DNA from: an archaeon | GTDB taxonomy: Archaea; Nanobdellota; Nanobdellia; Pacearchaeales; GW2011-AR1 | Assembly: GCA_018651925.1 (NCBI GenBank) | Contig: JABIDC010000003.1 | Span: forward strand, 12,956-76,955 | Length of the DNA: 64,000 nt | Direction: 5' to 3' | In this document: positions 1-64,000 of the stretch, in pieces | How the letters are laid out: each line of letters starts with the position of its first letter | How positions within the stretch are numbered: the first letter of the stretch is position 1 | Made by a program: the position numbers and the translations under genes | Notes under the pieces: generated by a model | Seen by the model: only the letters and a program-made list of their open reading frames with translations | Told to the model about the DNA's origin: nothing | Database searches by the model: none

Positions 1-1
1 A

Positions 2-304
2 GAAATTGTAAAAAGATCTGTGGATAAAAATGGTTCTGCAGCAATTACTTTTTCTCACAGTGAAAGATTTGCTTCAGGACAAGAATATCATGTTGAAAGA
101 AAATATCTATTTGGAGAATTAGGGAGCATAATAAGGGGAAAATATGACAAAGAAGATTTGGGAGAAGTGGGAGAAGATTGTCGATCAGGAATAAAATCAA
201 TGATGAAACCCTATGAAGTTGAATTCTCCGGAAATACTGCAACCATAACTCCTCCAAGAAAAAGTCTTGAAGGGCTTGCCGGCGAACAAAGAACTCTTTT
301 TTAG
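2..304 (+). CDS. hypothetical protein, C-terminal fragment (gene probably continues upstream of the window)
   Basis: The frame of the 20..304 ORF stays open back to base 2 (EIVKRS...). The only in-window start is a GTG at 20. No family motif recognised. Confidence 0.4.
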   Translation, partial: EIVKRSVDKNGSAAITFSHSERFASGQEYHVERKYLFGELGSIIRGKYDKEDLGEVGEDCRSGIKSMMKPYEVEFSGNTATITPPRKSLEGLAGEQRTLF

Positions 305-308
305 TTAT

Positions 309-320
309 CTTTTTATATTT
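309..320 (+). promoter_or_regulatory. TATA-box-like element upstream of fen
   Basis: CTTTTTATATTT is centred about 23-25 nt upstream of the ATG at 339. This fits an archaeal leaderless or short-leader promoter. Confidence 0.4.
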
Positions 321-338
321 CCAAATTCTTAATTTCCT

Positions 339-1376
339 ATGGGACTAAGTATTAAAGACATTATTTCAAAAAAAGAAATTGAAATTCCAAATTTAAAAGG
401 AAAAACTCTCGCAGTTGATGCATTCAACACGCTTTATCAATTTTTATCAACAATAAGACAACACGATGGAATGCCCTTAATGGATGAAAATAAAAATATC
501 ACAAGCCATTTGTCAGGAATTTTCTATCGAAATGTTTCTCTCTTATCTGAAGGAATAAAATTAATTTATGTTTTTGATGGGAAACCTCCTGCACTGAAAG
601 CAAAAATCCATAAAAAAAGAGGTTTAGTTAGAGATGAATATAAAGAAAAATATGAACTTGCAAAATCATCTGAAGATATAACTTTAATGAGAAAATATTC
701 AAGCCAATTAATAAGATTAGAAGATGACATGATTGAAGAAAGCAAAGAACTACTAACTGCCTTAGGGATTCAAGTAATTCAAGCCCCAAGCGAAGGAGAA
801 TCTCAAGCAGCATATTTAGCAAAGAAAAAAGAAGTTTATGCCAGCGCAAGTCAAGATTACGATAGTTTACTTTTCGGAGCACCATTATTAATCAAAAACT
901 TAACTCTTGCTAGAAAGAAAAAAACCTTCTCTGGATATGTTGAAGTGAAACCAGAATTAATTGAATTAGATAAAGTTCTAGAAGAATTAGAAATAAATTT
1001 AGAACAATTAATTTGTATTGGAATTTTAGTTGGAACAGATTATAATCCAAAAGGAATTCCCAGAATAGGACAAAAAAAAGCATTAAAATACGTAAAAGAA
1101 TATGTAACAAAAGAAGAAATTTTTGATTCTCTTAAAGAAAAAATTGATGAACTTGAACCTTTTGACCAATTCGATCCATATGAAATTTATGATTTATTTG
1201 CTAAAGCAGAAGTGAATGACGAAGAAATAAAATTTCCAGAAATAAACTTTGCAAAGATAAAAGAAATTCTTGTTACAAGACATGGCTTTTCTGAAGAAAG
1301 AATTGATAAGCAATTAGAAAAATTGAAAAAAATTGAAGAGGATAAAAAACAAGGCAATTTGGATAAATGGTTTTAA
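339..1376 (+). CDS. fen: flap endonuclease 1 (FEN1)
   Basis: 345 aa. XPG-N type N-terminus (LAVDAFNTLYQFLSTIR), acidic XPG-I region (GESQAAYLA...SQDYDSLLFG), helical-arch basic region, and a C-terminal PCNA-binding PIP box QGNLDKWF. Confidence 0.95.
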   Translation: MGLSIKDIISKKEIEIPNLKGKTLAVDAFNTLYQFLSTIRQHDGMPLMDENKNITSHLSGIFYRNVSLLSEGIKLIYVFDGKPPALKAKIHKKRGLVRDEYKEKYELAKSSEDITLMRKYSSQLIRLEDDMIEESKELLTALGIQVIQAPSEGESQAAYLAKKKEVYASASQDYDSLLFGAPLLIKNLTLARKKKTFSGYVEVKPELIELDKVLEELEINLEQLICIGILVGTDYNPKGIPRIGQKKALKYVKEYVTKEEIFDSLKEKIDELEPFDQFDPYEIYDLFAKAEVNDEEIKFPEINFAKIKEILVTRHGFSEERIDKQLEKLKKIEEDKKQGNLDKWF

Positions 1377-1420
1377 CTTTTCTCCAAAACTAATATAAAC
1401 CAAAATGAATATTTTTTCAT

Positions 1421-2017
1421 ATGAAAAAAGAGATTATAAGAGAAATTAAGGAACACATCCCCTTTACTTTTTTTGCAACATTGTCTGCAATAATTTTAAC
1501 AGCGATAATCTTTTTTGGCATGAAAATTCAAAACCTTCAATCAACTTTTGAAGTAATTCACCCAATCCATTTATTTGTTTCAGCAATTGTCACCGCTGGA
1601 ATTTATTATAAATATAAAAATAATTTCATTGAAGCTCTAGGAATCGGAATAATTGGGTCAATTCTTATTGGAAGTCTTAGCGACATAATTTTACCTTATC
1701 TTGGAGGAAATCTTTTATCTCTAAATACAAACTTTCACCTCCCCATTCTAGAAATTCCTTTCGTAATTATCATAACGGCGATTATTGGTTCAATAGTTGG
1801 AATAAAAACAGGAATAACCCATTTCCCTCATTTCTTCCATGTGTTCCTTTCAGTATTCGCAAGCCTATTTTACTTAATTGCATTCTCTTCAACACTAAGT
1901 TTAACTTACCTTGCAATATCCACAATAATAATCTTTATCGCGGTATTAATTCCTTGTTGCATCAGCGATATAATTTTCCCATTAATTTTTGTTAAAGGAA
2001 AATGTTGTAAAAAATAA
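1421..2017 (+). CDS. polytopic membrane protein, unknown function
   Basis: 198 aa with about 6 hydrophobic segments and a Cys-rich basic tail KGKCCKK. No family recognised. Confidence 0.6.
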   Translation: MKKEIIREIKEHIPFTFFATLSAIILTAIIFFGMKIQNLQSTFEVIHPIHLFVSAIVTAGIYYKYKNNFIEALGIGIIGSILIGSLSDIILPYLGGNLLSLNTNFHLPILEIPFVIIITAIIGSIVGIKTGITHFPHFFHVFLSVFASLFYLIAFSSTLSLTYLAISTIIIFIAVLIPCCISDIIFPLIFVKGKCCKK

Positions 2018-2023
2018 TTATTC

Positions 2024-2776
2024 TTATTTCTTTTTTAAATTCAAATAAAGATTCTTGTAAAAGAAAATTGTAAAAGGAACAACTACAAAATAAGCAAGAG
2101 AAGAAATTAGAGCAAAAATCTCAAGCCAAACTAATTGTATTGTTGAAGGAATAATTCCCATTGCCATTCTTAATTTTAAAAAGGATCCAAAAATTCCTTC
2201 AGGAATTGAAAAAACAAAAGAAATTATTAAAGTAAAAATTGCGATTAAAATAACAAATCCGAAAGTTCTCCACCAGTTTCCCTTAATTAATTTTTTACTT
2301 GATCTCATTGATTCCCAAATTGTACTCTTCTTATCAATTAAAAGATATTCAGAAAGAATCCAATAAATAGCAAAGATAATTCCAGGAATAATAAAGAGAA
2401 GAGACCAAAGAGAAACAAAAAGGCCAATTAAGATAAAAAGACCAACAAAAGCCCAGAAATATTTCTTTCCTCCTTCAAGGGTTTCATTAAAATTAATTTT
2501 CTTTTTTTGCAAAGAAAAATAAACTAACGAGGAAGCCATCAATACATAAAAAATTCCTAAAAACAAATCAAATAAAAAAGAAAAAGGAAATTCCATTTCA
2601 AAATCTAAAAGATCATAAGAAAAATAACCTGTATTTATATACAGAATAATTTGAAAAATAGAAACAAGAATCAATGGAATAAAATAAAGTAAAAAAACTA
2701 CCTTGGAAGTTAATTTAAAATTATTTTTTAATTCTCCAACTGAGTCATTGAATAAATCTCCAAACCCTCTTTTCAT
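2024..2776 (-). CDS. polytopic membrane protein, unknown function
   Basis: Several TM segments. Start moved to the internal ATG (MKRGFGDLF, CAT at 2774-2776) so the ORF no longer overlaps the divergent methyltransferase gene. Confidence 0.55.
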   Translation of the reverse strand: MKRGFGDLFNDSVGELKNNFKLTSKVVFLLYFIPLILVSIFQIILYINTGYFSYDLLDFEMEFPFSFLFDLFLGIFYVLMASSLVYFSLQKKKINFNETLEGGKKYFWAFVGLFILIGLFVSLWSLLFIIPGIIFAIYWILSEYLLIDKKSTIWESMRSSKKLIKGNWWRTFGFVILIAIFTLIISFVFSIPEGIFGSFLKLRMAMGIIPSTIQLVWLEIFALISSLAYFVVVPFTIFFYKNLYLNLKKK

Positions 2777-2826
2777 AAAATAATTAAAACAATATGCTTT
2801 ATAAAGATTATACTTTTTCAAAAAAC

Positions 2827-3801
2827 ATGAGAAAAGAAAAGAAAATTCCCGAACCAAACCCCTTATTTCTAGAAAGAATGCAAGAAATATTTAATAGTGA
2901 AAAGGATTACAAAGAATACTTGGAAATTCTCAAGCACAAACCCTCAAAATCAATTCGTTGCAATACATTAAAAGTCTCTCCCGAAAAATTAAAGAAAAAA
3001 CTCGAAAGTTATGGGTGGAAATTAGTTCAACCATGGGAAGAATATCCAGAAGTGATGGTAATTGATTGTGAATTAGAACCTGGAGAACTCGGAAGAAGTT
3101 TAGAACATCTACTCGGTTATTATTATATTCAAGAATTAGCTAGTATGCTTCCAATCATTGCGCTAAAACCAAAAGAAAATGATGTAATTTTGGATTTATG
3201 TGCTGCACCAGGAAGTAAAACCACTCAAGCAGCAGCAGAAGCAAAAAACACCGGATTAATTATAGCAAATGAGTTATCAATGGGGAGAATCAAAATTCTT
3301 GCTTCAAATCTCGAAAGATGTGGAGTAACAAATACCATTATTACCAAAAAAGAAGGTGCGGCACTTTCTAAGAGGTTCAAAAAACAAAACTTAAAATTTG
3401 ATAAAATACTAGTCGATGCTCCCTGCTCTGGAGAAGGAACACTTCGAAGCAAATACAAAACACATGGCATGTGGAACATAAAAACAATAATGTCTCTGCC
3501 AAGGATTCAAAAAAGTTTATTTTTAGAATCATTTAAAATCCTAAAAGTTGGAGGAGAAATAATTTATTCAACTTGCACCCATGCTCCTGAAGAAAACGAA
3601 TCAGTTGTAAGTGCAATACTCAATGAATTGGGAGACAGAATAAAAATAGAAAAAATTAAAATTCCTGTAACAACAAGAAAAGGACTAACAAAATGGAAAA
3701 ATGATGAATATAATAAAGGAGTAGAATTGGCTTGCAGAGTTTATCCCCAAGATAATGATACAGATGGATTTTTCCTAAGTAAATTTACAAAATTAAAATG
3801 A
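2827..3801 (+). CDS. NOL1/NOP2/Sun-family RNA (cytosine-C5)-methyltransferase
   Basis: SAM-binding motif DLCAAPGSKT and the two catalytic Cys motifs DAPCSGEGT and YSTCTHAPEENE. ATG at 2827 is preferred over 2794 because of the TATA-like CATAAAATAATT at 2774-2785. Confidence 0.85.
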   Translation: MRKEKKIPEPNPLFLERMQEIFNSEKDYKEYLEILKHKPSKSIRCNTLKVSPEKLKKKLESYGWKLVQPWEEYPEVMVIDCELEPGELGRSLEHLLGYYYIQELASMLPIIALKPKENDVILDLCAAPGSKTTQAAAEAKNTGLIIANELSMGRIKILASNLERCGVTNTIITKKEGAALSKRFKKQNLKFDKILVDAPCSGEGTLRSKYKTHGMWNIKTIMSLPRIQKSLFLESFKILKVGGEIIYSTCTHAPEENESVVSAILNELGDRIKIEKIKIPVTTRKGLTKWKNDEYNKGVELACRVYPQDNDTDGFFLSKFTKLK

Positions 3802-4277
3802 GACCCCCAGAATTCAAAATACTAAACCCGAAAGAGAAAAAAGAAGTTGAAAATAAATTAAAACTTCAATTTGGAATTGACCATATTTCCGGAACAGTTT
3901 TACAAAGAGGAGCAGAAAGATTATTTTTATTCAGAGGAGAATTGGATTACAATCACATAAAAGAAATAGAAGATAATGTTCCTGTTGAAAGAATTGGAAT
4001 CTATTTTGCAAAACATGCACATGACAGCATTAGATTGAGCATTGAAGGAGTTCAAGCCCTAAAAGACCAAATCACCAAAAATATAATTGAATTGAATGAA
4101 GAAGATTCAAAAACTTGGATGTATGGAGAAGAAGTTCAAATTGAAACTGGAAAAAAATGTTATGTTGTAATCAAACATAAAGATTACTTCTTGGGTTGTG
4201 GAAAAGCTTCAGAAAAGAAAATTTCAAACTTCATCCCAAAATCAAGAAGATTGAGAAATAAAAATATTATTAAATAA
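3798..4277 (+). CDS. NIP7-like PUA-domain protein (UPF0113 type)
   Basis: 159 aa. RIGIYFAK...IRLSIEGVQAL followed by the PUA-like segment CYVVIKHKDYFLGCGKA. Its start overlaps the methyltransferase stop (ATGA). Confidence 0.65.
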   Translation: MRPPEFKILNPKEKKEVENKLKLQFGIDHISGTVLQRGAERLFLFRGELDYNHIKEIEDNVPVERIGIYFAKHAHDSIRLSIEGVQALKDQITKNIIELNEEDSKTWMYGEEVQIETGKKCYVVIKHKDYFLGCGKASEKKISNFIPKSRRLRNKNIIK

Positions 4278-4281
4278 TTTT

Positions 4282-4539
4282 ATGAAAAACAATTATCTTG
4301 CAAAACTCAAAAGAACGCTAACCTCGGTTCTTCCAATTTCCAAACAAAGAACAGGGGATTGCATTAACTGTGGGGCTTGCTGCAAACTTCCAAAAAGATG
4401 TTTTTTTCTAAAAACAAAATCTAACGGAAAATCTTATTGTTCAATCTATTTAATCAGACCATTAAATTGTAGAAAATATCCAAGAATAAAATCAGAACAA
4501 TTAACTCAAAAAACTTGTGGTTTCAAATTTAAAAAATAA
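4282..4539 (+). CDS. YkgJ/UPF0153-type cysteine-cluster protein
   Basis: 85 aa with the CxxCxxCC signature (GDCINCGACCK) plus downstream Cys residues. Confidence 0.7.
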   Translation: MKNNYLAKLKRTLTSVLPISKQRTGDCINCGACCKLPKRCFFLKTKSNGKSYCSIYLIRPLNCRKYPRIKSEQLTQKTCGFKFKK

Positions 4540-4541
4540 AA

Positions 4542-4928
4542 CTACTCAACATAAACAGGACGATATTGAAGAATTAAAGAAAATAATTCAATGGAATCTC
4601 TTGAGTCATATTCAACACCAAATGAAGGGTTATATTTTTCATCTAATTGCAAAAGAGATTTAGTATCCCAAAAATCATCTGAATTAATAAGAAACTTTAC
4701 CCTAAAATCTAATCCTCTAAATTGTCCCGCAACAAATTGATCGCGAGTAGTCTCTTCCCCAATAATCTCTGCTGGAACGCCTTTTTCATATAAGTAATCA
4801 ACCAGCCCAGAATGATTCTCTGGAGAATTCCAATTCCCGGTTCTAGAAGATACTCTTTCTCCAACTTCTCTTTCCATAGAAAAAAGAAAAATAAATCCTT
4901 TATAATAATTCTTGTCTTTTAACATCAA
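4542..4928 (-). CDS. hypothetical protein (orphan)
   Basis: 128 aa ORF, Arg/Gly/Asp-rich compared with neighbours. No motif recognised. An internal ATG (MEREVGE) is an alternative start. Confidence 0.5.
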   Translation of the reverse strand: MMLKDKNYYKGFIFLFSMEREVGERVSSRTGNWNSPENHSGLVDYLYEKGVPAEIIGEETTRDQFVAGQFRGLDFRVKFLINSDDFWDTKSLLQLDEKYNPSFGVEYDSRDSIELFSLILQYRPVYVE

Positions 4929-4953
4929 GAAAACTTAAAAACGCTTTCTCCTA

Positions 4954-5400
4954 ATGACTACTATGACTCCAAGGGAATTTCTAAATAAAGCAACATCTCT
5001 AAACGGACACGCTTCACGACAAGTTACAGAACTATTCAGATATTCAACAGCAGGAACAACTGCAGCAATTCTTGATTTTACTGTATTAATAGCATTAGTA
5101 GAAATATTTCATGTAAATTACTTATATGCCGCAGCAATTGGATTTATTGTTGGAACCACAACCTCATTTACCATCGACAAAAAAGGGGGATTCAAGGCAA
5201 CCAAAAGAGGATTCAAACAAGGACTTTTAATCTTCGCAACTTTTAGTGGAATTTGTTTAATATTAACAATATTCACATTAAAATTTGTTGTAGAAAATCT
5301 AGAAATGAATTATATTATTGCTAAATTTCTCGTTGCAATTATAATCAGCATATTAAATTTCGCACTAAATTACAATATTACTTTTGGAGATTTAAAATAA
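4954..5400 (+). CDS. GtrA-family membrane protein
   Basis: 148 aa with 4 TM segments and a GtrA-like N-terminus RYSTAGTTAAILDFTVLIALVE. Confidence 0.75.
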   Translation: MTTMTPREFLNKATSLNGHASRQVTELFRYSTAGTTAAILDFTVLIALVEIFHVNYLYAAAIGFIVGTTTSFTIDKKGGFKATKRGFKQGLLIFATFSGICLILTIFTLKFVVENLEMNYIIAKFLVAIIISILNFALNYNITFGDLK

Positions 5401-6278
5401 TGGAAAAAGAAAAAATACTTTTAGCAGGAGAAATAACAAAAAAAGTAAAAGCAGATGCAAAAGACTTTATAAAAAAAGGAATGCCTCTCTTAGAAATTGC
5501 AGAAAGAATTGAAAATAAAATAGTTGAACTGGGAGGGAAACCAGCGTTTCCAACAAACCTTTCAATAAATAATATTGCAGCACACTACACCCCCTTTCAT
5601 GAAGATAAAACACTAGCCGAAGGACTACTCAAGGTAGATTTTGGCGTCCACATAGACGGCTGGCTATCAGATAATGCATTCAGTTTAGACCTAGAAAATT
5701 CTGAACTTAATAAAAAATTAATCGAGAGCTCAAAAAACGCATTAAAAAAAGCATTAGAAACAATTGAAATAAAAAAAACAACAAATGAAATTGGGAAAGT
5801 GATTGAAGACACAATTCAAGAAAAAGGATTTCAACCGATAAGAAACCTTTCAGGACACTCAATGGACCAATATGATTTACATGCAGGAATAACCATGCCA
5901 AACATCGATGACAATTCAAATATAGAAATTCCTGGGGGACTTTATGCAATTGAACCTTTTGCAACAACTGGCTCAGGAAAAGTTCACGATGGAAAACCTT
6001 CTGGAATTTACATGATCGTTGATGATAAAAACATCCGAAGCCCGATTGCAAGAGAAGTTTTAAATTTTATAATTGATGAATATCAAACAATTCCTTTTTG
6101 TGAAAGATGGATAATTAAAAAAGTTGGAGCAAAAGCATTATTTGGATTAAGACAATTAGAACAAAATGGAAATCTTCATCAATTCAAACAACTAGTTGAA
6201 GAAAAAGGAGCTTTAGTTTCTCAAGCAGAAAATACAATTCTTTTATTAGAAAGTGAAAAAATAATCACCACAGAATAA
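5400..6278 (+). CDS. map: methionine aminopeptidase, type II (archaeal/eukaryotic type)
   Basis: 292 aa. Metal-ligand context AAHYTP, VDFGVHIDGW, SGHSMDQYDLHAG, EPFATTG and QAENTIL. Confidence 0.9.
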   Translation: MEKEKILLAGEITKKVKADAKDFIKKGMPLLEIAERIENKIVELGGKPAFPTNLSINNIAAHYTPFHEDKTLAEGLLKVDFGVHIDGWLSDNAFSLDLENSELNKKLIESSKNALKKALETIEIKKTTNEIGKVIEDTIQEKGFQPIRNLSGHSMDQYDLHAGITMPNIDDNSNIEIPGGLYAIEPFATTGSGKVHDGKPSGIYMIVDDKNIRSPIAREVLNFIIDEYQTIPFCERWIIKKVGAKALFGLRQLEQNGNLHQFKQLVEEKGALVSQAENTILLLESEKIITTE

Positions 6279-6467
6279 TTATCTACGCCCATCTAAATCA
6301 ATTGCTTCTTGCATATGAATATCTCGATATGGATCTGGTTTTGGAGGCATTGGGCAATCACAAATTTCCGCTCTTGCAACATAAATATTTCGAAGAGCAC
6401 ATACATTTTTGCACTCCCCAGCATTTAATGCCAATCTTCCCAAGGGACTAATTCCCTGCATAAACAT
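6279..6467 (-). CDS. small Cys-containing ORF, possibly the frameshifted C-terminus of 6448..6888
   Basis: 62 codons open. It overlaps the end of the upstream ORF by 20 nt in another frame, and its own frame is closed by a TAA only 3 codons before its ATG. Confidence 0.3.
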   Translation of the reverse strand: MFMQGISPLGRLALNAGECKNVCALRNIYVARAEICDCPMPPKPDPYRDIHMQEAIDLDGRR

Positions 6468-6888
6468 AAGTTGTTATTTTTGGTGCCCCAGAAACCATTG
6501 GAGTATCTAATTCTAAAATTAAATCCATTTCTGTTTCATTAAATTCCAAAACCTCTTCAGGAGTTTCATTAATTAATTCAGTTTTATTTATCTCAGGAAT
6601 TTCGGTAGAATTTATTTCTTCTGGATCTTCAATTGTATCATTAATAATTGACGTATCATTTATCGCTGCATCATTAACTCCAACAGTATTGTTTATTTCT
6701 TCAATTTCTGTATTATTTATTTCAGTTTGATTTAAAATTGAATCATTAATATAAATTATTTTTTTAGAAGGAATTCGTTTATCCAACGCCATTGAAAGTT
6801 CTTTTGAATCTTCATAAACAAGAGTTGTAATTAACGGCAATACCAATATCAAAATCAGAACTGCAAAAGAAAAATGAATATTTTTCAT
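6448..6888 (-). CDS. secreted/anchored Asn-X-Thr/Ser-rich acidic protein
   Basis: N-terminal signal/anchor (MKNIHFSFAVLILILVLPLITTLV), followed by at least 9 N-x-T/S sequons in about 80 aa (NQT, NNT, NNT, NDT, NDT, NST, NKT, NET, NET). Confidence 0.55.
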   Translation of the reverse strand: MKNIHFSFAVLILILVLPLITTLVYEDSKELSMALDKRIPSKKIIYINDSILNQTEINNTEIEEINNTVGVNDAAINDTSIINDTIEDPEEINSTEIPEINKTELINETPEEVLEFNETEMDLILELDTPMVSGAPKITTYVYAGN

Positions 6889-6946
6889 AAAATTAAATTT
6901 GAATTAAACTATTTAAAGATTATTGCAATGTCACCACTTGAAAATT

Positions 6947-7624
6947 CTATTTTAAAGATTTTACAAAAAGCATTCTTTCTGAATCATGCTTGAACCCTTC
7001 TCTTTTTGCAGAAACATCATAAAGCATTTTTTGGCCACCAATATTGCCACTAACCCGGTCCCAATAATTCCTAGAAATAGGCAAAACTGAAACCTCTGGA
7101 ATCCCCATTTCTTCTGCCCAATTTGAAACCAAACGAATAAGAGCACGAGACCATTTAATTGGTTGCAAAGATTTTTTCTTATTTGGAACTCCCTGAATCT
7201 GAGGAATTAAAATTCCCTTCGAAGTAAATTCAAAACCTATTGCAGCAGAATATTGATTACTATGCTGCAAAATAAACTTTAGATTCACATCTCCATAAAC
7301 TCGATTCCGATAATTATCAAAAAAAGATTCTCCTTTTCCAAAATGATATTTGACAGAATATCTCGATAAATCCGCGTTTCGTATTGAATCTCCCAATTTT
7401 TCCCTCATTTCAGAATCTTCTTCAGGAAACATTCTCTCTAATCCCTTTTTATCGGGATTTTTTCTAAAATCTTTTAAAAATTCTGGAATATCAAATCTTG
7501 AAAACCTCTTACCCACACGAAATTTCAATAGCTCGGGGAGAATTCTTGGATGCCTAATTGCAGTTAAACTCGTTTGCAAAGTGCTATCCCTATACCTTTC
7601 TCCAGGCATATCATAATCTACCAT
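6947..7624 (-). CDS. hypothetical protein (orphan)
   Basis: 225 aa ORF. The C-terminal half (IGFEFTSKGILIPQIQG...WAEEMGIPEVSV) vaguely resembles an acyl-CoA N-acyltransferase fold. Not verifiable here. Confidence 0.5.
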   Translation of the reverse strand: MVDYDMPGERYRDSTLQTSLTAIRHPRILPELLKFRVGKRFSRFDIPEFLKDFRKNPDKKGLERMFPEEDSEMREKLGDSIRNADLSRYSVKYHFGKGESFFDNYRNRVYGDVNLKFILQHSNQYSAAIGFEFTSKGILIPQIQGVPNKKKSLQPIKWSRALIRLVSNWAEEMGIPEVSVLPISRNYWDRVSGNIGGQKMLYDVSAKREGFKHDSERMLFVKSLK

Positions 7625-7679
7625 AAAAATTTAAAAAATAACTAATATATAAAACTTACTTCCTGTAACTACTTGAAAA

Positions 7680-9944
7680 TTACTTCTTATTAGAAACTTT
7701 CTTTTTCTCAACTTTTTTCTCAATCTTTGGTTCTTCTTTGGGCAAATCTTTAGGCATATTTTTCATCAACTCAGCCATGTCTGGCATGCCTGGTTGTTCC
7801 ATTCCAAAATTGTTTTTTCGATTATCTACTTTTACTTTTTGTTTTTTAACTTCTTCATAAGCTAAATCAAAATCTTTTTTACTAATTGTTAATTTTTTAT
7901 TTTCAGATTTAAAATTTCTCTTAATGGCATTAATTCCAGCATTTCTTGCAACAGCCTCAATATCCGCACCAGTAAATCCTTCAGAAGATTTAGCATAGAT
8001 CAAAACATCTATTCCTTTTTCTAAGGGCATATTCTTTGTATGAACTTTAAAAATTTCTTCACGTGTTTTCAAATCTGGAATACTCAATTCAACAATTGCA
8101 TCGATCCTTCCAGGACGAAGTAAAGCAGAATCAATTAAATCATGACGATTAGTCGCTGCAATAATCATTACATCTCCTAATTCTTCAACTCCATCTAACT
8201 CAGTTAATAATTGATTAACAATCTTTTCAGAAGAATCACTTCCAGCACCACTCCCTCTTGCTTTTGAAATTGAATCAAACTCATCAAAGAAAATAATTGC
8301 AGGTGCAACTTGTTTTGCTTTCTTAAAAATCTCTCGAACATGTTTTTCACTTTCTCCAACCCATTTTGAAACTAATTCTGGTCCTTTAATTGAAATAAAA
8401 TTTGCATTTGCTTCTGTAGCAACTGCCTTTGCCAAAAGGGTCTTTCCAGTTCCAGGTGGCCCAGTAAGTAAAACTCCTTTCGAAGGTTTAATTCCTGCTT
8501 GCAAATATAAATCTGGACGCATTAAAGGCAACTCAACTAATTCTCTTAATTTTTCTTTTGCTTCTTGCAATCCTCCAACATCAGACCAATGAACATGAGG
8601 TTTCTTAATCAAAACTTCTCGCATTGCAGAAGGTTCCACCTGTTTTAATGCTTGAATAAAATTATCTTTTGAAACAGTAATTTTTTCTAACTCTTCTGCA
8701 GGAATTTTTTCATCTAAATTCTTAAACTTTGCCAAATGAGGTTTCAAGGCCTTCATTCCTGCTTCCTTACATAAAACTTCTAAATCTGCTCCAGTATATC
8801 CAATTGTTTTTATTGCAAGTTCATTAAAATCTACATCTTTTTCTAAAGGCATTCCCCGAGTATGAATTTGTAAAATTTCATAACGTCCTTCTTCACTAGG
8901 AGGATTAATTCTAAGTTCCCTATCAAACCTTCCTGGACGTCGAAGTGCTTCATCAATATCATCTGGACGATTCGTTGCAGCCATCACAACAATTTGTCCA
9001 CGAGATTTAAGTCCGTCCATAATTGTTAAAAGTTGTGCAACAATTCTTTTCTCGGTTTGATCAGTTCCTTCTCCCCTCTTCGGAGCAATAGAATCAATTT
9101 CATCGATAAAAATAATTGCAGGAGAATTCTTTTGAGCTTTTTCAAAAACTTCACGAATATGCTTTTCACTTTCTCCATAATATTTGCTCATGATTTCTGG
9201 ACCAGCAATTGAATAAAAATTTGCTTCAGTTTCAGTTGCAACCGCTTTTGCTAAAAGAGTTTTTCCCGTTCCAGGTGGCCCAGTAAGTAAAACTCCTTTT
9301 GGAGCCCCAACACCAAGACGTTCAAAAACTTCTGGTTGTTTCATTGGCAATTCTACCATTTCTCTCACTAGTTCAATTTCATCTTTCAATCCACCAATAT
9401 CTTCATAATAAATTCCAGGCGTCGCACCTTCTCCAGAATCAACATCATCACTAACCACAATCTTTGTTGAAGGCCCAACAATAACCCCTTTTCCTTTAGG
9501 CATAACTTTTGAAACAACATAATTTAATCTTGTTCCAAAAACATCAATAACTAATTTTTGTCCGGGAATTAAAGGTTTATCTAAAAGTTTCGTGTGAAAA
9601 TATTCTGTAGGATTATCACTAAACTTTATTCCTTCTTGAGTTGGAGACAAGGTAATTGATTTTGCAACAATTGTTTCAACTTTTTTTATTATTATATCTT
9701 CTCCAATTGTAGCCCCAATTGTTGAACGAATTGTTCCATCAAGACGAACTGCTCCGGTTGTAAGTTCTTCCCCAAACGCACGCATAACTTTTACAATAAC
9801 TGATTTTTTTCCTTTAATCTCAATTAAATCTCCTGGGACTAATTTCATTGCGTCTAAATCTTTTGTTAAAATTCTAGCGATTCCTTTATCAATATCTTCT
9901 TGCATAGATTCTGCAACTCTCAAATTAAAATCTTTTTCTACCAT
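7680..9944 (-). CDS. Cdc48/VCP/p97-type AAA+ ATPase (copy 1)
   Basis: 754 aa. N-domain plus two AAA modules, each with Walker A GPPGTGKT, Walker B IIFIDE/IIFFDE and the SRH region. Lys-rich C-terminal tail. Confidence 0.95.
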   Translation of the reverse strand: MVEKDFNLRVAESMQEDIDKGIARILTKDLDAMKLVPGDLIEIKGKKSVIVKVMRAFGEELTTGAVRLDGTIRSTIGATIGEDIIIKKVETIVAKSITLSPTQEGIKFSDNPTEYFHTKLLDKPLIPGQKLVIDVFGTRLNYVVSKVMPKGKGVIVGPSTKIVVSDDVDSGEGATPGIYYEDIGGLKDEIELVREMVELPMKQPEVFERLGVGAPKGVLLTGPPGTGKTLLAKAVATETEANFYSIAGPEIMSKYYGESEKHIREVFEKAQKNSPAIIFIDEIDSIAPKRGEGTDQTEKRIVAQLLTIMDGLKSRGQIVVMAATNRPDDIDEALRRPGRFDRELRINPPSEEGRYEILQIHTRGMPLEKDVDFNELAIKTIGYTGADLEVLCKEAGMKALKPHLAKFKNLDEKIPAEELEKITVSKDNFIQALKQVEPSAMREVLIKKPHVHWSDVGGLQEAKEKLRELVELPLMRPDLYLQAGIKPSKGVLLTGPPGTGKTLLAKAVATEANANFISIKGPELVSKWVGESEKHVREIFKKAKQVAPAIIFFDEFDSISKARGSGAGSDSSEKIVNQLLTELDGVEELGDVMIIAATNRHDLIDSALLRPGRIDAIVELSIPDLKTREEIFKVHTKNMPLEKGIDVLIYAKSSEGFTGADIEAVARNAGINAIKRNFKSENKKLTISKKDFDLAYEEVKKQKVKVDNRKNNFGMEQPGMPDMAELMKNMPKDLPKEEPKIEKKVEKKKVSNKK

Positions 9945-10321
9945 TATTTCCGTTTAAACTTTACCTCCAATACTCCATTTTTGAATGTCTTTTGAAATTC
10001 TTTATGTTTAACAAAACTAGGTAATTCTTTTTTAAATTCAACTCCACGAATAAGTTTTTCTTTAAGATAAGGTTGAACTTCAGCAAGTTTTTCTTTAACT
10101 GCTTTTACAAAAATTTCATTCTTTGTTATCTCAACCTTAACATCATCAAAAGAATAACCAGGAATTTCAAAAACAAAATAAACTTCTTTTCCTTGTTCAA
10201 TAAAATCAATTACTCTTTCTTCTTGTTCACCAGTAATAACTCTTTTTCTTCGGGTCGTAGGCCTTCCACCAAATAATTCATTTACCATTTCATCGAATCC
10301 TTCATCTCCAAAAAAGCTCAT
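9944..10321 (-). CDS. small heat-shock protein (Hsp20/alpha-crystallin family)
   Basis: 125 aa. EVYFVFEIPGYSFDDVKVEITKNEIFVKA ... FKNGVLEVKFKRK. Its start overlaps the upstream Cdc48 stop (ATGA), and its stop overlaps the downstream Cdc48 start (TAATG). Confidence 0.85.
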   Translation of the reverse strand: MSFFGDEGFDEMVNELFGGRPTTRRKRVITGEQEERVIDFIEQGKEVYFVFEIPGYSFDDVKVEITKNEIFVKAVKEKLAEVQPYLKEKLIRGVEFKKELPSFVKHKEFQKTFKNGVLEVKFKRK

Positions 10322-12621
10322 CCTAAATAACTCCCTGAACTCGGAATCGCAGCCTTAGCTGACTTCAAAAAGTTCTCTTCAATTTTTTTATAAGCTTCCA
10401 ATGTTTCTTTTGTTACACTTGATTTAATTTTTGTTAATGCTTTTGTAAAATGTTTCTTTGTCACAACTTCAGATTTCAAATTTTCTCTTAAAGCAATCAT
10501 TGCAGCTTCACGAGATAATGCTTCCAAATCCGCACCAGTAAAACCAACTGTTTCTTTTGCAATCAAATTGATATTTACATCTTTTTCCAAAGGCATATTT
10601 TTTGTATGAATCTTCAAGATCTTTTCTCGACCAATTTCTTCTGGCGCATTTACCAAAAGCATCTTATCAAAGCGACCAGGCCTTAATAATGCTGTGTCTA
10701 ACATATCCGGTCTGTTCGTAGCAGCCACAACCAAAATATCATTCATTTCTTCAAGCCCATCCATCTCTGCAAGCATTTGATTCAAAACTCTTTCTGTAAC
10801 TTTTCCCCCTTGATCATTTCCTCGCTTCCCAGCCAAAGAATCAATTTCATCAAAAAAGATCACACAAGGAGAAACTTGTCTCGCACGTTCGAAAATTTTT
10901 CTCATTCCTTCTTCAGATTTTCCAACCCACATAGAAAGTAATGAAGGTCCCTTCACTTGAATAAAATTTGCTTCAGATTCTTTTGCAACTGCCTTTGCAA
11001 GCAAAGTCTTTCCAGTTCCAGGAGGACCATAAAGTAAAATTCCTCGACTAGGACGAATTCCCATTCTCTTGAAACTATCTGCATATTTCATTGGCCATTC
11101 AACTGCTTCATTTAATTCTTGCTTAATCGAATCTAAACCTCCGACATCACTCCAATCTACATTTGGAGTTTCAACCAAAACTTCTCTCATCGCAGAAGGT
11201 CGAACAATCTTTAATGCAGCATCAAAATCTTCTTTTTTAATAATTAATTTCTCTAAAACTTCTGATGCAATTTCTTCTTCAGACAATTTAATATCTGGCA
11301 ATAATTTTCTCAAAACATTCATCGCAGCTTCCTTACATAAAGACTCTAAATCTGCACCAACAAAACCATGTGTAACAGAAGCTAAATATTCTAAATCTAC
11401 TGTATTCTCTAAAGGCATTCCACGAGTATGAATTTTCAAAACTTGTAATCTTCCTTTTTTACTTGGAACTCCAACTTCAATTTCTCGATCAAATCTTCCA
11501 GGACGCCTTAAGGCAGAATCAAGAGCATTAATTCTATTTGTAGCTCCAATAACAATAACTCTTCCACGAGATTTCAAACCATCCATCATTGTCAAAATTT
11601 GAGAAACAACTCTTCTTTCAACTTCTCCTTGAACATCTTCTCTCTTAGGGGCAATAGCATCAATTTCATCAATAAAAATAATTGAAGGAGCATTAACTTC
11701 TGCATCCTCAAAAATAGAACGAATCTTTTTTTCAGATTCCCCATAAAATTTACTCATAATCTCTGGACCATTAAGTAAAACAAAATTTGCTTCAGTTTCA
11801 GTTGCAACCGCTTTTGCTAAAAGAGTCTTTCCTGTTCCAGGAGGACCATGTAACAAAACTCCTTTAGGAGGTTCAACTCCAAGTTTTTGAAAAATCTCTG
11901 GGTGCTTCATTGGAATTTCAACCATTTCCCGAATCTTTTTTATTTCTTCATCCAATCCTCCAATATCTTCATAATTAATTTCAGGGATTTTTTCATCAAG
12001 CATTTCAACTGCTTTTGAATTCAAAACAACTTCAGTATTTTCAGAAATAAAAACAGGTTTATTTGGATCAGCATTTACAACAACAAATTTTAATTGAGTA
12101 ATTCCCCCTCCAAGATTTCCCATTCCACCAAAAGAGTCAAGCAAGTTTCCAAAAATATCTCCCATATCACCCATATCACCCATTAAATCTTTTCTTCTTT
12201 GCACTCCCCCCAATACAACCAAATCTCCTTTAACCAAAGTTCTTCCAAGCAAACCTTTCCTAAGATTATCTGAATCTCCTTGGACCATTATTCCTTTTTG
12301 TGCGGGTGCAATTGTAATTTTTTTAGCTTCCTTCATTTCCACAGAATCAATTTCTACAAAATCTCCAATTCCAGTCTTAGCATTACGTCTTAAAATTCCA
12401 TCAATACGGATAATTCCTTCCCCCACATCTGCAGGATAAGCCCGATCAACAATTGCCACAGTTGTTCTACTTCCTTTAATCAAAATTGAATCTCCACGAC
12501 TAACTCCCAATTTTTCCATTATGGATTTATCAATTCTTGCGATACCTTTGTAAGCATCATCTTGCAAAGCTTCAACAACTTTCAATTCGATTTGTTTATT
12601 CTTCTCCATTTTCTTTTCCAA
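10318..12621 (-). CDS. Cdc48/VCP/p97-type AAA+ ATPase (copy 2)
   Basis: 767 aa. Two AAA modules (GPPGTGKT twice). The N-domain carries a Gly/Met/Asp-rich insert ([26 protein letters not shown]). Confidence 0.95.
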
Positions 12622-12949
12622 AATTTAAACTAACCCGCCCAATTTCTTCGAAACAAAGCTTAACCATTTCATCCATCACACTATGTTGATTTTCCATAAA
12701 TGAAACAATCTCACGCGGAATCGAAACAGCATAACTATTTCCTACTAGTCTCATCTTAACACTAAATTCTTTGTTTTTTAAACTTATAAATTTATTATAA
12801 TTTTGTTCATCCAGAGGATGTAGTATTTTCTCATGACATCTCGGACAAATAACTGCCCTAAAAACAAATCCTTTCTTCGATAAATTTGCTTTCTCCATTT
12901 TCGCATCACACTTTTTACATAAAATCGTGCTATCAAAAATGTCTGTCAT
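12596..12949 (-). CDS. zinc-ribbon plus AbrB/SpoVT-like DNA-binding domain protein
   Basis: CKKCDAKM...CPRCHEK zinc ribbon followed by the swapped-hairpin motif VGNSYAVSIPREIV. Start set at MTDIF (CAT at 12947-12949). Its 3' end overlaps the Cdc48 copy 2 start. Confidence 0.65.
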   Translation of the reverse strand: MTDIFDSTILCKKCDAKMEKANLSKKGFVFRAVICPRCHEKILHPLDEQNYNKFISLKNKEFSVKMRLVGNSYAVSIPREIVSFMENQHSVMDEMVKLCFEEIGRVSLNFGKENGEE

Positions 12950-13041
12950 GTGTATACACAAAGATATACACTATTTAAAGTTTATTGCAAAAAAATAAAT
13001 AATTTAAGAAGTTTTAAAAATGAAATCCCCCTCCAATAATA

Positions 13042-13668
13042 ATGAAAACAACCGACATAAAAAAATTCTTATCTAAATTCTGGCAAATTGTTTGGAAAGA
13101 CGATTCGTTCAAAGGATGGATTATTTCAATAATCTTTTTATTCGTTGTAATAAAATTAATTTTCTTTCCGGTTCTAAACCTTGCAACTGGAACGGAATTG
13201 CCTTTAGCAATTGTAGAATCCTGCAGTATGTATCATCAAGGCGACATGTTTGGAAATTACGATGAATGGTATGGAAGACACGAACAAAAATATTCAATTC
13301 TCGATATAACAAAAGAACAATTTAAAGAGTTCACATTAAAAAAAGGATTTAACAAAGGAGATATTTTATTTATCATAGGAGTGGATCCAGAAGATGTAAA
13401 GGTCGGAGACATCATAATCTTTAATGCAAATCATGCAAATCCAATTATCCACCGAGTAATGGAAATAAAACAAGTAGATGGAGAATATTTCTACAGCACA
13501 CTTGGAGACAATAATAACGGACAATTAGCAGTAGAAAAAAACATCTCTGAAACCCAACTTGTAGGAAAAGCTGTTTTCAAATTGGCTCCCTATTTGGGAT
13601 GGGTAAAATTAGCATTCTTTGAATTACAAAGACCTGAATCTCAAAGAGGAATTTGTTACGAAAATTAA
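13042..13668 (+). CDS. signal peptidase I, archaeal/eukaryotic (S26B, Sec11-like) type
   Basis: N-terminal TM segment, Ser box IVESCSMYHQGD, GDILFI/GDIIIF boxes and His box IIHRV. Confidence 0.75.
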   Translation: MKTTDIKKFLSKFWQIVWKDDSFKGWIISIIFLFVVIKLIFFPVLNLATGTELPLAIVESCSMYHQGDMFGNYDEWYGRHEQKYSILDITKEQFKEFTLKKGFNKGDILFIIGVDPEDVKVGDIIIFNANHANPIIHRVMEIKQVDGEYFYSTLGDNNNGQLAVEKNISETQLVGKAVFKLAPYLGWVKLAFFELQRPESQRGICYEN

Positions 13669-13711
13669 CCTTAATCCAAAACTTTTTAAACACAATAACA
13701 TACTAACTAAA

Positions 13712-14017
13712 ATGGAATTTTGCCCAAAATGCGGTGCGATACTTATACAAAAGCGAAAAAACGATGGTTGCCCACGATGCAGTTACACAAAAAAAGGAAC
13801 ATCAAAAATAACAACTTCTGAAAAAATTGAAGAAAGAAAAGAAATTCCGATTATCTCTTCTAAAACCGAAACAAGGCCAGTTGTAAAACAACCTTGTAAA
13901 AAATGTAAAAATAAAGAAGCTTACTTTTGGACACTTCAAACAAGAGCAAGCGACGAAGCAGAAACAAAATTCTTCAAATGCACCGAATGTGAGCATACTT
14001 GGAGAGAGTATCGTTAA
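13712..14017 (+). CDS. tfs: transcription factor S / RNAP subunit M (TFIIS C-terminal zinc ribbon)
   Basis: Start at MEFCPKCGAIL (ATG 13712). N-terminal Zn ribbon and C-terminal CKKCKNKEAYFWTLQTRASDEAETKFFKCTECEHTW containing the acidic DE hairpin. Confidence 0.85.
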   Translation: MEFCPKCGAILIQKRKNDGCPRCSYTKKGTSKITTSEKIEERKEIPIISSKTETRPVVKQPCKKCKNKEAYFWTLQTRASDEAETKFFKCTECEHTWREYR

Positions 14018-14080
14018 TAGATAAACCTTTTAAACTTAAATCTTAATATATTTTTAGAATAACGTCAGTTATTTCATTAT

Positions 14081-14155
14081 GGCTTCGTAGCTCAGCCTGG
14101 TCAGAGCACTAGACTCTTAATCTAGGTGTCGAGGGTTCAAATCCCTTCGGGGCCA
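14081..14155 (+). tRNA. tRNA-Lys (anticodon CUU)
   Basis: 75-nt cloverleaf folded by hand: acceptor GGCTTCG/CGGGGCC (two G-U pairs), D arm GCTC/GAGC, anticodon arm CTAGA-CTCTTAA-TCTAG, T arm GAGGG-TTCAAAT-CCCTT, discriminator A. No encoded CCA. Confidence 0.9.
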
Positions 14156-14173
14156 TAATCTTTATTTTTATTT
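14144..14173 (+). repeat. direct repeat copy 1 (last 12 nt of tRNA-Lys plus 18-nt T-rich trailer)
   Basis: CCTTCGGGGCCATAATCTTTATTTTTATTT is identical to 14248-14277. Confidence 0.9.
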
Positions 14174-14247
14174 GAACCTTGGTTTGGTGGCTGAAATTTA
14201 TTTCAGATGCCAGGCGAAAATTCCCCAAAGAATTTTCAGCCCAAAAA
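14174..14247 (+). other. conserved tRNA-trailer element (two hairpins), homologous to 43086-43164 on the minus strand
   Basis: Hairpins at 14191-14206 and 14213-14241. The 5' core ATTTGAACCTTGGTTTGGTGGCTGAAATTTATTTCAGATGCCAGGCGAAAATT matches about 46 of 55 hand-aligned positions of the element downstream of tRNA-Ile. Confidence 0.6.
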
Positions 14248-14277
14248 CCTTCGGGGCCATAATCTTTATTTTTATTT
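14248..14277 (+). repeat. direct repeat copy 2 (copy of the tRNA-Lys 3' end plus trailer)
   Basis: Exact 30-nt copy of 14144-14173, located 104 nt downstream. Confidence 0.9.
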
Positions 14278-14325
14278 AAAAAATAATTTTATCCTTTCCT
14301 TTTGGAAATCTTTCTTTTAAATAAT

Positions 14326-15189
14326 TTAATCCATCTTACAAGCATAAGTCACATGATTACTAACATGTAAAGGAGAAGAGGCACAATCTAAATTAAATCT
14401 TGCCGCATCTTCATAAAATGTGGCAACCACCCCCTCTTGAAATGGGACATATCTCATAGAACCTGCACTTCCCCCAACCTCTTTTGCATCCCTTGGCAAT
14501 CCAGAAGGATTATTGTTTCGTACCCACTCAGCAAAACTTACAAAGCTCGTCCCAGATTTTTTTGGAGCCTTAAAATCTGGACCAGAAAACGAAGTTGCAC
14601 CAACACAAAAATTCTTTGAACCAAAAAATAAATCTCTTCCAACTCTTCTCGCTCGAGCATTTAACCAAATTCTTGGAAAATCTTTTCTCAAAGGACCAGA
14701 ATAATATGTTGAATCCTTACCAAACTTTGAAACTTTCTGAAATTCTCTAAATTGAGAAATGTTTGGCATAAAAAATCCCTTATCATGTAATTTTTCAATA
14801 GATTCTTCCCAAGAATAATTTGACAAAAAAGGATGAGAAGAAATTTTGATTCCTGAATCAGGCAAATAAATAAAAGTAGAATTTTGGCCTTCATTTTTTG
14901 AAGCATAAATCATTTCAGTAATTCCAAAAATAACCTCTGGATCAAATTCCCTCACCTCGTTTTCTTCCAACAATTTTTTTGCAAGATCAGAAGCAGAAGG
15001 ATCTCCAGAATCTCCTGCAATTTTCCTCAAAAAAGTAGCATTCCATTGAAGATTTCTTCCCAAAATCTTAATCGCCATAAGTCTATCCTCAGCACGAACT
15101 CCATTTTTCGCGATATCCTCTAATTTTACATCATCTAAAGAAGACAATTCTCTTCCATTCAAACCATTTAAGAATTCTTCATTATCCAT
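14326..15189 (-). CDS. hypothetical protein, paralogue of 17771..18397
   Basis: 287 aa. The C-terminal block SFAEWVRNNNPSGLP...EGVVATFYEDAARFNLDCASSPLHVSNHV aligns with SLDSWLNDNSKQGLP...EGAVARFYADPFRSGLGCEGHPLYSNSF of the other ORF. Confidence 0.6.
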   Translation of the reverse strand: MDNEEFLNGLNGRELSSLDDVKLEDIAKNGVRAEDRLMAIKILGRNLQWNATFLRKIAGDSGDPSASDLAKKLLEENEVREFDPEVIFGITEMIYASKNEGQNSTFIYLPDSGIKISSHPFLSNYSWEESIEKLHDKGFFMPNISQFREFQKVSKFGKDSTYYSGPLRKDFPRIWLNARARRVGRDLFFGSKNFCVGATSFSGPDFKAPKKSGTSFVSFAEWVRNNNPSGLPRDAKEVGGSAGSMRYVPFQEGVVATFYEDAARFNLDCASSPLHVSNHVTYACKMD

Positions 15190-15247
15190 AAAAAATTTAA
15201 AAAAACTTTCTTTAAAAAGATTCCTATATGTAACTCCTAAAAAATAA

Positions 15248-15448
15248 CTACTTTCCCCTTCTCTTAAAAAATTCTATTTGTCGAAAGCGAGTCATTACAG
15301 ATTCATAATCTCCTTTATCTACTAAAATCTTTTTCCTATCCTTAGAAAGTAATCGAAAGTCACATTTTGAGACATCACACTCTATCTTAGTCTTTCCAGG
15401 ATAATCCCTCCAAGCCCGCGCAGTTTTCAATTTATATTGTAAAACCAT
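15248..15448 (-). CDS. hypothetical small basic protein
   Basis: 66 aa. Its start overlaps the stop of the upstream sHsp-like gene by 1 nt. Confidence 0.45.
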   Translation of the reverse strand: MVLQYKLKTARAWRDYPGKTKIECDVSKCDFRLLSKDRKKILVDKGDYESVMTRFRQIEFFKRRGK

Positions 15449-15729
15449 TATTTCTTCTTTAATACTATTTTTAAAATACCCTCAAAAAAATCAACCTTAT
15501 ATTTCTCTGGATCCACCTTTGGTAAATTAGAAAAATAAGAAAAATCCCTATTTGTTCGTTCTACTTGCAAAAAATTCTCTCTTTCATTTTCATTTTCATC
15601 AACATTCTTGGCCTCAATCAAAATAGAGCTTTCAGTAACTTTAATCTCAATATCTTCAAAATTAAAATCCGGCAAATTAAACTTCAAAACAATCTCATTA
15701 GATTCTTTATCTAATTGCATAAAAAACAT
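15448..15729 (-). CDS. short Hsp20/alpha-crystallin-domain protein
   Basis: 93 aa. FNLPDFNFEDIEIKVTESSILIEAKN ... DFFEGILKIVLKKK. Essentially a bare alpha-crystallin domain. Confidence 0.65.
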   Translation of the reverse strand: MFFMQLDKESNEIVLKFNLPDFNFEDIEIKVTESSILIEAKNVDENENERENFLQVERTNRDFSYFSNLPKVDPEKYKVDFFEGILKIVLKKK

Positions 15730-15979
15730 CTCCTTCCTCTAATTTTGGCTTGACAGGTAATTTTTTAATTAAATCCTTAGCATCATCTGTTTTTCCAATT
15801 AAACTTTTTCCCTTAACTTTTGCGTCAGTTTTTTCAATTAACCAAGAATGCGTTGCCCATTCTCCATTTTTCAACTTTCCGGCAAGCCTCTCTATATGTC
15901 CCTTTTCCCCAACATCTTGATTTCTAAATTCAACAAAATCCTTTTTCGGCCGAACAACAATGTGATAAAATTCTCCCAT
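15707..15979 (-). CDS. hypothetical protein
   Basis: Start set at MGEFYHIVV. 90 aa. The 3' end overlaps the sHsp-like gene by 23 nt. Confidence 0.45.
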   Translation of the reverse strand: MGEFYHIVVRPKKDFVEFRNQDVGEKGHIERLAGKLKNGEWATHSWLIEKTDAKVKGKSLIGKTDDAKDLIKKLPVKPKLEEGDVFYAIR

Positions 15980-16030
15980 AAATAAAAATAAAAACAAAAA
16001 GATATATATCTTAACACTAATATGTTTCTG

Positions 16031-16053
16031 AAAAAAGCGGGGAATAATACCCC
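16031..16053 (-). terminator. hairpin plus T-run downstream of pyrG
   Basis: The minus strand reads GGGGTATTATTCCCCGCTTTTTT: a GGGG/CCCC stem followed by T6. Confidence 0.45.
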
Positions 16054-16110
16054 AATAAATTAAACCAAACTTAATTTATAGAATCTCAGACGAATAGATT
16101 AGTTAAAAAA

Positions 16111-17697
16111 TCATTCAAATTTTTTTCTGATTGCGGATTCAACAAGACCTAAAAATAAAGGGGCCGGTTTTAACAAAGTACTCTTTAACTCTGGATGCCC
16201 CTGGGTCGCAACAAAATAATTATGATTTGGTAATTCGATAAATTCAACTAATTTCCCATTAGGTGAAACTCCCGAAAGAATCAAACCACTATCTTGTAAA
16301 ATATTATGATATTGAGGATTTACTTCATATCTATGCCTGTGTCTTTCAGAAACTTCTTGTGAGTCATATAACTTTTCAACTTTTGTTCCTTCCCTGATAA
16401 TTGCAGGATATGCTCCAAGCCTCATAGTTCCGCCCAAATTACTTATTCCTTTTTGCTCATCCAAAATATTAACAACCGGATTAGCACAATTCTCATCTAC
16501 TTCAGTAGTATTTGTAGAAGAAAGTCCACAAACATTTCTTGCGAATTCGATTACCGCCATTTGCAATCCATAACAAATTCCTAAAAAAGGTAAATTATTC
16601 TCTCTACAATATTTAATAACATCAATCTTCCCTTCAATTCCTCTCGAACCAAAACCTCCAGGAACAATAACTCCATCTATTCCACTCAAATCAAAATCCT
16701 TATTTTCAGTATCAATCCACCGAACATTTATCTTTGTAGAAAAATTCGAAGAACAATGATTTAATGCTTCAATAATGCTCGCATAAGAATCTTCCAAGGA
16801 AGTATATTTCCCCGCAATTGCAATTGTAATTTCTTTTTCATAATTTTCTCTCTTTTTTATTAATTCTTCCCATCTCCCCAAATCAGGCAAAATAGAAAAA
16901 TTTAATTTTCTTGCCAACAGTTGAGACAACCCCTGTTTTTCAAAAACAAGAGGAATTTTGTAAACATCGTCCACATCAATAGCAGTAAAAATTTCTTCCA
17001 CACTCAAATTACAAAAAGCACTAATTTTTTGCTTAACATTTTCTGTAAGCATTTCACTACAACGAGCAATAATAATGTCTGGCTCAATTCCTTTTTGTCT
17101 CAAAAACCCCACACTTTGTTGAGTGGGTTTTGACTTTTGTTCATCAACCCCAGAAGGAATTGGAACATAAGTAAGATGAACAAATAAAATATTTTCCTTT
17201 CCAACAGTCTGCATCAAAGATCTAACCGCATCAACATACAAATCATTTTCCATATCTCCAACAGTTCCACCAATTTCAATCAAAACTATCTCTGCATCAC
17301 TTTCTTCACCAACCTTCAAAAAATGATTTCGAATAAAATTAGAAACATGTGGAACCATTTGCACAGTTTTTCCAAGATAATCTCCTCTTCTTTCTTTTTC
17401 TCGAATTTCTGAAAAAACTTTTCCCATCGTTAAATTCCAATCATATTTACAAGTAATTCCTAAAAATCTTTCATAATGACCAAAGTCCATATCAACTTCT
17501 GCACCATCATCTAAAACAAAAACTTCTCCATGTTCAATTGGATTCATGGTTCCAGGATCGACATTCAAATAACCATCACATTTAATTGGAACAACTTTAT
17601 ATTGAGAAGAAAGAAGATTTCCAATACTTGCCATAGCAATTCCTTTTCCAAGACCAGATAAAACACCTCCAGTTACCACCAAATATTTTCTTTGCAT
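16111..17697 (-). CDS. pyrG: CTP synthase
   Basis: Start at MQRKYLVVTGGVLSGLGKG (P-loop-like synthetase N-terminus). C-terminal glutaminase domain with GICYGLQ and GHPE motifs. Confidence 0.95.
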   Translation of the reverse strand: MQRKYLVVTGGVLSGLGKGIAMASIGNLLSSQYKVVPIKCDGYLNVDPGTMNPIEHGEVFVLDDGAEVDMDFGHYERFLGITCKYDWNLTMGKVFSEIREKERRGDYLGKTVQMVPHVSNFIRNHFLKVGEESDAEIVLIEIGGTVGDMENDLYVDAVRSLMQTVGKENILFVHLTYVPIPSGVDEQKSKPTQQSVGFLRQKGIEPDIIIARCSEMLTENVKQKISAFCNLSVEEIFTAIDVDDVYKIPLVFEKQGLSQLLARKLNFSILPDLGRWEELIKKRENYEKEITIAIAGKYTSLEDSYASIIEALNHCSSNFSTKINVRWIDTENKDFDLSGIDGVIVPGGFGSRGIEGKIDVIKYCRENNLPFLGICYGLQMAVIEFARNVCGLSSTNTTEVDENCANPVVNILDEQKGISNLGGTMRLGAYPAIIREGTKVEKLYDSQEVSERHRHRYEVNPQYHNILQDSGLILSGVSPNGKLVEFIELPNHNYFVATQGHPELKSTLLKPAPLFLGLVESAIRKKFE

Positions 17698-17770
17698 AAC
17701 AATAAACCGAATTTTAATTTTTAAATTCAATTGTTGTCAAAACTATAATTCATTTTACAATCAAGGTAAA

Positions 17771-18397
17771 CTATGCAGCTTCCCGAACAACTCTTACCCC
17801 AAGGAAGGAATTACTATACAAGGGATGCCCCTCGCAACCCAAACCAGACCTGAAGGGATCTGCATAAAATCTCGCAACAGCTCCCTCTTTTGGGGACCAG
17901 AAATTCAATTTTCCAGAGTCGATTTTTTTATGGGGCAATCCTTGTTTTGAATTATCATTTAACCAAGAATCTAAAGAAATTCCCAGAACTCTATCTTCAA
18001 TTAAATTTCTTTTATGAACCTTTTCTATTCCATTAGGAGTAATAATATAAAATTCCCCGTCTTCTTTATCAAATTCTGCATAAAACCTCTCTCCTTGCAA
18101 GCCATTTTGTCCCATAATTTGATTATAAATTTCAGGCCTATTCTCTTTTGTATAAATTGCTACTTTTTTAAATTCAGTAATCATTTCTACCCTTCCACCC
18201 TCTTCTCTAGAAATTCTCTTTTGATTATCCCAATTTTCACCACGAGCAACTAAACCTTCAGTAACATACATGCCTAATTTTGGAACATACATGAATCCTT
18301 TTGGAGCATTTGCTTGTAAATGTTCAATTCTTTCTTGTTCAATTCTTCTACCTTCAGGTGAAACAGCAAATCTATTTCTTCTAAATTTTTCACTCAT
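17771..18397 (-). CDS. hypothetical protein, paralogue of 14326..15189
   Basis: 208 aa. Shares the Y-x-P-x2-G...W...G-x2-M-x2-I-x-F block and the C-terminal W-x3-N-x3-GLP ... EG-x-VA-x-FY-x-D ... PL-x2-SN block with 14326..15189. Confidence 0.6.
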   Translation of the reverse strand: MSEKFRRNRFAVSPEGRRIEQERIEHLQANAPKGFMYVPKLGMYVTEGLVARGENWDNQKRISREEGGRVEMITEFKKVAIYTKENRPEIYNQIMGQNGLQGERFYAEFDKEDGEFYIITPNGIEKVHKRNLIEDRVLGISLDSWLNDNSKQGLPHKKIDSGKLNFWSPKEGAVARFYADPFRSGLGCEGHPLYSNSFLGVRVVREAA

Positions 18398-18451
18398 ATT
18401 ATCTCCTAAAAATATTATTATTTAAAGATTATTATAATTAAAAAATATAAT

Positions 18452-18470
18452 GCCCTTGGGTTTCAAGGGC
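18452..18470 (-). terminator. 7-bp hairpin downstream of the wHTH regulator gene
   Basis: GCCCTTG-ggttt-CAAGGGC. On the minus strand it is followed by ATTATATTTTT. Confidence 0.4.
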
Positions 18471-18529
18471 CAAAATAATAAGGTGTTAGCACTATTTACT
18501 AGTCCTACTTCAAATCTGGGGCGGTAGAA

Positions 18530-18796
18530 TTACTTAACAAGACGTTGAATCTCGCTAATCGCATCTGAAACTTCTTGTCCTTTCTTGGTCAACTTTATCA
18601 ATTTAATTCGCCCCTTTTTTTCGAAGTCAACCAACTTTAGCTCTTCAAGCTTCTGCAGTATTTTCACTGCATGACTATAAGTGCAATCCACTTCCTTAGC
18701 CAATAAACTACCATACCTCATCCTTGAGTTTTTTTTCAGATGGACCAACATTAATGCTGGCTTCCTTCTAAAAAATACGTCAAAATTGTCTTTCAT
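18530..18796 (-). CDS. winged-helix transcriptional regulator (MarR/ArsR-like)
   Basis: 88 aa. Recognition-helix region YSHAVKILQKLEELKLVDFEKKGRIKLIKLTKKG. Confidence 0.65.
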   Translation of the reverse strand: MKDNFDVFFRRKPALMLVHLKKNSRMRYGSLLAKEVDCTYSHAVKILQKLEELKLVDFEKKGRIKLIKLTKKGQEVSDAISEIQRLVK

Positions 18797-18812
18797 TTTT
18801 GGTATCCGGTAA

Positions 18813-18860
18813 TGAGAAAAAAATTAATCTTTCTCACCATCAAAGCTATGAACTTTGATG
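18813..18860. promoter_or_regulatory. two adjacent inverted repeats in the divergent intergenic region
   Basis: TGAGAAA-N10-TTTCTCA (18813-18836) and CATCAAAG-N7-CTTTGATG (18838-18860). Confidence 0.4.
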
Positions 18861-18907
18861 TATATATCCAGACAATATTGAACTTATAAAACTTTCTTAA
18901 ACTATAT

Positions 18908-18951
18908 GTCAGAACACATAGGTTCACAACACATGGGTTCAGAACACTTAT
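18908..18951 (+). repeat. three tandem ~15-nt repeats upstream of the phosphoesterase gene
   Basis: GTCAGAACACATAG / GTTCACAACACATGG / GTTCAGAACACTTAT. Confidence 0.6.
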
Positions 18952-18969
18952 TAATCCAAAATCACTTTA

Positions 18970-19581
18970 ATGAACATGACAAAAATCATGGCGGTGGGAG
19001 ATTTTCACGGAGATCAAATCCTTGCAGAACAATTAGCAAAAAAAGCAAAAAAAGAAAAAATAGAAATTGTAATTCTTGCAGGAGATATAACTCTTGCGAA
19101 CCTAGATATAAAAAATTTAATTGGACCTTTTGCCAAAGAAAAAAAGAAAATCCTCCTAATTCCAGGAAATCATGAAACTCCAGAAACTTCTGAATTCTTA
19201 TCTAGAATGTATTCTCCATACACTCATCACCTACATGGAACACATTTTCAAAAAGGAAACGTTGGCTTCTTTGGGGCAGGAACTGCAAACATGGGGCCAG
19301 GACAAATTCCCGATTCAATGATTTTTGATTTATTAAAAAAATCTCATGAAAAAATAAAAGATTTAGATCATAAAATTATGGTAACCCATATCCATCCAAT
19401 AAATTCCAAGTCAGAATTCACCGGATTTAAGGGATCTCCTGCAGTAAGACTTGCAATTGAAAAATTCAAACCAACAATTGCAATATGCTCGCACATTCAT
19501 GAAGCAGCAGGACTTGAAGAAAAAATTGGACAAACAAAAGTAATTAATGTTTCAAAAAAAGAATTTATTTTTGAAATCTAG
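18970..19581 (+). CDS. metallophosphoesterase (calcineurin-like, MJ0936/YfcE-like)
   Basis: IMAVGDFHGD, ILAGDI, IPGNHE, THIHP and CSHIHE motifs. Confidence 0.8.
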   Translation: MNMTKIMAVGDFHGDQILAEQLAKKAKKEKIEIVILAGDITLANLDIKNLIGPFAKEKKKILLIPGNHETPETSEFLSRMYSPYTHHLHGTHFQKGNVGFFGAGTANMGPGQIPDSMIFDLLKKSHEKIKDLDHKIMVTHIHPINSKSEFTGFKGSPAVRLAIEKFKPTIAICSHIHEAAGLEEKIGQTKVINVSKKEFIFEI

Positions 19582-19628
19582 TTTTCAAAAACTATTAAAA
19601 ACAAGTTTGATACCTAATTCTAGAGAAA

Positions 19629-22001
19629 ATGACAAAAAAACCCCAACAAAGCCGTTATGAAAAAGCTTCCGAAGGATTCTTTCCAGCGGATGAAGATGAT
19701 TTTAAAATTACAACTACAAAAAAAGTAAAAGAATCTCAACCAAGAGAAACAATAATCAAAACTGCAACAACAAAAAAAGTAAAAGAAAAAGTAAAGACAG
19801 AAACAGTTGTAAAAAAAGCAATCTCAAAAAAATATAAAAAACCAGGGGCAAAAGCAAGACAAAAAGTTGTTAAAAAATCAACTAAAAAAAAGAAAAGAGC
19901 AACTGCAAAAAAAACTTATTCCATTCCAAAAATAAAATTGAAAGAAAAAGGTTATGAATTAGTTATCACCGAGAAACCCCAAGCAGCATTAAAAATTGCA
20001 AATGCATTAGGAAAAGCAGTTCAAAAAACAAATAAAAAAGTCCCCTATTATGAAGTAGAAAGAAATGGTGAGAAAATAGTAGTTGGATGTGCAGTTGGGC
20101 ATTTATTCACCTTAACTCAAAATAATGCAGGAACAACAGTTCCAAATTTTGATATTTCTTGGATGCCAAATTACATCTCAAGAAAAAGAGATTTTTCAAA
20201 AAATTATTATGATACATTACTAACTCTTGCAAAAGGCGCATCAGGATTAACAGTTGCGACAGATTTTGATATTGAAGGAGAAGTAATTGGATTAAATGTT
20301 GTGAGATTTATTTGCGCACAACAAGATGCCAAAAGAATGAAATTTTCGACATTGACTGAAAAAGAATTGAATGACGCATATGATAAACGATCAAAAACAT
20401 TGGAGTGGGGCCAAGCACTTGCAGGTGAAACCCGTCACCACCTAGATTGGTTCTATGGAATAAATTTATCTCGTGCATTAATGAATGCCATAAAGACAAC
20501 AGGAAAATTCAAAATAATGTCTATTGGGAGGGTGCAAGGACCTTCATTAAAATTAATTGTAGACAAAGAGAAAGAAATCAAAGATTTTATATCTCAACCT
20601 TACTGGCAATCTTTCATTACCGTAACTTCTCCAAAAGTTGAATTAAAACACAACAAAGATATTTTTGACAAAGAAGATTTAGGAAAGTTTGAGAATTTAA
20701 TTGGAAAAACTGCAATTGCTAATACGAAAAAAACCCAAAATATTATGCCCCCAAATCCCCCATTTAATTTAACAACACTTCAAACAGAAAGTTACAAATT
20801 CCATGGGATAACCCCGAAAAATGCATTACGAGCAGCACAATCACTATACCTTGCAGGATTGATCTCTTACCCAAGAACTTCTTCCCAAAAATTGCCAAAA
20901 GAACTTGGCTATGATAAAATTTTAGAGATTTTAAAAATAAGATATAAAGTTGCAAAATTAATCACAAGAAAAACCCCGATTGAAGGAAAAAAAACAGACC
21001 CCGCACATCCTTCAATTTATCCTACTGGAAATAAACCCCCAATTTTATCCGGAGATGAAGAAAAAGTTTACGAATTAATTGTAAAAAGATTCTTAAGTTT
21101 ATTCTGCGATGACGCAATTGTAAATAATAAAAGAATCTCAGCCACAGTAGAGGATTTAATTTACGCAGCTCGAGGTTCAGAAATTGAGAAAAAGGCATGG
21201 ATGGAAATTTATCCCTCAAAACTAAAAGAAGAAAGCTTGCCAGATTTAGAAGGAGAAGTTAAAATCATTGATTCAAAAGTTGTAGAGAAAGAAACACAAC
21301 CTCCAAAAAGATTTTCCCCAGCATCAATTTTAACACAATTAGAAAAAAAGAATCTCGGAACAAAAGCAACAAGAGCAGCAATTCTAGAAACACTTTATGA
21401 CAGAGGATATGTAAAAGATAAATCAATTGAAGCCACACCTTTGGGGATTTCATTAATAGAAACATTACAAAAACATTCCCCCATAATTATTGACGAAGCC
21501 CTAACAAGAAAATTCGAACAACAAATGAATTCAATAATTGAAAACAAAAACCAAGCGAAAACAAAACTAAAAGAAAAAGAAGAAAAAATTATTGAAGAAG
21601 CTAAAAAAACAATTACTCAAATTGCAAAAGACTTTGAAGCAAATGAAGAAAAAATCGGAAGAGAATTGACAGACGCCAACACAAAAGTTTATGCTCAACA
21701 AAAAAAAGAGAATACTCTAAATCTTTGCCCAAAGTGTAACAAAGGAAATCTTGCAATAACTTATTCTAAAAAAACAAGAAAAGAATTTATCGCATGTAAT
21801 GCCTATCCCGAATGTAAAAATATTTATTCTTTGCCGCCAAATGGAAAAATTAAAAAAACAGATAAAATCTGTGAGGAATGCGGATTTCCAAAATTACAAA
21901 GATTATCAAAAGGAAAACGTCCATGGGAATTCTGTTTCAATCCCAAATGCCCAACAAATGCAGAGTGGGTAAAAAAACGAGAAGAAAATTCTCAAAAATA
22001 A
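19629..22001 (+). CDS. topA: DNA topoisomerase, type IA, with Lys-rich N-terminal extension and C-terminal zinc ribbons
   Basis: Toprim start YELVITEKPQAA, DFDIEGE, active-site Tyr context LISYPRTSSQ, C-terminal CPKC...C..C and CEECG...C modules. About 108 aa of K-rich sequence precede the Toprim domain. Confidence 0.9.
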   Translation: MTKKPQQSRYEKASEGFFPADEDDFKITTTKKVKESQPRETIIKTATTKKVKEKVKTETVVKKAISKKYKKPGAKARQKVVKKSTKKKKRATAKKTYSIPKIKLKEKGYELVITEKPQAALKIANALGKAVQKTNKKVPYYEVERNGEKIVVGCAVGHLFTLTQNNAGTTVPNFDISWMPNYISRKRDFSKNYYDTLLTLAKGASGLTVATDFDIEGEVIGLNVVRFICAQQDAKRMKFSTLTEKELNDAYDKRSKTLEWGQALAGETRHHLDWFYGINLSRALMNAIKTTGKFKIMSIGRVQGPSLKLIVDKEKEIKDFISQPYWQSFITVTSPKVELKHNKDIFDKEDLGKFENLIGKTAIANTKKTQNIMPPNPPFNLTTLQTESYKFHGITPKNALRAAQSLYLAGLISYPRTSSQKLPKELGYDKILEILKIRYKVAKLITRKTPIEGKKTDPAHPSIYPTGNKPPILSGDEEKVYELIVKRFLSLFCDDAIVNNKRISATVEDLIYAARGSEIEKKAWMEIYPSKLKEESLPDLEGEVKIIDSKVVEKETQPPKRFSPASILTQLEKKNLGTKATRAAILETLYDRGYVKDKSIEATPLGISLIETLQKHSPIIIDEALTRKFEQQMNSIIENKNQAKTKLKEKEEKIIEEAKKTITQIAKDFEANEEKIGRELTDANTKVYAQQKKENTLNLCPKCNKGNLAITYSKKTRKEFIACNAYPECKNIYSLPPNGKIKKTDKICEECGFPKLQRLSKGKRPWEFCFNPKCPTNAEWVKKREENSQK

Positions 22002-22016
22002 ATTAAAAAAAATTAT

Positions 22017-22040
22017 TTCCCAATATTTTATTATTGGGAA
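22017..22040. terminator. hairpin between convergent genes (possible bidirectional terminator)
   Basis: TTCCCAAT-attttatt-ATTGGGAA in T/A-rich flanks, between the topA stop (22001) and the 22075..22272 stop. Confidence 0.45.
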
Positions 22041-22074
22041 TAAACCTTGCGGTAAAACAAATTAAACTAAAAAA

Positions 22075-22272
22075 CTATTTACGTTTTTTAGCAGACTTTT
22101 TTTTAGCAACTGGTTTTGTTTTTGCAACCCCGCAACTGCCATAATTATTAAAATTGTCCAATAAAATAAGTAAAGCCGCTACAAGCACGATCCACATTGA
22201 CCAGCTAAAAGTCCACAAAGTGAAAACAATTATCAATACTGGCAAAATCCACCCACAACATTTATTATTCAT
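22075..22272 (-). CDS. small membrane protein with Lys-rich tail
   Basis: 65 aa, two hydrophobic segments, C-terminus KTKPVAKKKSAKKRK. Confidence 0.45.
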   Translation of the reverse strand: MNNKCCGWILPVLIIVFTLWTFSWSMWIVLVAALLILLDNFNNYGSCGVAKTKPVAKKKSAKKRK

Positions 22273-22326
22273 ATTACACCTCCCTAAAAATAATATGCAA
22301 AAATACTTAATAAAGGTTACGAAAAT

Positions 22327-23535
22327 CTAAAACCATTCGCTTAATTTGCTTTGCTCTCTTAATCCCAATAATAATTTACTTTTTTTCAGAATTTTGTTTA
22401 CATCATATCCATATTTTATCATTGAAACTTTTTTACATCCTTCAATTAATTCCCCTTCTTCCAAAAAATTTAACTTTCGATTATTCAAGGCTTTCCTAAC
22501 AGATTCCCGAACAACCCAAACTCCGAGGGAAGCCCAATAGCTTGCAGTTTCTAAACGAATAACTAACACGCTTGCTTGACGTTTTATTGAATTTAAATAT
22601 TCTAAGATTGGGAGTCTTGAAGCATAATATCCTCCAGCACAATTTTTTGCATAATTTTTTCTTCCAGAAAAAGTTTCATAGTCTGTAGAAGCCTTAATTT
22701 CTTTTCCAGGATTCCAACTACTCCCGGGCAAATAAAGTTCAAACAACTCATAACTAAAAACATTTGGAAAAAGCATTATTAAATATTCATTCCCCATAAA
22801 GTCTCCAAAAAATAATTCATAATTTTCAATCCATTTATATGTTCTAATTTTCTCCAATAAATTTTTTCCAATTGTATCATCTGTTGCAGTAATACTCCAC
22901 CGCGTAGGAACTAATTTTTTATCTTTCTTCATTCCCAAAACCCCCACAGATAGAATTTTAGCAAGAGAATATTCATCAAAATTATTTTTATACAAATAAT
23001 TAATCCCATAATTAGATTTTATTTCATCATTCATCATCTTATCCAATTTTTGATTAACCTTAACATTCATAGTGATTGTCGCTTTTTTCAAAGGAGCCTT
23101 CAATCCATGAGGAGTCAAAACCCGATCAACCTTTCTTCCAAAAGCCATTTTGTTTTTCAATTCAATTTCCAAATCTACCGGCTTTGCAGCAATTGCAATC
23201 TCTTTTGCAACTTCAACAAATTTAGAGTTTCCCTTAAAGTTTTTAAGTTGAGAAGTAAATCTTGAATTAAGAAGCCCTTCTCTTAACTTTACAACATCAT
23301 TAATTGAAAAATTTTCTTTTGACCAAGTTTTTGCAGAATCATATATCCAAGCATCAGAATCTCTCTCTAAAGGCGACAAAATTCCCACATTTACATTTGG
23401 ATAAGACAACCCTGAACCAATAAAAACGCTTGGAGGAGAAGTACTATCTAATTTCGAAGAATTCAAAATCTCCTTATTTCTAAATCGGGGATTAGAAATC
23501 TTTTTCACCAGTTCAAATTTAATATCTTTATCCAT
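22327..23535 (-). CDS. Nre-family (DUF650/DUF651-like) putative DNA-repair protein
   Basis: Start at MDKDIKF. The motif TSPPSVFIGSGLSYPNVNVGILSP matches, from memory, the conserved PPSVFVG..YP.V.VGP block of archaeal Nre proteins. No N-terminal zinc finger is seen. Confidence 0.5.
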   Translation of the reverse strand: MDKDIKFELVKKISNPRFRNKEILNSSKLDSTSPPSVFIGSGLSYPNVNVGILSPLERDSDAWIYDSAKTWSKENFSINDVVKLREGLLNSRFTSQLKNFKGNSKFVEVAKEIAIAAKPVDLEIELKNKMAFGRKVDRVLTPHGLKAPLKKATITMNVKVNQKLDKMMNDEIKSNYGINYLYKNNFDEYSLAKILSVGVLGMKKDKKLVPTRWSITATDDTIGKNLLEKIRTYKWIENYELFFGDFMGNEYLIMLFPNVFSYELFELYLPGSSWNPGKEIKASTDYETFSGRKNYAKNCAGGYYASRLPILEYLNSIKRQASVLVIRLETASYWASLGVWVVRESVRKALNNRKLNFLEEGELIEGCKKVSMIKYGYDVNKILKKSKLLLGLREQSKLSEWF

Positions 23536-23567
23536 AAAAAAATAAAACAAAGAAAGTTTAAATTAAT

Positions 23568-24323
23568 TTATACTCTATTCTCAAGATCCTTTCTATCTTT
23601 TGCTTTTCCTAATTTTTGAGATAAATTTGAAGAATTTGCAGGAAAATATTCATCCTCTCCAATCCTAAAATAAAACCCAAATTCTTCAAAAGGAATTTTT
23701 TCTCTCCCAACAACTCTTTTCCATGCATAAGAAATCCCAGTTCCATTATTTCCCGCCCCATCATTTGAAATTAGTGATACCGGACCAACTTCCCGAGATA
23801 CAAGATAGCCCACTTTTAAAAACTCATAATCTTGCCAAGATAATCCATCTTGTTCCGAAAGTTCCGCATAAGCTGCATCAAAATCTCTTCCTTGAATTTT
23901 GCCAAAATCCTTCAAACTCAAAATCCTACCCCTTGCAGTCAATTCTTCAACAAAAAGTCTCCTTGCCCTTTGTTCTTTTTCTACAGCACTGGTAATTGAA
24001 GAATTATTTATGAAACCTCTAGAAGATCTTTCTTTTTTCTTTCTACACTTCTTTCTTCCACGAGAAAAATCCGCGTGCAAATCAAGAGCTCCTTGTAATT
24101 TACCTGAAAATTCATCAAGAATTCCCGGAGTAATGTAAAAAGGTGCATCTTCATCTATAAGTTGTCCCCTCAATCTGCCAATATATCTTGATCTCCTCTT
24201 AAATTGATAAATAACATTTGGATTGGACAATGAAAATTGATCTTCTCCCAAAGCCCAATTAATCGCAGAATTATCTAACAAAACTATTTCATTGGTATTT
24301 ACAATTTCCCCTATTGATGCCAT
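23568..24323 (-). CDS. hypothetical protein, possible PIN-like nuclease with a basic insert
   Basis: Acidic residues are spaced as in PIN domains (VLLDNSA, ILDEF, QDYEFL, LISNDG). These are interrupted by a basic insert, GRKKCRKKKERSSRG. Confidence 0.35.
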   Translation of the reverse strand: MASIGEIVNTNEIVLLDNSAINWALGEDQFSLSNPNVIYQFKRRSRYIGRLRGQLIDEDAPFYITPGILDEFSGKLQGALDLHADFSRGRKKCRKKKERSSRGFINNSSITSAVEKEQRARRLFVEELTARGRILSLKDFGKIQGRDFDAAYAELSEQDGLSWQDYEFLKVGYLVSREVGPVSLISNDGAGNNGTGISYAWKRVVGREKIPFEEFGFYFRIGEDEYFPANSSNLSQKLGKAKDRKDLENRV

Positions 24324-24423
24324 AAAATTCTAGCAAAAAAATCATATAAAAAGATTCCTATATCCAACTTCTCTTAAATATTCCCTTTAGTTTGGATTTA
24401 GTCAAGCTAATGGGACTATTTCG

Positions 24424-25164
24424 TTACAACCATGATTTTCGAAATATTCCCTTCTCTTTAATCTCAAACGCCATCTGCTTTTCCTTGATGCTTCGATGTT
24501 TAATCAAAACCACTTTTCTCTTTGATCCATCTTTTTTCAATTCCAAAATACATTTACTCCAATAAGTCAATAAATCTCCCCCAACAATATTCACTTTTCT
24601 TTCTTCTCCTTTCAAAATATCTTCATCACTCAAAAATTCAGAATACACCTGATTTGTAACCATTACCGGAATATTTTGTTTTCTTGCAATTTCCGCCAAA
24701 CTTCTCATCTGCTTTGCAACTTCCCTATTAACCTCACGAATCTTCCCCGAATCTTTTTCTTTAATTGCATCTCCCAACTCTAATCGATAAAGCATTGCCA
24801 TCGAATCAATAACAATTAACCCAACATGTTCTTTTTTCATTGTCAAAAGCAATTTTTCAAAAAATTCTTTTTGCTCTTCAAAAGTTGTCGGCTCTAAAAG
24901 TAAAATATTCTCCAAAATTTCAGAATATCCCTCTCCAACAATTTGCCGAACCCGTTCAACACTAAATCCTCCTTCCGTATCAATGAAAATAACTCGTTTT
25001 CCTTTCTTCGCCAAACTACATGTTGCCAAAAGCACAAAATTCGTCTTACCTGCTCCCGGAGGGCCAGCAATCATACTAATTACCCCCGCTTCATACCCCC
25101 CGCAAAGCCATTTATTCAAATCATATGAACCCGCAGAAATCTTTTCAGTTCTTTTATATTCCAT
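24424..25164 (-). CDS. radB: DNA repair and recombination protein RadB
   Basis: 246 aa RecA-fold-only protein. Contains GGYEAGVISMIAGPPGAGKT, IFIDTEGGFSVER and LIVIDS. It lacks the RadA N-terminal HhH domain. Confidence 0.85.
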   Translation of the reverse strand: MEYKRTEKISAGSYDLNKWLCGGYEAGVISMIAGPPGAGKTNFVLLATCSLAKKGKRVIFIDTEGGFSVERVRQIVGEGYSEILENILLLEPTTFEEQKEFFEKLLLTMKKEHVGLIVIDSMAMLYRLELGDAIKEKDSGKIREVNREVAKQMRSLAEIARKQNIPVMVTNQVYSEFLSDEDILKGEERKVNIVGGDLLTYWSKCILELKKDGSKRKVVLIKHRSIKEKQMAFEIKEKGIFRKSWL

Positions 25165-25216
25165 AGATAAAAGACATAAAAATTACTTATAAAAATTAGT
25201 ATACTAAAATAAAAAA

Positions 25217-25477
25217 TTAAAGTTTCTTAAAATCAACTAAAACTTTATCCAACTCTTTTGTAATTGCAAGAACAGCATCATTAATTGCTTTTTTTGCATC
25301 TTTTCCTTTAGTTGTTACACGTAAAATCGGATTCTTTGTTGGATGTTCTCTTTTCCAAGCCGCAAAAGTAACAGCAGAATCTTTATTCAAATAAACTCTC
25401 AAAATTTCGATTAGAGTTAAACTTTCAAGTTCCACTTCAATCTCATCTTTTGCTGCAGTTAGAATCTTCATTTCCAT
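25217..25477 (-). CDS. rpoL: DNA-directed RNA polymerase subunit L (Rpo11)
   Basis: 86 aa. Pattern EVELESLTLIEILRVYLNKDSAVTFAAWKREHPTKNPILRVTTKG. Confidence 0.85.
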   Translation of the reverse strand: MEMKILTAAKDEIEVELESLTLIEILRVYLNKDSAVTFAAWKREHPTKNPILRVTTKGKDAKKAINDAVLAITKELDKVLVDFKKL

Positions 25478-25533
25478 AATAAGAATTCAACATTTTAGTT
25501 TAAAAAACTTTTGTTTAGAAAAATTAAGCAAAA

Positions 25534-26319
25534 TTACTTTCCAAATAAAATCTCATCGATTTCTTTTTCAGATAATTGGCTCTTTTCCAAGTCTTTCTCT
25601 TGAGAATAGGGCTCCACATCTAAATCTTCAACATCAACAACTTCTTCAGATTTATCTTTTCTCCCCCAAGATTTCCAAAAAGGAGATTTTTTTTCTGAAT
25701 TTTCTTCCTTTAAATCCTCAATAACTAAATCTTGAGTTTTAACATCATCAATTGAAAATTCATCAATTTCTCCAACAGCAACTGGTTCTTCAATTTTCAT
25801 GGCTGGGCGGTTAAATAAATTAATATCCAAATATCTTTCAATTTTTTGAATCAAAACATCTGAATCTTTTCCAACAATACCTTCTTCAAGCATCTTAATT
25901 GAAAGTTCAGGTTCAGCAATTGTTTCAGCCATTTTACCTTGAGTAACATGTTTCATTCTTCTTGCTCTCATAACAACCCAATGAAAATTTGGAATCAAAT
26001 CCTCTCTTGGATGTATTTCATCCAATGTTTTTTTAAAATTAGTATTAATCACATCTTTTAGTTCTAAATTTTGTTTTAAAATTTCTTTATTTTCCTCAAA
26101 AGTCTTTTTACGAACATTATCAAGACCAGAAGCTGCAACAAGGCGCTCATGAACTGTTCGATGCCTTTCTGCATTCCTTTCTCGAAAATCATGTTTCTCC
26201 ACAATTGGAAGATTCTCATTTTTATAACAATCATTACAAATATTCCTAATTCCTTTTGAAGAAATCACATCAAACAAAATAGCTTTGTCTTTTGTTGCAC
26301 CACATTTAAAGCATCCCAT
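25534..26319 (-). CDS. MBF1-like protein (N-terminal zinc ribbon plus XRE-type HTH) with acidic C-terminal tail
   Basis: Start at MGCFKCG (CAT at 26317-26319). C-x2-C...C-x2-C ribbon, then an HTH segment ARRMKHVTQGKMAETIAEPELSIKMLEEG ... KIERYLDINL. Confidence 0.5.
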   Translation of the reverse strand: MGCFKCGATKDKAILFDVISSKGIRNICNDCYKNENLPIVEKHDFRERNAERHRTVHERLVAASGLDNVRKKTFEENKEILKQNLELKDVINTNFKKTLDEIHPREDLIPNFHWVVMRARRMKHVTQGKMAETIAEPELSIKMLEEGIVGKDSDVLIQKIERYLDINLFNRPAMKIEEPVAVGEIDEFSIDDVKTQDLVIEDLKEENSEKKSPFWKSWGRKDKSEEVVDVEDLDVEPYSQEKDLEKSQLSEKEIDEILFGK

Positions 26320-26368
26320 AGAAAAAATGAGCAATTTTGCTTTTTTAATATTTGTATACTTTAACGTA

Positions 26369-26758
26369 TCATTTTTTAGGAAATACCCAATAAAGAGAAC
26401 CAAAAAAGGTTATTGGAATTGCACAAAGTGTTCCAATTATTGCAGAAATATTTGCATTCAAAGTTCCTGCTCCAATTAAATCAAAAGCAATTGAACCAAC
26501 CCCCACACTAACAAAAAATGCAACCAAATAAACAAAAAAATATCTTACAATTTGGTTTTTCTTTCCCCCAGATTTTGAAGAAAAAGTTACATTTCGATTA
26601 GCAATAAAAACAAAGGTATTTGAAATTAAAAGAGCAAAAGATTTGGAGAAAACAAAAATAGAGCTTAAATAAAAAAATAAATTAAATGAAGAATATTCTA
26701 TTATTGCGGCAAAAGCCCCCACCATACAAAAAGCCAAAAATTTTTTTATAAATTTCAT
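26369..26758 (-). CDS. GtrA-family membrane protein
   Basis: Start at MKFIKKF. 4 TM segments. N-terminus FCMVGAFAAIIEYSSFNLFFY. Confidence 0.65.
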   Translation of the reverse strand: MKFIKKFLAFCMVGAFAAIIEYSSFNLFFYLSSIFVFSKSFALLISNTFVFIANRNVTFSSKSGGKKNQIVRYFFVYLVAFFVSVGVGSIAFDLIGAGTLNANISAIIGTLCAIPITFFGSLYWVFPKK

Positions 26759-26792
26759 AAATAACAAACTAAAAAACAATTAATAAAGTTTC

Positions 26793-28271
26793 TTAATTAA
26801 TAAATTTACAAAACTTTAGAAAATAATTGCCTAAACCAATTTTTTCAAATTTAAAAGACAAATCTTTACAAGGATCAGAAATTCCAGGAAAAATATCTTT
26901 ATAATTCAAAAAACAATTAGAAGAATTGATTCCTTCTTTTACAAAAAAAGAATATTTTTCCCTTTTCAAAAGAAGATTATAATTTCCCAAATCTTCCTCC
27001 AAATATGAATCATCCCTTGTTTTAGAATTAAAAATCAAAACAATTTCCCCCCGGTTGATAGACCATTCAAAATCTCCCAGATAATGGACATTTCCAGAAT
27101 AATAATTAACTGGAACAAAGTGAGGAGAAACAATACTACAATGACTCAAATTTAATTCTTGTATGTCTTTCGAAGCCTCAAAAAAAACTTTAGAATTTTC
27201 TTTGTTTTGAAAATAATTAAAACCTACAACAAAAACAACAATCAAAAAAGAAAAAATTAAAATTCCTAAAAGAATTTTCTTTGAATTTTCCTTTTTTTTC
27301 AATTTATTAAAAAGAACAACAATCCCCAAGGAAGAAAAATAAATTACCGGAATAATAAAATTAAAATAATATCTTTGGAGTTTAGTCGGAGTAACAATTA
27401 TATCAGACAAAACAAAAATACCAATAACAAAAAATAATAAATCATATTTTAGATTCTCTTTTTTTCGGAATAATTTATAAAAAAAGAAAAAAAGTCCGAG
27501 AATGAAAAAAGGAATAAAAATATTAATTGTAGAAAAAAGATTTAAAAAACTGAATTCCCAAACTGCATCTTGTCTCGAAACAACATTCATATAAAAAGAA
27601 TCAGCCAAACTAGTAAACCAATTTCCCCACTTTAGATAATTATAAAGAAACCAAGGGAAACTTACTAAAAAGAAAATTATCAAGTTCTTTATAATTTTTC
27701 TAAGATTCCAATTAAATAAAAGTAAAGGCAAAAATACAAAAAAACTATACCTAGTCAAAAAGGCCAAGGCCAAATAATGTCCAGAAATTTTATCTTTAAT
27801 CAAAGAAGATAAAAACAAAATAAAAAAAGAAATAGAAAGCAATTCACTTCCTTCTCTTAAACCAAAAACTAAAACAAAACCATTTAATCCGATAAAATAA
27901 AATAAAAATCTTACAAACTCTTTTTTAATCTTAAATTTACAAAAATATTTTTCATATAAAACATCAGACAATTTAATAATCGAATAAAAGAACAAAACTG
28001 AAACGATTAGGATATAAATATACTCGGAGATTTTTCCCAAAAATAAAAAAATTCCAATAATCAAACTAACTAACGGGGGCCTAACAACCTCATAATAATC
28101 TGCTCCAAAAAATAAATGCCTTGCATTCAAAACATATGCCGAAAAATCCCATCCCAAATAAAAATAATGCTGCAATAAAAAATAAATAGTCGAAATGAAA
28201 AAAATAAAAGACAGCAAAGGATTTTTTAAAATAAAATTCTTAAACTTGGTGAGAATTAATTTAATTTTCAT
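26793..28271 (-). CDS. large polytopic membrane protein, putative GT-C-type glycosyltransferase (ArnT/PMT-like)
   Basis: 492 aa with more than 10 TM segments and a soluble C-terminal domain. It sits in an operon with a GT2 and a GtrA protein. The fold assignment is inference. Confidence 0.45.
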   Translation of the reverse strand: MKIKLILTKFKNFILKNPLLSFIFFISTIYFLLQHYFYLGWDFSAYVLNARHLFFGADYYEVVRPPLVSLIIGIFLFLGKISEYIYILIVSVLFFYSIIKLSDVLYEKYFCKFKIKKEFVRFLFYFIGLNGFVLVFGLREGSELLSISFFILFLSSLIKDKISGHYLALAFLTRYSFFVFLPLLLFNWNLRKIIKNLIIFFLVSFPWFLYNYLKWGNWFTSLADSFYMNVVSRQDAVWEFSFLNLFSTINIFIPFFILGLFFFFYKLFRKKENLKYDLLFFVIGIFVLSDIIVTPTKLQRYYFNFIIPVIYFSSLGIVVLFNKLKKKENSKKILLGILIFSFLIVVFVVGFNYFQNKENSKVFFEASKDIQELNLSHCSIVSPHFVPVNYYSGNVHYLGDFEWSINRGEIVLIFNSKTRDDSYLEEDLGNYNLLLKREKYSFFVKEGINSSNCFLNYKDIFPGISDPCKDLSFKFEKIGLGNYFLKFCKFIN

Positions 28272-28914
28272 CTTCTGAATAATTATCTAAATCCTCAATA
28301 TTCCGAGGATAGAAGGGAACTCCTTCATTAATTGAAATCTTTGGGGCAAAATCAAATTCATAATCTTTTTTTAATTGATTAATAAATTCCGAATCAAGAT
28401 CGTAATCAAAAGAATAAATCATTACTTTTTTTTCATTTTGTCCCTTAAACAAACTTAAAATATGTGAAACAGTCTCACTTGCAAGTTCCTTTTCATTTTC
28501 ATTTGAATAGAAAAATAAAATGGTAATATAATCTTTAGAACAATTTTCAGAAAATTCCTTAACTAATTCAAAATGTCTATATTCTAAAATAGAATATAAT
28601 TTTTTTTGTTCCAAAACTCTTCTATCTTGTTTCCCAAATCTTTGTTCAAGTAATCCCATATTCTTCCCAACCTCATCCAACTTTTCTGAGGCCAAAAATA
28701 AAGAAGAATCATCACAACTTTCAAAAGCAGGATAATTTTCTAAAACATCAATAGATTCTCCAATTAAATTATTCTGATTCGCAATATATTGATAATTCAA
28801 ATATGAAACAGAATTAGCAATTACAAAAATTATTACAAAAATTAAAGTTGCTATAATAAATGCCCAAAACAACCTCAATACAACCGGCCTTTCAAAATCT
28901 CTGCTCATCTCCAA
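28261..28914 (-). CDS. membrane-anchored hypothetical protein
   Basis: 217 aa with a single N-terminal TM segment. Overlaps both flanking genes (10-11 nt each). Confidence 0.5.
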   Translation of the reverse strand: MEMSRDFERPVVLRLFWAFIIATLIFVIIFVIANSVSYLNYQYIANQNNLIGESIDVLENYPAFESCDDSSLFLASEKLDEVGKNMGLLEQRFGKQDRRVLEQKKLYSILEYRHFELVKEFSENCSKDYITILFFYSNENEKELASETVSHILSLFKGQNEKKVMIYSFDYDLDSEFINQLKKDYEFDFAPKISINEGVPFYPRNIEDLDNYSEDEN

Positions 28915-30164
28915 CCCACCTCTTTCTTAGATGAATAATAAAATATTGAAACAATCCACCAAAAGGTTTTCAAAATTGCAAATCCAATTAAAAATAAAGC
29001 CAAATTAAACCATAAAAATCCTTTAAATTTCATTTTTCTTTTTGCAAAATTCAAATAAAACAAAGTGATGAAAAAGAATAAAATTCCAATTAAAACAATT
29101 GGTTCACTAAAAATTTTAAATAAAAACCTTTGGAAAAACTCTCCCGTAAGATAAGAACTTATTTCAAGAAAACCATTAAATTGAAAATTCACAGATTGCA
29201 TAAAAATTAATTCTTTTTTAATTTCAGTCACAATTCTTGTAATAGAATAAAATGTAACTACCATCGATAAAAATACTGAAATCAATGCCATTGGCAAAAC
29301 AATTGTTCCGAGAACCCCCGTCTTGGGGCCAAACAAATGCTTATAATCCAAAAGATTCCCAATTTGTCCAGTATACCATCTTCTACGTTGAGTGTAAAGC
29401 TCCTTGAAAGATTTTGGACCTAATGTATGAATCACCGCTTCAGGAACATTCTCAATAATGTACCCATGTGTTTGAATTCTTAAAGCAACTTCCATGTCTT
29501 CAGTTAAAATATTCTCTGCGTATCCTCCATGCTTCAAAAAGAATTCTCTGCGATAAATAGAAAAAGCCCCAGGAGTAACATGGATAGAATTAATTGTTGC
29601 GAAAACTTTCCTTAAAAAAGTTCCAAGATAATATTCTATCTGTTGTATTCTTTGCCAAACAGATCTCGGCTTATATATTCCCATTGAAGGTGTAACAGAC
29701 ATAACCTTTTTATCATAAAACCTTGAAACCATCAATTTTACCGCATCGGGGTCAACAAAAGTATCTGCATCCATAGAAATAACAAGATCCAAATTACTTT
29801 TTGAAATACCAAAATTCAAAGCAGAACCTTTTCCCCCATTCTTTTTACTAAAAACTCTCACTCTTGGATGACTATATGAAACAAACTTTCTTGCAAGCTT
29901 TGCTGTATCATCAGTGCTTCCATCATCAACAACAATTATTTCCAAATTTTCTTTAGGATAATCAATTGCTAACGCAGACTTGATTGTTTTTTCAATACTT
30001 CTTGCTTCATTAAATGCAGGAATAATAATTGAAACAGTTTTATCATTGTCATAATTATACAAAATCTTTTTCTTGTTATAATTTTTCATGCTCAAAAGAT
30101 AAAATGAAAGAACAAACAAACCAAGATATCCAGAGATATAAACTAAAATAGAATGAAATCCCAT
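28905..30164 (-). CDS. family-2 glycosyltransferase, membrane-embedded processive type
   Basis: SIIIPAFNE, VVDDGSTDDT, MDADT, TEDME and QRRRWYTG (Q-x-x-RW) motifs, plus N- and C-terminal TM segments. Confidence 0.85.
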   Translation of the reverse strand: MGFHSILVYISGYLGLFVLSFYLLSMKNYNKKKILYNYDNDKTVSIIIPAFNEARSIEKTIKSALAIDYPKENLEIIVVDDGSTDDTAKLARKFVSYSHPRVRVFSKKNGGKGSALNFGISKSNLDLVISMDADTFVDPDAVKLMVSRFYDKKVMSVTPSMGIYKPRSVWQRIQQIEYYLGTFLRKVFATINSIHVTPGAFSIYRREFFLKHGGYAENILTEDMEVALRIQTHGYIIENVPEAVIHTLGPKSFKELYTQRRRWYTGQIGNLLDYKHLFGPKTGVLGTIVLPMALISVFLSMVVTFYSITRIVTEIKKELIFMQSVNFQFNGFLEISSYLTGEFFQRFLFKIFSEPIVLIGILFFFITLFYLNFAKRKMKFKGFLWFNLALFLIGFAILKTFWWIVSIFYYSSKKEVGWR

Positions 30165-30725
30165 TTATTCTTCATCTCCTTCGTTAATTTCATCTTCAAA
30201 AATAACATCTTTTTTCAAAGGATTATCTAAATCAACCTTAAAATAATCATAAAATTCCTCGGTTAAATTCAATTCATGAGTATGTCCTTCTTTTTTCTTT
30301 CTTATTAAATTCAAATCAACAAATTTCTTAATATGATCATAAGCCTTATTTCCACGAATCTTAATTAACACCGATTGTTTCATTGGTTGTTTAAATGCAA
30401 TAATTGCCAAAGTCTCTTGCTCCGCATTAGTAAATTCAACAGAACCAGTTGCAAGCTTATTGATTATATTTACATACTCTGAACGAACATCCATTTTCCA
30501 AAGCCCATTTTTTTCAACAATTTCCAATGCAGAATCTGTTTTTTCATATTTTTCTTTTAATTTAGATAAGGCCTCAGAAATTACCATTGGATTCAAATCA
30601 GATAAGGTAACTAATTCTGCCATTTTAAGAAATCTCCCAGAAACAAAAAAAATCGCTTCAATTAATTTAACATTTTCTTTTTCTTTTGTATTCTCAATTT
30701 CCTCGAAAGTCTTTCCACTAACCAT
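30165..30725 (-). CDS. scpB: segregation and condensation protein B (ScpB)-like
   Basis: 186 aa. IEAIFFVSGRFLKMAELV and QETLAIIAFKQPMKQSVLIKIRG winged-helix repeats. Acidic tail. Confidence 0.7.
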   Translation of the reverse strand: MVSGKTFEEIENTKEKENVKLIEAIFFVSGRFLKMAELVTLSDLNPMVISEALSKLKEKYEKTDSALEIVEKNGLWKMDVRSEYVNIINKLATGSVEFTNAEQETLAIIAFKQPMKQSVLIKIRGNKAYDHIKKFVDLNLIRKKKEGHTHELNLTEEFYDYFKVDLDNPLKKDVIFEDEINEGDEE

Positions 30726-30772
30726 GAAATAATAAAACTAAAATGACTTTAAAAAATATACTTCTAGATAAT

Positions 30773-31876
30773 TTAAACTCTAAATCTCAATACAGCGCCC
30801 ATCCCTGAAAGTTTCTGAAACTGATCTCCTTCTGTTGTTTCAGTAGAAATCATTTCTATTGTAGAACCAATATTTATTGCAGTATCTCTTAAATCTTTCA
30901 TTAAAGTTTTATCTAGTTCTCTTGACAAAAGCAAAATATCCACAGCCCCATATTGCAAAGCCTTTCTAATGCCCTCTTCATCATAGACAGCCAAATCAGG
31001 TTTTTCTCCCAATGTAGTAAAGAATTTTTCTAAAACCTTTTTCTCATGGATTATCTCTTGACTAGCCAAAATATCCTGCGCTTTCTCAACCAAATCCCTT
31101 AATCCCGCTTCAGAAGTGTCTCCAATATCAAGCCTTCCAATAACTCTCTCCTGTAATTGATTGGTCATATATTCTCCCTCCAAAAATTCATCTTTTGTTG
31201 GAATTGGGCCCCCAACTAAAACCCCTTTCAATCTCGGGTTCTCAAAAAAAGCATCTTTCATTTCTTCTGCAATTCGTTTATAAAAATCCCTAGTTAATCC
31301 CTCAGTAATTCGATGGAACCTCTGAGCAGATTGCCCACCCGCTTTAACTTTTCCCGGAATTCCAGAAGTCATCTTTGTAATTGTTTCAATTCTCTTTCCT
31401 TCAAGAACTCCAATTGTTGCTTCCTTCCTATCCATAACTAAAAGAGCAAAAATTTCATCAACTTCATTCATTGTTTGCAAAGGTTCCAAAACAAATTCTT
31501 TATCGCAACGATATAATCTAATTTTCAAAGGCATCGGGGGTTCAATTTCCCAAAGTTGCAAATCATCTTTTCCCTCTGTTTCAGAAACATTCCCACAAAA
31601 GATTGCCAACCCATGTTCAGGAGTTTTTTTTATTCCTTTAAGATGCCGAACAATTCTATCTAAAGCGTCAGTTACATTTTTTCGAGTGGCAGTAGATTTT
31701 ATATTCTTGGCAGTAGATTTTTCAGCTTCAAGTTGTTTTTGAACAGAATTCACATCATAACCTTCTGAAATATAAACTGTAATTAATTCAGTTTGCCTTC
31801 CCTTATATGCTTCAAGTTCTTCCAAAATATCCCCTAATTCAATTTTTGTTAAGATTGCCATATTAATTCGAAACAA
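30773..31876 (-). CDS. prf1: peptide chain release factor aRF1
   Basis: NIKS motif (TAKNIKSTATR) and GGQ motif (KAGGQSAQRF). An alternative start, MAILTK, lies at 31861. Confidence 0.9.
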   Translation of the reverse strand: MFRINMAILTKIELGDILEELEAYKGRQTELITVYISEGYDVNSVQKQLEAEKSTAKNIKSTATRKNVTDALDRIVRHLKGIKKTPEHGLAIFCGNVSETEGKDDLQLWEIEPPMPLKIRLYRCDKEFVLEPLQTMNEVDEIFALLVMDRKEATIGVLEGKRIETITKMTSGIPGKVKAGGQSAQRFHRITEGLTRDFYKRIAEEMKDAFFENPRLKGVLVGGPIPTKDEFLEGEYMTNQLQERVIGRLDIGDTSEAGLRDLVEKAQDILASQEIIHEKKVLEKFFTTLGEKPDLAVYDEEGIRKALQYGAVDILLLSRELDKTLMKDLRDTAINIGSTIEMISTETTEGDQFQKLSGMGAVLRFRV

Positions 31877-34211
31877 ACTCCACTTTAAAATCTTGACCTT
31901 CGATAATTTCCACTGCTCCAGTTACATTTCCCAAATCTTCCAACATTCCATTAAACAATTCAAAATCCTCTTTTTGCAAAACTAATTTAATTTCAGAATT
32001 CATTGACTTTTGAGCATTTGATTTTTCTTTCCGAATCTCTTCAAGAACCCGTACAAATCTATCAAACTTGTAAACTTCATTCAATTCCTTTTTAGAATTA
32101 AATTCTGGGACAGGCCAAGAACACAAATGAATAGATTTTCCTTTCTCAATTTTCTTAAAATGTTTTTGATAAACTTCTTCTGTAACAAATGGCACAATGG
32201 GAGCAAATAATTTTAACATTATTGATAATCCCTTATACAAAGCATATTGAGCAGATAATTTTTTATCTCCTTCTCCTTGATAAACTCGCTTTTTTACAAT
32301 TTCCAAATAATTATCGCAAAAATCGCTCCAAAAAAAGCCATCAATTTCTTGTTTTGCTTTTGAATATTCATAATTCATAAAATATTCTGTAACTCTCTCG
32401 ACCAACATTCCAACTTTTGTTAAAAAAATCTGATCAACCTCTTCCAGCTTCTTAGGACAAGCTTTTCCATCATAGTTTTCTAAATTCATAAAAACAAAAT
32501 TTGTTGCATTAAGAATTTTATTAATTAATTTTTTACCAGTAACCAAATCCTTTTCTTGATAATCTAAATCCATTCCTAATTTTGAACCAGCAGCCCAATA
32601 ACGAAGAGCGTCTGCACAATATTTTTTAATAACTTCTTCTGGACCAACAACATTTCCTTTTGATTTGCTCATCTTTTCTCCACCAAGAGAAACATTTCCA
32701 GAAATCACAATGTCTTTCCAAGGAATTTCTTCTTCAACTAAATAAGATTTAACAATTGTATAAAATGCCCATGTCCGAATAATATCATGTCCTTGCGGAC
32801 GAAGACTAAAAGGAAGTTTAATCTTACCCTTAACCAAATCAGAAGCAATTTGAGGAGTAACCGAACTCGTAGCCCAAGTATCTAAAACCATTTTTTCAGG
32901 AACAGCAATTTCCCCGCACTTACATTTCATTTCTTTTTGCAAAGGATCAACAGGCAAATCTTTTTCTTCAGGAAAAATTAATTCATTACATTTTTCACAT
33001 TCCCACGCAGGAATCGGAACACCAAAATGACGATTCCGGGAAATTGACCAATCCCATTCTAAGCCTTTAACCCAATTATCATATCTTTTATGCATAAATT
33101 CAGGATACCACTTAATCTTATTTCCTTGATCAATTAATTCTTGCTTTTTATCCATAATTCGAATAAACCATTGAGGAGTATTCACAAATTCTATCGGCGT
33201 TCCACATTTATCATGAACATTAACTGCATGAACCATTTCTTTTGTTTTCTTAATTTTTCCTGCAGATTCTAAATTTTCCAATATCTTTTTACGAGCATCC
33301 TTAACTTTTAATCCAGAATAATCCCCAAAATTAATTGTTCCATCTTTTTCAATAATTGTTTTCGCTTCCAACTTATGACGATTAATTGAATCCAAATCAA
33401 ATCGATCACCATAAGAACAGATCATTAAAACCCCGGTTCCCTTATCAATTTGAGCAGACTCATCTTCAAGAATCGGCACCTCAAAATCTAACAAAGGAAC
33501 TTTGACCTTTTTGCCAACTAAATCTTTATACCGCTCATCTTTAGGATTAACAAAAACCGCAACACAGGCAGGAAGCATTTCTGGACGAGTTGTAGCAATT
33601 AACAAATCCTTTCCCTCACATTCAAATTTTAAAGTTGAAAATTTTGTAGAAAATTCTTTGTCTTCTAATTCTGCTTGAGCAATTGAAGTTTGGCAATGAG
33701 GGCACCAGATAGTAGGAAAATTTTCCTTGTAAACATGACCTTTTTTATACAAATCTAAAAAAGATTTTTGTGAAACTTTCTGAGCTTGAGGATCAATCGT
33801 AGAATAAGTAAGATTATAATCACAACTAATTCCCAAATCCTTCCAATCTTTAATTGCTTCCGGGGTATAATCTTTCAAAAATTCCAAACACAATTTAACA
33901 AAATCTGCGCGACTCATTTTAATGCTTTTAATTTTCTTTGTTTTTTCAATCAACCTTTCAGTTGGAAGACCATTATCATCAGTTCCAAAAGGATAAAAAA
34001 TAGAACCCATTTTCATCCTCATAAATCGAACAATAAAATCCTGTTGAGAATAACCAAAAGCATGGCCAATATGCATCTTTCCGGAAATATTTGGAGGAGG
34101 AGTATCGACGGAATAAATTTCTTTAGATTTCAAATTTGTAGAATAGATTTTATTATCTTCCCAAAATTTTTGAATCTTACTTTCTATTTCATGAAAATCT
34201 GGTTTTGCCAT
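31863..34211 (-). CDS. valS: valyl-tRNA synthetase
   Basis: 782 aa class I enzyme. PPPNISGKMHIGHA (HIGH), FGTDDNGLPTE and KMSKSKGN (KMSKS). Size and motifs fit archaeal ValRS rather than Leu/IleRS. Confidence 0.85.
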   Translation of the reverse strand: MAKPDFHEIESKIQKFWEDNKIYSTNLKSKEIYSVDTPPPNISGKMHIGHAFGYSQQDFIVRFMRMKMGSIFYPFGTDDNGLPTERLIEKTKKIKSIKMSRADFVKLCLEFLKDYTPEAIKDWKDLGISCDYNLTYSTIDPQAQKVSQKSFLDLYKKGHVYKENFPTIWCPHCQTSIAQAELEDKEFSTKFSTLKFECEGKDLLIATTRPEMLPACVAVFVNPKDERYKDLVGKKVKVPLLDFEVPILEDESAQIDKGTGVLMICSYGDRFDLDSINRHKLEAKTIIEKDGTINFGDYSGLKVKDARKKILENLESAGKIKKTKEMVHAVNVHDKCGTPIEFVNTPQWFIRIMDKKQELIDQGNKIKWYPEFMHKRYDNWVKGLEWDWSISRNRHFGVPIPAWECEKCNELIFPEEKDLPVDPLQKEMKCKCGEIAVPEKMVLDTWATSSVTPQIASDLVKGKIKLPFSLRPQGHDIIRTWAFYTIVKSYLVEEEIPWKDIVISGNVSLGGEKMSKSKGNVVGPEEVIKKYCADALRYWAAGSKLGMDLDYQEKDLVTGKKLINKILNATNFVFMNLENYDGKACPKKLEEVDQIFLTKVGMLVERVTEYFMNYEYSKAKQEIDGFFWSDFCDNYLEIVKKRVYQGEGDKKLSAQYALYKGLSIMLKLFAPIVPFVTEEVYQKHFKKIEKGKSIHLCSWPVPEFNSKKELNEVYKFDRFVRVLEEIRKEKSNAQKSMNSEIKLVLQKEDFELFNGMLEDLGNVTGAVEIIEGQDFKVEFVSN

Positions 34212-34244
34212 AAAAATATACCGAAAACTACTTTTTAAAATTGA

Positions 34245-34655
34245 TTATGAAATGAATTTTCCAAATTTTTCTAAAAATTCTTTATTTTCTTCCTCTGTAA
34301 CTCCTTCGTCCCTTACCCAGTTAAACTTATATCCATCACCCTCGTATCTTGGAATCAAATGAAAATGAACATGTGATACTTCCTGTCCTGCAATCCAACG
34401 ATTATTTTGCATAACATTCAATCCATCAGCAATTTTCAAAATCCCCTTACTTACTTTTAAAATTCCCTCATTTAAATTACATAAATCTTCTTTCGTCATT
34501 TTATCAATCGTTTCGACATGTTTTTTCGGAATAACTAATATATGACCAACATTAACTGGCTCGATATCTAAAAAAGCAAAACAAAACTCATCTTCATAAA
34601 CTTTAGTTGAAGGAATCTCTCCCTTAATTATTTTACAAAACACACAATCTTCCAT
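34245..34655 (-). CDS. HIT-family (histidine triad) nucleotide hydrolase
   Basis: CVFCKI N-terminus and the triad HVHFHLIP. Confidence 0.9.
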   Translation of the reverse strand: MEDCVFCKIIKGEIPSTKVYEDEFCFAFLDIEPVNVGHILVIPKKHVETIDKMTKEDLCNLNEGILKVSKGILKIADGLNVMQNNRWIAGQEVSHVHFHLIPRYEGDGYKFNWVRDEGVTEEENKEFLEKFGKFIS

Positions 34656-34738
34656 GATAAATTTAACCCCCCAGATTATTTAAAATTTTTCAAAGAACCC
34701 ACAATAACTTTTAAAAACTTGAATTTTCTTAATTCAAC

Positions 34739-34894
34739 ATGGCACAAGACAATAAAATAAACATGCCCGCAGGATTTGGAGGACTTACTAGATTCTCTGA
34801 AGAATATTCAAGTTTTATAAATTTAAAACCCACTCACGTAATTATTTTTGTTGCATTAATTATTGCGTTTAGAATTTTTCTAGGATTTGCTTAA
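34739..34894 (+). CDS. secG: preprotein translocase subunit Sec61-beta (archaeal SecG)
   Basis: 51-aa ORF translated by hand; it is not in the supplied track: MAQDNKINMPAGFGGLTRFSEEYSSFINLKPTHVIIFVALIIAFRIFLGFA. It has the conserved GL.R(F/Y) box and a C-terminal TM anchor. Its stop abuts the nac start codon. Confidence 0.7.
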   Translation: MAQDNKINMPAGFGGLTRFSEEYSSFINLKPTHVIIFVALIIAFRIFLGFA

Positions 34895-35230
34895 ATGATG
34901 CCAGGACTTAACCCAAAAAAAATGCAGGCAGTTATGAAACAAATGGGAATGAGCCAGGAAGAAATTGACGCATTTAAAGTAACAATTGAAAGAAATGATG
35001 GAACTAGCATAATTTTTCATAATCCAAGCGTTACCAAAATAACAATGCAAGGACAAGATAATTATCAAATCTCAGGAGAAACAGAAGAAAGTTCAGGCGC
35101 AGTAACAATTTCAGAAGAAGACATAAACACAGTGGTTGAAAAAACTGGTTGCACAGAGGAACAAGCAGAAAAAGTTCTTGAAAACGTTAATGGGGATTTA
35201 GCAGAAGCAATCCTTGAACTAAGTGAATAA
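34895..35230 (+). CDS. nac: nascent polypeptide-associated complex protein (archaeal NAC)
   Basis: MMPGLNPKKMQAVMKQMGM N-terminus, NAC beta-barrel, and a C-terminal UBA domain (EEQAEKVLENVNGDLAEAILEL). Confidence 0.9.
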   Translation: MMPGLNPKKMQAVMKQMGMSQEEIDAFKVTIERNDGTSIIFHNPSVTKITMQGQDNYQISGETEESSGAVTISEEDINTVVEKTGCTEEQAEKVLENVNGDLAEAILELSE

Positions 35231-35232
35231 AA

Positions 35233-35541
35233 TTAATCTTTAACAAAATCTTCCCTATTTGGTTCTTTTAACCTAAATCTTTTTGGCAAAATAGCATAAT
35301 TAATTTCTGGAATTATATCTGACCCTTCTTCCTCCTTCGGAACACTAGTAAAATCAAAAAAACTTCCTGAAGGAATTAATTTTGAAACCAACCCTACTCT
35401 CTCCGCAGAAACCCTTGTTCCATCAGAAACAGCATAATTAAAATCTTGAGCAAAAACATTTCCAACATATGCTCCAGCAACACAAGCCAACCCAAGAACA
35501 ACCATTCTTACATTAGGGAAATATTCTTTCATAAAAAACAA
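35233..35541 (-). CDS. hypothetical exported/anchored protein
   Basis: 102 aa with an N-terminal hydrophobic segment VVLGLACVAGAYVG. Confidence 0.45.
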   Translation of the reverse strand: MFFMKEYFPNVRMVVLGLACVAGAYVGNVFAQDFNYAVSDGTRVSAERVGLVSKLIPSGSFFDFTSVPKEEEGSDIIPEINYAILPKRFRLKEPNREDFVKD

Positions 35542-35635
35542 AAAAATTCCAAACTAATAAACTTTATTGTCATCACCAATATCCTTATTAATCCGTATTT
35601 TATTCTAATCTTACAAAATAAAGAGAATTTCTCAA

Positions 35636-36112
35636 ATGAATAAATTTCTAGATAACATTAATACCGCTGAAAAAAATATTAAAACAGCAGACCATTTAAT
35701 TTACTCTAGTTTTCCACTTCTAAAAGATAAAAGAATTCTGATAAAAGCCATTAAAGAAATAAATTTAGCAATGAATCATTTAATTAATTCAATCCTTCAA
35801 TATGAATTTTTAAAGAAAAAAGTAAAACTGTTCAAAGATCCAAGAAAAAATTTCAAAACATTTGTAGAAGATTGTGCAGAAGAATATGGAATAACCAACG
35901 AAGAAATCACAAAAATAATTCAAACCTCTGAAATTGCAAAAAAGCAAAAAGAAAGTCCAATGGAATTTATTCGGAACAAAAAAGTAATAATTTTCTCTAC
36001 AGAAATGGACCCCACACAAATAGAAATTGAAGAAATTAAAGAATTATTATTGACAACAAAGAATTTTCTCAAGAAAACAAAAGACAAAATGAAATTGTTA
36101 TTTACTCCTTAA
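35636..36112 (+). CDS. hypothetical helical protein (tandem paralogue 1)
   Basis: 158 aa. Shares ADHL(I/L)Y-x-S near the N-terminus and a (M/G)EF-x-(R/K)N...IF block with 36169..36609. Confidence 0.55.
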   Translation: MNKFLDNINTAEKNIKTADHLIYSSFPLLKDKRILIKAIKEINLAMNHLINSILQYEFLKKKVKLFKDPRKNFKTFVEDCAEEYGITNEEITKIIQTSEIAKKQKESPMEFIRNKKVIIFSTEMDPTQIEIEEIKELLLTTKNFLKKTKDKMKLLFTP

Positions 36113-36168
36113 ATGGGATAAATATAAAAAGGCTTTTATACTCTCTAATAGTACTTCTCAGAGGAAAT

Positions 36169-36609
36169 ATGGAAGAAATTATTAAAGAAAAAATTAGTGC
36201 AGACCATTTATTGTATGTAAGTTTAAAGTATACAAAAACATGCGACGTAATTATGAATCTAATTCTACGCTGGACCGAAATGATAAGTGTTAGCATTGAT
36301 GCTTTATTAGAAAAAGCGAAAAAGAAAAAGAAAATAAAAATTATTCCAGAAAGTCCCATGGAAAAAGTTGAAGCAATAAAAAAAGTTTTCAAAGATGATC
36401 CAGAATTTTTAGAAGTAATTGAGTTATATGAAATGTTTAGAAAAACTCCTGATCTAAGAAAAGAAAGAATTGGAGAATTTAGAAAAAATGTAAATTTAAG
36501 AATCTTTTATCGTGGAGAAGAAGTCAATGTTAATCTTGAACAATTAAAAATTTATGCAGAAATTTTGGAAAAATTTATAAACACTACAAAACAATTTCTT
36601 CTAGCGTAA
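36169..36609 (+). CDS. hypothetical helical protein (tandem paralogue 2)
   Basis: 146 aa. See 35636..36112. Confidence 0.55.
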   Translation: MEEIIKEKISADHLLYVSLKYTKTCDVIMNLILRWTEMISVSIDALLEKAKKKKKIKIIPESPMEKVEAIKKVFKDDPEFLEVIELYEMFRKTPDLRKERIGEFRKNVNLRIFYRGEEVNVNLEQLKIYAEILEKFINTTKQFLLA

Positions 36610-36642
36610 GATAAAAGTAAATATTATCTAAGTCTATATAAA

Positions 36643-37419
36643 ATGAAAAAAGTTATAGTGATTACATCTGGAAAAGGAGGAGTTGGGAAGACAACTACAT
36701 CAATTAACCTCGGTGCGGCAATAAATTATTTTGGAAAAGAAGCACTAGTAATTGATGCTAATTTAAGCACTCCAAACGTAGGAATTCACCTAAATTCCCC
36801 GGAAGTGCCAATAAATTTAAACCATGTTTTATCTAAAAAAGCAGATGTTTCTGAAGCAGTTTATGAACATGAATCTGGCCTTAAAATTTTACCTTCTTCA
36901 CTTTCAATTAATGAACTAGAAAAAATTAAACCAGAAAAAATGAAAGATTTTAAAGAAGATTTTAAAGAAATTGCGGAATATGTAATTATTGATTCTGCAG
37001 CAGGACTTGGAATTGAAGCAAAAGCAGTAATAGAAATGTCTGATGAATTGATTCTTGTTACAAACCCCGAGATACCTGCAATTGCGGATGCATTAAAAAC
37101 AATAAAACTAGCAGAAAAATTGAAAAAAAATGTTCTCGGAATAATAATCACGAGAGTTAAAAGAAATAAAACAGAAATGCAACCAGAAACAGTAAAGGAA
37201 ATGTTAGAAGTTCCAATCCTTGGAATGATTCCCGAGGACATCACAATTCAGAAATCCTTAAGTGAAAGAGATGCCGTAATCCACACAGATCCAAAAAGTA
37301 AATCTGCTAGAGCATATAAAGAAATCGCAGCAAATTTAATTGGGGTCGAATATGACTCTGATCAAGATAGAGAAAGAAGACTAAAAAGACTTCTTCAAAA
37401 ATTAGGATTAGTGGCTTAA
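36643..37419 (+). CDS. minD: MinD/ParA-family P-loop ATPase
   Basis: Deviant Walker A VITSGKGGVGKTT and Walker B VIIDSAAG. Confidence 0.85.
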   Translation: MKKVIVITSGKGGVGKTTTSINLGAAINYFGKEALVIDANLSTPNVGIHLNSPEVPINLNHVLSKKADVSEAVYEHESGLKILPSSLSINELEKIKPEKMKDFKEDFKEIAEYVIIDSAAGLGIEAKAVIEMSDELILVTNPEIPAIADALKTIKLAEKLKKNVLGIIITRVKRNKTEMQPETVKEMLEVPILGMIPEDITIQKSLSERDAVIHTDPKSKSARAYKEIAANLIGVEYDSDQDRERRLKRLLQKLGLVA

Positions 37420-38030
37420 AGTTTTAATTTCTCTTCAATTTCTTTAGCAACTTCTTCGACATTTTTACTTCCATCAACCCGAATAACTTTCTTTCCAAAA
37501 AAATTTATTACTGGCTGTGTTTTTTTCTTATACAATTTCAACCTTTGCAATATTGCAGCCTCATTATCATCTTCTCGAACAAATAATTCATCAGAACATT
37601 TATCACAAATTCCTTCTTTATGAGGAGGATTAGTTTTTAAATTAAAAATTGCTCCGCAGTTTCCACAATTCAATCGATTAGTTAGCCTATCCACAACAAT
37701 TTTATCTTCAATATAAATTTCAACAATTAAATCCACACCAATTTCTTTTTCCAAAATTCTTGCTTGAACTAAATCTCTAGGATAGCCATCTAAAATAAAT
37801 CCATTTTTACAATCCTCTTTCCGAAGTCTTTCCATTAAGACTTCAAGCATTAATTCATCTCCAACCATATTTCCCTCATCAATTAAAGAATGAATCTTTT
37901 TTCCCAATTTCCCTTTTACATGCCTCAACAAATCCCCAGTAGAAACATGACAAATATTTAATTTTTGGGAGATAATTCTTGCTTGAGTTCCTTTTCCAGA
38001 ACCTTGTTTACCGATAAAAACTAATTTCAT
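37416..38030 (-). CDS. adk: adenylate kinase (long form with zinc-ribbon lid)
   Basis: GKQGSGKGTQ P-loop, FILDGYPR, and lid CGNCGAIF...CDKC. Confidence 0.9.
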   Translation of the reverse strand: MKLVFIGKQGSGKGTQARIISQKLNICHVSTGDLLRHVKGKLGKKIHSLIDEGNMVGDELMLEVLMERLRKEDCKNGFILDGYPRDLVQARILEKEIGVDLIVEIYIEDKIVVDRLTNRLNCGNCGAIFNLKTNPPHKEGICDKCSDELFVREDDNEAAILQRLKLYKKKTQPVINFFGKKVIRVDGSKNVEEVAKEIEEKLKL

Positions 38031-38375
38031 TTAACCAACTCTTGAACCATTTTCGATTTCTTTCTCTGGACCAATTAAAACAACTTGAGCATGATCACTA
38101 ATTGAAGCAGCCAAAAGCATTCCCTGACTTTCAATTCCCCTCATCATTCTCGGTTTTAAATTCAAAAACAAAATAATTTTTTTATAATTCAATTCCTCTT
38201 TAGAATAAAATTCCTTAAGCCCAGCACAAATAGTTTTTTCTCCAATCTCTTCCCCAACATCCAAAGTCAATTTATATAATTTATCTGCACCTTCAATATC
38301 CTCCACATTAGTGATTTGCGCAACACGAAAATCAAACTTCATAAAATCACTAAATTCAACAATTCCTTCTGCCAT
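38031..38375 (-). CDS. stand-alone tRNA-binding domain protein (Trbp111/CsaA/MetRS C-terminal domain type)
   Basis: 114 aa OB fold. FDFRVAQITNVEDIEGADKLYKLTLDVGEE...ICAGL...LKPRMMRGIESQGMLLAA. Confidence 0.85.
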   Translation of the reverse strand: MAEGIVEFSDFMKFDFRVAQITNVEDIEGADKLYKLTLDVGEEIGEKTICAGLKEFYSKEELNYKKIILFLNLKPRMMRGIESQGMLLAASISDHAQVVLIGPEKEIENGSRVG

Positions 38376-38405
38376 AAAGAAACTAAATTTCTAAGCTTTA
38401 AAAAA

Positions 38406-39011
38406 TTAACGAGAAAGGCCCACAAAAATTCCCAGATTATTTGGATTCACAGCTTCCATTGAAAAGTTTTTACTTCTCCCATTTAATCTCAGAAGCATTG
38501 CGCGGATAGCGTGATTTGGAGAATTTAAATTTACTGCCATTGCAGGAAAACCACCATTATCAAAACTAACCATCTCCACATATTCATCCGAGACTTTTTT
38601 TCCAGATAAAACTTCTCTCCAAAATAAATTTTCTCTTGCTTCCTCTTCAGTTAATCTCTCTCCAGAAGCATATTTTTGAACTTCAGCAGGAGAAAATTAT
38701 TTTCCTTGAGCAAAATCATAATTCCTAGGAGAAACAACTATTCCTCCCTCAGACATGCTCATTTCTTCGCCTAAAATAAATTCTAAAAAAGAAGAATCTG
38801 CAACCCTTACTCTACCATCCGGATGAAAAAGAACCATACTTCCAAGATAAAAATCTTCTGCAAGCCAATCAGAAATAACCGGGCCATATTTTATTCTTGC
38901 TTGAGCAACATCTTCTCCTTGAGCAATTCTACGATTTGCCTCAAAAACTTTTGTAGCCTCAGAAATATTTCCCCTCCAATAAGGATATTTTGAATCTGCA
39001 TCAAGGTTCAT
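38406..39011 (-). pseudogene. orphan gene interrupted by one in-frame TAA (104 codons, TAA, 96 codons)
   Basis: Hand translation continues in the same frame past the TAA at 38697-38699: FSPAEVQKYASGERLTEEEARENLFWREV...NNLGIFVGLSR, ending at the TAA at 38406-38408. There is no ATG/GTG/TTG in the first 39 downstream codons. Confidence 0.55.
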
Positions 39012-39099
39012 AAAATACTCTACAAAAATATTATTATAAAGATTTATATCTTCAAGAATCTAAAGACCAGGATAATAAAAAGAGAATTTTATCCCAGAG

Positions 39100-40515
39100 C
39101 TATTCAATTTTTTTAAACAAGATCTCACCCTTCACAATACTCTCTGAATTAAATTGATCCACTATTTTTTGTGCAGACTCTGGAATAAAAGGCAACAACA
39201 AATTTGCAACTTCCAAAATTGATTCTTTTAATTCAAACAAAACCCCTTTATCTTTAGTTTCCCAGGGTTTCTTATTCTGAACATAAAAATTACAATCATC
39301 TATAAATTTAAAAATTTCATTTAACGCTTTATCAAACTCAAAACCCCCAATTAAATTCCCAATTTTTTCTTTATCTAACTTTTTAATTAAATTATTTTCA
39401 ACCTTTTCTATTCCATTTTTCTCAATAAGCCCACCAACCCTTGCAACCAAATTTCCCAACTTATCTGCCAGCTCATTATTATGTCTCTCGACCAAAACAG
39501 ACTCGCTAAAATCTCCATCCTGACCAAAAACAAAACCTCTTGCAAGAGAATATCTAATTGCATCGCTTGAATATTTTTTAGCCAAATCAAGTGGAGAAAC
39601 AACATTACCTAAAGACTTAGACATTTTCTTTCCATCAACTGTCAAAAAACCATGAACAGGAATCTCCTTAGGCAAAGGCAATCCCGCAGACAACAACATT
39701 CCAGGCCAAATTCCAGCATGAAATCGAAGCATATCTTTTCCAACAACATGCAAATCCGCTGGCCAATACTTCTTATATTTTTCACCAGGATATCCAACCC
39801 CGGTCAAATAATTAGTCAATGCGTCACACCAAACATACATCACTTGCTCATCATCTTCTGGAACAGGAATACCCCAAGGCAAAACACTCTTATGTCTAGA
39901 GAAGCTTACATCCTGCAAACCATCTTTAATCAAAGCTAAAAATCCATTCTTCCAATGAACAGGAGTAATCTTTAATTCATCTTTTACAATTAAATCTTTA
40001 ATTTGATCTGAGTATTTTGATAATTTAAAAAAATAATTTTCCTCTTCAATTTGATGTATTTCTAAGTTAGGGTGGTCAAGACATTTGCCTTCAACCAAAT
40101 CTTTATCTGTTACAAATCTCTCACATCCAGAACAATAATTTCCAGTATATTTTTTCTTATAAATATCTCCATTCGCTTTCAAAATGTTCCACAGAGCCAA
40201 AACTCCTGGCCAATGTTTTTCTTTATCTGTTGTTCGAATAAAATCATCATTTGAGATATTCAAAACTCTTGTTAGCTCCCTAAATCCAGATGAATTCCTG
40301 TCAACAAAATCTTGAACATCAAGACCTTCTTTTTTAGCAGTTTGAAAATTCTTAACCCCATGCTCATCAGTTCCAGTTAAAAAAAATACATCTTTCCCAT
40401 TCATTCTATTCCATCTAGCCAAAATATCTGCTTGAACAATTTCCAGCGCAAACCCAATATGAGGAAACGCATTTGCATAAGGAATTGTTGTTGTAATGTA
40501 AAATTTATCTTTCAT
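39100..40515 (-). CDS. metG: methionyl-tRNA synthetase (core enzyme, no C-terminal tRNA-binding domain)
   Basis: IPYANAFPHIGF (HIGH-type), Cys knuckle CSGCERF...C, and KMSKSLGN. Confidence 0.9.
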   Translation of the reverse strand: MKDKFYITTTIPYANAFPHIGFALEIVQADILARWNRMNGKDVFFLTGTDEHGVKNFQTAKKEGLDVQDFVDRNSSGFRELTRVLNISNDDFIRTTDKEKHWPGVLALWNILKANGDIYKKKYTGNYCSGCERFVTDKDLVEGKCLDHPNLEIHQIEEENYFFKLSKYSDQIKDLIVKDELKITPVHWKNGFLALIKDGLQDVSFSRHKSVLPWGIPVPEDDEQVMYVWCDALTNYLTGVGYPGEKYKKYWPADLHVVGKDMLRFHAGIWPGMLLSAGLPLPKEIPVHGFLTVDGKKMSKSLGNVVSPLDLAKKYSSDAIRYSLARGFVFGQDGDFSESVLVERHNNELADKLGNLVARVGGLIEKNGIEKVENNLIKKLDKEKIGNLIGGFEFDKALNEIFKFIDDCNFYVQNKKPWETKDKGVLFELKESILEVANLLLPFIPESAQKIVDQFNSESIVKGEILFKKIE

Positions 40516-40550
40516 AAAAAAATCAGAACTTAATCGTATAAAAATTTAAC

Positions 40551-40919
40551 TTATTTTCTTTCATAAGTATTTGCAACATAATCAACTATATTCCCTCTAA
40601 CTCTCTCGACCAAATCATGATCTCTCTTAACTGGCTTTCCTAAACGAAAAATTTCTAAATGCTCTGGAATTGTAACTGAATCCCAACTAGAAAATAAATA
40701 TTTCAAACGACTATCAAAAACTTTCCCTTCAACACTTTCTCTAATTTTTTCTATTCCAGGATTATATCTCACTAATTGAGAAATCAAAACCTGCAGAGAT
40801 TGTGCACGATTTTTATCATCCACTATGACAAAATGATACCTTGCCATTTCTTCATTATCTGGAGATTGCTCCCAATTCCAACGAATGTGCCTGCTATTTC
40901 TTAAAACTCTTCCACCCAT
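40551..40919 (-). CDS. hypothetical protein (orphan)
   Basis: 122 aa, Arg-rich. No motif recognised. Confidence 0.5.
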   Translation of the reverse strand: MGGRVLRNSRHIRWNWEQSPDNEEMARYHFVIVDDKNRAQSLQVLISQLVRYNPGIEKIRESVEGKVFDSRLKYLFSSWDSVTIPEHLEIFRLGKPVKRDHDLVERVRGNIVDYVANTYERK

Positions 40920-40990
40920 AAAACACCTATAAAATTTCTTTTTAAAAAGATTTAGATAATCTTTATTAATAAAAAAATCCTTAAAATTTT

Positions 40991-42373
40991 ATGGTGATTG
41001 AAAAGGATTCTCCGATTATAAAAAAGAAAAAGAAAAAAGCAAGAGACCACAGCATAAAAGAAGGAATTTTTGCTTCAGCAAATTCTGCTTTTGGAAATAA
41101 CTATATTTCTCCTTTTGCAATTGCAATAAACGCGAGCAATCCATTAATTGCATTATTAAGTTCGGTCTCCGGACTATTGGGGCCAATCAGTCAACTAGCA
41201 AGTCCAAAACTTCTAAAAAATAATTCAAGAAAAAAAGTTCTTTCAAGAGCAATGTTAATTGAGGCAATAATTTGGATTCCATTTATCGCCACAGCGATTT
41301 TATTTTACAAAGGGATTTTAGTTGGATACCTCCCATATATTCTTTTATTCTTTTTTGCAATTTCCACCATTGCATTAAATGTGGGGATTCCTGCTTGGTA
41401 CTCTTGGATAGGAGATATTGTTGATGACCGCCACAGAGGGAGATGGTTTGCAAAAAGAAATCTTTTACTTGGATTTGTTACAGTAGTGCTAGCCATCTCT
41501 GCTTCATTCTTTCTTGATTACTTGAAATCAAAAGAATTAGCAATGTTTGGTTTTGCAACTCTTTTCTTTTTAGCATTAATTTTTAGAATTTTATCTTACA
41601 AAGCGATAAGAAAACAATATGAACCAGAATTAAAAAGAAAAAAGAAAAAAGAATCTTCTTTTTTTAAATTTGTAAAAAATACTCCAAAAACAAACTTTGG
41701 AAAATTTACAATTTTCAGGGCATCATTTGCATTAGTTGCTTCAATCTCTGGGCCTTTTTTAGCAGTATATCTCTTAAGATATCTTGAGTTTTCCTATCCC
41801 ACTTATATGATTGTAATAATGTCCAGTACAATTTTTTCTTTATTTGTAATTGAACTATGGGGAAAATTCGCAGACAAATATGGAAATTACAGAACGCTTC
41901 TCTTAACTTCAATTATAACTCCCACAGTTCCAATCTTATGGATTTTAGTTCCTTCTCCAATTTACATGATTTTAGTTCCAGCAGTGATTAGCGGAGTTGG
42001 TTGGGCAGGATTCAATCTTGCTGCAACAAATTTCTTCTATGACAACATTTCTGCAGAAAAAAGAAGTCGAGAAATTTCCTATTACAATTTATTAATCGGA
42101 ATAGGAATATTTTTGGGAGCAAGTTTGGGGGCCCTTTTAATCAAAATCCTTAACACAACTTGGATTGAACCAATAATCTTAATTTTTATAATTGGGTCGA
42201 TATTAAGAATGACTGTAGTTTTTATTTTTCTTCCCAAAATTAAAGAAGTAAGAAAAACCCAAAAATTTAATAGTAAAAGAGTTCTAAAACACATGTTATT
42301 AAAAGAGGCAAAACCTACAATTTCTGAAGAAGTCCACGAAATAATGTCAATCAGGAAATATTTAGAAGTTTAA
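40991..42373 (+). CDS. MFS-type transporter
   Basis: 460 aa, about 12 TM segments, with the loop motif DDRHRGRWFAKRN between TM2 and TM3. Confidence 0.7.
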   Translation: MVIEKDSPIIKKKKKKARDHSIKEGIFASANSAFGNNYISPFAIAINASNPLIALLSSVSGLLGPISQLASPKLLKNNSRKKVLSRAMLIEAIIWIPFIATAILFYKGILVGYLPYILLFFFAISTIALNVGIPAWYSWIGDIVDDRHRGRWFAKRNLLLGFVTVVLAISASFFLDYLKSKELAMFGFATLFFLALIFRILSYKAIRKQYEPELKRKKKKESSFFKFVKNTPKTNFGKFTIFRASFALVASISGPFLAVYLLRYLEFSYPTYMIVIMSSTIFSLFVIELWGKFADKYGNYRTLLLTSIITPTVPILWILVPSPIYMILVPAVISGVGWAGFNLAATNFFYDNISAEKRSREISYYNLLIGIGIFLGASLGALLIKILNTTWIEPIILIFIIGSILRMTVVFIFLPKIKEVRKTQKFNSKRVLKHMLLKEAKPTISEEVHEIMSIRKYLEV

Positions 42374-42419
42374 AAGTTTCCTCCAAAGATATTTAAATTG
42401 TACAAATCTAAAATAAAAT

Positions 42420-43061
42420 ATGTTTAATAAAGACAAATGTCCAAAATGTGAAAAAAAAGTTAATAAAAATAATAGCTTTTGCTCTAATTGTGGAAAACAA
42501 TTAAGAGAGATAAAAATGAAAAAGAATGGTATGCTCGGAGAAAATGATTTTATTGAAAATAAACAAACAAATTCAAATGGCATTCTGGGCAACTTAAATG
42601 ATAAAATGTTAAATAAAATGTTAAATGGGGCAATGAAAATGTTGGAAAAGGAAATGCAAAAGGGAATGCAAGGAGATTTAAAAAAAATGCCAAAAACTAA
42701 AGTTAAAATAATGCTTAATGGAAAAGAACTTGGTTTGAATGGCGCACCCAAGGTTGTTCAAAATCAACCAAAAAAAATTATTCTCCCAAAAAGAATTCTA
42801 AAAAATTTTGCAAATCTAAGAAAAACAGAACCAAAAACAAAACTAAAAAGATTAGGAGACACAATAATTTATGAAATTGAACTGCCCCAAGTAGAATCAA
42901 TAGAAAACATTTCAATTATTCAATTAGAAAGCAGTATTGAAATAAAAGCAGTTTCAAAAGAAAATGCATATTCAAAATTAATTCCAATTAATCTTCCAAT
43001 TACTAATTTTAATTTCTCAAATGAAAAACTAATTCTTGAAATGAATCAAATTCAAAATTAA
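42420..43061 (+). CDS. zinc-ribbon protein with C-terminal Hsp20/alpha-crystallin-like domain
   Basis: CPKCEKK...CSNCGK ribbon, a Met/Lys/Asn-rich linker, and C-terminal IYEIELPQVESIENISIIQLESSIEIKAVS...EKLILEM. Confidence 0.55.
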   Translation: MFNKDKCPKCEKKVNKNNSFCSNCGKQLREIKMKKNGMLGENDFIENKQTNSNGILGNLNDKMLNKMLNGAMKMLEKEMQKGMQGDLKKMPKTKVKIMLNGKELGLNGAPKVVQNQPKKIILPKRILKNFANLRKTEPKTKLKRLGDTIIYEIELPQVESIENISIIQLESSIEIKAVSKENAYSKLIPINLPITNFNFSNEKLILEMNQIQN

Positions 43062-43065
43062 AATT

Positions 43066-43085
43066 AGGCTGCACGGATTGAGCCG
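43066..43085 (-). repeat. degenerate copy of the tRNA-Ile 3' end
   Basis: The minus strand reads CGGCTCAATCCGTGCAGCCT, versus CGGTTCAAATCCGTGCAGCCT in the tRNA. The 14-nt core AATCCGTGCAGCCT is exact (43066-79 versus 43167-80). Confidence 0.8.
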
Positions 43086-43164
43086 AATATTTATTACAGA
43101 AATATTCGACATGGCACCTGAAAATAAATTTCATTCACCAAACAATGTTCAAATCCTAAAAAAA
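43086..43164 (-). other. conserved tRNA-trailer element (two hairpins), homologous to 14174-14247
   Basis: The minus strand reads T7-AGGATTTGAACATTGTTTGGTGAATGAAATTTATTTTCAGGTGCCATGTCGAATATTTCTGTAATAAATATTCGGC. Hairpins at 43119-43133 and 43082-43110. Confidence 0.6.
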
Positions 43165-43239
43165 TGAGGCTGCACGGATTTGAACCGTGGACCCCTGCCT
43201 TATCAGAGCAGTGCTCTAGCCAGACTGAGCTACAGCCTC
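43165..43239 (-). tRNA. tRNA-Ile (anticodon GAU)
   Basis: 75-nt cloverleaf folded by hand: GAGGCTG/CAGCCTC acceptor, anticodon arm CTGCT-CTGATAA-GGCAG, T arm CACGG-TTCAAAT-CCGTG, discriminator A. Confidence 0.9.
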
Positions 43240-43262
43240 ATATATTTATGAAATAAGATGTT

Positions 43263-43274
43263 GGTTATTTAAAG
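43263..43274 (-). promoter_or_regulatory. TATA-like box for tRNA-Ile
   Basis: The minus strand reads CTTTAAATAACC, centred about 30 nt upstream of the tRNA 5' end. Confidence 0.45.
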
Positions 43275-43301
43275 CTTTTTATAAAAATAATAACCCAAAC
43301 G

Positions 43302-43311
43302 CTTTTAAATG
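43302..43311 (+). promoter_or_regulatory. TATA-like box for rpl15e
   Basis: CTTTTAAATG is centred about 25 nt upstream of the ATG at 43331 (leaderless-type spacing). Confidence 0.45.
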
Positions 43312-43330
43312 AATTTTTTCTAAATACATC

Positions 43331-43903
43331 ATGGTAAAAGGATTATATCACTACATTAGACAAGCATGGAAAAAACCAGATAAAACCACTTTGAAAGAAA
43401 GAATGGTTGAATGGAGAAAATCAAATGTATTCACAAAAGTAGAGAATCCTTTAAGATTGGATCGAGCACACGCACTTGGATACAAGGCAAAAAAAGGATT
43501 TGTAATTATTAGAATAAGAGTTAAACGTGGTGGACACAAAAGACCAAGGCCAAACAAAGGTCGAAGAGGGAAAAGAATGCATACCCGAAAAACTCTAAAA
43601 ATGTCTTACAAATGGATTGCAGAACAAAGAGTTGACAAAAAATATCCTAATTTAGAAGTTTTAAATTCATACATGGTAGGAAAAGACGGAATGAATTATT
43701 TCTTTGAAGTAATCTGTGTTGACCCAGACAAACAAGAAATCAAAACAGATAGAACAACTTCTTGGATTACTACAAAAGCTAATCAAACAAGAGCAATTAG
43801 AGGATTAACTTCTGCTGCCACAAAATCTCGGGGACTTAGAAATAAGCATCCAACTTCTAAAGTTCGACCTTCAGTTCGAGCTGGAAAACGTAGAGGAAAA
43901 TAG
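43331..43903 (+). CDS. rpl15e: 50S ribosomal protein L15e
   Basis: 190 aa. YHYIRQAWKKP, LDRAHALGYKAKKGFVIIRIRVKRGG and a basic C-terminus. Confidence 0.9.
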   Translation: MVKGLYHYIRQAWKKPDKTTLKERMVEWRKSNVFTKVENPLRLDRAHALGYKAKKGFVIIRIRVKRGGHKRPRPNKGRRGKRMHTRKTLKMSYKWIAEQRVDKKYPNLEVLNSYMVGKDGMNYFFEVICVDPDKQEIKTDRTTSWITTKANQTRAIRGLTSAATKSRGLRNKHPTSKVRPSVRAGKRRGK

Positions 43904-43919
43904 TTTCCTAAAACTCTCC

Positions 43920-43944
43920 AATTAGGGGTACGTCGAGCAGCGCC
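43920..43944 (+). repeat. GC-rich direct repeat, copy 1
   Basis: AATTAGGGGTACGTCGAGCAGCGCC. 19 of 23 positions match 44678-44700, including the exact 12-mer AATTAGGGGTAC. Confidence 0.7.
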
Positions 43945-44003
43945 ATTTTCTAAAAAATTCTTTTCTCGGCAAATTATATAAAGGATGAATTCTATTTAAT
44001 CTT

Positions 44004-44279
44004 ATGTCAGAAAAAAAAGTTTTTACAACAGAAACTGCAAAAGAAATTGGTGAAAAATTAGGAATTAACTGGAAAAAATTTGATATTGAACAATTTCGCA
44101 TGGGAATGGATATTGAATTAGAACACGGAAAAGTCGATGAAAATACAAACGTGACAAATGATGATCCTTTAATGACTGGGAAAATTGCGCTAGCACATCT
44201 TAATGAATTTAGTGATTATTATACTAGGTTAGAAAAAATGGAAAATGAAGCAGAAGAATATTGGGAAGATCAAAAATAA
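44004..44279 (+). CDS. hypothetical acidic protein (DUF5661-like pattern)
   Basis: 91 aa. MGMDIELEHG...TNVTNDD...KIALAHLNEFSDYYTRLEKME. The family name is recalled from memory, not searched. Confidence 0.5.
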   Translation: MSEKKVFTTETAKEIGEKLGINWKKFDIEQFRMGMDIELEHGKVDENTNVTNDDPLMTGKIALAHLNEFSDYYTRLEKMENEAEEYWEDQK

Positions 44280-44287
44280 TTTTAAAA

Positions 44288-44683
44288 ATGACAGAAAAAC
44301 AAGAAATTTACAAATGTGCAATTTGCGGAAATATTGTTGAAGTTTTGGATAATGGAGTTGGAACATTAGTTTGTTGCAATCAAAACATGAACAAAATGGA
44401 AGAAAAAATTTCCGAAGAAGGAAATGAGAAACATAAGCCAATCTTAGAAAAAAATGAAGAAGGAGTTGAAGTGAAAGTTAGTTCAATTCCACATCCAATG
44501 GAAGATAAACATTTTATTGAATGGATAGAAATAACTACAAAAAATGGAACTTCAAAAAAATTCTTAAAACCAGGAGAAAAGCCAGAGAAAAAATTTCCAG
44601 TTGGAACAGAAATAATAAAAGTTAGAAGCTATTGTAATATTCACGGACTTTGGAAAAATGATGCCCCAGAATTCAGTAATTAG
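44288..44683 (+). CDS. dfx: desulfoferrodoxin (2Fe superoxide reductase)
   Basis: Start at MTEKQEIYKCAICGNIVEV...VCCNQ (desulforedoxin-like Cys4 centre I). The SOR domain has EKHKPIL, HPMEDKHFIEW and CNIHGLW ligands. Confidence 0.85.
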   Translation: MTEKQEIYKCAICGNIVEVLDNGVGTLVCCNQNMNKMEEKISEEGNEKHKPILEKNEEGVEVKVSSIPHPMEDKHFIEWIEITTKNGTSKKFLKPGEKPEKKFPVGTEIIKVRSYCNIHGLWKNDAPEFSN

Positions 44684-44700
44684 GGGTACACCGAGCGGGG
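44678..44700 (+). repeat. GC-rich direct repeat, copy 2 (overlaps the dfx stop codon)
   Basis: AATTAGGGGTACACCGAGCGGGG. Confidence 0.7.
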
Positions 44701-44746
44701 AAAAAACAACCGAACTCTTAAAAACTAATAAATCTTAAATTAAATT

Positions 44747-45082
44747 ATGGTGATAAATCTTTTTCAAGTAATTGCAATTATGGGACTTCTTTGTATCATT
44801 GCCGGAAATCTAATGATTTCTATGAAAAGAAAAATTAGAAGAAGATTTACCTACCCATTACTTTTAATCGGAGGGATTTGTCTTGAAATTTATAGCATCT
44901 ATCTAGGAGATTTTATCTTCATAATACTTCAAGGAGTTTTCATTATCGCTTCTATTTACGGAATAATTAAAATACACAACCAACATTACTCTACGCGAGT
45001 TTCATCAGAGGCAAAGAAAAAAACTCGCCCTTCAGTGATTCGAGGAAAATCGAAAAAAACCAAGGGGTTGTTTTCAAAATGA
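44747..45082 (+). CDS. small membrane protein with basic tail
   Basis: 111 aa, 3 hydrophobic segments. Its stop overlaps the ligase start (ATGA). Confidence 0.5.
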   Translation: MVINLFQVIAIMGLLCIIAGNLMISMKRKIRRRFTYPLLLIGGICLEIYSIYLGDFIFIILQGVFIIASIYGIIKIHNQHYSTRVSSEAKKKTRPSVIRGKSKKTKGLFSK

Positions 45083-46785
45083 AATATATTAAATTAGCAG
45101 AATTCTATAAGGAAGTTTCTTCTACAACAAAGCGATTAGAAAAAACAGCAATCCTTGCAAAATTCCTAAAAGGATTAACAGAAGAAGACAAAGACATTCT
45201 GTATCTTTTAGAAGGAGGAATTTACCCTGAATACGACGAAAGAAAAATTGGAATTTCGGGACAGCTAGCTTTGAAAGCAATTGCTAAAGCAACAGGGACA
45301 CCAAATTCAAAACTTGTAAAAGAATGGAAAGCAATTGGAGACATTGGACTTGTTGCAGAAAAATTTACACTTCATAAAAAACAAACAACTTTGGGTTCAA
45401 CAAAAGTAACCACAAAAAAAGTAATTGACAATTTAAGAAAACTTCCAGAACTTGTTGGTGCTGGAACAGTAAATAAAAAAATTGCATTGATAACAGAATT
45501 ACTAACTTCGGCTGAACCAATTGAAGCACTTTATTTGGTTAGAACATTAATTGGAGATTTAAGAATTGGAGTTCAAGAAGGAACAATCAGAGAAGCTTTA
45601 GCTTTAGCATATTTCAAAGGAGACAAAGAATCTGCAGAAACTATTCAACGAGCAATTGACAAGTCAAATGATTTAGGATTAGTATTTGTAATTGCAAGAA
45701 AAAAGAAATTAACAGATTTGAAAAAAATAAATTTACAACTTGGAAAACCAATAAAAGCCATGCTTGCACAAAAAGCAAAAACAATTGAAGAAGGTTTCAA
45801 AAATGTAGGGAAACCTTGTATGATTGAATACAAATACGACGGATTCAGATTATTAATTCACAAAGACAAAGACAAAGTAACATTATTTACAAGAATGCTT
45901 GAAAACGTAACAAAACAATTTCCAGAAGTAACTGAATATGTAAATAAATATGTAAAATCTGATTCTTGCATTCTTGATTCTGAAGCAGTTGGATTTAATA
46001 AAAAAACAAAAGAATATACAGACTTCCAAGCAATCTCTCAAAGAATTAGAAGGAAACACAATATTGAAGAGTTACAAAAAAAACTCCCTGTTGAAGTAAA
46101 TGTATTCGACATCTTATACTATAATGGAAAATCTGAATTAGATACTCCATTTGAAAAACGTGCCAAGTTAGTAAGAAAAATTTTAAAAGATCATCCTTAC
46201 AAAATAATTTCTTCAAAAACAATGATTTCAAGCGATGTAAAAAAAGTTGAGAAATTCTATAAACAAGCACTGAAGGACAATCAAGAAGGAATCATGATGA
46301 AAGCATTAGATGCCGAATACAAGCCAGGAAGAAGAGTTGGACATATGTTAAAAATCAAACCTTCGGAAAGAGATTTAGATTTAGTAATCACTGGAGCAGA
46401 ATATGGGAAAGGGAAAAGAAAAGGTTGGATGTCGAGTTTCATTTTATCTTGCAAGGGAGATAAAAAAGGAGAATACCTAGAAATTGGAAAAGTTGGAACA
46501 GGAATCGCTGAAAAAGATAACGACATAACTTTTGAATCTTTAACTAAAATGTTAACTCCATTAATAATAAAAGAAAAAGGAAATGAAGTTAAATTAAAAC
46601 CAAAAATAATTGTTGCAGTTACATATCAAGAGATTCAGAAATCTCCAAACTATGAATCAAAATGGGCATTACGTTTCCCAAGGTTCACTGCTCTTCGAAA
46701 CGATAAACCATTATCAGAAATTGCAGACCTAAAGGAAGTACAAGAAGATTTCCTAAAACAAAAAAGAAATTATCGTTATGGATAA
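45079..46785 (+). CDS. lig: ATP-dependent DNA ligase
   Basis: 568 aa. Adenylation motif I EYKYDGFR, then DSEAV, EGIMMK and LKIKP motifs, plus an OB domain. Confidence 0.95.
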   Translation: MKYIKLAEFYKEVSSTTKRLEKTAILAKFLKGLTEEDKDILYLLEGGIYPEYDERKIGISGQLALKAIAKATGTPNSKLVKEWKAIGDIGLVAEKFTLHKKQTTLGSTKVTTKKVIDNLRKLPELVGAGTVNKKIALITELLTSAEPIEALYLVRTLIGDLRIGVQEGTIREALALAYFKGDKESAETIQRAIDKSNDLGLVFVIARKKKLTDLKKINLQLGKPIKAMLAQKAKTIEEGFKNVGKPCMIEYKYDGFRLLIHKDKDKVTLFTRMLENVTKQFPEVTEYVNKYVKSDSCILDSEAVGFNKKTKEYTDFQAISQRIRRKHNIEELQKKLPVEVNVFDILYYNGKSELDTPFEKRAKLVRKILKDHPYKIISSKTMISSDVKKVEKFYKQALKDNQEGIMMKALDAEYKPGRRVGHMLKIKPSERDLDLVITGAEYGKGKRKGWMSSFILSCKGDKKGEYLEIGKVGTGIAEKDNDITFESLTKMLTPLIIKEKGNEVKLKPKIIVAVTYQEIQKSPNYESKWALRFPRFTALRNDKPLSEIADLKEVQEDFLKQKRNYRYG

Positions 46786-46815
46786 GTTAATAAATAATAT
46801 TTAATTAAAAATAAT

Positions 46816-47094
46816 ATGAACAAAAATACAAAAATAAGTTTAATTGGAGGAATTATTTTAATTGTAAATTTATTGTTAATGTTTTTAGTAAACAATTTAG
46901 GTTTTCAAGAAAGCTTTATTTCAGTTTTTCCGTACTTTGTTTTTCCATCAATTGCATACCTTTTCTTAACTTTTGGATTTATTAACAAACTCAAATGGAA
47001 TCTTGCATTAAAAATAATTAGCACAATTATTATTTCTGCAGTTCTTTTTATTATTTTATGGATTTTAATGATTTATTTGGCCTTTGCTTTTTAA
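46816..47094 (+). CDS. small membrane protein
   Basis: 92 aa, 3 TM segments. Confidence 0.45.
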   Translation: MNKNTKISLIGGIILIVNLLLMFLVNNLGFQESFISVFPYFVFPSIAYLFLTFGFINKLKWNLALKIISTIIISAVLFIILWILMIYLAFAF

Positions 47095-47217
47095 CTAATT
47101 CTTCCCAAAACATTTTGTAGGAATTTTTGTGATAGAATTTAATGATTTTATTTTGCCGCGTAGTTCTCTACATAAAAAATCAAATCTTAAATTTTAACCA
47201 AAAAGAACACAAAATAA

Positions 47218-48660
47218 CTATCGCAAAATTAAATCGTCTCGTGCCGGTCCCGTAGAAACAGCAATAACTTCTGCCCCAGTAAACTTTTCAAAATCATCTA
47301 TAGATTTCTTAAATCCTGTTGGAAGTTTTTTATATTCCTTAACTTTCCTTAAATCCCCATAACCTTTGTAAGTTTTGTAAACAGGCTTTACAGAATACAA
47401 GAAATCTTTATTCTTTGAAAAATCTTTCACCACAGACTTCTGCCCATCTACTTTATATCCAAAACAAAGTTTAAACTCCTCCAATCCGTTCAAACAATCA
47501 GGTTTTGTTAAAACCATTTTAACACCATTTAAATTTCGAGCATATTTTGCAGCAACACAATCAGTCCAACCAGTTCTCCGAGGTCTCTTTGTTGTAGCCC
47601 CATATTCATTTGCAGCCAAACGAATTCCAACACCTTGCTTAAACTCATCCTTAGAATTCATTAATTCAATAATTTTTTTATCTTGTAAATCATATTTAAT
47701 TTCCCCTTCAATAATTTCATAAGAAATTTCATATTTCTTTAATTCAAATTCTTTTTCATGTCCTTCTTCACTACAATATTTCTCAGATTTATTCCCTCCA
47801 AGCTCTGTTGGCAAAGGTCCCCCTCCAACACGAGTCATAAAAGGATACTTAACAATTCCAATAGCCAAATCAATATCTTTAGAATTTAATCCAACCCCGG
47901 TAGCAGTTCCATTCAAAGAACAATCTGAACTTGTAACATAAGGATAACTTCCATGTTCAATACTTAACAACAAACCTTGTGCGCCTTCCAAAAGAATCTT
48001 CTTTTTTGCTTCTCTAAACCGATGCATCTCTGCAACAGTATCTTTTACATAAGACTCAATTTTATCTGCATAAGGCTTTAATCTTTCAACCAAAACATCG
48101 ACATTAAATTTTTCTTCAGGATAATATTCTTGAATCTTTTTTAATTTCTCTTTCAAAATTTTCTCATCATATAAATCTCCAATTTGAATTCCTCTTCTTG
48201 CAATCTTATCCATATAACAAGGACCAATTCCTCGACCAGTAGAACCAATTCCGCCTTTCTTTTGAGATTGATTTTTCTTTAAATCTTGAGAAATATGATA
48301 AGGCATAATCACTTGCGCATCTTGACTAATCATCAAATTCTTGTAAGTCATTCCTTCTGCATCCATTTCAGCCAATTCTTCCAATAAAACTTTCAAATCA
48401 ATAACCATCCCATTTCCAAGGAGACTAATAACTCCTTTTTCATCATGGCCAATTCCAGAAGGCAAAATATGAAAAACTTTTTCTTTCCCATTCAAAATAA
48501 CAGTATGACCTGCATTATTTCCTCCAGTTCCACGAGCAACAACATCAGCCCAATAACAAGAAAAATAATCAGAAAACTTTCCTTTTCCAGTATCTCCCCA
48601 TTGATTACAAATAACAGAAATAATCTTCTTTCCCCGAACTAATTTTTTTAAATTTTCCAT
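47218..48660 (-). CDS. purA: adenylosuccinate synthetase
   Basis: Start at MENLKK. QWGDTGKGKF, GGNNAGHTV, GSTGRGIGPCY and GATTKRPRRTGW motifs. Contains an insert of about 50 aa relative to typical PurA length. Confidence 0.9.
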   Translation of the reverse strand: MENLKKLVRGKKIISVICNQWGDTGKGKFSDYFSCYWADVVARGTGGNNAGHTVILNGKEKVFHILPSGIGHDEKGVISLLGNGMVIDLKVLLEELAEMDAEGMTYKNLMISQDAQVIMPYHISQDLKKNQSQKKGGIGSTGRGIGPCYMDKIARRGIQIGDLYDEKILKEKLKKIQEYYPEEKFNVDVLVERLKPYADKIESYVKDTVAEMHRFREAKKKILLEGAQGLLLSIEHGSYPYVTSSDCSLNGTATGVGLNSKDIDLAIGIVKYPFMTRVGGGPLPTELGGNKSEKYCSEEGHEKEFELKKYEISYEIIEGEIKYDLQDKKIIELMNSKDEFKQGVGIRLAANEYGATTKRPRRTGWTDCVAAKYARNLNGVKMVLTKPDCLNGLEEFKLCFGYKVDGQKSVVKDFSKNKDFLYSVKPVYKTYKGYGDLRKVKEYKKLPTGFKKSIDDFEKFTGAEVIAVSTGPARDDLILR

Positions 48661-48744
48661 TTTGAACAATGATCAAATTTAAAACGACTTTATAAAAATT
48701 AAGGTAATGAAAACAATAATAAAATAGCATTTCCGCTTCATAAC

Positions 48745-48754
48745 CTTTATAAAT
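48745..48754 (+). promoter_or_regulatory. TATA box for tbp
   Basis: CTTTATAAAT is centred about 31 nt upstream of the ATG at 48781. Confidence 0.5.
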
Positions 48755-48780
48755 GAAATTTGCCACCTACTTATAATAAA

Positions 48781-49365
48781 ATGGTAGAAAAAACAAAAGA
48801 AAGCACATATAAAATTCAAAATATTGTTGCAACTACTTCTTTGGAAAAGCCGGTTCCGCTTACAAAATTAGCACGAACTCAACCAAACACAGAATATAAT
48901 CCAGAAACTTTTCCAGGATTAGTATTAAGAATCAAAGAACCAAAATCTGCAGTTCTAGTTTTCTCTTCAGGAAATCTTGTTTGTACTGGAACAAAATCTG
49001 TTGCCCAAGTAAAAAAAGTAATTGAAGCAGTAATTAAACAACTTAAGAAAATTAATGTAAACATCACAATAAAACCAAAAATTACCGTTCAAAATATTGT
49101 AGCTTCTGGATCAATTGATTTGAAACTTAATTTGAATTTCTTGGCATTAGAAATGGAAAACACAGAATATGAGCCAGAACAATTTCCAGGACTTGTTTAC
49201 AAATTAATAGAACCAAACGCAACCTTCTTACTTTTCTCAAATGGAAAACTTGTTTGCACCGGAACAAAAAATAAAGCACAACTTGAAGAATCAATGGTTA
49301 TGCTTTTAGCAAATGTTAAAAGAGCATTGAAAAACTACAAAAAAGCTAAACGTTCTTCAAATTAA
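48781..49365 (+). CDS. tbp: TATA-box-binding protein
   Basis: Start at the ATG (MVEKTKE); the track start at 48760 is a TTG. Two direct TBP repeats: IQNIVAT...FPGLVLRIKEPKSAVLVFSSGNLVCTG and VQNIVAS...FPGLVYKLIEPNATFLLFSNGKLVCTG. Confidence 0.95.
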   Translation: MVEKTKESTYKIQNIVATTSLEKPVPLTKLARTQPNTEYNPETFPGLVLRIKEPKSAVLVFSSGNLVCTGTKSVAQVKKVIEAVIKQLKKINVNITIKPKITVQNIVASGSIDLKLNLNFLALEMENTEYEPEQFPGLVYKLIEPNATFLLFSNGKLVCTGTKNKAQLEESMVMLLANVKRALKNYKKAKRSSN

Positions 49366-49383
49366 ATTTTTCCAGATTTAAAT

Positions 49384-51285
49384 TTATTCAAATCTAACCT
49401 TCCTAAATCCTCGAATATTTTTTATTCTTTTTACTAACTTTACAACTTCATTAAGTTTTCTTGGAACAATAACAAATGAACACTCCACAAACTCCTCATC
49501 AAGACCCTTAATTGTTGCATCATTTACAATAAATCCTCCATGAATTATTGTATTCAAAAAATCTTTCAAAACTCCTGATCTTTCTTTAGCTTCAACAAAT
49601 ATTTTAATCGGCCGACTAAATTCTTCCTTCCAAGAAACAGGGATGATTTTATCTTTTACTTTTGAAACATAATTACAATCTGTTTTATGAACTAAAACTC
49701 TTTTTTGTGATTTAATAACTCCGACAATTTCTTCCACAGGCATTGGAGAACAACATTTGGCCAAACTAAATTCATAATGATTAAAATCCCTAGAGTAAAC
49801 CAAAGAATCAAAAGAAAGCTTTTCTTTTGAAGAAATAACATAATTTTTATTGATTTCAATATTATCTCTTTTCTTAATTGCTTTCTTAATAAAAGTTTTA
49901 GCTCTTGAAGAAACAACAAATTTTATCCAATGCCTTCTAGGAACTTGTAACTTATTTGTTAAAACCACAACAACATCTCCAGATTTTAATTTCTTCTTCA
50001 ATGGAACAAAAGAACCATTAATCCTTCCAGCAACCGCTTTATTCCCAACTTCTTGATGAACATAATATGCAAAGTCTAAAACAGTAGAACCCTCCGGAAG
50101 TTCAATTGCTTTTCCCTTAGGAGTATAACAATAAACCTTTTCCCCAAAAATACTTTTTTTAATTGAACCCAATAAATCTCGATCTTCACCTTTTAATTCC
50201 ATTACTGAACGAAGCCAAGAAACCTTCTTCTCAAAACCTAAATCAGATTTCATATTTTTATAAGACCAATGAGCAGCACTACCTTCTTCTGCTTCTTCAT
50301 CCATTCTCTTTGTTCGAATTTGAACTTCAATTTTTTTTGAATCTACAATCAAAATCGTATGCAAAGATTGATATCCATTTGATTTTGGATTAGCAATATA
50401 ATCTTTCAAAAGACCCTGCATTGATTCATATTTTTCATGTAAAATTCCCAAAACATCATAACAATCTTTTTCAGAATTCACAATAATTCTCATTGCAAAA
50501 TGATCCCGATGTAAATCCAAAGGAATTTTTCTTTCAGTAATTTTTTTATAAATACTATAAATTGATTTTTCACGACCCTTGATTTTTACAATTTTCTTTT
50601 TATCTAAACTTCTTCGAATTTCTTGGATAAATAAATCAATAAAATCTTTTCTTTCTTTTTTCGTAGCATCTAAAAATTTTGCAATCTCAAAGTATTTTTT
50701 ATTGTTTAAAATTTTCAAGGAAATATCTTCCAAATTTCTTTTTATTTGTTCTAATCCCAATCTATTTGCTAAAGGAGCATAAATCTCCAGAGATTCATTA
50801 GCAATCCTTTTTTGTTCTCGAATTCCAAAAACAGAAACATCTTTCAAATTCTCTAACTTGTCTGCAAGCTTAACAAAAATAATTCTTGGATCACTCAAAG
50901 TAACAAATAAAACTTTTCTCAATAATTCAGATTCCAAATCTTTATGTTTCGCTTTAATCTCTCTCAATTGTAATTGTCCAAAAACAAGCTCTGAAACAGA
51001 ACCTCCAAATTTCTTCTTTAAATCAGTAATTAAAATATCTTCTTCAACCCCATGTAAAAGCCCAGCCAAAATAACTTCAGAAGATAAATGATTCTCAGCC
51101 AAAATCGCCCCTACTTTCAAATTATGGACAATCAATAACTCCCCATTCAATCTTTTTTCATCAATAAAAACCTCTTCAATAAAAGAGATTGCTTCTTTAA
51201 ATTTAGAAAGCTGTTTTTTTGAATATTTTTCTTTACATAAATCAAAAAATTTATCTTTATATTCCATTAATAATCCAAAAATCAT
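49384..51285 (-). CDS. RelA/SpoT homologue (long RSH: HD-like, synthetase, TGS, Cys-rich, ACT-like domains)
   Basis: Synthetase motifs GREKSIYSIYKK, DHFAMRII, NGYQSLHT, EVQIRT and AAHWSYK. TGS VYCYTPKGKAIELPEGSTVLDFAY. Cys motif CCSPMP...VHKTDC. The HD region reads LLHGVEED and KLADKLENL (HD dyad not intact). Confidence 0.85.
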   Translation of the reverse strand: MIFGLLMEYKDKFFDLCKEKYSKKQLSKFKEAISFIEEVFIDEKRLNGELLIVHNLKVGAILAENHLSSEVILAGLLHGVEEDILITDLKKKFGGSVSELVFGQLQLREIKAKHKDLESELLRKVLFVTLSDPRIIFVKLADKLENLKDVSVFGIREQKRIANESLEIYAPLANRLGLEQIKRNLEDISLKILNNKKYFEIAKFLDATKKERKDFIDLFIQEIRRSLDKKKIVKIKGREKSIYSIYKKITERKIPLDLHRDHFAMRIIVNSEKDCYDVLGILHEKYESMQGLLKDYIANPKSNGYQSLHTILIVDSKKIEVQIRTKRMDEEAEEGSAAHWSYKNMKSDLGFEKKVSWLRSVMELKGEDRDLLGSIKKSIFGEKVYCYTPKGKAIELPEGSTVLDFAYYVHQEVGNKAVAGRINGSFVPLKKKLKSGDVVVVLTNKLQVPRRHWIKFVVSSRAKTFIKKAIKKRDNIEINKNYVISSKEKLSFDSLVYSRDFNHYEFSLAKCCSPMPVEEIVGVIKSQKRVLVHKTDCNYVSKVKDKIIPVSWKEEFSRPIKIFVEAKERSGVLKDFLNTIIHGGFIVNDATIKGLDEEFVECSFVIVPRKLNEVVKLVKRIKNIRGFRKVRFE

Positions 51286-51349
51286 ATCTTTAAGAAACTA
51301 TTTAATAATTTACACAAATGATTAAAAAGTAAGACTACGAAAAATTTAC

Positions 51350-53440
51350 ATGGGAGATCTAGATTTTACAGAAAACTTAAAACCTGCGGAAGACGATTTG
51401 CCAGAAGGAGAAGAAAATCAAACAAATGAATATTCTTCTGCAAAAGAAAGCCTCTTAATTGAAGCAAAAAACTTCTTTGATTCATACAAAAAAGAAATTG
51501 GAGCAAATTTACGTGAAGCTTCAAATGTAATTTTTATTGATTTTGAAAAAATTTCAGAATTTTCAACCACCTTATCTGACCAAATATTAGTCGAACCAGA
51601 AGATAGTTTGAGAGTCTTAGAACAAGCAATTGAAGAATCAGGTCTTGCTGAAAAAGTAAGGGTACGATTGCATAATTTACCTAAAAGTCAAGAACAAAAA
51701 ATAAGAAATATTCGTGCCAAACATTTAGATCAATTAATTGTAATTGAAGGAATTATTCGGCAAGCATCAGATGTAAGGCCCCAAGTAATAAATGCAAAAT
51801 TTGAATGCCCAAGTTGTGGGACAGTTATTTCTGTATTACAATTAGAAAAAAAATTCAGAGAACCCACAAGATGTTCTTGTGGAAGAAGAGGAAGTTTCAA
51901 ATTAATTTCTAAAGAAATGCTTGATACTCAAAGATTAGTAATCGAAGAATCCCCAGAAAATTTAACTGGAGGAGAACAACCAAAAAGATTAAACACCTTT
52001 GTAAAGGAAGATTTAGTTGAACCAAAAATGGAAGAACGAACAACTCCAGGAAGCAAAATAAAAATTGTGGGAGTTCTAAAAGAAGTTCCAGTTCCACTTG
52101 CAACAGGAGGATTATCCACAAGATTTGAATTAGCAGTGGAAGTAAATAGTTTAACAGCTTTGGAAGAAACATTTGAAGAATTAAATATTTCCGAAGAAGA
52201 TGAACGAGAAATTTTAGAATTAGGAGAAGATCCAGATATTTTCAACAAATTGTCCAAAAGTATAGCTCCAAGTGTGTGGGGATTTGAAGAAATTAAACAT
52301 TCATTAGTCTTGCAATTATTCGGAGGGGTTCAAAAAGCAAGACCAAATGGGGCAAAAAATAGGGGGGATATCCACATACTTTTAATTGGAGATCCCGGAG
52401 TTGCAAAATCAGTAACATTGGGATTTATGGCAGATATTTCTCCAAAAGGAAGATATGTTGTAGGTAAATCCGCATCCGGAGCAGGACTAACTGCAACTGT
52501 TGTAAGGGACGAATATCTAAAAGGATGGGCATTAGAAGCAGGAGCAATGGTTTTAGCAAATAAAGGGTTAGTTTGTATTGATGAGTTAGAAAAAATGGAC
52601 CCCCAAGATAGATCCGCAATGCACGAAGCAATGGAACAGCAAACAGTTACAATTTCCAAAGCAAATGTTCAAGCAACACTAAAAGCAGAAACATCTGTGC
52701 TTGCAGCAGCAAATCCAAAATTCGGAAGATTCGATCCTTACCAATCAATTGCTCAACAAATCGATTTACCCCCAACTTTAATTAATCGTTTTGACATCAT
52801 CTTTACCTTAAGAGATATTCCAAATAGAGAAAACGATACCAAAATCGCAGATCACGTTTTAATGGAACATCAAAAAGATGGACAAGAAATGCATATTGAA
52901 AGAGATTTATTTAGAAAATATATTGCATATGCAAAACAAAAGATTAAACCAGCATTAACTCCTCATGCTGCAGAAGAATTAAAAAAATTCTATGTAGATT
53001 TAAGAAACAAGCCAGTTGCTTCAGAAAGTGCAATGAGGCCAATTCCAATTTCAGCAAGACAGCTTCAAGCATTAGTACGGTTAGCTGAAGCAGCCGCAAA
53101 ATTAAGACTTGCCAAAACAGTAGAAATTCCAGACACAAAAATTGCAATTGATTTAATGAAATACTATCTTATGCAAGTGGGATATGACTATGAATCAAAA
53201 ACATTTGACATAGATAAGGCAACCGCAAAAATGACAAACTCTCAAAGAGGAAAAGTCTTTTTGGTTAGAGATACTATTACTTCATTAGAAGAAAAAATTG
53301 GAAAATTAATTCCTGTAGAAGAAATTGAAAAAGAACTTAATGGAGAATTGACAAAAGATGAAATAACTGACGCTATATCCAAATTAGCAAGCCAGGGAGA
53401 AATCTTTAAACCAAAACGTGGGCATGTTGAGAAAGTTTAA
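51350..53440 (+). CDS. mcm: MCM replicative helicase
   Basis: 696 aa. Zn finger CPSCG...CSCG, Walker A LLIGDPGVAKS, Walker B VCIDELEKM, arginine finger SRFD-type (INRFDIIF), and a C-terminal winged helix. Confidence 0.95.
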   Translation: MGDLDFTENLKPAEDDLPEGEENQTNEYSSAKESLLIEAKNFFDSYKKEIGANLREASNVIFIDFEKISEFSTTLSDQILVEPEDSLRVLEQAIEESGLAEKVRVRLHNLPKSQEQKIRNIRAKHLDQLIVIEGIIRQASDVRPQVINAKFECPSCGTVISVLQLEKKFREPTRCSCGRRGSFKLISKEMLDTQRLVIEESPENLTGGEQPKRLNTFVKEDLVEPKMEERTTPGSKIKIVGVLKEVPVPLATGGLSTRFELAVEVNSLTALEETFEELNISEEDEREILELGEDPDIFNKLSKSIAPSVWGFEEIKHSLVLQLFGGVQKARPNGAKNRGDIHILLIGDPGVAKSVTLGFMADISPKGRYVVGKSASGAGLTATVVRDEYLKGWALEAGAMVLANKGLVCIDELEKMDPQDRSAMHEAMEQQTVTISKANVQATLKAETSVLAAANPKFGRFDPYQSIAQQIDLPPTLINRFDIIFTLRDIPNRENDTKIADHVLMEHQKDGQEMHIERDLFRKYIAYAKQKIKPALTPHAAEELKKFYVDLRNKPVASESAMRPIPISARQLQALVRLAEAAAKLRLAKTVEIPDTKIAIDLMKYYLMQVGYDYESKTFDIDKATAKMTNSQRGKVFLVRDTITSLEEKIGKLIPVEEIEKELNGELTKDEITDAISKLASQGEIFKPKRGHVEKV

Positions 53441-53495
53441 GAACTACTCAAAAATCCATATAAATCTTTAAAAACTATAACTAATTTTTCTACCC

Positions 53496-54128
53496 ATGCC
53501 AGAAGAAAATCAATACAAAAGAAATATTGCATTCAAACTAAGAATAGGAGATTTGTTGATAGCTAAACCAATTTTTGATCAAGAAAAATACAAATATTCT
53601 GAACTAGGGGGCAAAAATGTCTCAAGAGTAAATGTTGTTGGAAATATTGTCGAAAGATACGATAGTGAAGGAGAGAAAAAATATTCATTTCTAAAACTTG
53701 ATGATGGTTCTGGACAAATTAGCTTAAAAATATTTGGAGAAGACGTAGATAAATTCAAATCAATTGGGCAAGGATTAACCGTTACTGTAATTGGATTTTT
53801 AAGGAATTGGAATAATGAAACTTACATTACTCCAGAAATAATTAAAGAACAAGATCCAAAATATTTATTAATTAGAAAACTCGAAACAGAAAAAGAAAGA
53901 AATAACGAAGCAGCACCAATTGAAAACAAAGCAGAATTCGTAGCAATAAAAGATAAGATTCTCGGAACAATTAAAGCTGCCGAAGAAGAAGGTGGAATTG
54001 AAATGGATCAGATTATCATGAACCTCAGAGATATTGATACTGAAATCATTAACCAAGAAGTTCAAAAATTACTTGAAGAAGGAATTGTCTTCGAACCTAG
54101 GCCTGGAAAAGTTAGATATTTAGGTTAA
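53496..54128 (+). CDS. OB-fold plus winged-helix protein (RPA32/RPA2-like single-strand DNA-binding candidate)
   Basis: OB segment RVNVVGNIVE...FLKLDDGSGQISLKIFGED...VTVIGFLR, then C-terminal wH IMNLRDIDTEIINQEVQKLLEEGIVFEPRPGKVRYL. Lies directly downstream of mcm. Confidence 0.5.
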   Translation: MPEENQYKRNIAFKLRIGDLLIAKPIFDQEKYKYSELGGKNVSRVNVVGNIVERYDSEGEKKYSFLKLDDGSGQISLKIFGEDVDKFKSIGQGLTVTVIGFLRNWNNETYITPEIIKEQDPKYLLIRKLETEKERNNEAAPIENKAEFVAIKDKILGTIKAAEEEGGIEMDQIIMNLRDIDTEIINQEVQKLLEEGIVFEPRPGKVRYLG

Positions 54129-54204
54129 TCCAATATAATCTTTTAATTATATATTTTACAACATATACATTCTAATACATCTTTTACAAAAAATAATTCT
54201 AATA

Positions 54205-54747
54205 TTATTGACTTTGCACATGATCTGCTTTTCTAAACCAAAAAGCCAAAAAAATCAAAAATCCTAAACCTACAAGAGAAATTAAAAACCGAACCCAATC
54301 TTCTCCTTGAGACCAATAACTCATTCCAGAATAAAAAAGAGTAATTACTCCTCCCCCAAGAATTCCAGAACCAATTGCTTTTATTTTGAAAAAATACATT
54401 CCTAGAGAAACAAAAATTAAACCGAGGATTAATGTAATTATAAAAATATTTCTTGAATAAACTTTCCTTGCAGCACTATATTCTTCACTACAAGTAGGAT
54501 CATTTTTACAATCTCCGCTTTCAAAAGGAACTTCTACCCCATTAACAAGTTTTGAAGTTGGACCATACTCATTAATGCTCCAAGTTCCCCCATTATCCAC
54601 ACATTCTACTTCTGTATGAAAATTATAAACTGAAGGGCAAAAGTCACTATACTCAGGATTAGAATAAAAAGCACCTATTCCAGAGATTACCACAAAAATT
54701 GTCATAATCGCAATAGCAAGTCCAAGAGCACCATCTTTAAAATCCAT
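54205..54747 (-). CDS. membrane protein with Cys-containing extracytoplasmic domain
   Basis: Start moved to MDFKDGALG (CAT at 54745-54747) to remove overlap with the aIF2-beta gene. One N-terminal and three C-terminal TM segments. Confidence 0.5.
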   Translation of the reverse strand: MDFKDGALGLAIAIMTIFVVISGIGAFYSNPEYSDFCPSVYNFHTEVECVDNGGTWSINEYGPTSKLVNGVEVPFESGDCKNDPTCSEEYSAARKVYSRNIFIITLILGLIFVSLGMYFFKIKAIGSGILGGGVITLFYSGMSYWSQGEDWVRFLISLVGLGFLIFLAFWFRKADHVQSQ

Positions 54748-54797
54748 AAAAAAGTTAACAATATAAAATTTATAAACCTTCGGATTTACTAAATTAT

Positions 54798-55205
54798 ATG
54801 AGTTACGAAGAATTATTAAAAAAAGCTTACAAAGAAGTAAAAAAAGTAGAAGGAACTGGAGAAAGATTTGAAATCCCAAAAATTAAAGGACACTTCGAAG
54901 GGAAAAAAACAATCCTTACAAACTTTTTTCAAATAGCAACCCACTTAAGAAGAAAACCAGAACAATTTTTAAAATTCTTGTTAAAAGAACTTGCAACTTC
55001 AGGACACATAGATAAAGAAAGAGTCGTGTTAAATAATAAAGTTCCTAGCATTAAAATTAATTCTAAGGTCGAACAATATGCAAAAGAATTTGTTATCTGT
55101 AAAGAATGTGGAAAACCGGATACAGCAATAGAAAAAGAAGACAGATTAAATTTTCTACATTGTCTTGCCTGCGGGGCAAAACATCCAATTAGAGGAAAAA
55201 TTTAA
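54798..55205 (+). CDS. translation initiation factor aIF2 beta subunit
   Basis: 135 aa. MSYEELLKKAY, RFEIPK and a C-terminal zinc ribbon CKECGKPDT...CLACGA. Confidence 0.9.
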   Translation: MSYEELLKKAYKEVKKVEGTGERFEIPKIKGHFEGKKTILTNFFQIATHLRRKPEQFLKFLLKELATSGHIDKERVVLNNKVPSIKINSKVEQYAKEFVICKECGKPDTAIEKEDRLNFLHCLACGAKHPIRGKI

Positions 55206-55288
55206 CTTTCCAAATCTTTATAAAAAGAAACTTCATACTAATTTTAGAGATTCAATGAATCTATAATTAAATCAAAGGAGGATAAAAT

Positions 55289-55498
55289 ATGGTAACAGGA
55301 TATTGTGTTAAATGCGGAAGACAAGATAAAGAGTCTGGGAAGAATAAAGAAATGAAAGATCCCGAGATTCATCAAACTGCAAGAGGCGGATATATGGCAA
55401 AAGGAACATGCCCAGCTTGTGGGACAAAGATGTGTGCTATGATGTCTAAAGACAACGCAGAAAAAGCAATTACAGAAGGAGTTAAGAAAGCCTTCTAA
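55289..55498 (+). CDS. small zinc-ribbon protein (DUF5679-like)
   Basis: 69 aa. CVKCGR...CPACGTK. Strong GGAGG 7 nt upstream. The family name is recalled from memory. Confidence 0.6.
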   Translation: MVTGYCVKCGRQDKESGKNKEMKDPEIHQTARGGYMAKGTCPACGTKMCAMMSKDNAEKAITEGVKKAF

Positions 55499-55510
55499 GA
55501 TTGCAAATTG

Positions 55511-55540
55511 GCCCAGAAAGGGCTTTTTATTTTTTTTATT
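55511..55540 (+). terminator. hairpin plus long T-tract
   Basis: GCCC-agaaa-GGGC followed by TTTTTATTTTTTTTATTTT. Confidence 0.55.
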
Positions 55541-55619
55541 TTAATTATTGAAATTGTTTCAAGGATTAATCCAGAGATTTTAAAAAAATCTCTGAGTTTA
55601 AAATTTTTAAGGAGAAAAG

Positions 55620-55916
55620 ATGTTTGTAAATATAATAAGAACTTATCGGGATGTAGTTGCAATATGCGACAAAGAACTAATTGGAAAAAAATTTTACGAA
55701 GGAAAATTTCAATTAGATGTAAAAGAAAACTTCTACAAAGGAGAAGAAATGAATGAAGAAAAAACTATTCAAATTCTAAAAAATATGAAGAGAGAAGATG
55801 CGACCTTCAACATTGTTGGGGAAAAGTCAATTAATGCTGCAATTAAAGCAGAAGTAATCAACGAAAATGCTATTGGAAAAATAGAAAACATTCCATTTTC
55901 ATTAGTTTTAATCTAA
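55620..55916 (+). CDS. DUF424-like archaeal protein
   Basis: 98 aa. VVAICDKELIGKKF pattern. GGAG 6-8 nt upstream of the start. Confidence 0.55.
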   Translation: MFVNIIRTYRDVVAICDKELIGKKFYEGKFQLDVKENFYKGEEMNEEKTIQILKNMKREDATFNIVGEKSINAAIKAEVINENAIGKIENIPFSLVLI

Positions 55917-55954
55917 ATCATCAACTTTATAAGTTGAAATCACAAATAATTATT

Positions 55955-56296
55955 ATGGCTAAAAGTTATAAGAAACAAGAAGAAGAGGAAAGGGAAGCAA
56001 ACACTGGGAAAAAAGTTAGAGTAAGACTTCCCAGAGGAAAAGAAGTAATAGGGACTATTGAAAACAGACATGGAGGAAACAAAATGAACGTTGCCTGCTT
56101 AGATGGAAAAGAAAGAAACTGCCGAGTCCCAGGAAGATTAAAAAGAGCCCTATGGCTTAGACCAAATGATGTAGTAATCATTGAACCTTGGGAACTTGAT
56201 GACACAAAAGGAGACGTTCTATACAAGTATCGCCCAAACCAAATTAGTTGGCTTAGAAAAGAAGGATATTTGGAAACAGAAAGTAATGAATTCTAG
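55955..56296 (+). CDS. eif1a: translation initiation factor aIF1A
   Basis: Start at MAKSYKK (ATG 55955). S1-like OB: VRLPRGKEVIGTIENRHGGNKMNVACLDGKERNCRVPGRLKRALWLRPNDVVIIEPWE. Confidence 0.9.
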   Translation: MAKSYKKQEEEEREANTGKKVRVRLPRGKEVIGTIENRHGGNKMNVACLDGKERNCRVPGRLKRALWLRPNDVVIIEPWELDDTKGDVLYKYRPNQISWLRKEGYLETESNEF

Positions 56297-56356
56297 TTCT
56301 ATCTTAAAAATTGTTTTCCCCAAAATCTTTATAATAAAAATAAATCTTAATTTAAT

Positions 56357-56854
56357 ATGATAAAAATACTCTCAGAACAAATTGGAAGAATCATTAAATC
56401 AAAAAAACGGCTAGAAGAAACTCTAAACCTTAAAATTACAAATAGAGGAAAAGAAGTTTCAATTGTTGGGAGTCCAGAAGATGAATATATCGGACAAAAA
56501 GTAATTGATGCCATAAATTTTGGATTTTTAACTTCCACGGCATTATTAATTAAAACAGAAGAAAACGTATTTGAAATTCTAGATATTAAAAATTACACAA
56601 AAAGAAAGGATATGAAAACAATAAGAGGAAGACTTATCGGAACAGGAGGAAGAACTCTTAAAACACTTACCGATTTGTCTAATTCTCATGTAGAGCTAAA
56701 AGACAACCAACTTGGAATTATTGCGCCTGCAGAAAACATTGAAGCAATTCAAAACGGAATAATCTTAATTATTCAAGGATCAAAACAAACAAATATTTAT
56801 TCCTTCTTAGAAAAAAATAGACCCAAGCCAGTTGAAGATTTAGGATTAAAATAA
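56357..56854 (+). CDS. KH-domain RNA-binding protein (Dim2/Pno1-like)
   Basis: 165 aa. Two KH-like modules (IGRIIKSKK; RLIGTGGRTLKTL). The position next to aIF1A is typical in archaea. Confidence 0.7.
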   Translation: MIKILSEQIGRIIKSKKRLEETLNLKITNRGKEVSIVGSPEDEYIGQKVIDAINFGFLTSTALLIKTEENVFEILDIKNYTKRKDMKTIRGRLIGTGGRTLKTLTDLSNSHVELKDNQLGIIAPAENIEAIQNGIILIIQGSKQTNIYSFLEKNRPKPVEDLGLK

Positions 56855-56899
56855 TTAATTAACAAGTTTTTTAAATGAAAAATTTCTATGTAAAGTTAT

Positions 56900-56921
56900 G
56901 ACCTAATAGCTCAGTTGGTTA
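56900..56921 (+). repeat. orphan copy of the 5' 22 nt of tRNA-Asn
   Basis: GACCTAATAGCTCAGTTGGTTA versus GACCCGATAGCTCAGTTGGTTA at 56968-56989 (20 of 22 match). Confidence 0.8.
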
Positions 56922-56967
56922 TTATCCACAGAATTTTAACTATCTTCGCTCAAAAGTCAAAACAAAA

Positions 56968-57041
56968 GACCCGATAGCTCAGTTGGTTAGAGCGAACGGC
57001 TGTTAACCGTTAGGTCGCAGGTTCGAGTCCTGCTCGGGTCG
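56968..57041 (+). tRNA. tRNA-Asn (anticodon GUU)
   Basis: 74-nt cloverleaf folded by hand: GACCCGA/TCGGGTC acceptor, anticodon arm AACGG-CTGTTAA-CCGTT, T arm GCAGG-TTCGAGT-CCTGC, discriminator G. Confidence 0.9.
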
Positions 57042-57101
57042 TTTATTTTCTTACAATAAAAAATTCTAAACCTTTTTAATCCCACAATATTTTATCTAAA
57101 T

Positions 57102-58202
57102 ATGAAAAAAGACATGCTTGATAAGGAAACAAAGAAAAAACTAGAATCACAACAATACAGAGTAGTTGGAGGACATAGTGCAGTAAAAATCTGCGGTTGG
57201 ACAAAAAACGCAATTAGAGGAATTGGCTATTGTTATAAGATGAAATTCTACGGAATAATGAGCCACCAATGTCTTCAAATGACTTCTTCAATTTCTTGTG
57301 CAAATAGATGTACCTTTTGTTGGAGAGATTACAAGGCGCCAGTTTCAAAAGATTGGAAATGGAAAATTGATTCACCAAAAACAATAATTGAGGGTAGCCT
57401 AAAAGCCCAAGATAAACTACTTGAAGGATTCAATAAGGGGAAAAATACAATTCAAAAAATATATGATGAATCAAAAGAAGTAAAACACGTTGCACTCTCC
57501 CTGACAGGAGAACCAATAAATTATCCAAAAATAAATGAATTAATTAGAGGATTCAACAAGAAAAACATTTCAACTTTTTTAGTAACAAATGCCCAGTATC
57601 CAGAAGAGATTAAAAAACTTGAACCAGTAACCCAACTATATTTATCAATTGATGCTCCAACAAAAGAACTTTTAAAAAAAATTGACAATCCGGTCTATAA
57701 AGACTATTGGGAAAGAATGAATAAAAGTTTAGAATATACTGCAAAGAAAAAACAAAGAACTGCAATTCGACTAACATTAATGAAAGGAATTAATATGACT
57801 CATCTAAAAGAATACGCTGAATTAATCAAAAAAGGAGATGCAGATTTTGTTGAAATAAAATCATACATGTGGGTGGGGGATTCACAAAAACGCCACAACT
57901 TCGAACACATGCCAACATCAAAAGAAATAATGAAGTTTGCAAAAAAAATATTGAAATTCCTTCCAGAATACAGTTTAGTTTCAGAACACTATGAATCAAG
58001 AGTAGTTCTTCTTGTAAAAAATAATTTAAAAATCAACGGAAAATGGCACACTTGGATTGATTTTGAAAAATATAACAAACTAGTTAATAATCCAAAAACA
58101 AAAAAAACCTTCCCCACAATGGACTATCTAAAACCCTTGCCAGAAACTGCAATTCTAAAAGAAGGATTTAAACATAAAATAAAAAGTTTATTTTCTAAAT
58201 AA
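57102..58202 (+). CDS. taw1: 4-demethylwyosine synthase Taw1/TYW1 (radical SAM)
   Basis: Radical-SAM cluster CANRCTFCWR, upstream Cys motif, and LSLTGEPINYP. Confidence 0.85.
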   Translation: MKKDMLDKETKKKLESQQYRVVGGHSAVKICGWTKNAIRGIGYCYKMKFYGIMSHQCLQMTSSISCANRCTFCWRDYKAPVSKDWKWKIDSPKTIIEGSLKAQDKLLEGFNKGKNTIQKIYDESKEVKHVALSLTGEPINYPKINELIRGFNKKNISTFLVTNAQYPEEIKKLEPVTQLYLSIDAPTKELLKKIDNPVYKDYWERMNKSLEYTAKKKQRTAIRLTLMKGINMTHLKEYAELIKKGDADFVEIKSYMWVGDSQKRHNFEHMPTSKEIMKFAKKILKFLPEYSLVSEHYESRVVLLVKNNLKINGKWHTWIDFEKYNKLVNNPKTKKTFPTMDYLKPLPETAILKEGFKHKIKSLFSK

Positions 58203-59323
58203 TGAAATCAAAAGGAAAAGTTCTATTGGCACTTTCAGGAGGAGTCGATTCTTCTGTTGCAGCACTTCTATTAAAAAAACAAGGTTATGAAGTAATTGCA
58301 GCCTTTATGAAAAACTGGTCAGATACAAAAAACAAAATCACTGGAGAATGCCATTGGATGGAAGAAAGAAGATTTGCAATAAAAATTGCAGCAAAATTAA
58401 ACATCCCAATAATAACACTCGACTTTGAAAATGAATACAAAAAAGACGTTGTTGATCCAATGTTTGAAAAATATAAAAAAGGAATTACTCCTAACCCAGA
58501 CATTGATTGCAATAATAAAATAAAATTTCCTCTTTTAATTAAAGCAGCTAAAAAACTAAAATGCGATTATGTTGCTACAGGCCATTATGCAAGAATTAAA
58601 AAAAATAAATCAAACAAATACGAACTACACAGAGGAAAAGATGAATCAAAAGACCAATCCTATTTCTTATACAGATTATCTCAAAAAGATTTAGAAAAAA
58701 CAATATTTCCAATTGGAGAATTAAACAAAGTAAAAATTAGAGAAATTGCAAAAAAGGAAAAATTTCCAAATTTTGATAAAAAAGGAACTGTGGGAATTTG
58801 TTTTATTGGAAAAGTTAATCTAAAGGAATTTTTACAAAAGAAAATTAAGCCAAAGAAAGGAAAAATTCTAAATCCAGAAGGAGAACAAATTGGAGAACAC
58901 GATGGAATTTTTTATTACACAATTGGACAAAGAATCGGGCCAAGATTTGGAATTGAAATTAAAAAACAAGGAGGCAGCAAACCCTTAAAGTGGTATGTTG
59001 CAAAGAAAAATCTAAAGAAAAATATAATTATTGCAGCTCCAGAAGGACATAAACTTAATTTACGAAAAAGAATAATTGTAAAAGATTTTCATTTAATTGA
59101 CTTAGATAAAAAGATATTCAAAAAATCTATTGAAAATAAAAGTAAAAAAATCCACTCAAGAATAAGACAGGTAGGGGAACTTCTATCATCCAAAATAAAA
59201 TTAGAAAATAAAAAATTAATTATCGAATTAAGCAAAGCAATAACCGGCGTATCTCCAGGACAAGCAATTGTAATTTATGACAAAACAAAAACTCTCGGAG
59301 GAGGAGTAATTAGTTTTGAATAA
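58202..59323 (+). CDS. mnmA: tRNA-specific 2-thiouridylase MnmA (bacterial type)
   Basis: PP-loop ALSGGVDSSVAA, CNNKIKF, ATGHYAR and DQSYFL motifs. Confidence 0.9.
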   Translation: MKSKGKVLLALSGGVDSSVAALLLKKQGYEVIAAFMKNWSDTKNKITGECHWMEERRFAIKIAAKLNIPIITLDFENEYKKDVVDPMFEKYKKGITPNPDIDCNNKIKFPLLIKAAKKLKCDYVATGHYARIKKNKSNKYELHRGKDESKDQSYFLYRLSQKDLEKTIFPIGELNKVKIREIAKKEKFPNFDKKGTVGICFIGKVNLKEFLQKKIKPKKGKILNPEGEQIGEHDGIFYYTIGQRIGPRFGIEIKKQGGSKPLKWYVAKKNLKKNIIIAAPEGHKLNLRKRIIVKDFHLIDLDKKIFKKSIENKSKKIHSRIRQVGELLSSKIKLENKKLIIELSKAITGVSPGQAIVIYDKTKTLGGGVISFE

Positions 59324-59367
59324 AATTTTATCTAAACATTTTTATATCTAAAATATCTCAGTAGAAT

Positions 59368-59946
59368 ATGAAATTAGGCGATGCAATAAAAAAAAGACAC
59401 AGTGTTTCAAAGTTCAAAGAAAAATCTCCAGATTGGAGAGATATTATTGAATGCATTGATTCTACAAGATATGCTCCAATGGCGGGGGAAATATTCACTC
59501 CCCGATTTGTATTAATCCATGATTCAAAAAAAATTCAAGAAGTTGCAACCGCAACACAACAACATTTTGTTTCAACTGCAAAATACCTTGTAGTAATGTG
59601 TTCAGAAAATTCCAAAACAGAAATTCATTTTGGATCGGATTCAGAAGATTACATCAAACAACAAAATGGGGCGGCAATCCAAAACTTTCTTCTTTCATTA
59701 GAAGAAAAAGGACTTACAACAACATGGATAAAACTCTTTGTTGAAGAAAATGTCAAAGAAACCTTAAGCATTCCAAAAGAATTGAAAGTTGTTGCAATTT
59801 TCCCAATTGGATATGAATACAAAAAAGAAACCAAAGAAAAAAGATTAATTGAATTAGATAGAATTCTTTATTACGACAAATACAAAAATAAAAGAATGAC
59901 TCAACCAAATGTTGCTGGAGAAGATTCAGTAAGACCTTGGTTTTAA
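59368..59946 (+). CDS. nitroreductase-family protein
   Basis: 192 aa. KKRHSVSKFK N-terminus and a QNFLLSLEEKGLTT core. Confidence 0.7.
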   Translation: MKLGDAIKKRHSVSKFKEKSPDWRDIIECIDSTRYAPMAGEIFTPRFVLIHDSKKIQEVATATQQHFVSTAKYLVVMCSENSKTEIHFGSDSEDYIKQQNGAAIQNFLLSLEEKGLTTTWIKLFVEENVKETLSIPKELKVVAIFPIGYEYKKETKEKRLIELDRILYYDKYKNKRMTQPNVAGEDSVRPWF

Positions 59947-60141
59947 TTCTTAAAACTACTTCTACAAAGCACATATTCTAAACTACATATTGTAAAATAT
60001 ATATTACATGCCCTAATATTCAACAATAAGGAGTGCGCCTATTGGCGAATTAAAAAGAGTATCCCCCGAGATTCCCTATTCGTCCCGGGGAAGAAAATTA
60101 AATTAAAAAATAAATAAATTAAAAGAAATTAATCTTTGGAT

Positions 60142-61221
60142 TTATCTCCAAACATCAATTCCTAAGTCAGACACTTCTCTTGAAACAGGCACACTTCGTG
60201 ATTCAATTTCTTTTCCTAAAACATATGGGGATTTAACTCCAGTCATAATAGTAATAACTCGAACTTTACCAACAAAGTCTTTAGAAATTCTAGCACCAAT
60301 AATCACTTGAGCATCTTGACTTAAATTATCTGAAACAGTTCTACCAATAATGTCAAACTCTTCCAACTTTAAGTCAGGTCCACAAGTAATGTGTATCAAA
60401 GCTCCTGTAGCTCCAGAATAATCCACATCAAGTAGAGGATGAGTTAGAGCCTGTTTAACAGCTTCGTTCACACGGTCAGTAGAATCATTTTCACCAATTC
60501 CAATAACTGCGACACCACCATTCTTCATAATTGACGAAACATCAGCATAATCCAAGTTAATTAAACTAGGTAATGTAATAGTTTCAACAATTCCTTTTAC
60601 CATTGTACTAACAAGTTCGTTAGCAACAGCAAAAGCTTGTTCGATTGGAAGTTGTCCTGCAATATCAACAAGTCTATTATTATCTAAAACAATACATGTG
60701 TCAGTTACTTCCCTAAGCTCTTGAAGTCCAAATTCAGCCTTATCAATTCTAGCTTTTTCAGCTTCAAAAGGCATAGTAACAACACCGATAACAACAGATC
60801 CAGTTTCCTTAGCAAGTTTCGCAATTTCTGGAGCAGCTCCAGTTCCAGTTCCACCACCCATTCCAGCAATTACAAAGACCATGTCCGCATTTCCAACCGC
60901 TTTCTTAACATCAACCATAGCTTCCTTAGCAGCTTCTCTCCCTCTTTGAGGCATTCCACCACATCCTAAACCACGAGTCAATTCTTTACCGATTAAAAGT
61001 TTCTCATCTGCTTTTGTAACACTTAAATGAAGTGCATCTGTATTCATAGCATAAATTGTAGCGCCGTTAATTCCTTTATTAAAAAGCCATGTAACTGCAT
61101 TACAACCCATTCCTCCAGCACCAATAACTTTAATGTTAGCTTTTCCAGCTCTTAACTCATCAAAATTAATGCTGTGGCTACTAGTGTTCTCAATTGCCTC
61201 TTTTGCAAAATCTAATACCAT
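60142..61221 (-). CDS. ftsZ: cell division protein FtsZ
   Basis: [10 protein letters not shown] and the tubulin signature [18 protein letters not shown] lies 13 nt upstream of the ATG. Confidence 0.95.
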
Positions 61222-61446
61222 TCTTTTTTGATTTCCTCCCTTTTGACTCTATCGCATGCGACAGAACACCTAAGGTTTTCTGCATCGGAAATTGTCGAAA
61301 TCTTTAAATATTCAACATACTTCCAGCTATTGTTTAGAAACAAAACCCCGAAGGGATAATATCAATCAAACCGCCAAGTTAAATTAATATTATAAAAAAA
61401 GAAAACTACATTCTTATTTAAAGATTTTCGTTGTATAGTCAATATT

Positions 61447-62007
61447 TTAGATATTCTTACTTAATTCTTGAATTTTACTCCAATTCCTTTCCAAATTATC
61501 ATTAGATTTTTTTACTATTAATTCCAAAAACTCTTCTTTAACCAACAAACTCCCTTTATTCATAATTGGGAACTCAATTTTCTCTGAACCATTAATCTCA
61601 ACAACAATATTTTTTCCTAACGCAATAATCCCGACCTTTTTCCAACCCAAATCTCTAACCTTATCCAAAAGACTTTTGGCATCTTCAATCGCCCTACAGG
61701 CAACATGCAAAATCATTGGTTCTTGTTTAAATTTCACAACATCCTCAGAAGAAATCTTTCCTAATTCCTTTTTCAAATCTTCTAAAATAATCTTATCATG
61801 ACTAACATACAAAAATAAGCCAGGACCTTTTTTTTCAACATCCTCCATAACTACAGCTCTTCCAGCACAAGAAGAAGTAGTATAATAATTATCTAATTTA
61901 TTTATTTTTTCGCAAAGCTCAACAATTTTTTCATCCCATCCTCCAATCGAAGATTTATCTGACTTTAACAAAATATCTTTTTTTCTTTGATTAAAACTAT
62001 TTTTCAT
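61447..62007 (-). CDS. taw3: tRNA wyosine-derivative methyltransferase Taw3/TYW3
   Basis: 186 aa. KSSIGGWDEKI and the signature TTSSCAGR. Confidence 0.75.
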   Translation of the reverse strand: MKNSFNQRKKDILLKSDKSSIGGWDEKIVELCEKINKLDNYYTTSSCAGRAVVMEDVEKKGPGLFLYVSHDKIILEDLKKELGKISSEDVVKFKQEPMILHVACRAIEDAKSLLDKVRDLGWKKVGIIALGKNIVVEINGSEKIEFPIMNKGSLLVKEEFLELIVKKSNDNLERNWSKIQELSKNI

Positions 62008-62479
62008 CTTTCAATCTATCCTCAAGATCATCAATTTTCAAATAAATTAAATCAAGACTTTCTTCAAGCTCTTCAGGTAATTTTGAGTCAACAAATTCTT
62101 CCAAGATATAAACTGGTTTTTTCTTAAACCATTTTGAATATCCAATCTCAATTAACCCTCCAACAGAATATCCCAATGAAATTAATACATCACATTCTTC
62201 ATTTAACCTTTCGGGCTGATTTCTCCAAGAAATGCAATTAATATTTTCACCCAACTCTAAATTCACCCAAGAATATCCAAATTCTTTATCTTCAAGAGGA
62301 ACAACAATAAAAACTTTCTGCCCCCCAAACTCCAAATATTCTTTTGCAAAAAATTCAGAAGTACTTTTTTTATCAGGAGTCATAACAATTTCAACATCAA
62401 GTTTCGAAAGAATTTCTGCAACTTTTTTTATTTCTTCTTTCTTCTTTAATTTTCCTGGCCCAATTATTCCAATTCTCAT
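61997..62479 (-). CDS. LOG/SLOG-like Rossmann-fold protein (TIGR00725-like)
   Basis: MRIGIIGPG N-terminus and CDVLISLGYSVGGLIEIG, which resembles the PGG.GT..E box. Overlaps both neighbours. Confidence 0.4.
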   Translation of the reverse strand: MRIGIIGPGKLKKKEEIKKVAEILSKLDVEIVMTPDKKSTSEFFAKEYLEFGGQKVFIVVPLEDKEFGYSWVNLELGENINCISWRNQPERLNEECDVLISLGYSVGGLIEIGYSKWFKKKPVYILEEFVDSKLPEELEESLDLIYLKIDDLEDRLKDEK

Positions 62480-63141
62480 TCTTTTTTTAAGATCTCCACT
62501 TTAATATTCTTTTCCTCGCAAAGTTCCTTAAATTCTTCTGCATCATCACGGGCTCCGATAATGGCCCCCCAATGCATTGGAATTGCAATTGTAGGTTTAA
62601 TCATTTTTGCAGCTTCAAAAGCTTCTTCTGCATTCATGGTAAATCTTCCTCCCACTGGCAAAAGTGCAACTAATTGTTTTCCTTTCTGATTATACCCTGT
62701 AAGATTTTTCATCTCAGGAATTAAATCAGTATCTCCTGCGTGATAAATCAAAACATCCCCAATTCTTAATAAATATCCTACCCATCCCTCATCCATTAAA
62801 TGAAAATCTTTATCAAGATTATATGATGGCAAAGCAGTAATTTTAATTCCCGAAATCAAAATTTCTTCATTAGGGCCAATTATAACCATTTTAATTGGAA
62901 AATCAAATCTAGCAATCTTACTTTGACAATCTGCAGTCATAATAATTTTTGTTCCTTCCTGAACAATTTTTTTTAAATCTTCAAAACTGCAATGGTCATG
63001 ATGACTATGGGTAATTAAGATTAAATCTGCCTTGGGCAAACCATCTGATATATTGTATGGATCAATATAAATCACTTTAGAATTTTGAATTAAAAATCCT
63101 GCATGCCCGAGCCACCTTAAATTAATATCTCCAATTTTCAT
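62476..63141 (-). CDS. metallo-beta-lactamase-fold hydrolase (UPF0173-like)
   Basis: LITHSHHDHC metal motif, HAGDT, and PMHWG. Confidence 0.8.
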   Translation of the reverse strand: MKIGDINLRWLGHAGFLIQNSKVIYIDPYNISDGLPKADLILITHSHHDHCSFEDLKKIVQEGTKIIMTADCQSKIARFDFPIKMVIIGPNEEILISGIKITALPSYNLDKDFHLMDEGWVGYLLRIGDVLIYHAGDTDLIPEMKNLTGYNQKGKQLVALLPVGGRFTMNAEEAFEAAKMIKPTIAIPMHWGAIIGARDDAEEFKELCEEKNIKVEILKKE

Positions 63142-63175
63142 TCAAGTAAGTTCTCCTGGATTTTTTTTAAAAATC

Positions 63176-64000
63176 TCATTCAAGTAAGTTCTCCTTAAAT
63201 TTTTGTAAATCTTTTTTCATAAACCTGGCAGCAGCGGCTCTTTTGTGTCCTCCACCAATCGCATTCTCTAAGCCTTTAATTCCTTTCTTTATCAATGCCC
63301 CCACATCTTCTTCAGTAGTGTTATTTCTAATACTCACTTTAATCATTTCCTTTTCTATATCAACTGCAAAAATAAAAATTCCCTTTTCTTTGGATAATAT
63401 TGTTGTAACAATAGAAGCAATATTATGTTTTGGAGTAGAATAATAAAAATATAAATCTTTTTCAGAAAAATATTCTGCATTCTCTTTATATGCGATAATT
63501 TGATTATCAATTTCCATTGAAAGAAGTTTATCGATTTCAGTTAATTTATCAAACTCTTTATTTTTAATAATCTCATAAACCCTTTCCAAATCGTTTGCAT
63601 AATAAATTGCTCCAGCTCCAACTTTTTTTGCCAACTTCCCACAAGGAAAATCAAAAAAAGTTTCTTTAGTTACTCCTGGATTTTTCTCCTTTAAAAAATT
63701 AAAATTATCTTCATTTCTAAAACTCCATTCTGCAACCATTGTAGCAGAAACCAATTCATCAAAAATTTTAACATCAAAATAATTTTTCGCCAAATTATAA
63801 ATTGCCCAAGTAGCACAATCTACAGACTCAGTTTTAATCACTTTATCCAGATCTTTTGTCTTTTCATTCATCGGATGATGATCAATTAAAAAAGAATCAA
63901 ATTTATTCCTAAAATCCAAAAAACCTTCAAAATCATCATTGTCTGCAGCAAGATCTGCCATTAAAACTTTAGTAATCCCTAAATTTTCAAAAAGCTTTTT
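63176..64000 (-). CDS. DHH/DHHA1-family phosphoesterase (5' end outside the window)
   Basis: DHH motif FLIDHHP and DHHA1 motif GGGHKRAAAARF. The frame stays open from the ATG at 63961 to base 64000 (KKLFENLGITKVL). Confidence 0.75.
   Translation of the reverse strand, partial: KKLFENLGITKVLMADLAADNDDFEGFLDFRNKFDSFLIDHHPMNEKTKDLDKVIKTESVDCATWAIYNLAKNYFDVKIFDELVSATMVAEWSFRNEDNFNFLKEKNPGVTKETFFDFPCGKLAKKVGAGAIYYANDLERVYEIIKNKEFDKLTEIDKLLSMEIDNQIIAYKENAEYFSEKDLYFYYSTPKHNIASIVTTILSKEKGIFIFAVDIEKEMIKVSIRNNTTEEDVGALIKKGIKGLENAIGGGHKRAAAARFMKKDLQKFKENLLE

Follow-up and report, generated by a model that had tools for sequence, protein, structure and literature searches.

What is a 74-nt structured stretch doing directly behind a tRNA gene, between two identical copies of that tRNA's own 3' end? 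The question is raised by the tRNA-Lys locus of the window, i.e. the whole 64,000-nt stretch of archaeal DNA analysed here. The 30-nt string CCTTCGGGGCCATAATCTTTATTTTTATTT was found exactly twice, at 14144-14173 and 14248-14277, as the first-pass annotation of this DNA had reported. The 74 nt between the two copies (MFE -22 kcal/mol, z = -2.4) are predicted to form both of the hairpins described in that annotation, and the insert opens, as also claimed there, with the complement of the T-loop. The elements of the locus are as follows.

14081-14155, plus strand: tRNA-Lys(CUU), complete and canonical (ARAGORN; Rfam, 67.3 bits)
14136-14142, plus strand: T-loop of tRNA-Lys, TTCAAAT
14144-14173, plus strand: direct repeat copy 1, the last 12 nt of tRNA-Lys and the 18-nt T-rich trailer
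14156-14173, plus strand: trailer of tRNA-Lys, with a T5 run within
14170-14178, plus strand: inverted T-loop ATTTGAACC, left end of the insert, reverse complement of the T-loop sequence GGTTCAAAT
14185-14212, plus strand: hairpin A (fold prediction and pair table), 12-position stem, loop TTTA
14213-14241, plus strand: hairpin B (fold prediction and pair table), 11-bp stem with one bulged A, loop CCCAAA
14242-14247, plus strand: CAAAAA, right end of the insert
14248-14277, plus strand: direct repeat copy 2, exact 30-nt match to 14144-14173

The first 4 nt of ATTTGAACC overlap the end of repeat copy 1. The right junction is ambiguous by about 4 nt because CAAAAA resembles the CAAAT of the T-loop, and with 2 mismatches allowed the repeat extends 4-6 nt leftward into the T-loop (CAAATC/CAAAAA). 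Hairpin A has the core CTGAAA/TTTCAG at 14191-14206 and a constant purine-purine mismatch at position 6 of its stem. Repeat copy 2 is followed by native flank and by an orphan ORF on the minus strand (14326-15189), which converges on the locus with its 3' end. More than 15 contigs, assembled independently (ENA, JGI, Logan), carry the locus without a single base difference, and an assembly artefact is ruled out. No strain-level polymorphism was seen: more than 20 contigs with identical TFS or orphan protein are all filled and identical.

A homologous module lies behind tRNA-Ile on the minus strand. Here, too, the earlier description holds, including its observation that the terminal copy belongs to tRNA-Ile (15/16 positions match).

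43165-43239, minus strand: tRNA-Ile(GAU), complete (ARAGORN, Rfam)
43176-43186, minus strand: T-loop region of tRNA-Ile, GGTTCAAATCC
43156-43164, minus strand: T7 trailer of tRNA-Ile, TTTTTTTAG
43147-43156, minus strand: inverted T-loop GGATTTGAAC after the trailer
43112-43140, minus strand: hairpin A (fold prediction and pair table)
43082-43110, minus strand: hairpin B (fold prediction and pair table)
43060-43081, minus strand: TCAAT, then the tRNA-Ile 3' end again, in decayed form, with the first part of its trailer

Within this terminal copy AATCCGTGCAGCCT is exact at 43066-43079; the decay consists of one missing loop A and a C>A change at position 72. The copy abuts the stop codon of a convergent Zn-ribbon ORF (42420-43061).

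Are the two modules truly related, and is their fold under constraint? The alignment score of the two window modules is 34, compared with -8.5 +/- 4.8 for 2000 dinucleotide shuffles, none of which reached 34; the similarity claimed for them is thus far above that of shuffled controls. The sequence ATTTGAAC occurs only seven times on both strands of the window, and four of these occurrences are the two T-loops themselves and the two inverted copies. Diverged copies were found in two related loci, L048 and L062, and the inserts of these modules and of the two in the window are non-coding and 67-78 nt long. One fold is common to three modules (tRNA-Lys and tRNA-Ile of the window, and L048), with z-scores from -2.2 to -2.8; the L062 variant folds no better than its shuffles (z = -0.4). 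In the folded modules the sense strand is consistently the more stable one. Seven of the 23 hairpin pairs are changed on both sides and still paired, and these compensatory changes, present in both hairpins, support the earlier suggestion that the fold matters. The pairs include eight G-T and no A-C combinations, the G-T pairs occurring on the tRNA-sense strand only. Inspection by eye revealed no C/D boxes, no consistently placed ACA box of the H/ACA type and no hammerhead core.

The related loci bear on where the repeats come from. In agreement with the annotation's reading, the further copies in relatives all stand behind a tRNA gene and each ends in a copy of that tRNA, and filled and empty sites do exist in sister genomes: the syntenic tRNA-Ile/L15e site carries diverged modules in L048 and L062 and is empty in L051, while L046 and L080 have an inverted tRNA and no module. 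The terminal copies mirror lineage-specific changes of the acceptor, reading CAGGCTC in L048, TAGCCTC in L062 and CAGCCTC in the window. Since they track the local tRNA variants, both repeat copies are evidently target-derived and not element-borne. At the tRNA-Lys locus of L069 a like layout, with a 16-nt repeat, surrounds a 1.3-kb insert with one ORF; the layout alone is in common, and the hairpins are not shared. Across the five loci with a direct 3' copy the exact repeats measure 14, 16, 20, 23 and 30 nt (range about 13-30); in all five the repeat begins at the T-loop and spans the tRNA 3' end, compared with a casposon duplication of 14-15 bp. An inverted T-loop 9-mer (at most one mismatch) follows the tRNA at a distance of 10-18 nt at 5/5 of these loci and at 0/6 of the loci without a direct copy. 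Every insert-bearing tRNA has the loop TTCAAAT, and no insert was found at tRNA-Asn (TTCGAGT), tRNA-Glu or tRNA-Gly, whose loops differ. In each of the three tRNA-Ile modules the two trailers differ in one and the same way, with TTTAATTTT in copy 2 and a plain T-run in copy 1; this could point to a single ancient insertion, homogenised by gene conversion, instead of separate insertion events. Bases next to the inverted T-loop lengthen the complementarity by 1-4 nt in the two tRNA-Lys cases; as the two window modules differ there by one base, a tailoring of the anti-T-loop to each tRNA was given no weight.

We propose, as a reading about evenly balanced between right and wrong, that the 74-nt stretch belongs to a family of tiny insertion elements without protein genes in Pacearchaeota-like DPANN archaea, which are non-autonomous, home to tRNA genes and duplicate their target. 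A homologous insert at two tRNAs, each with a repeat of its own tRNA, counts in favour of a mobile element, as do the link between inverted T-loop and repeat, the conserved fold and the dependence on the loop TTCAAAT. Against it stand the missing enzyme, the variable repeat length, the scarcity of copies, the uniformly filled contigs of the strain, the shared trailer difference, the poorly folding L062 variant and the L069 insert with its layout but not its hairpins. The elements would land between a few and about 18 nt behind tRNA genes with the T-psi-C loop GGTTCAAATCC. The intact tRNA and its T-rich trailer are followed by the inverted T-loop (G)GATTTGAAC, some 6 nt of leader, hairpin A, hairpin B and a short closing CAAA(T) run. 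The far end is formed by a further, non-functional copy of part of the tRNA, 13-30 nt of it exact, which starts inside the T-loop or directly behind it and extends into the trailer. The annotation had likewise suggested a small tRNA-targeting mobile element with a long target duplication; the own-tRNA copies and the filled and empty sites support this suggestion, while mobility itself and the route of duplication are steps that we infer, no enzyme having been found.

How might such an element move? It would be mobilised in trans and joined to its target at two points offset from each other, one where the T-loop ends on its 3' side and one where a T-run meets A in the trailer. Gap repair would then duplicate the 3' segment of the tRNA, so that copy 1 keeps the tRNA whole and a dead copy 2 ends up on the far side. 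The termini (ATTTGRRC ... GYYCAAAT) mimic the T-loop and are probably recognition or annealing sites. The two hairpins would function in the tRNA-sense strand, in single-stranded DNA or in RNA that the tRNA promoter produces by read-through, and the direct repeats would permit precise loss, giving the empty sites of the relatives. Integration of the casposase/Cas1 type is the closest documented mechanism, the T-psi-C loop serving as a 'leader' that adjoins the duplicated segment. Annealing-dependent routes (target-primed reverse transcription, or template switching in replication) fit the microhomologies at the junctions equally well.

Although the annotation, made without searches, knew of no described element of such architecture, precedents exist: partial tRNA duplications at integrated elements are common (PMC9897764), and casposons insert beside the T-psi-C loop of a tRNA gene, duplicating a stretch that overlaps its 3' end (PMC5137440). 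The casposase, a Cas1 homologue (a casposon example is that of Aciduliprofundum boonei), has a target composed of an 18-bp T-psi-C-loop segment together with 15 bp that overlap the tRNA 3' end and are duplicated (PMC5137440). Casposon and element appear alike in targeting the tRNA 3' end, in an upstream T-psi-C-loop 'leader', in the duplication of the adjoining segment into the flank and in leaving the tRNA intact; moreover, mini-elements made of nothing but casposon ends integrate in vitro (PMC5137440). However, the casposon duplication of 14-15 bp starts 5 bp before the tRNA end, whereas here it starts at the T-loop and covers 13-30 nt (PMC5137440). Such a variable repeat length is unlike a fixed-stagger transposase or the casposase (15 bp), and it counts against a mobile element. 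Casposons are also multi-kb elements with Cas1 and PolB, whereas the insert lacks any gene. Compared by eye, its left terminus ATTTGAAC matches the right-hand ends, which in reverse complement read TTTTGGGC, ATTGAGC, ATTTGTGC and ATTTGGTC, only imperfectly and over some 8 nt. To our knowledge no casposon has been reported from this lineage.

The resemblance to other systems is also partial. Like MITEs, the element is small, non-coding, structured and multicopy, has putative short inverted termini and is presumably mobilised in trans; MITEs, however, make short target duplications of fixed length at many sites, whereas the element is confined to tRNA 3' flanks with a long and variable duplication. 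As in CRISPR adaptation by Cas1-Cas2, incoming DNA comes to lie between two copies of a roughly 30-bp segment that adjoins a recognition 'leader'. In contrast to a CRISPR array, with at least three regularly spaced repeats and variable spacers, there are two repeat copies and no cas genes, and the 'spacer' is a structured module conserved between loci rather than foreign DNA. With integron attC and the attP of CTX-phi the element shares a structure that is kept while the sequence varies, a strand-specific fold and non-Watson-Crick positions, and its terminal motifs ATTTGAAC and GTTCAAAT resemble RYYYAAC and GTTRRRY plus one extra base. An attC, however, is a single long hairpin with imperfect pairing, placed at the 3' end of a cassette ORF, and makes no direct repeats derived from tRNA. 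We rejected the attC reading: the motifs agree only after a 1-nt insertion, the arrangement is a different one and there is no integrase.

Could the insert instead be the remnant of a much larger element? In this unlikely but by no means negligible scenario it would be the scar, or a miniature cis-mobilisable derivative, of a tyrosine-integrase element recombining in the T-loop; the repeat would be the attP/attB identity and no duplication of the target, with the P' arm on the side of copy 1 and the inverted T-loop and the P arm on that of the hairpins. The att duplications of such elements do bracket the insert with one complete and one partial 3' tRNA copy, the partial one starting inside the tRNA, as here, and a partial copy at the far end is the standard signature of archaeal integrases (PMC9897764). 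The repeat starts in the T-loop, and L069 carries its 1.3-kb cargo insert within the same boundaries. The T-loop is, as Williams is said to have described in 2002, a crossover location for integrases. In addition, the copy-1 trailers of the three tRNA-Ile modules are more alike than their own copy-2 trailers, which is expected if copy 1 is element-borne. Tyrosine-integrase elements, however, are 9-23 kb long, have their own integrase and bring the repeat along (PMC9897764), whereas here a 74-nt structured insert was found; the archaeal element PYG1, for example, has a 44-bp repeat (PMC9897764). The complete tRNA and the partial 3' copy of an att island are present, while an integrase gene and a travelling att core are not: no integrase was found at any of the loci, and copy 2 tracks the lineage-specific acceptor changes. 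Unlike integrase islands, the locus shares its insert with a different tRNA, each site having its own tRNA-specific repeat; both copies are local at tRNA-Lys and at tRNA-Ile, and an element-borne core would have produced a chimeric tRNA at the new target. Two independent deletions leaving an identical 74-nt junction would also be needed, and viral contigs scanned for attP-like strings of tRNA-Lys and tRNA-Ile gave no match.

Two further scenarios assign the insert to the host. According to the one, which the annotation had named as its alternative and which we regard as rather improbable, terminator read-through would yield a non-mobile, tRNA-linked structured 3'-trailer RNA, in which an anti-T-loop 5' arm and a 3' arm (the copy of tRNA positions ~56-73) flank two scaffold hairpins. 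Such an RNA could pair with its cognate tRNA or pre-tRNA or impose an alternative fold on the precursor, and selection or gene conversion would keep the copy matched to the tRNA. This would agree well with the covariation in both hairpins, the G-U pairs on the sense strand only, the better fold always on that strand, the copy 2 that follows lineage-specific tRNA variants and the module's presence in all contigs of the strain. Read-through folds predicted for both loci also pair the anti-T-loop with the T-loop and the 5' acceptor strand with copy 2 (z = -3.2 and -3.4), in RNAfold predictions that leave out co-transcriptional folding and tRNA tertiary contacts. Against it, T5-T8 runs, typical archaeal terminators, stand between tRNA and module at 3/4 module loci (the longest run in L048 is T3), the site of close relatives is empty or rearranged, and copy 2 of tRNA-Ile is decayed by its loop deletion and the C>A change at position 72. 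The internal sequence turns over fast, with one variant lacking a significant fold, and the Rfam 15 covariance models returned only tRNA at threshold and nothing credible up to E = 10. According to the other, exceedingly improbable scenario, copy 2 is the real 3' exon and the 104 nt between the T-loop and copy 2 are spliced out as a non-canonical tRNA intron, or else copy 2 serves as an alternative 3' exon. Atypical tRNA introns are known in DPANN archaea, any 104-nt register removed within the repeat restores the same tRNA, and the read-through MFE structure takes copy 2 for the acceptor stem. Yet the tRNAs are complete unspliced (67-69 bits), no bulge-helix-bulge was found at equivalent junctions by sequence inspection or in the predicted folds, terminator T-runs precede the putative intron at most loci, tRNA-Ile copy 2 has the position-72 mismatch, and L069 has a protein-coding 1.3-kb insert at the same place. 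We consider the intron close to refuted.

For the insertion element that we favour, an enzyme acting in trans was sought. Neither the scanned ORFs of the window nor the gene tables of the related loci contain a transposase, integrase, Cas1 or reverse transcriptase, nor any Phage_integrase-like match, the insert itself being 74 nt long; likewise, neither Cas1 nor an element-borne PolB was found near the insert, and no ORF lies within it. Two candidates for a hidden enzyme were rejected. The orphan ORF at 14326-15189 has no relative in Pfam, PDB or the databases except itself, and the L069 ORF has a HEIGH motif without a Pfam or PDB match.

Genes for tRNAs are classic landing sites of mobile DNA, and the tRNA-targeting elements known to us are large and encode a recombinase. 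With its roughly 75 nt, a structured element that copies itself behind different tRNAs, leaves the tRNA intact and has ends mimicking the T-loop would differ from all this; if real, it would be the smallest tRNA-homing element described and could be the sign of an integration enzyme so far overlooked in the DPANN archaea, a poorly known group. The layout of 'leader', segment, insert and segment follows the logic of casposons and of CRISPR adaptation, and such an enzyme would therefore bear on the evolution of that machinery. A more specific version is decidedly a long shot: the inserts may be mini elements of an undescribed DPANN integration system homing to tRNA T-loops, with ends that imitate T-psi-C-loop DNA and duplications of up to about 30 bp (the length of a CRISPR repeat), made by a Cas1/casposase-like ruler or via a tRNA-promoter RNA or single-stranded DNA intermediate. 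Such a system, if true, would be a living intermediate between casposon integration at tRNAs and CRISPR repeat duplication; alternatively, the element would be the first SINE-like retro-element of archaea.

How widespread is the family? A search of 395 kb with a profile built from three sequences gave no copy except behind tRNA genes, and the window contains no further copies of tRNA 3' ends that would indicate serial integrations. Viral contigs scanned for the module, for pairs of T-loop and anti-T-loop and for relatives of the L069 ORF yielded only one unrelated palindrome. An exact core-pattern scan of 596 Gb of genomes gave 40 matches, all unrelated; most of them belong to a different repeat in Omnitrophota/CPR contigs. 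The same kind of scan in JGI metagenomes gave five matches, just one of which is the locus itself. Since the pattern scans recover just the locus itself and 64 kb hold two copies, the family is either rare or fast-evolving. In small archaeal genomes, its truncated tRNA copies and imitations of the T-loop can lead tRNA annotation astray and interrupt assemblies.

The window has a G+C content of 29-34% and carries archaeal housekeeping genes (TFS, L15e, two CDC48, MCM, TBP, DNA ligase, FtsZ and wyosine enzymes), and the nearest database proteins to its own are labelled Pacearchaeota or Nanoarchaeota. Behind different tRNA genes of this lineage lies a homologous, structured and gene-less insert, whose polarity and boundary features are constant across loci and which at every one of them has the local tRNA's 3' segment on either side. 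The two window loci comprise:

14081-14155, forward strand: tRNA-Lys(CUU), one of three tRNA genes in the window
14144-14173 and 14248-14277: exact 30-nt direct repeat CCTTCGGGGCCATAATCTTTATTTTTATTT, with these two occurrences only
14170-14178: insert opening ATTTGAACC, reverse complement of the T-loop, sharing ATTT with the repeat
14185-14212: hairpin A, Lys module
14213-14241: hairpin B, Lys module
Right end of the 74 nt between the repeat copies: insert closing CAAAAA
43165-43239, reverse strand: tRNA-Ile(GAU)
43147-43156, reverse strand: GGATTTGAAC, preceded by a T7 trailer, tRNA-Ile module
43112-43140, reverse strand: hairpin A, Ile module
43082-43110, reverse strand: hairpin B, Ile module
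43066-43079, reverse strand: tRNA-Ile 3'-end copy AATCCGTGCAGCCT, preceded by TCAAT (15/16 positions matching)

The first-pass annotation had described the exact duplication at tRNA-Lys, a T-loop complement and two hairpins between its copies, and a second module behind tRNA-Ile ending in a copy of that tRNA; all of these parts were recovered, and the Ile locus carries them in the same order as the Lys locus. CCTTCGGGGCCATAATCTTTATTTTTATTT consists of the final 12 nt of tRNA-Lys and an 18-nt T-rich trailer. Over 15 contigs from separate assemblies (ENA, JGI, Logan) have the Lys locus with identical bases, which rules out an assembly artefact, and no ORF of at least 50 aa occurs between the stop codon of the neighbouring TFS gene (14017) and 14326. 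Directly past repeat copy 2 (the dead copy beyond the insert) lies a 287-aa ORF (14326-15189, reverse strand), whose sole match among 5.8 billion proteins is itself and which has no match in Pfam or PDB; it may be lineage-specific cargo beside the tRNA.

Judged by alignment, the Lys and Ile inserts are clearly homologous, since their global alignment score of 34 was reached by none of 2000 dinucleotide shuffles (-8.5 +/- 4.8), placing the real pair far above the shuffled controls. The similarity persists when the shared ATTTGAAC is taken out.

On the tRNA-sense strand, the window Lys, window Ile and L048 modules (L048 being a related contig) adopt the same predicted minimum-energy shape. Some 15 unpaired nucleotides, among them the inverted T-loop, lead into hairpin A, whose stem is split by a 2x2 internal loop into parts of 4-5 bp and 5-6 bp and capped by 4-5 nt; hairpin B (8-11 bp) comes next. 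The z-scores of the three are -2.4, -2.8 and -2.2, respectively. In a hand-curated structural register of these three modules, 7 of 23 pairs show double-sided changes with pairing kept (hairpin A positions 2, 9 and 12; hairpin B positions 2, 3, 7 and 11), the stems contain eight G-T and no A-C pairs, and each module has a purine-purine mismatch at hairpin A position 6. The sense strand also folds more stably than its complement in four of four modules. The structure is therefore conserved, and the strand on which it is read is the tRNA-sense one, in the form of RNA or single-stranded DNA; this supports the earlier proposal that the fold matters. The variant in contig L062 is too diverged for reliable alignment and does not fold significantly (z = -0.4). 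For full read-through transcripts of both window loci, a model that disregards co-transcriptional folding and tRNA tertiary contacts predicts anti-T-loop:T-loop pairing of 10-11 bp with copy 1 (which includes the intact tRNA 3' end) looped out, and the 5' acceptor strand paired with copy 2 (z = -3.2 and -3.4); we regard this pairing as a possibility, not a finding.

When genome and metagenome collections were scanned for exact patterns of the conserved core, the locus itself was the sole module match, and related loci were therefore reached via neighbouring proteins. Relatives keep the gene order around the tRNA-Ile site (MFS transporter, Zn-ribbon protein, tRNA-Ile, L15e), and the site occurs in several states, given here with L15e identity:

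L048/L049/L050 (83%): filled; tRNA-Ile, TATTCTTTCTAG, ATTTGAAC, two hairpins, CAAATCCGTGCAGGCTCATA
L062/L063 (83%): filled; tRNA-Ile, T8 trailer, GGATTTGAA, G+C-richer interior, CAAATCCGTGTAGCCTCATATTT
L051 (81%): empty; stop codon of a convergent gene 9 nt past the tRNA
L046/L047 (92%) and L080-L089 (81%): tRNA and promoter inverted; no module
L064 (83%): position occupied by tRNA-Glu
L090 (85%): no tRNA within 264 nt

Thus, both the further copies in relatives and the filled and empty sites anticipated by the first-pass annotation exist: the L048 and L062 modules sit behind tRNA-Ile and end in a local copy, and the syntenic site in L051 is empty. The acceptor stems differ by lineage (window GAGGCTG/CAGCCTC, L048 GAGCCTG/CAGGCTC, L062 GAGGCTA/TAGCCTC), and in each the terminal copy bears the local variant.

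The tRNA-Ile cassette itself, which in L046/L047 (about 1679-1755) and L080-L089 (compare window 43165-43330) is inverted with respect to its Zn-ribbon and L15e neighbours, has probably flipped more than once, because its orientation does not track L15e similarity. Short inverted repeats, AAAGAAAAT and ATTTTCTTT, bracket the inverted segment in L046. In L062, an extra 311-aa ORF without Pfam match (8772-9707, reverse strand) separates the tRNA-Ile promoter from L15e, another sign that this intergenic region is a hotspot.

At the tRNA-Lys/TFS site, contig L069 (TFS identity 72%) has tRNA-Lys(CUU) followed by TAAAATCCCCCGCGGG and GAGTTGAAC, the latter an inverted T-loop with one mismatch. Its insert spans 1.3 kb (10419-11763) and ends in AATCCCTCCAGGGCCA, a 16-nt copy of its own tRNA-Lys end. 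The single 401-aa ORF inside has an N-terminal hydrophobic stretch, NETNETxIEEYSFL repeats and a HEIGH (zincin-like) motif, and no relative in Pfam, PDB or viral contigs. Among eleven distinct tRNA loci, scored for the inverted T-loop 9-mer at no more than one mismatch, five have a direct downstream 3'-end copy, and all five carry the inverted T-loop 10-18 nt past the tRNA; the six without a copy also lack it (best inverted match 2-4 mismatches). TTCAAAT is the loop of each of the five filled tRNAs, and no insert follows tRNA-Asn, tRNA-Glu or tRNA-Gly, whose loops differ. A three-sequence profile search of 395 kb found no module away from a tRNA.

We file the module as what is most likely a tRNA-targeting insertion element. 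Both repeat copies appear to be target-derived and not element-borne, because an element-borne fragment moving from tRNA-Lys to tRNA-Ile would yield a chimeric, broken tRNA, and could not track lineage-specific acceptor changes. Given such an origin, the simplest mechanism would join the insert at two staggered points, one on the T-loop's 3' edge and one within the T-rich trailer, and then repair the gap. At three loci (window Lys, window Ile and L062) the exact repeat stops at the TTT^AA boundary of the native trailer. Both junctions are ambiguous by 3-5 nt, the left one through ATTT or a T-run and the right one through CAAA(T), which suggests an annealing step. The nearest documented mechanism is casposase/Cas1-type integration; at the least, a casposase target comprises an 18-bp T-psi-C-loop segment and, next to it, the 15 bp that become duplicated and overlap the 3' end of tRNA-Pro (PMC5137440). 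The variable repeat length and the microhomologies would likewise be compatible with target-primed reverse transcription or with microhomology-mediated template switching. As a rough estimate, the Lys insertion looks younger than the Lys/Ile module split, since its repeat is identical at 30/30 positions while the modules differ at about 15% of theirs; other source copies would then be expected in the rest of the genome.

An integrase att scar or a miniature cis-mobilisable element is a rather unlikely source. Such an origin matches the general signature of partial tRNA copies (PMC9897764), and the cargo-bearing L069 insert and the similar copy-1 trailers of the three tRNA-Ile modules agree with it, but target-specific repeats around homologous inserts are left unexplained, and no integrase, transposase, Cas1 or reverse transcriptase was found in the scanned window ORFs or the related loci's gene tables. 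Covariation, strand bias and the matched terminal copy are compatible with a host tRNA-linked RNA; yet terminator T-runs stand ahead of most modules, close relatives have the site empty or rearranged, and the tRNA-Ile copy has decayed, which makes this quite improbable. An intron or alternative 3' exon is nearly excluded, as the tRNA is already complete, neither the sequences nor the predicted folds show a bulge-helix-bulge motif, and L069 holds a protein-coding insert in the same place.

Partial tRNA duplications beside tRNA genes are ordinary. In the literature searched, no comparable element is described (a conserved insert of some 75 nt that has two hairpins, ends mimicking the T-loop, different tRNA targets and target-specific repeats), and the module matches no Rfam family. 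One defining feature each of integrase islands, casposons, MITEs and introns was checked and found lacking, which places the module outside these four families.

At the third tRNA gene of the window, tRNA-Asn(GUU) (56968-57041, forward strand), the 5' end is partly duplicated 68 nt upstream (window 56900-56989): GACCTAATAGCTCAGTTGGTTA (56900-56921) matches GACCCGATAGCTCAGTTGGTTA (56968-56989) at 20/22 positions, and a TATA-like AT-rich box precedes each copy. The arrangement resembles an old tandem duplication that took in the promoter and first 22 nt; it shows neither a hairpin module nor an inverted T-loop. In unrelated bacterial contigs (Omnitrophota, 'Elusimicrobia' AUK224, Patescibacteria), a dispersed repeat surrounds pattern matches in L008, L014, L021, L031, L033, L034, L037, L038 and L040, with ATTTGGTGCTTGG/GGAATTT-type units, the end GGTGCTTGAAATTTATTT and several copies per genome, frequently close to hairpins. 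The window also encodes a 633-aa RelA/SpoT homologue (49384-51285, reverse strand) with HD_4, RelA_SpoT and TGS domains in an apparent DPANN host; an archaeon does not usually have long (p)ppGpp synthetase/hydrolase enzymes. Two CDC48-type AAA ATPases of 754 and 767 aa (7680-12621, reverse strand) flank a small HSP20-like ORF (9944-10321), an arrangement kept in strain contigs.

Follow-up and report, generated by a model that had tools for sequence, protein, structure and literature searches.

An intact tRNA gene that is followed, about 100 bp downstream, by a second copy of its own 3' end raises the question of what lies between the two copies and how it came to be there. The arrangement occurs at the tRNA-Ile(GAU) gene of a marine DPANN archaeon of the Woesearchaeota/Pacearchaeota type. 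The stretch of DNA analysed here, 64,000 nucleotides in all and called the window throughout, is an AT-rich part of the core genome (GC about 31%); it lies on contig NODE_55 of ERZ4200966, and a 200 m metagenome from Saanich Inlet contains it too. The genes in it are housekeeping genes, among them those for TFS, L15e, MetRS, ValRS, MCM, DNA ligase, topoisomerase and FtsZ, and Pfam annotation of the window contig contained no integrase, transposase or Cas1. A tandem pair of CDC48-type AAA ATPases (754 and 763-767 aa) is encoded at 7680-12621 on the minus strand, with small HSP20-family genes beside each. ARAGORN and Rfam placed three tRNA genes in the window, Lys(CUU), Ile(GAU) and Asn(GUU), and the first two carry the element described here.

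The element downstream of tRNA-Ile(GAU) and its paralogue

The features of the two loci, and the third tRNA gene, are as follows.

43164-43240, minus strand: tRNA-Ile(GAU) by ARAGORN (Rfam tRNA at 43165-43239, 68.7 bits), complete and uninterrupted
43157-43164, minus strand: spacer from the tRNA end to the inverted arm, consisting of T7 (43158-43164), an archaeal terminator-like oligo-T, and then A
43147-43156, minus strand: left arm (a') GGATTTGAAC, reverse complement of the tRNA T-loop GTTCAAATCC, a 10/10 complementary inverted repeat
43112-43140, minus strand: hairpin 1, with outer stem TGGTG/TGCCA and inner stem TGAAA/TTTCA (43119-43133), from folds and the Lys alignment
43082-43110, minus strand: hairpin 2, GTCGAATATTT / AAATATTCGGC, 11 bp, from folds and the Ile/Lys comparison
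43060-43085, minus strand: right arm and distal copy of the tRNA 3' end, a direct repeat that forms the closing stem in folds
42420-43061: convergent zinc-ribbon gene, 213 aa, facing the Ile-locus element
14080-14156, plus strand: tRNA-Lys(CUU)
14157-14280, plus strand: paralogous element after tRNA-Lys(CUU), made up of a spacer, ATTTGAACC (14170-78), hairpin 1 (14186-14211), hairpin 2 (14213-14241) and the next entry
14242-14280, plus strand: distal tRNA end and trailer copy of the Lys element, 39 nt at 92%, 30 nt exact
56968-57041, plus strand: tRNA-Asn(GUU)

A preliminary description of this DNA had reported a 14-nt direct repeat, a T7 run and two hairpins behind tRNA-Ile, and the sequence and its folds bear this out. 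On the minus strand the tRNA gene is followed by T7, an insert of about 85 nt without an ORF (the element as a whole is about 100 nt) and the copy of the tRNA 3' end. The repeat, AATCCGTGCAGCCT, is exact over 14 nt (43066-79 versus 43167-80) and is prolonged by aATTTT to 20 nt, of which one is mismatched (43060-79 versus 43161-80, a spacing of 101). The distal 14-mer copies the T-loop end, the T-stem 3' strand and the acceptor 3' strand of tRNA-Ile, and CGGCTCAATCC, within the right arm and distal copy, is a degenerate T-arm. The element has the same spacing in 10 independent assemblies and is therefore not an assembly artefact.

An inverted T-loop arm, a closing stem and a kinship with the RtT repeats of E. 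coli can be added to the preliminary description. Within the left arm, GGATT (43152-56) is complementary to AATCC (43075-79) in the distal copy, and their pairing closes the whole element. The left arm and the T-loop part of the distal copy thus form a closing stem that encloses exactly two hairpins; the 3' tail of the element, which equals the acceptor 3' strand of the tRNA, is left unpaired in the folds. The T-loop and 3' strand of tRNA-Ile are the source of both arms. Both hairpins are present in the minimum-free-energy fold (z = -2.2 as RNA; as DNA, z = -2.5 for the sense and -2.2 for the antisense strand), and the interior folded alone gives z = -3.6. The element follows an oligo-T run and faces the convergent gene, as had been noted. 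Only a few bases separate the stop codon of that gene from the distal tRNA copy (43059-43066), so that the insertion left almost no gap.

Several other readings of this segment were rejected. The sequence cores of a small ribozyme (hammerhead or other) and of a C/D-box sRNA do not fit. Split, permuted and reverse-strand tRNAs were rejected on reading the sequence, the tRNA being complete; the complete tRNA also speaks against a T-loop intron with a bulge-helix-bulge, and bacterial members of the class exclude archaeal splicing. A decayed tandem tRNA duplicate was rejected as well: the interiors are unlike the tRNA 5' parts, and the T-loop-to-3' segment alone is ever retained.

The element had been called a second copy of one at the tRNA-Lys locus, and we agree: the Ile and Lys trailers have about 80% column identity. 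The counterpart of GGATTTGAAC in the Lys copy is ATTTGAACC, a T5 run takes the place of T7, and hairpin 1 is conserved in sequence in the alignment. Hairpin 2 had been thought to keep its position and to differ in sequence. The position is indeed conserved; the sequence is less different than supposed, since 8 of the 11 positions of its 5' arm are identical in the two copies. Its substitutions, for which compensation had been raised as a possibility, are in part compensated: at three pairs both partners have changed and pairing is kept, in a comparison of two copies in a manual register that was used because the MAFFT register was shifted.

Short repeats are common in an AT-rich genome, and the likeness of the two loci could in principle be due to chance or to a recent segmental duplication. 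The chance of either is negligible in our view. The layout is found at two of the three window tRNAs and, outside the window, at dozens of loci; within the window the core TTTGGTGNNTGAAATTTATTT occurs at the Ile and Lys loci only, and the flanks and repeated ends are tRNA-specific. The preliminary description had already doubted a segmental duplication, and the differing flanks and tRNA ends, together with interiors that are only about 80% alike, settle the point.

Exact-pattern scans for the core of the window subfamily had no matches in the genome and viral collections, and the same pattern returned from the metagenome collection the Lys locus itself and nothing new. The Lys locus was found identical in a JGI metagenome contig. 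With two copies in all of the collections searched, recent movement of the window copy is unproven.

The third tRNA gene, tRNA-Asn(GUU), has a different T-loop (TTCGAGT) and is without an RtT-like insert. A partial copy of its 5' part, GACCTAATAGCTCAGTTGGTTA (56900-56922, 16 nt exact), lies 46 nt upstream of the gene. A 12-mer match to the tRNA-Lys end at about 61347 was dismissed as a chance CCC-TTCG-GGG hairpin.

Occurrence at orthologous loci and in other genomes

Orthologous loci were sampled with one genome per species. Among 80 loci around L15e orthologues, tRNA-Ile(GAU) adjoins L15e in about 46, and the insert is missing from most of these. An insert with a copy of the tRNA 3' end is present in 6-7 of the approximately 46 (about 15%; L011, L017, L061, L064, L076 and L085), while L013 and L015 have an empty site with the same convergent gene. 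The interiors of the inserts are mostly unrelated, and related species carry unrelated replacements; in the closest relative, L011, hairpin 1 is still recognisable. Around TFS orthologues, 8 of about 34 tRNA-Lys(CUU) loci (24%) have analogous inserts, again with unrelated interiors. Both of these unbiased orthologue sets are small. The patchy occurrence at orthologous loci implies a sporadic insert, acquired repeatedly at one and the same site.

Contigs of related marine strains part from the window exactly at the tRNA end (43158-43164), in a noisy comparison which suggests that these relatives have empty sites at tRNA-Ile. An excised or circular insert would be expected to have the circle or tandem junction ...TATTCGGCTC-AATCCGTGCAGCCT-CATTTTTTTAGGATTTGAAC, and a precise empty site the junction 43165/43065; the assembled contigs of the relevant runs contained no excised, circular or empty-site form within one population. 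In two Woesearchaeota loci, L061 (1789-1880) and L085 (112-200), tRNA-Ile(GAU) has an anticodon-loop intron, and ARAGORN mistypes some of these genes.

A wider survey, again with one genome per species, used a pattern scan that required a T-loop and, 15-45 nt farther on, its reverse complement; it yielded at least 120 loci. As the scan demanded both the T-loop and the inverted T-loop, the set of matches is biased. Among the matches listed, more than 60 of 91 such tRNAs have their 3' end repeated 56-210 nt downstream as well, and the layout is found at many tRNA isotypes. The archaeal carriers belong to the DPANN, Methanosarcinales, Halobacteria and Thermoplasmata; the bacterial carriers are Omnitrophota, Desulfitobacteriia/Peptococcaceae, Gastranaerophilales and candidate-phyla-radiation lineages, with Firmicutes and others represented too. 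The left arm complements tRNA-specific T-stem bases in 69/91 and 50/91 cases, against permutation means of 28 and 24. This complementarity concerns bases 5' of the required decamer and is not imposed by the scan pattern.

The interiors of all 17 archaeal members tested (17/17) contain exactly two hairpins, mostly with z between -2 and -6.5, and stems of at least 6 bp number 75 versus 27 per shuffle (about 2.8x). MAFFT and RNAalifold recovered the closing stem only, because the hairpin sequences cannot be aligned. Tandem arrays are common (L048, L118, L125, L158, L192 and others), and distal tRNA copies are often mutated. Like the complementarity of the left arm, the hairpins, long stems, arrays and mutated copies do not follow from the scan pattern. 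Interior 8-mers are shared with the local surroundings about 2-fold more than expected (88 versus 40), an excess that is probably in part a composition effect and is not decisive.

The RtT repeats of E. coli are 178-bp repeats at tyrT/tyrV (Rfam RF00391; rttR, tpr ORF). They have reportedly been known since the late 1970s, and we know of no accepted origin or function for them. As in the window, the unit directly follows the tRNA gene. It consists of a spacer, an inverted copy of the tRNA-Tyr T-arm (GGGGAAGGAT..GAACCTTCGA), hairpins and then AATCCTTCCCCCACCACCA, which is the last 19 nt of tRNA-Tyr and starts with AATCC; thus the E. coli and the window elements both end in the 3' terminal sequence of their own tRNA. 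The RF00391 consensus has a closing stem between the inverted arm and the distal copy, with the tail unpaired, and the window folds have the same. The E. coli units are tandem, whereas the window element is single-copy, shorter (about 100 versus 178 bp), AT-rich, archaeal and without GAGCGAAGCGAG-type motifs. The E. coli arm also extends into the acceptor strand, while the window arm covers the T-loop only. According to one preprint (10.1101/2024.07.17.603846), stress raises the coverage of exonuclease-resistant DNA at the RtT locus.

The likeness between the window element and RtT is one of architecture and not of scored membership. Against RF00391 the window element had no match at 42950-43300 even at E <= 10, nor did the whole window at the gathering threshold (45 bits), whereas the four E. 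coli units, used as a positive control, score 133-138 bits. Sixteen other loci likewise had no RF00391 match, and Rfam scans at relaxed thresholds gave nothing but tRNA, 5S and SRP, plus noise. To judge from the sequences compared, the RtT-like class is far more widespread than Rfam's narrow enterobacterial family suggests.

The motif GCGAAGC / CGAAGCG occurs in 9 of 65 element interiors versus 0.37 expected (about 20-fold), with carriers at many loci (L092, L097, L100, L129, L136, L176, L188 and L201), and also in the E. coli RtT units (L214). It is common to GC-rich members and RtT and is absent from the window copies, and GCGAAGC has a 9:1 bias to the tRNA-sense strand.

A RelA/SpoT-type protein, which is unusual in archaea, is encoded in the window at 49384-51285 on the minus strand (633 aa; HD_4, RelA_SpoT and TGS domains). 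The RtT RNA of E. coli was formerly tied to the stringent response; the presence of the gene in the window is probably a coincidence.

Possible alternatives: trailer RNA, integration scar or transposon

The preliminary description implied a conserved, structured trailer RNA. As a functional RtT-type RNA, the element would be part of the tRNA transcript until 3' processing set it free, and would act as a structured small RNA or as a cis element in tRNA maturation. Its closing stem and hairpins would then be RNA structure, and its 3' tail would imitate the end of the tRNA. In E. coli, RtT carries an annotation as a small RNA (rttR), and its Rfam family has the same closing stem. Across the class, closing-stem pair 2-81 of the RNAalifold structure varies among GC, AU and CG types, and many archaeal members are without a T-run between tRNA and element. 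The outer stem of hairpin 1 in the Ile copy contains two G-T pairs, which work on the sense strand only. Over 65 elements, folding favours the sense over the antisense strand by a small margin (mean -1.7 kcal/mol, p = 0.012); this excess and the strand bias of GCGAAGC leave room for an RNA or sense-strand role.

Other properties are not those of a conserved RNA. Most orthologous loci are without the element, interiors are replaced, and the distal tails decay. Judged as a generic structured RNA, the class has a covarying closing stem and the slight sense excess, but its stem mismatches are G:T in 7 cases and A:C in 6, and its loops are symmetric, with GNRA tetraloops in 5 cases versus 4 of their reverse complement and TTC triloops in 7 versus 6 of GAA. 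The window element folds equally well on both DNA strands. Such symmetry is expected of DNA palindromes and not of a selected RNA, and favours a feature of the DNA level. Oligo-T runs (T7 and T5) stand ahead of the window elements, the RNA runs contained tRNA-like words only, and the metatranscriptomes of the same study were without the element. In light of the strand symmetry, the RNA runs and the oligo-T before both window copies, an RNA function is the weaker explanation, unlikely but still live.

The structure could also be the scar or miniature of a plasmid or virus that integrated into the tRNA gene, an attL-remnant-attR arrangement left by a tyrosine integrase that recombined within the T-loop-to-3' segment; the incoming DNA would have carried its own tRNA 3' end, and deletion would then have reduced it to the attP arms. 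Partial-tRNA att duplications have been described for tycheposons (10.1101/2020.12.28.424599). Elements bounded by attL and attR, such as tycheposons and the archaeal SSV/pTN3 types, resemble the present one in a repeat that starts in the T-loop, an intact gene, empty sites in relatives, tandem accretion and decay of the distal copy. As at integrase att sites, the repeat here begins in the T-loop and mostly stops at the tRNA end, ending at most 3 nt from it in 28 of 63 members; sometimes, as at the window Lys locus, it continues across the spacer and takes in half of the inverted arm, beginning with its near end, and in tandem arrays it goes farther.

The attL/attR elements have kilobases between their copies, in contrast to about 100 bp here without genes or integrase. 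In addition, the present element has an extra inverted arm that matches the tRNA, and the same core may stand at different tRNAs; a classical attP would account for the direct copy but for neither of these. Independent deletions would not converge on a single size and layout. No integrase is present in the window, and none is enriched near 60 elements: the 94 ORFs within 3 kb downstream of these contained no Pfam family with more than 2 members, the neighbours being ordinary housekeeping genes. A bacterial member had no phage or plasmid match by BLAST, and the window core had no match among viral contigs. We consider an integration scar quite unlikely.

Two gene islands of about 2.5 kb at bacterial loci, L144 (about 3100-6300) and L161 (2186-5230), are bracketed by tRNA 3' copies, a point in favour of an integration scar, but they too are without an integrase. 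Their cargo is a xylose-isomerase-like protein with an alcohol dehydrogenase, and Fic/DOC with an alpha/beta hydrolase. Each tRNA 3' copy at these islands has an RtT-like element after it, and the islands look like cassette-style cargo at tRNA genes.

A MITE or casposon-like insertion would make the repeated tRNA end a target-site duplication and the T-loop-like arms terminal inverted repeats. Casposons carry genes for Cas1 (casposase) and a family B polymerase between terminal inverted repeats, and duplicate 14-15 bp of target at tRNA 3' ends. In the present class the arms form inverted repeats, the repeat in the window measures exactly 14 nt, and one archaeal subclass has repeats of 16-18 nt without exception. 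Across members, however, the repeat ranges from 11 to about 40 nt, and the spacer between the tRNA end and the left arm varies from 3 to 35 nt without conservation, leaving no defined left terminus. The right inverted repeat sits within the direct repeat, and there is no transposase or Cas1 gene nearby. The agreement of the window repeat with the casposon length is a coincidence of identity length. The variable repeat and spacer lengths and the matched arms exclude a transposon with a fixed stagger, and we regard an insertion of this general kind as very improbable.

Proposed copying of the core between tRNA genes

Paralogous elements stand at different tRNAs in three genomes: Ile and Lys in the window, Lys and Glu in L130, and Pro and His in L136, the cores of the last pair being about 90% identical in their 3' half. 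In all three pairs both arms, the inverted left one and the direct right one, fit the local tRNA, including its T-loop differences (TTCAAAT versus TTCGAAT; CAAAT versus CAAGT). On both sides, the shared core gives way to the tRNA-specific arm within the T-loop.

The explanation that we put forward, and to which we give about an even chance, is that the tRNA-Ile trailer contains a small DNA insert of the RtT type, non-coding and non-autonomous, which is copied between tRNA genes. Its two-hairpin core lies between two arms derived from the tRNA, the gene remaining intact and the arms pairing into a stem; the left arm is the inverted T-loop and T-stem 3' side, and the right arm a direct copy from the T-loop to the tRNA 3' end. 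This architecture, its recurrence, the presence/absence polymorphism, the matched arms, the decay and the lack of linked genes are observations. We infer that the core is copied from tRNA gene to tRNA gene by way of the nearly invariant T-loop sequence (TTCAA / TTGAA), with both arms rebuilt from the recipient tRNA at each event. Copying through this pentamer with rebuilt arms would fit the locally matched arms of the paralogues. The agent may be a recombinase acting in trans or template switching of replication at the palindromic T-arm. Once in place, the insert would persist as selfish or neutral DNA, with tandem amplification and decay of the distal tRNA copy. Where no terminator intervenes, the tRNA transcript would include it as a 3' trailer, which tRNase Z would remove.

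A recombinase might act on a folded site that mimics the duplex of the tRNA gene, as at the integron attC and the CTX phage attP sites. The attC sites are 57-141 nt long. These folded single-strand sites resemble the present elements in size, in an imperfect palindrome with conserved ends (...GAAC / GTTC...) and variable terminal structure, in a stem duplex that reproduces the double-stranded target, and in arrays with or without cargo (L144 and L161 here). The attC consensus RYYYAAC/GTTRRRY differs from the window ends, TTTGAAC / GCTCAAT; the anchor here is the tRNA T-loop and not attI or dif, and the window contains no tyrosine recombinase.

Template switching at quasi-palindromes gives a similar mosaic of direct and inverted copies of neighbouring sequence plus hairpins, with junctions in short shared motifs. 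It needs no dedicated enzyme and is possible in all domains. Its events usually concern a few to tens of nucleotides, whereas here one layout recurs and cores are common to several loci, and this route requires three switches. We hold the two agents equally in view and do not rank one above the other.

A broader proposal, possible but rather less than probable, is that RtT-type elements of both domains are T-loop-targeted mobile cores that gain, at every insertion, inverted and direct copies of the recipient T-arm, the folded site mimicking the target duplex. If so, they would be either non-autonomous mobile elements of a new type or a recombination hotspot of universal occurrence, with the E. 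coli RtT RNA a mere by-product.

In public metagenome-assembled genomes, N-runs interrupt tandem copies of the element in L048 (about 1650-1750) and L265 (about 1980-2080), and assemblies seem to break at these elements. The class is thus a source of breaks in such genomes, and also a source of tRNA-end pseudo-repeats that can lead predictions of genomic islands and att sites astray. In its behaviour the class resembles selfish or neutral DNA lodged in tRNA trailers. With the same plan behind many archaeal and bacterial tRNA genes, an isolated curiosity becomes a general phenomenon at the 3' ends of tRNA genes. It points to a little-studied way of copying DNA into the trailers of these genes, and the question becomes what copies through the T-loop.
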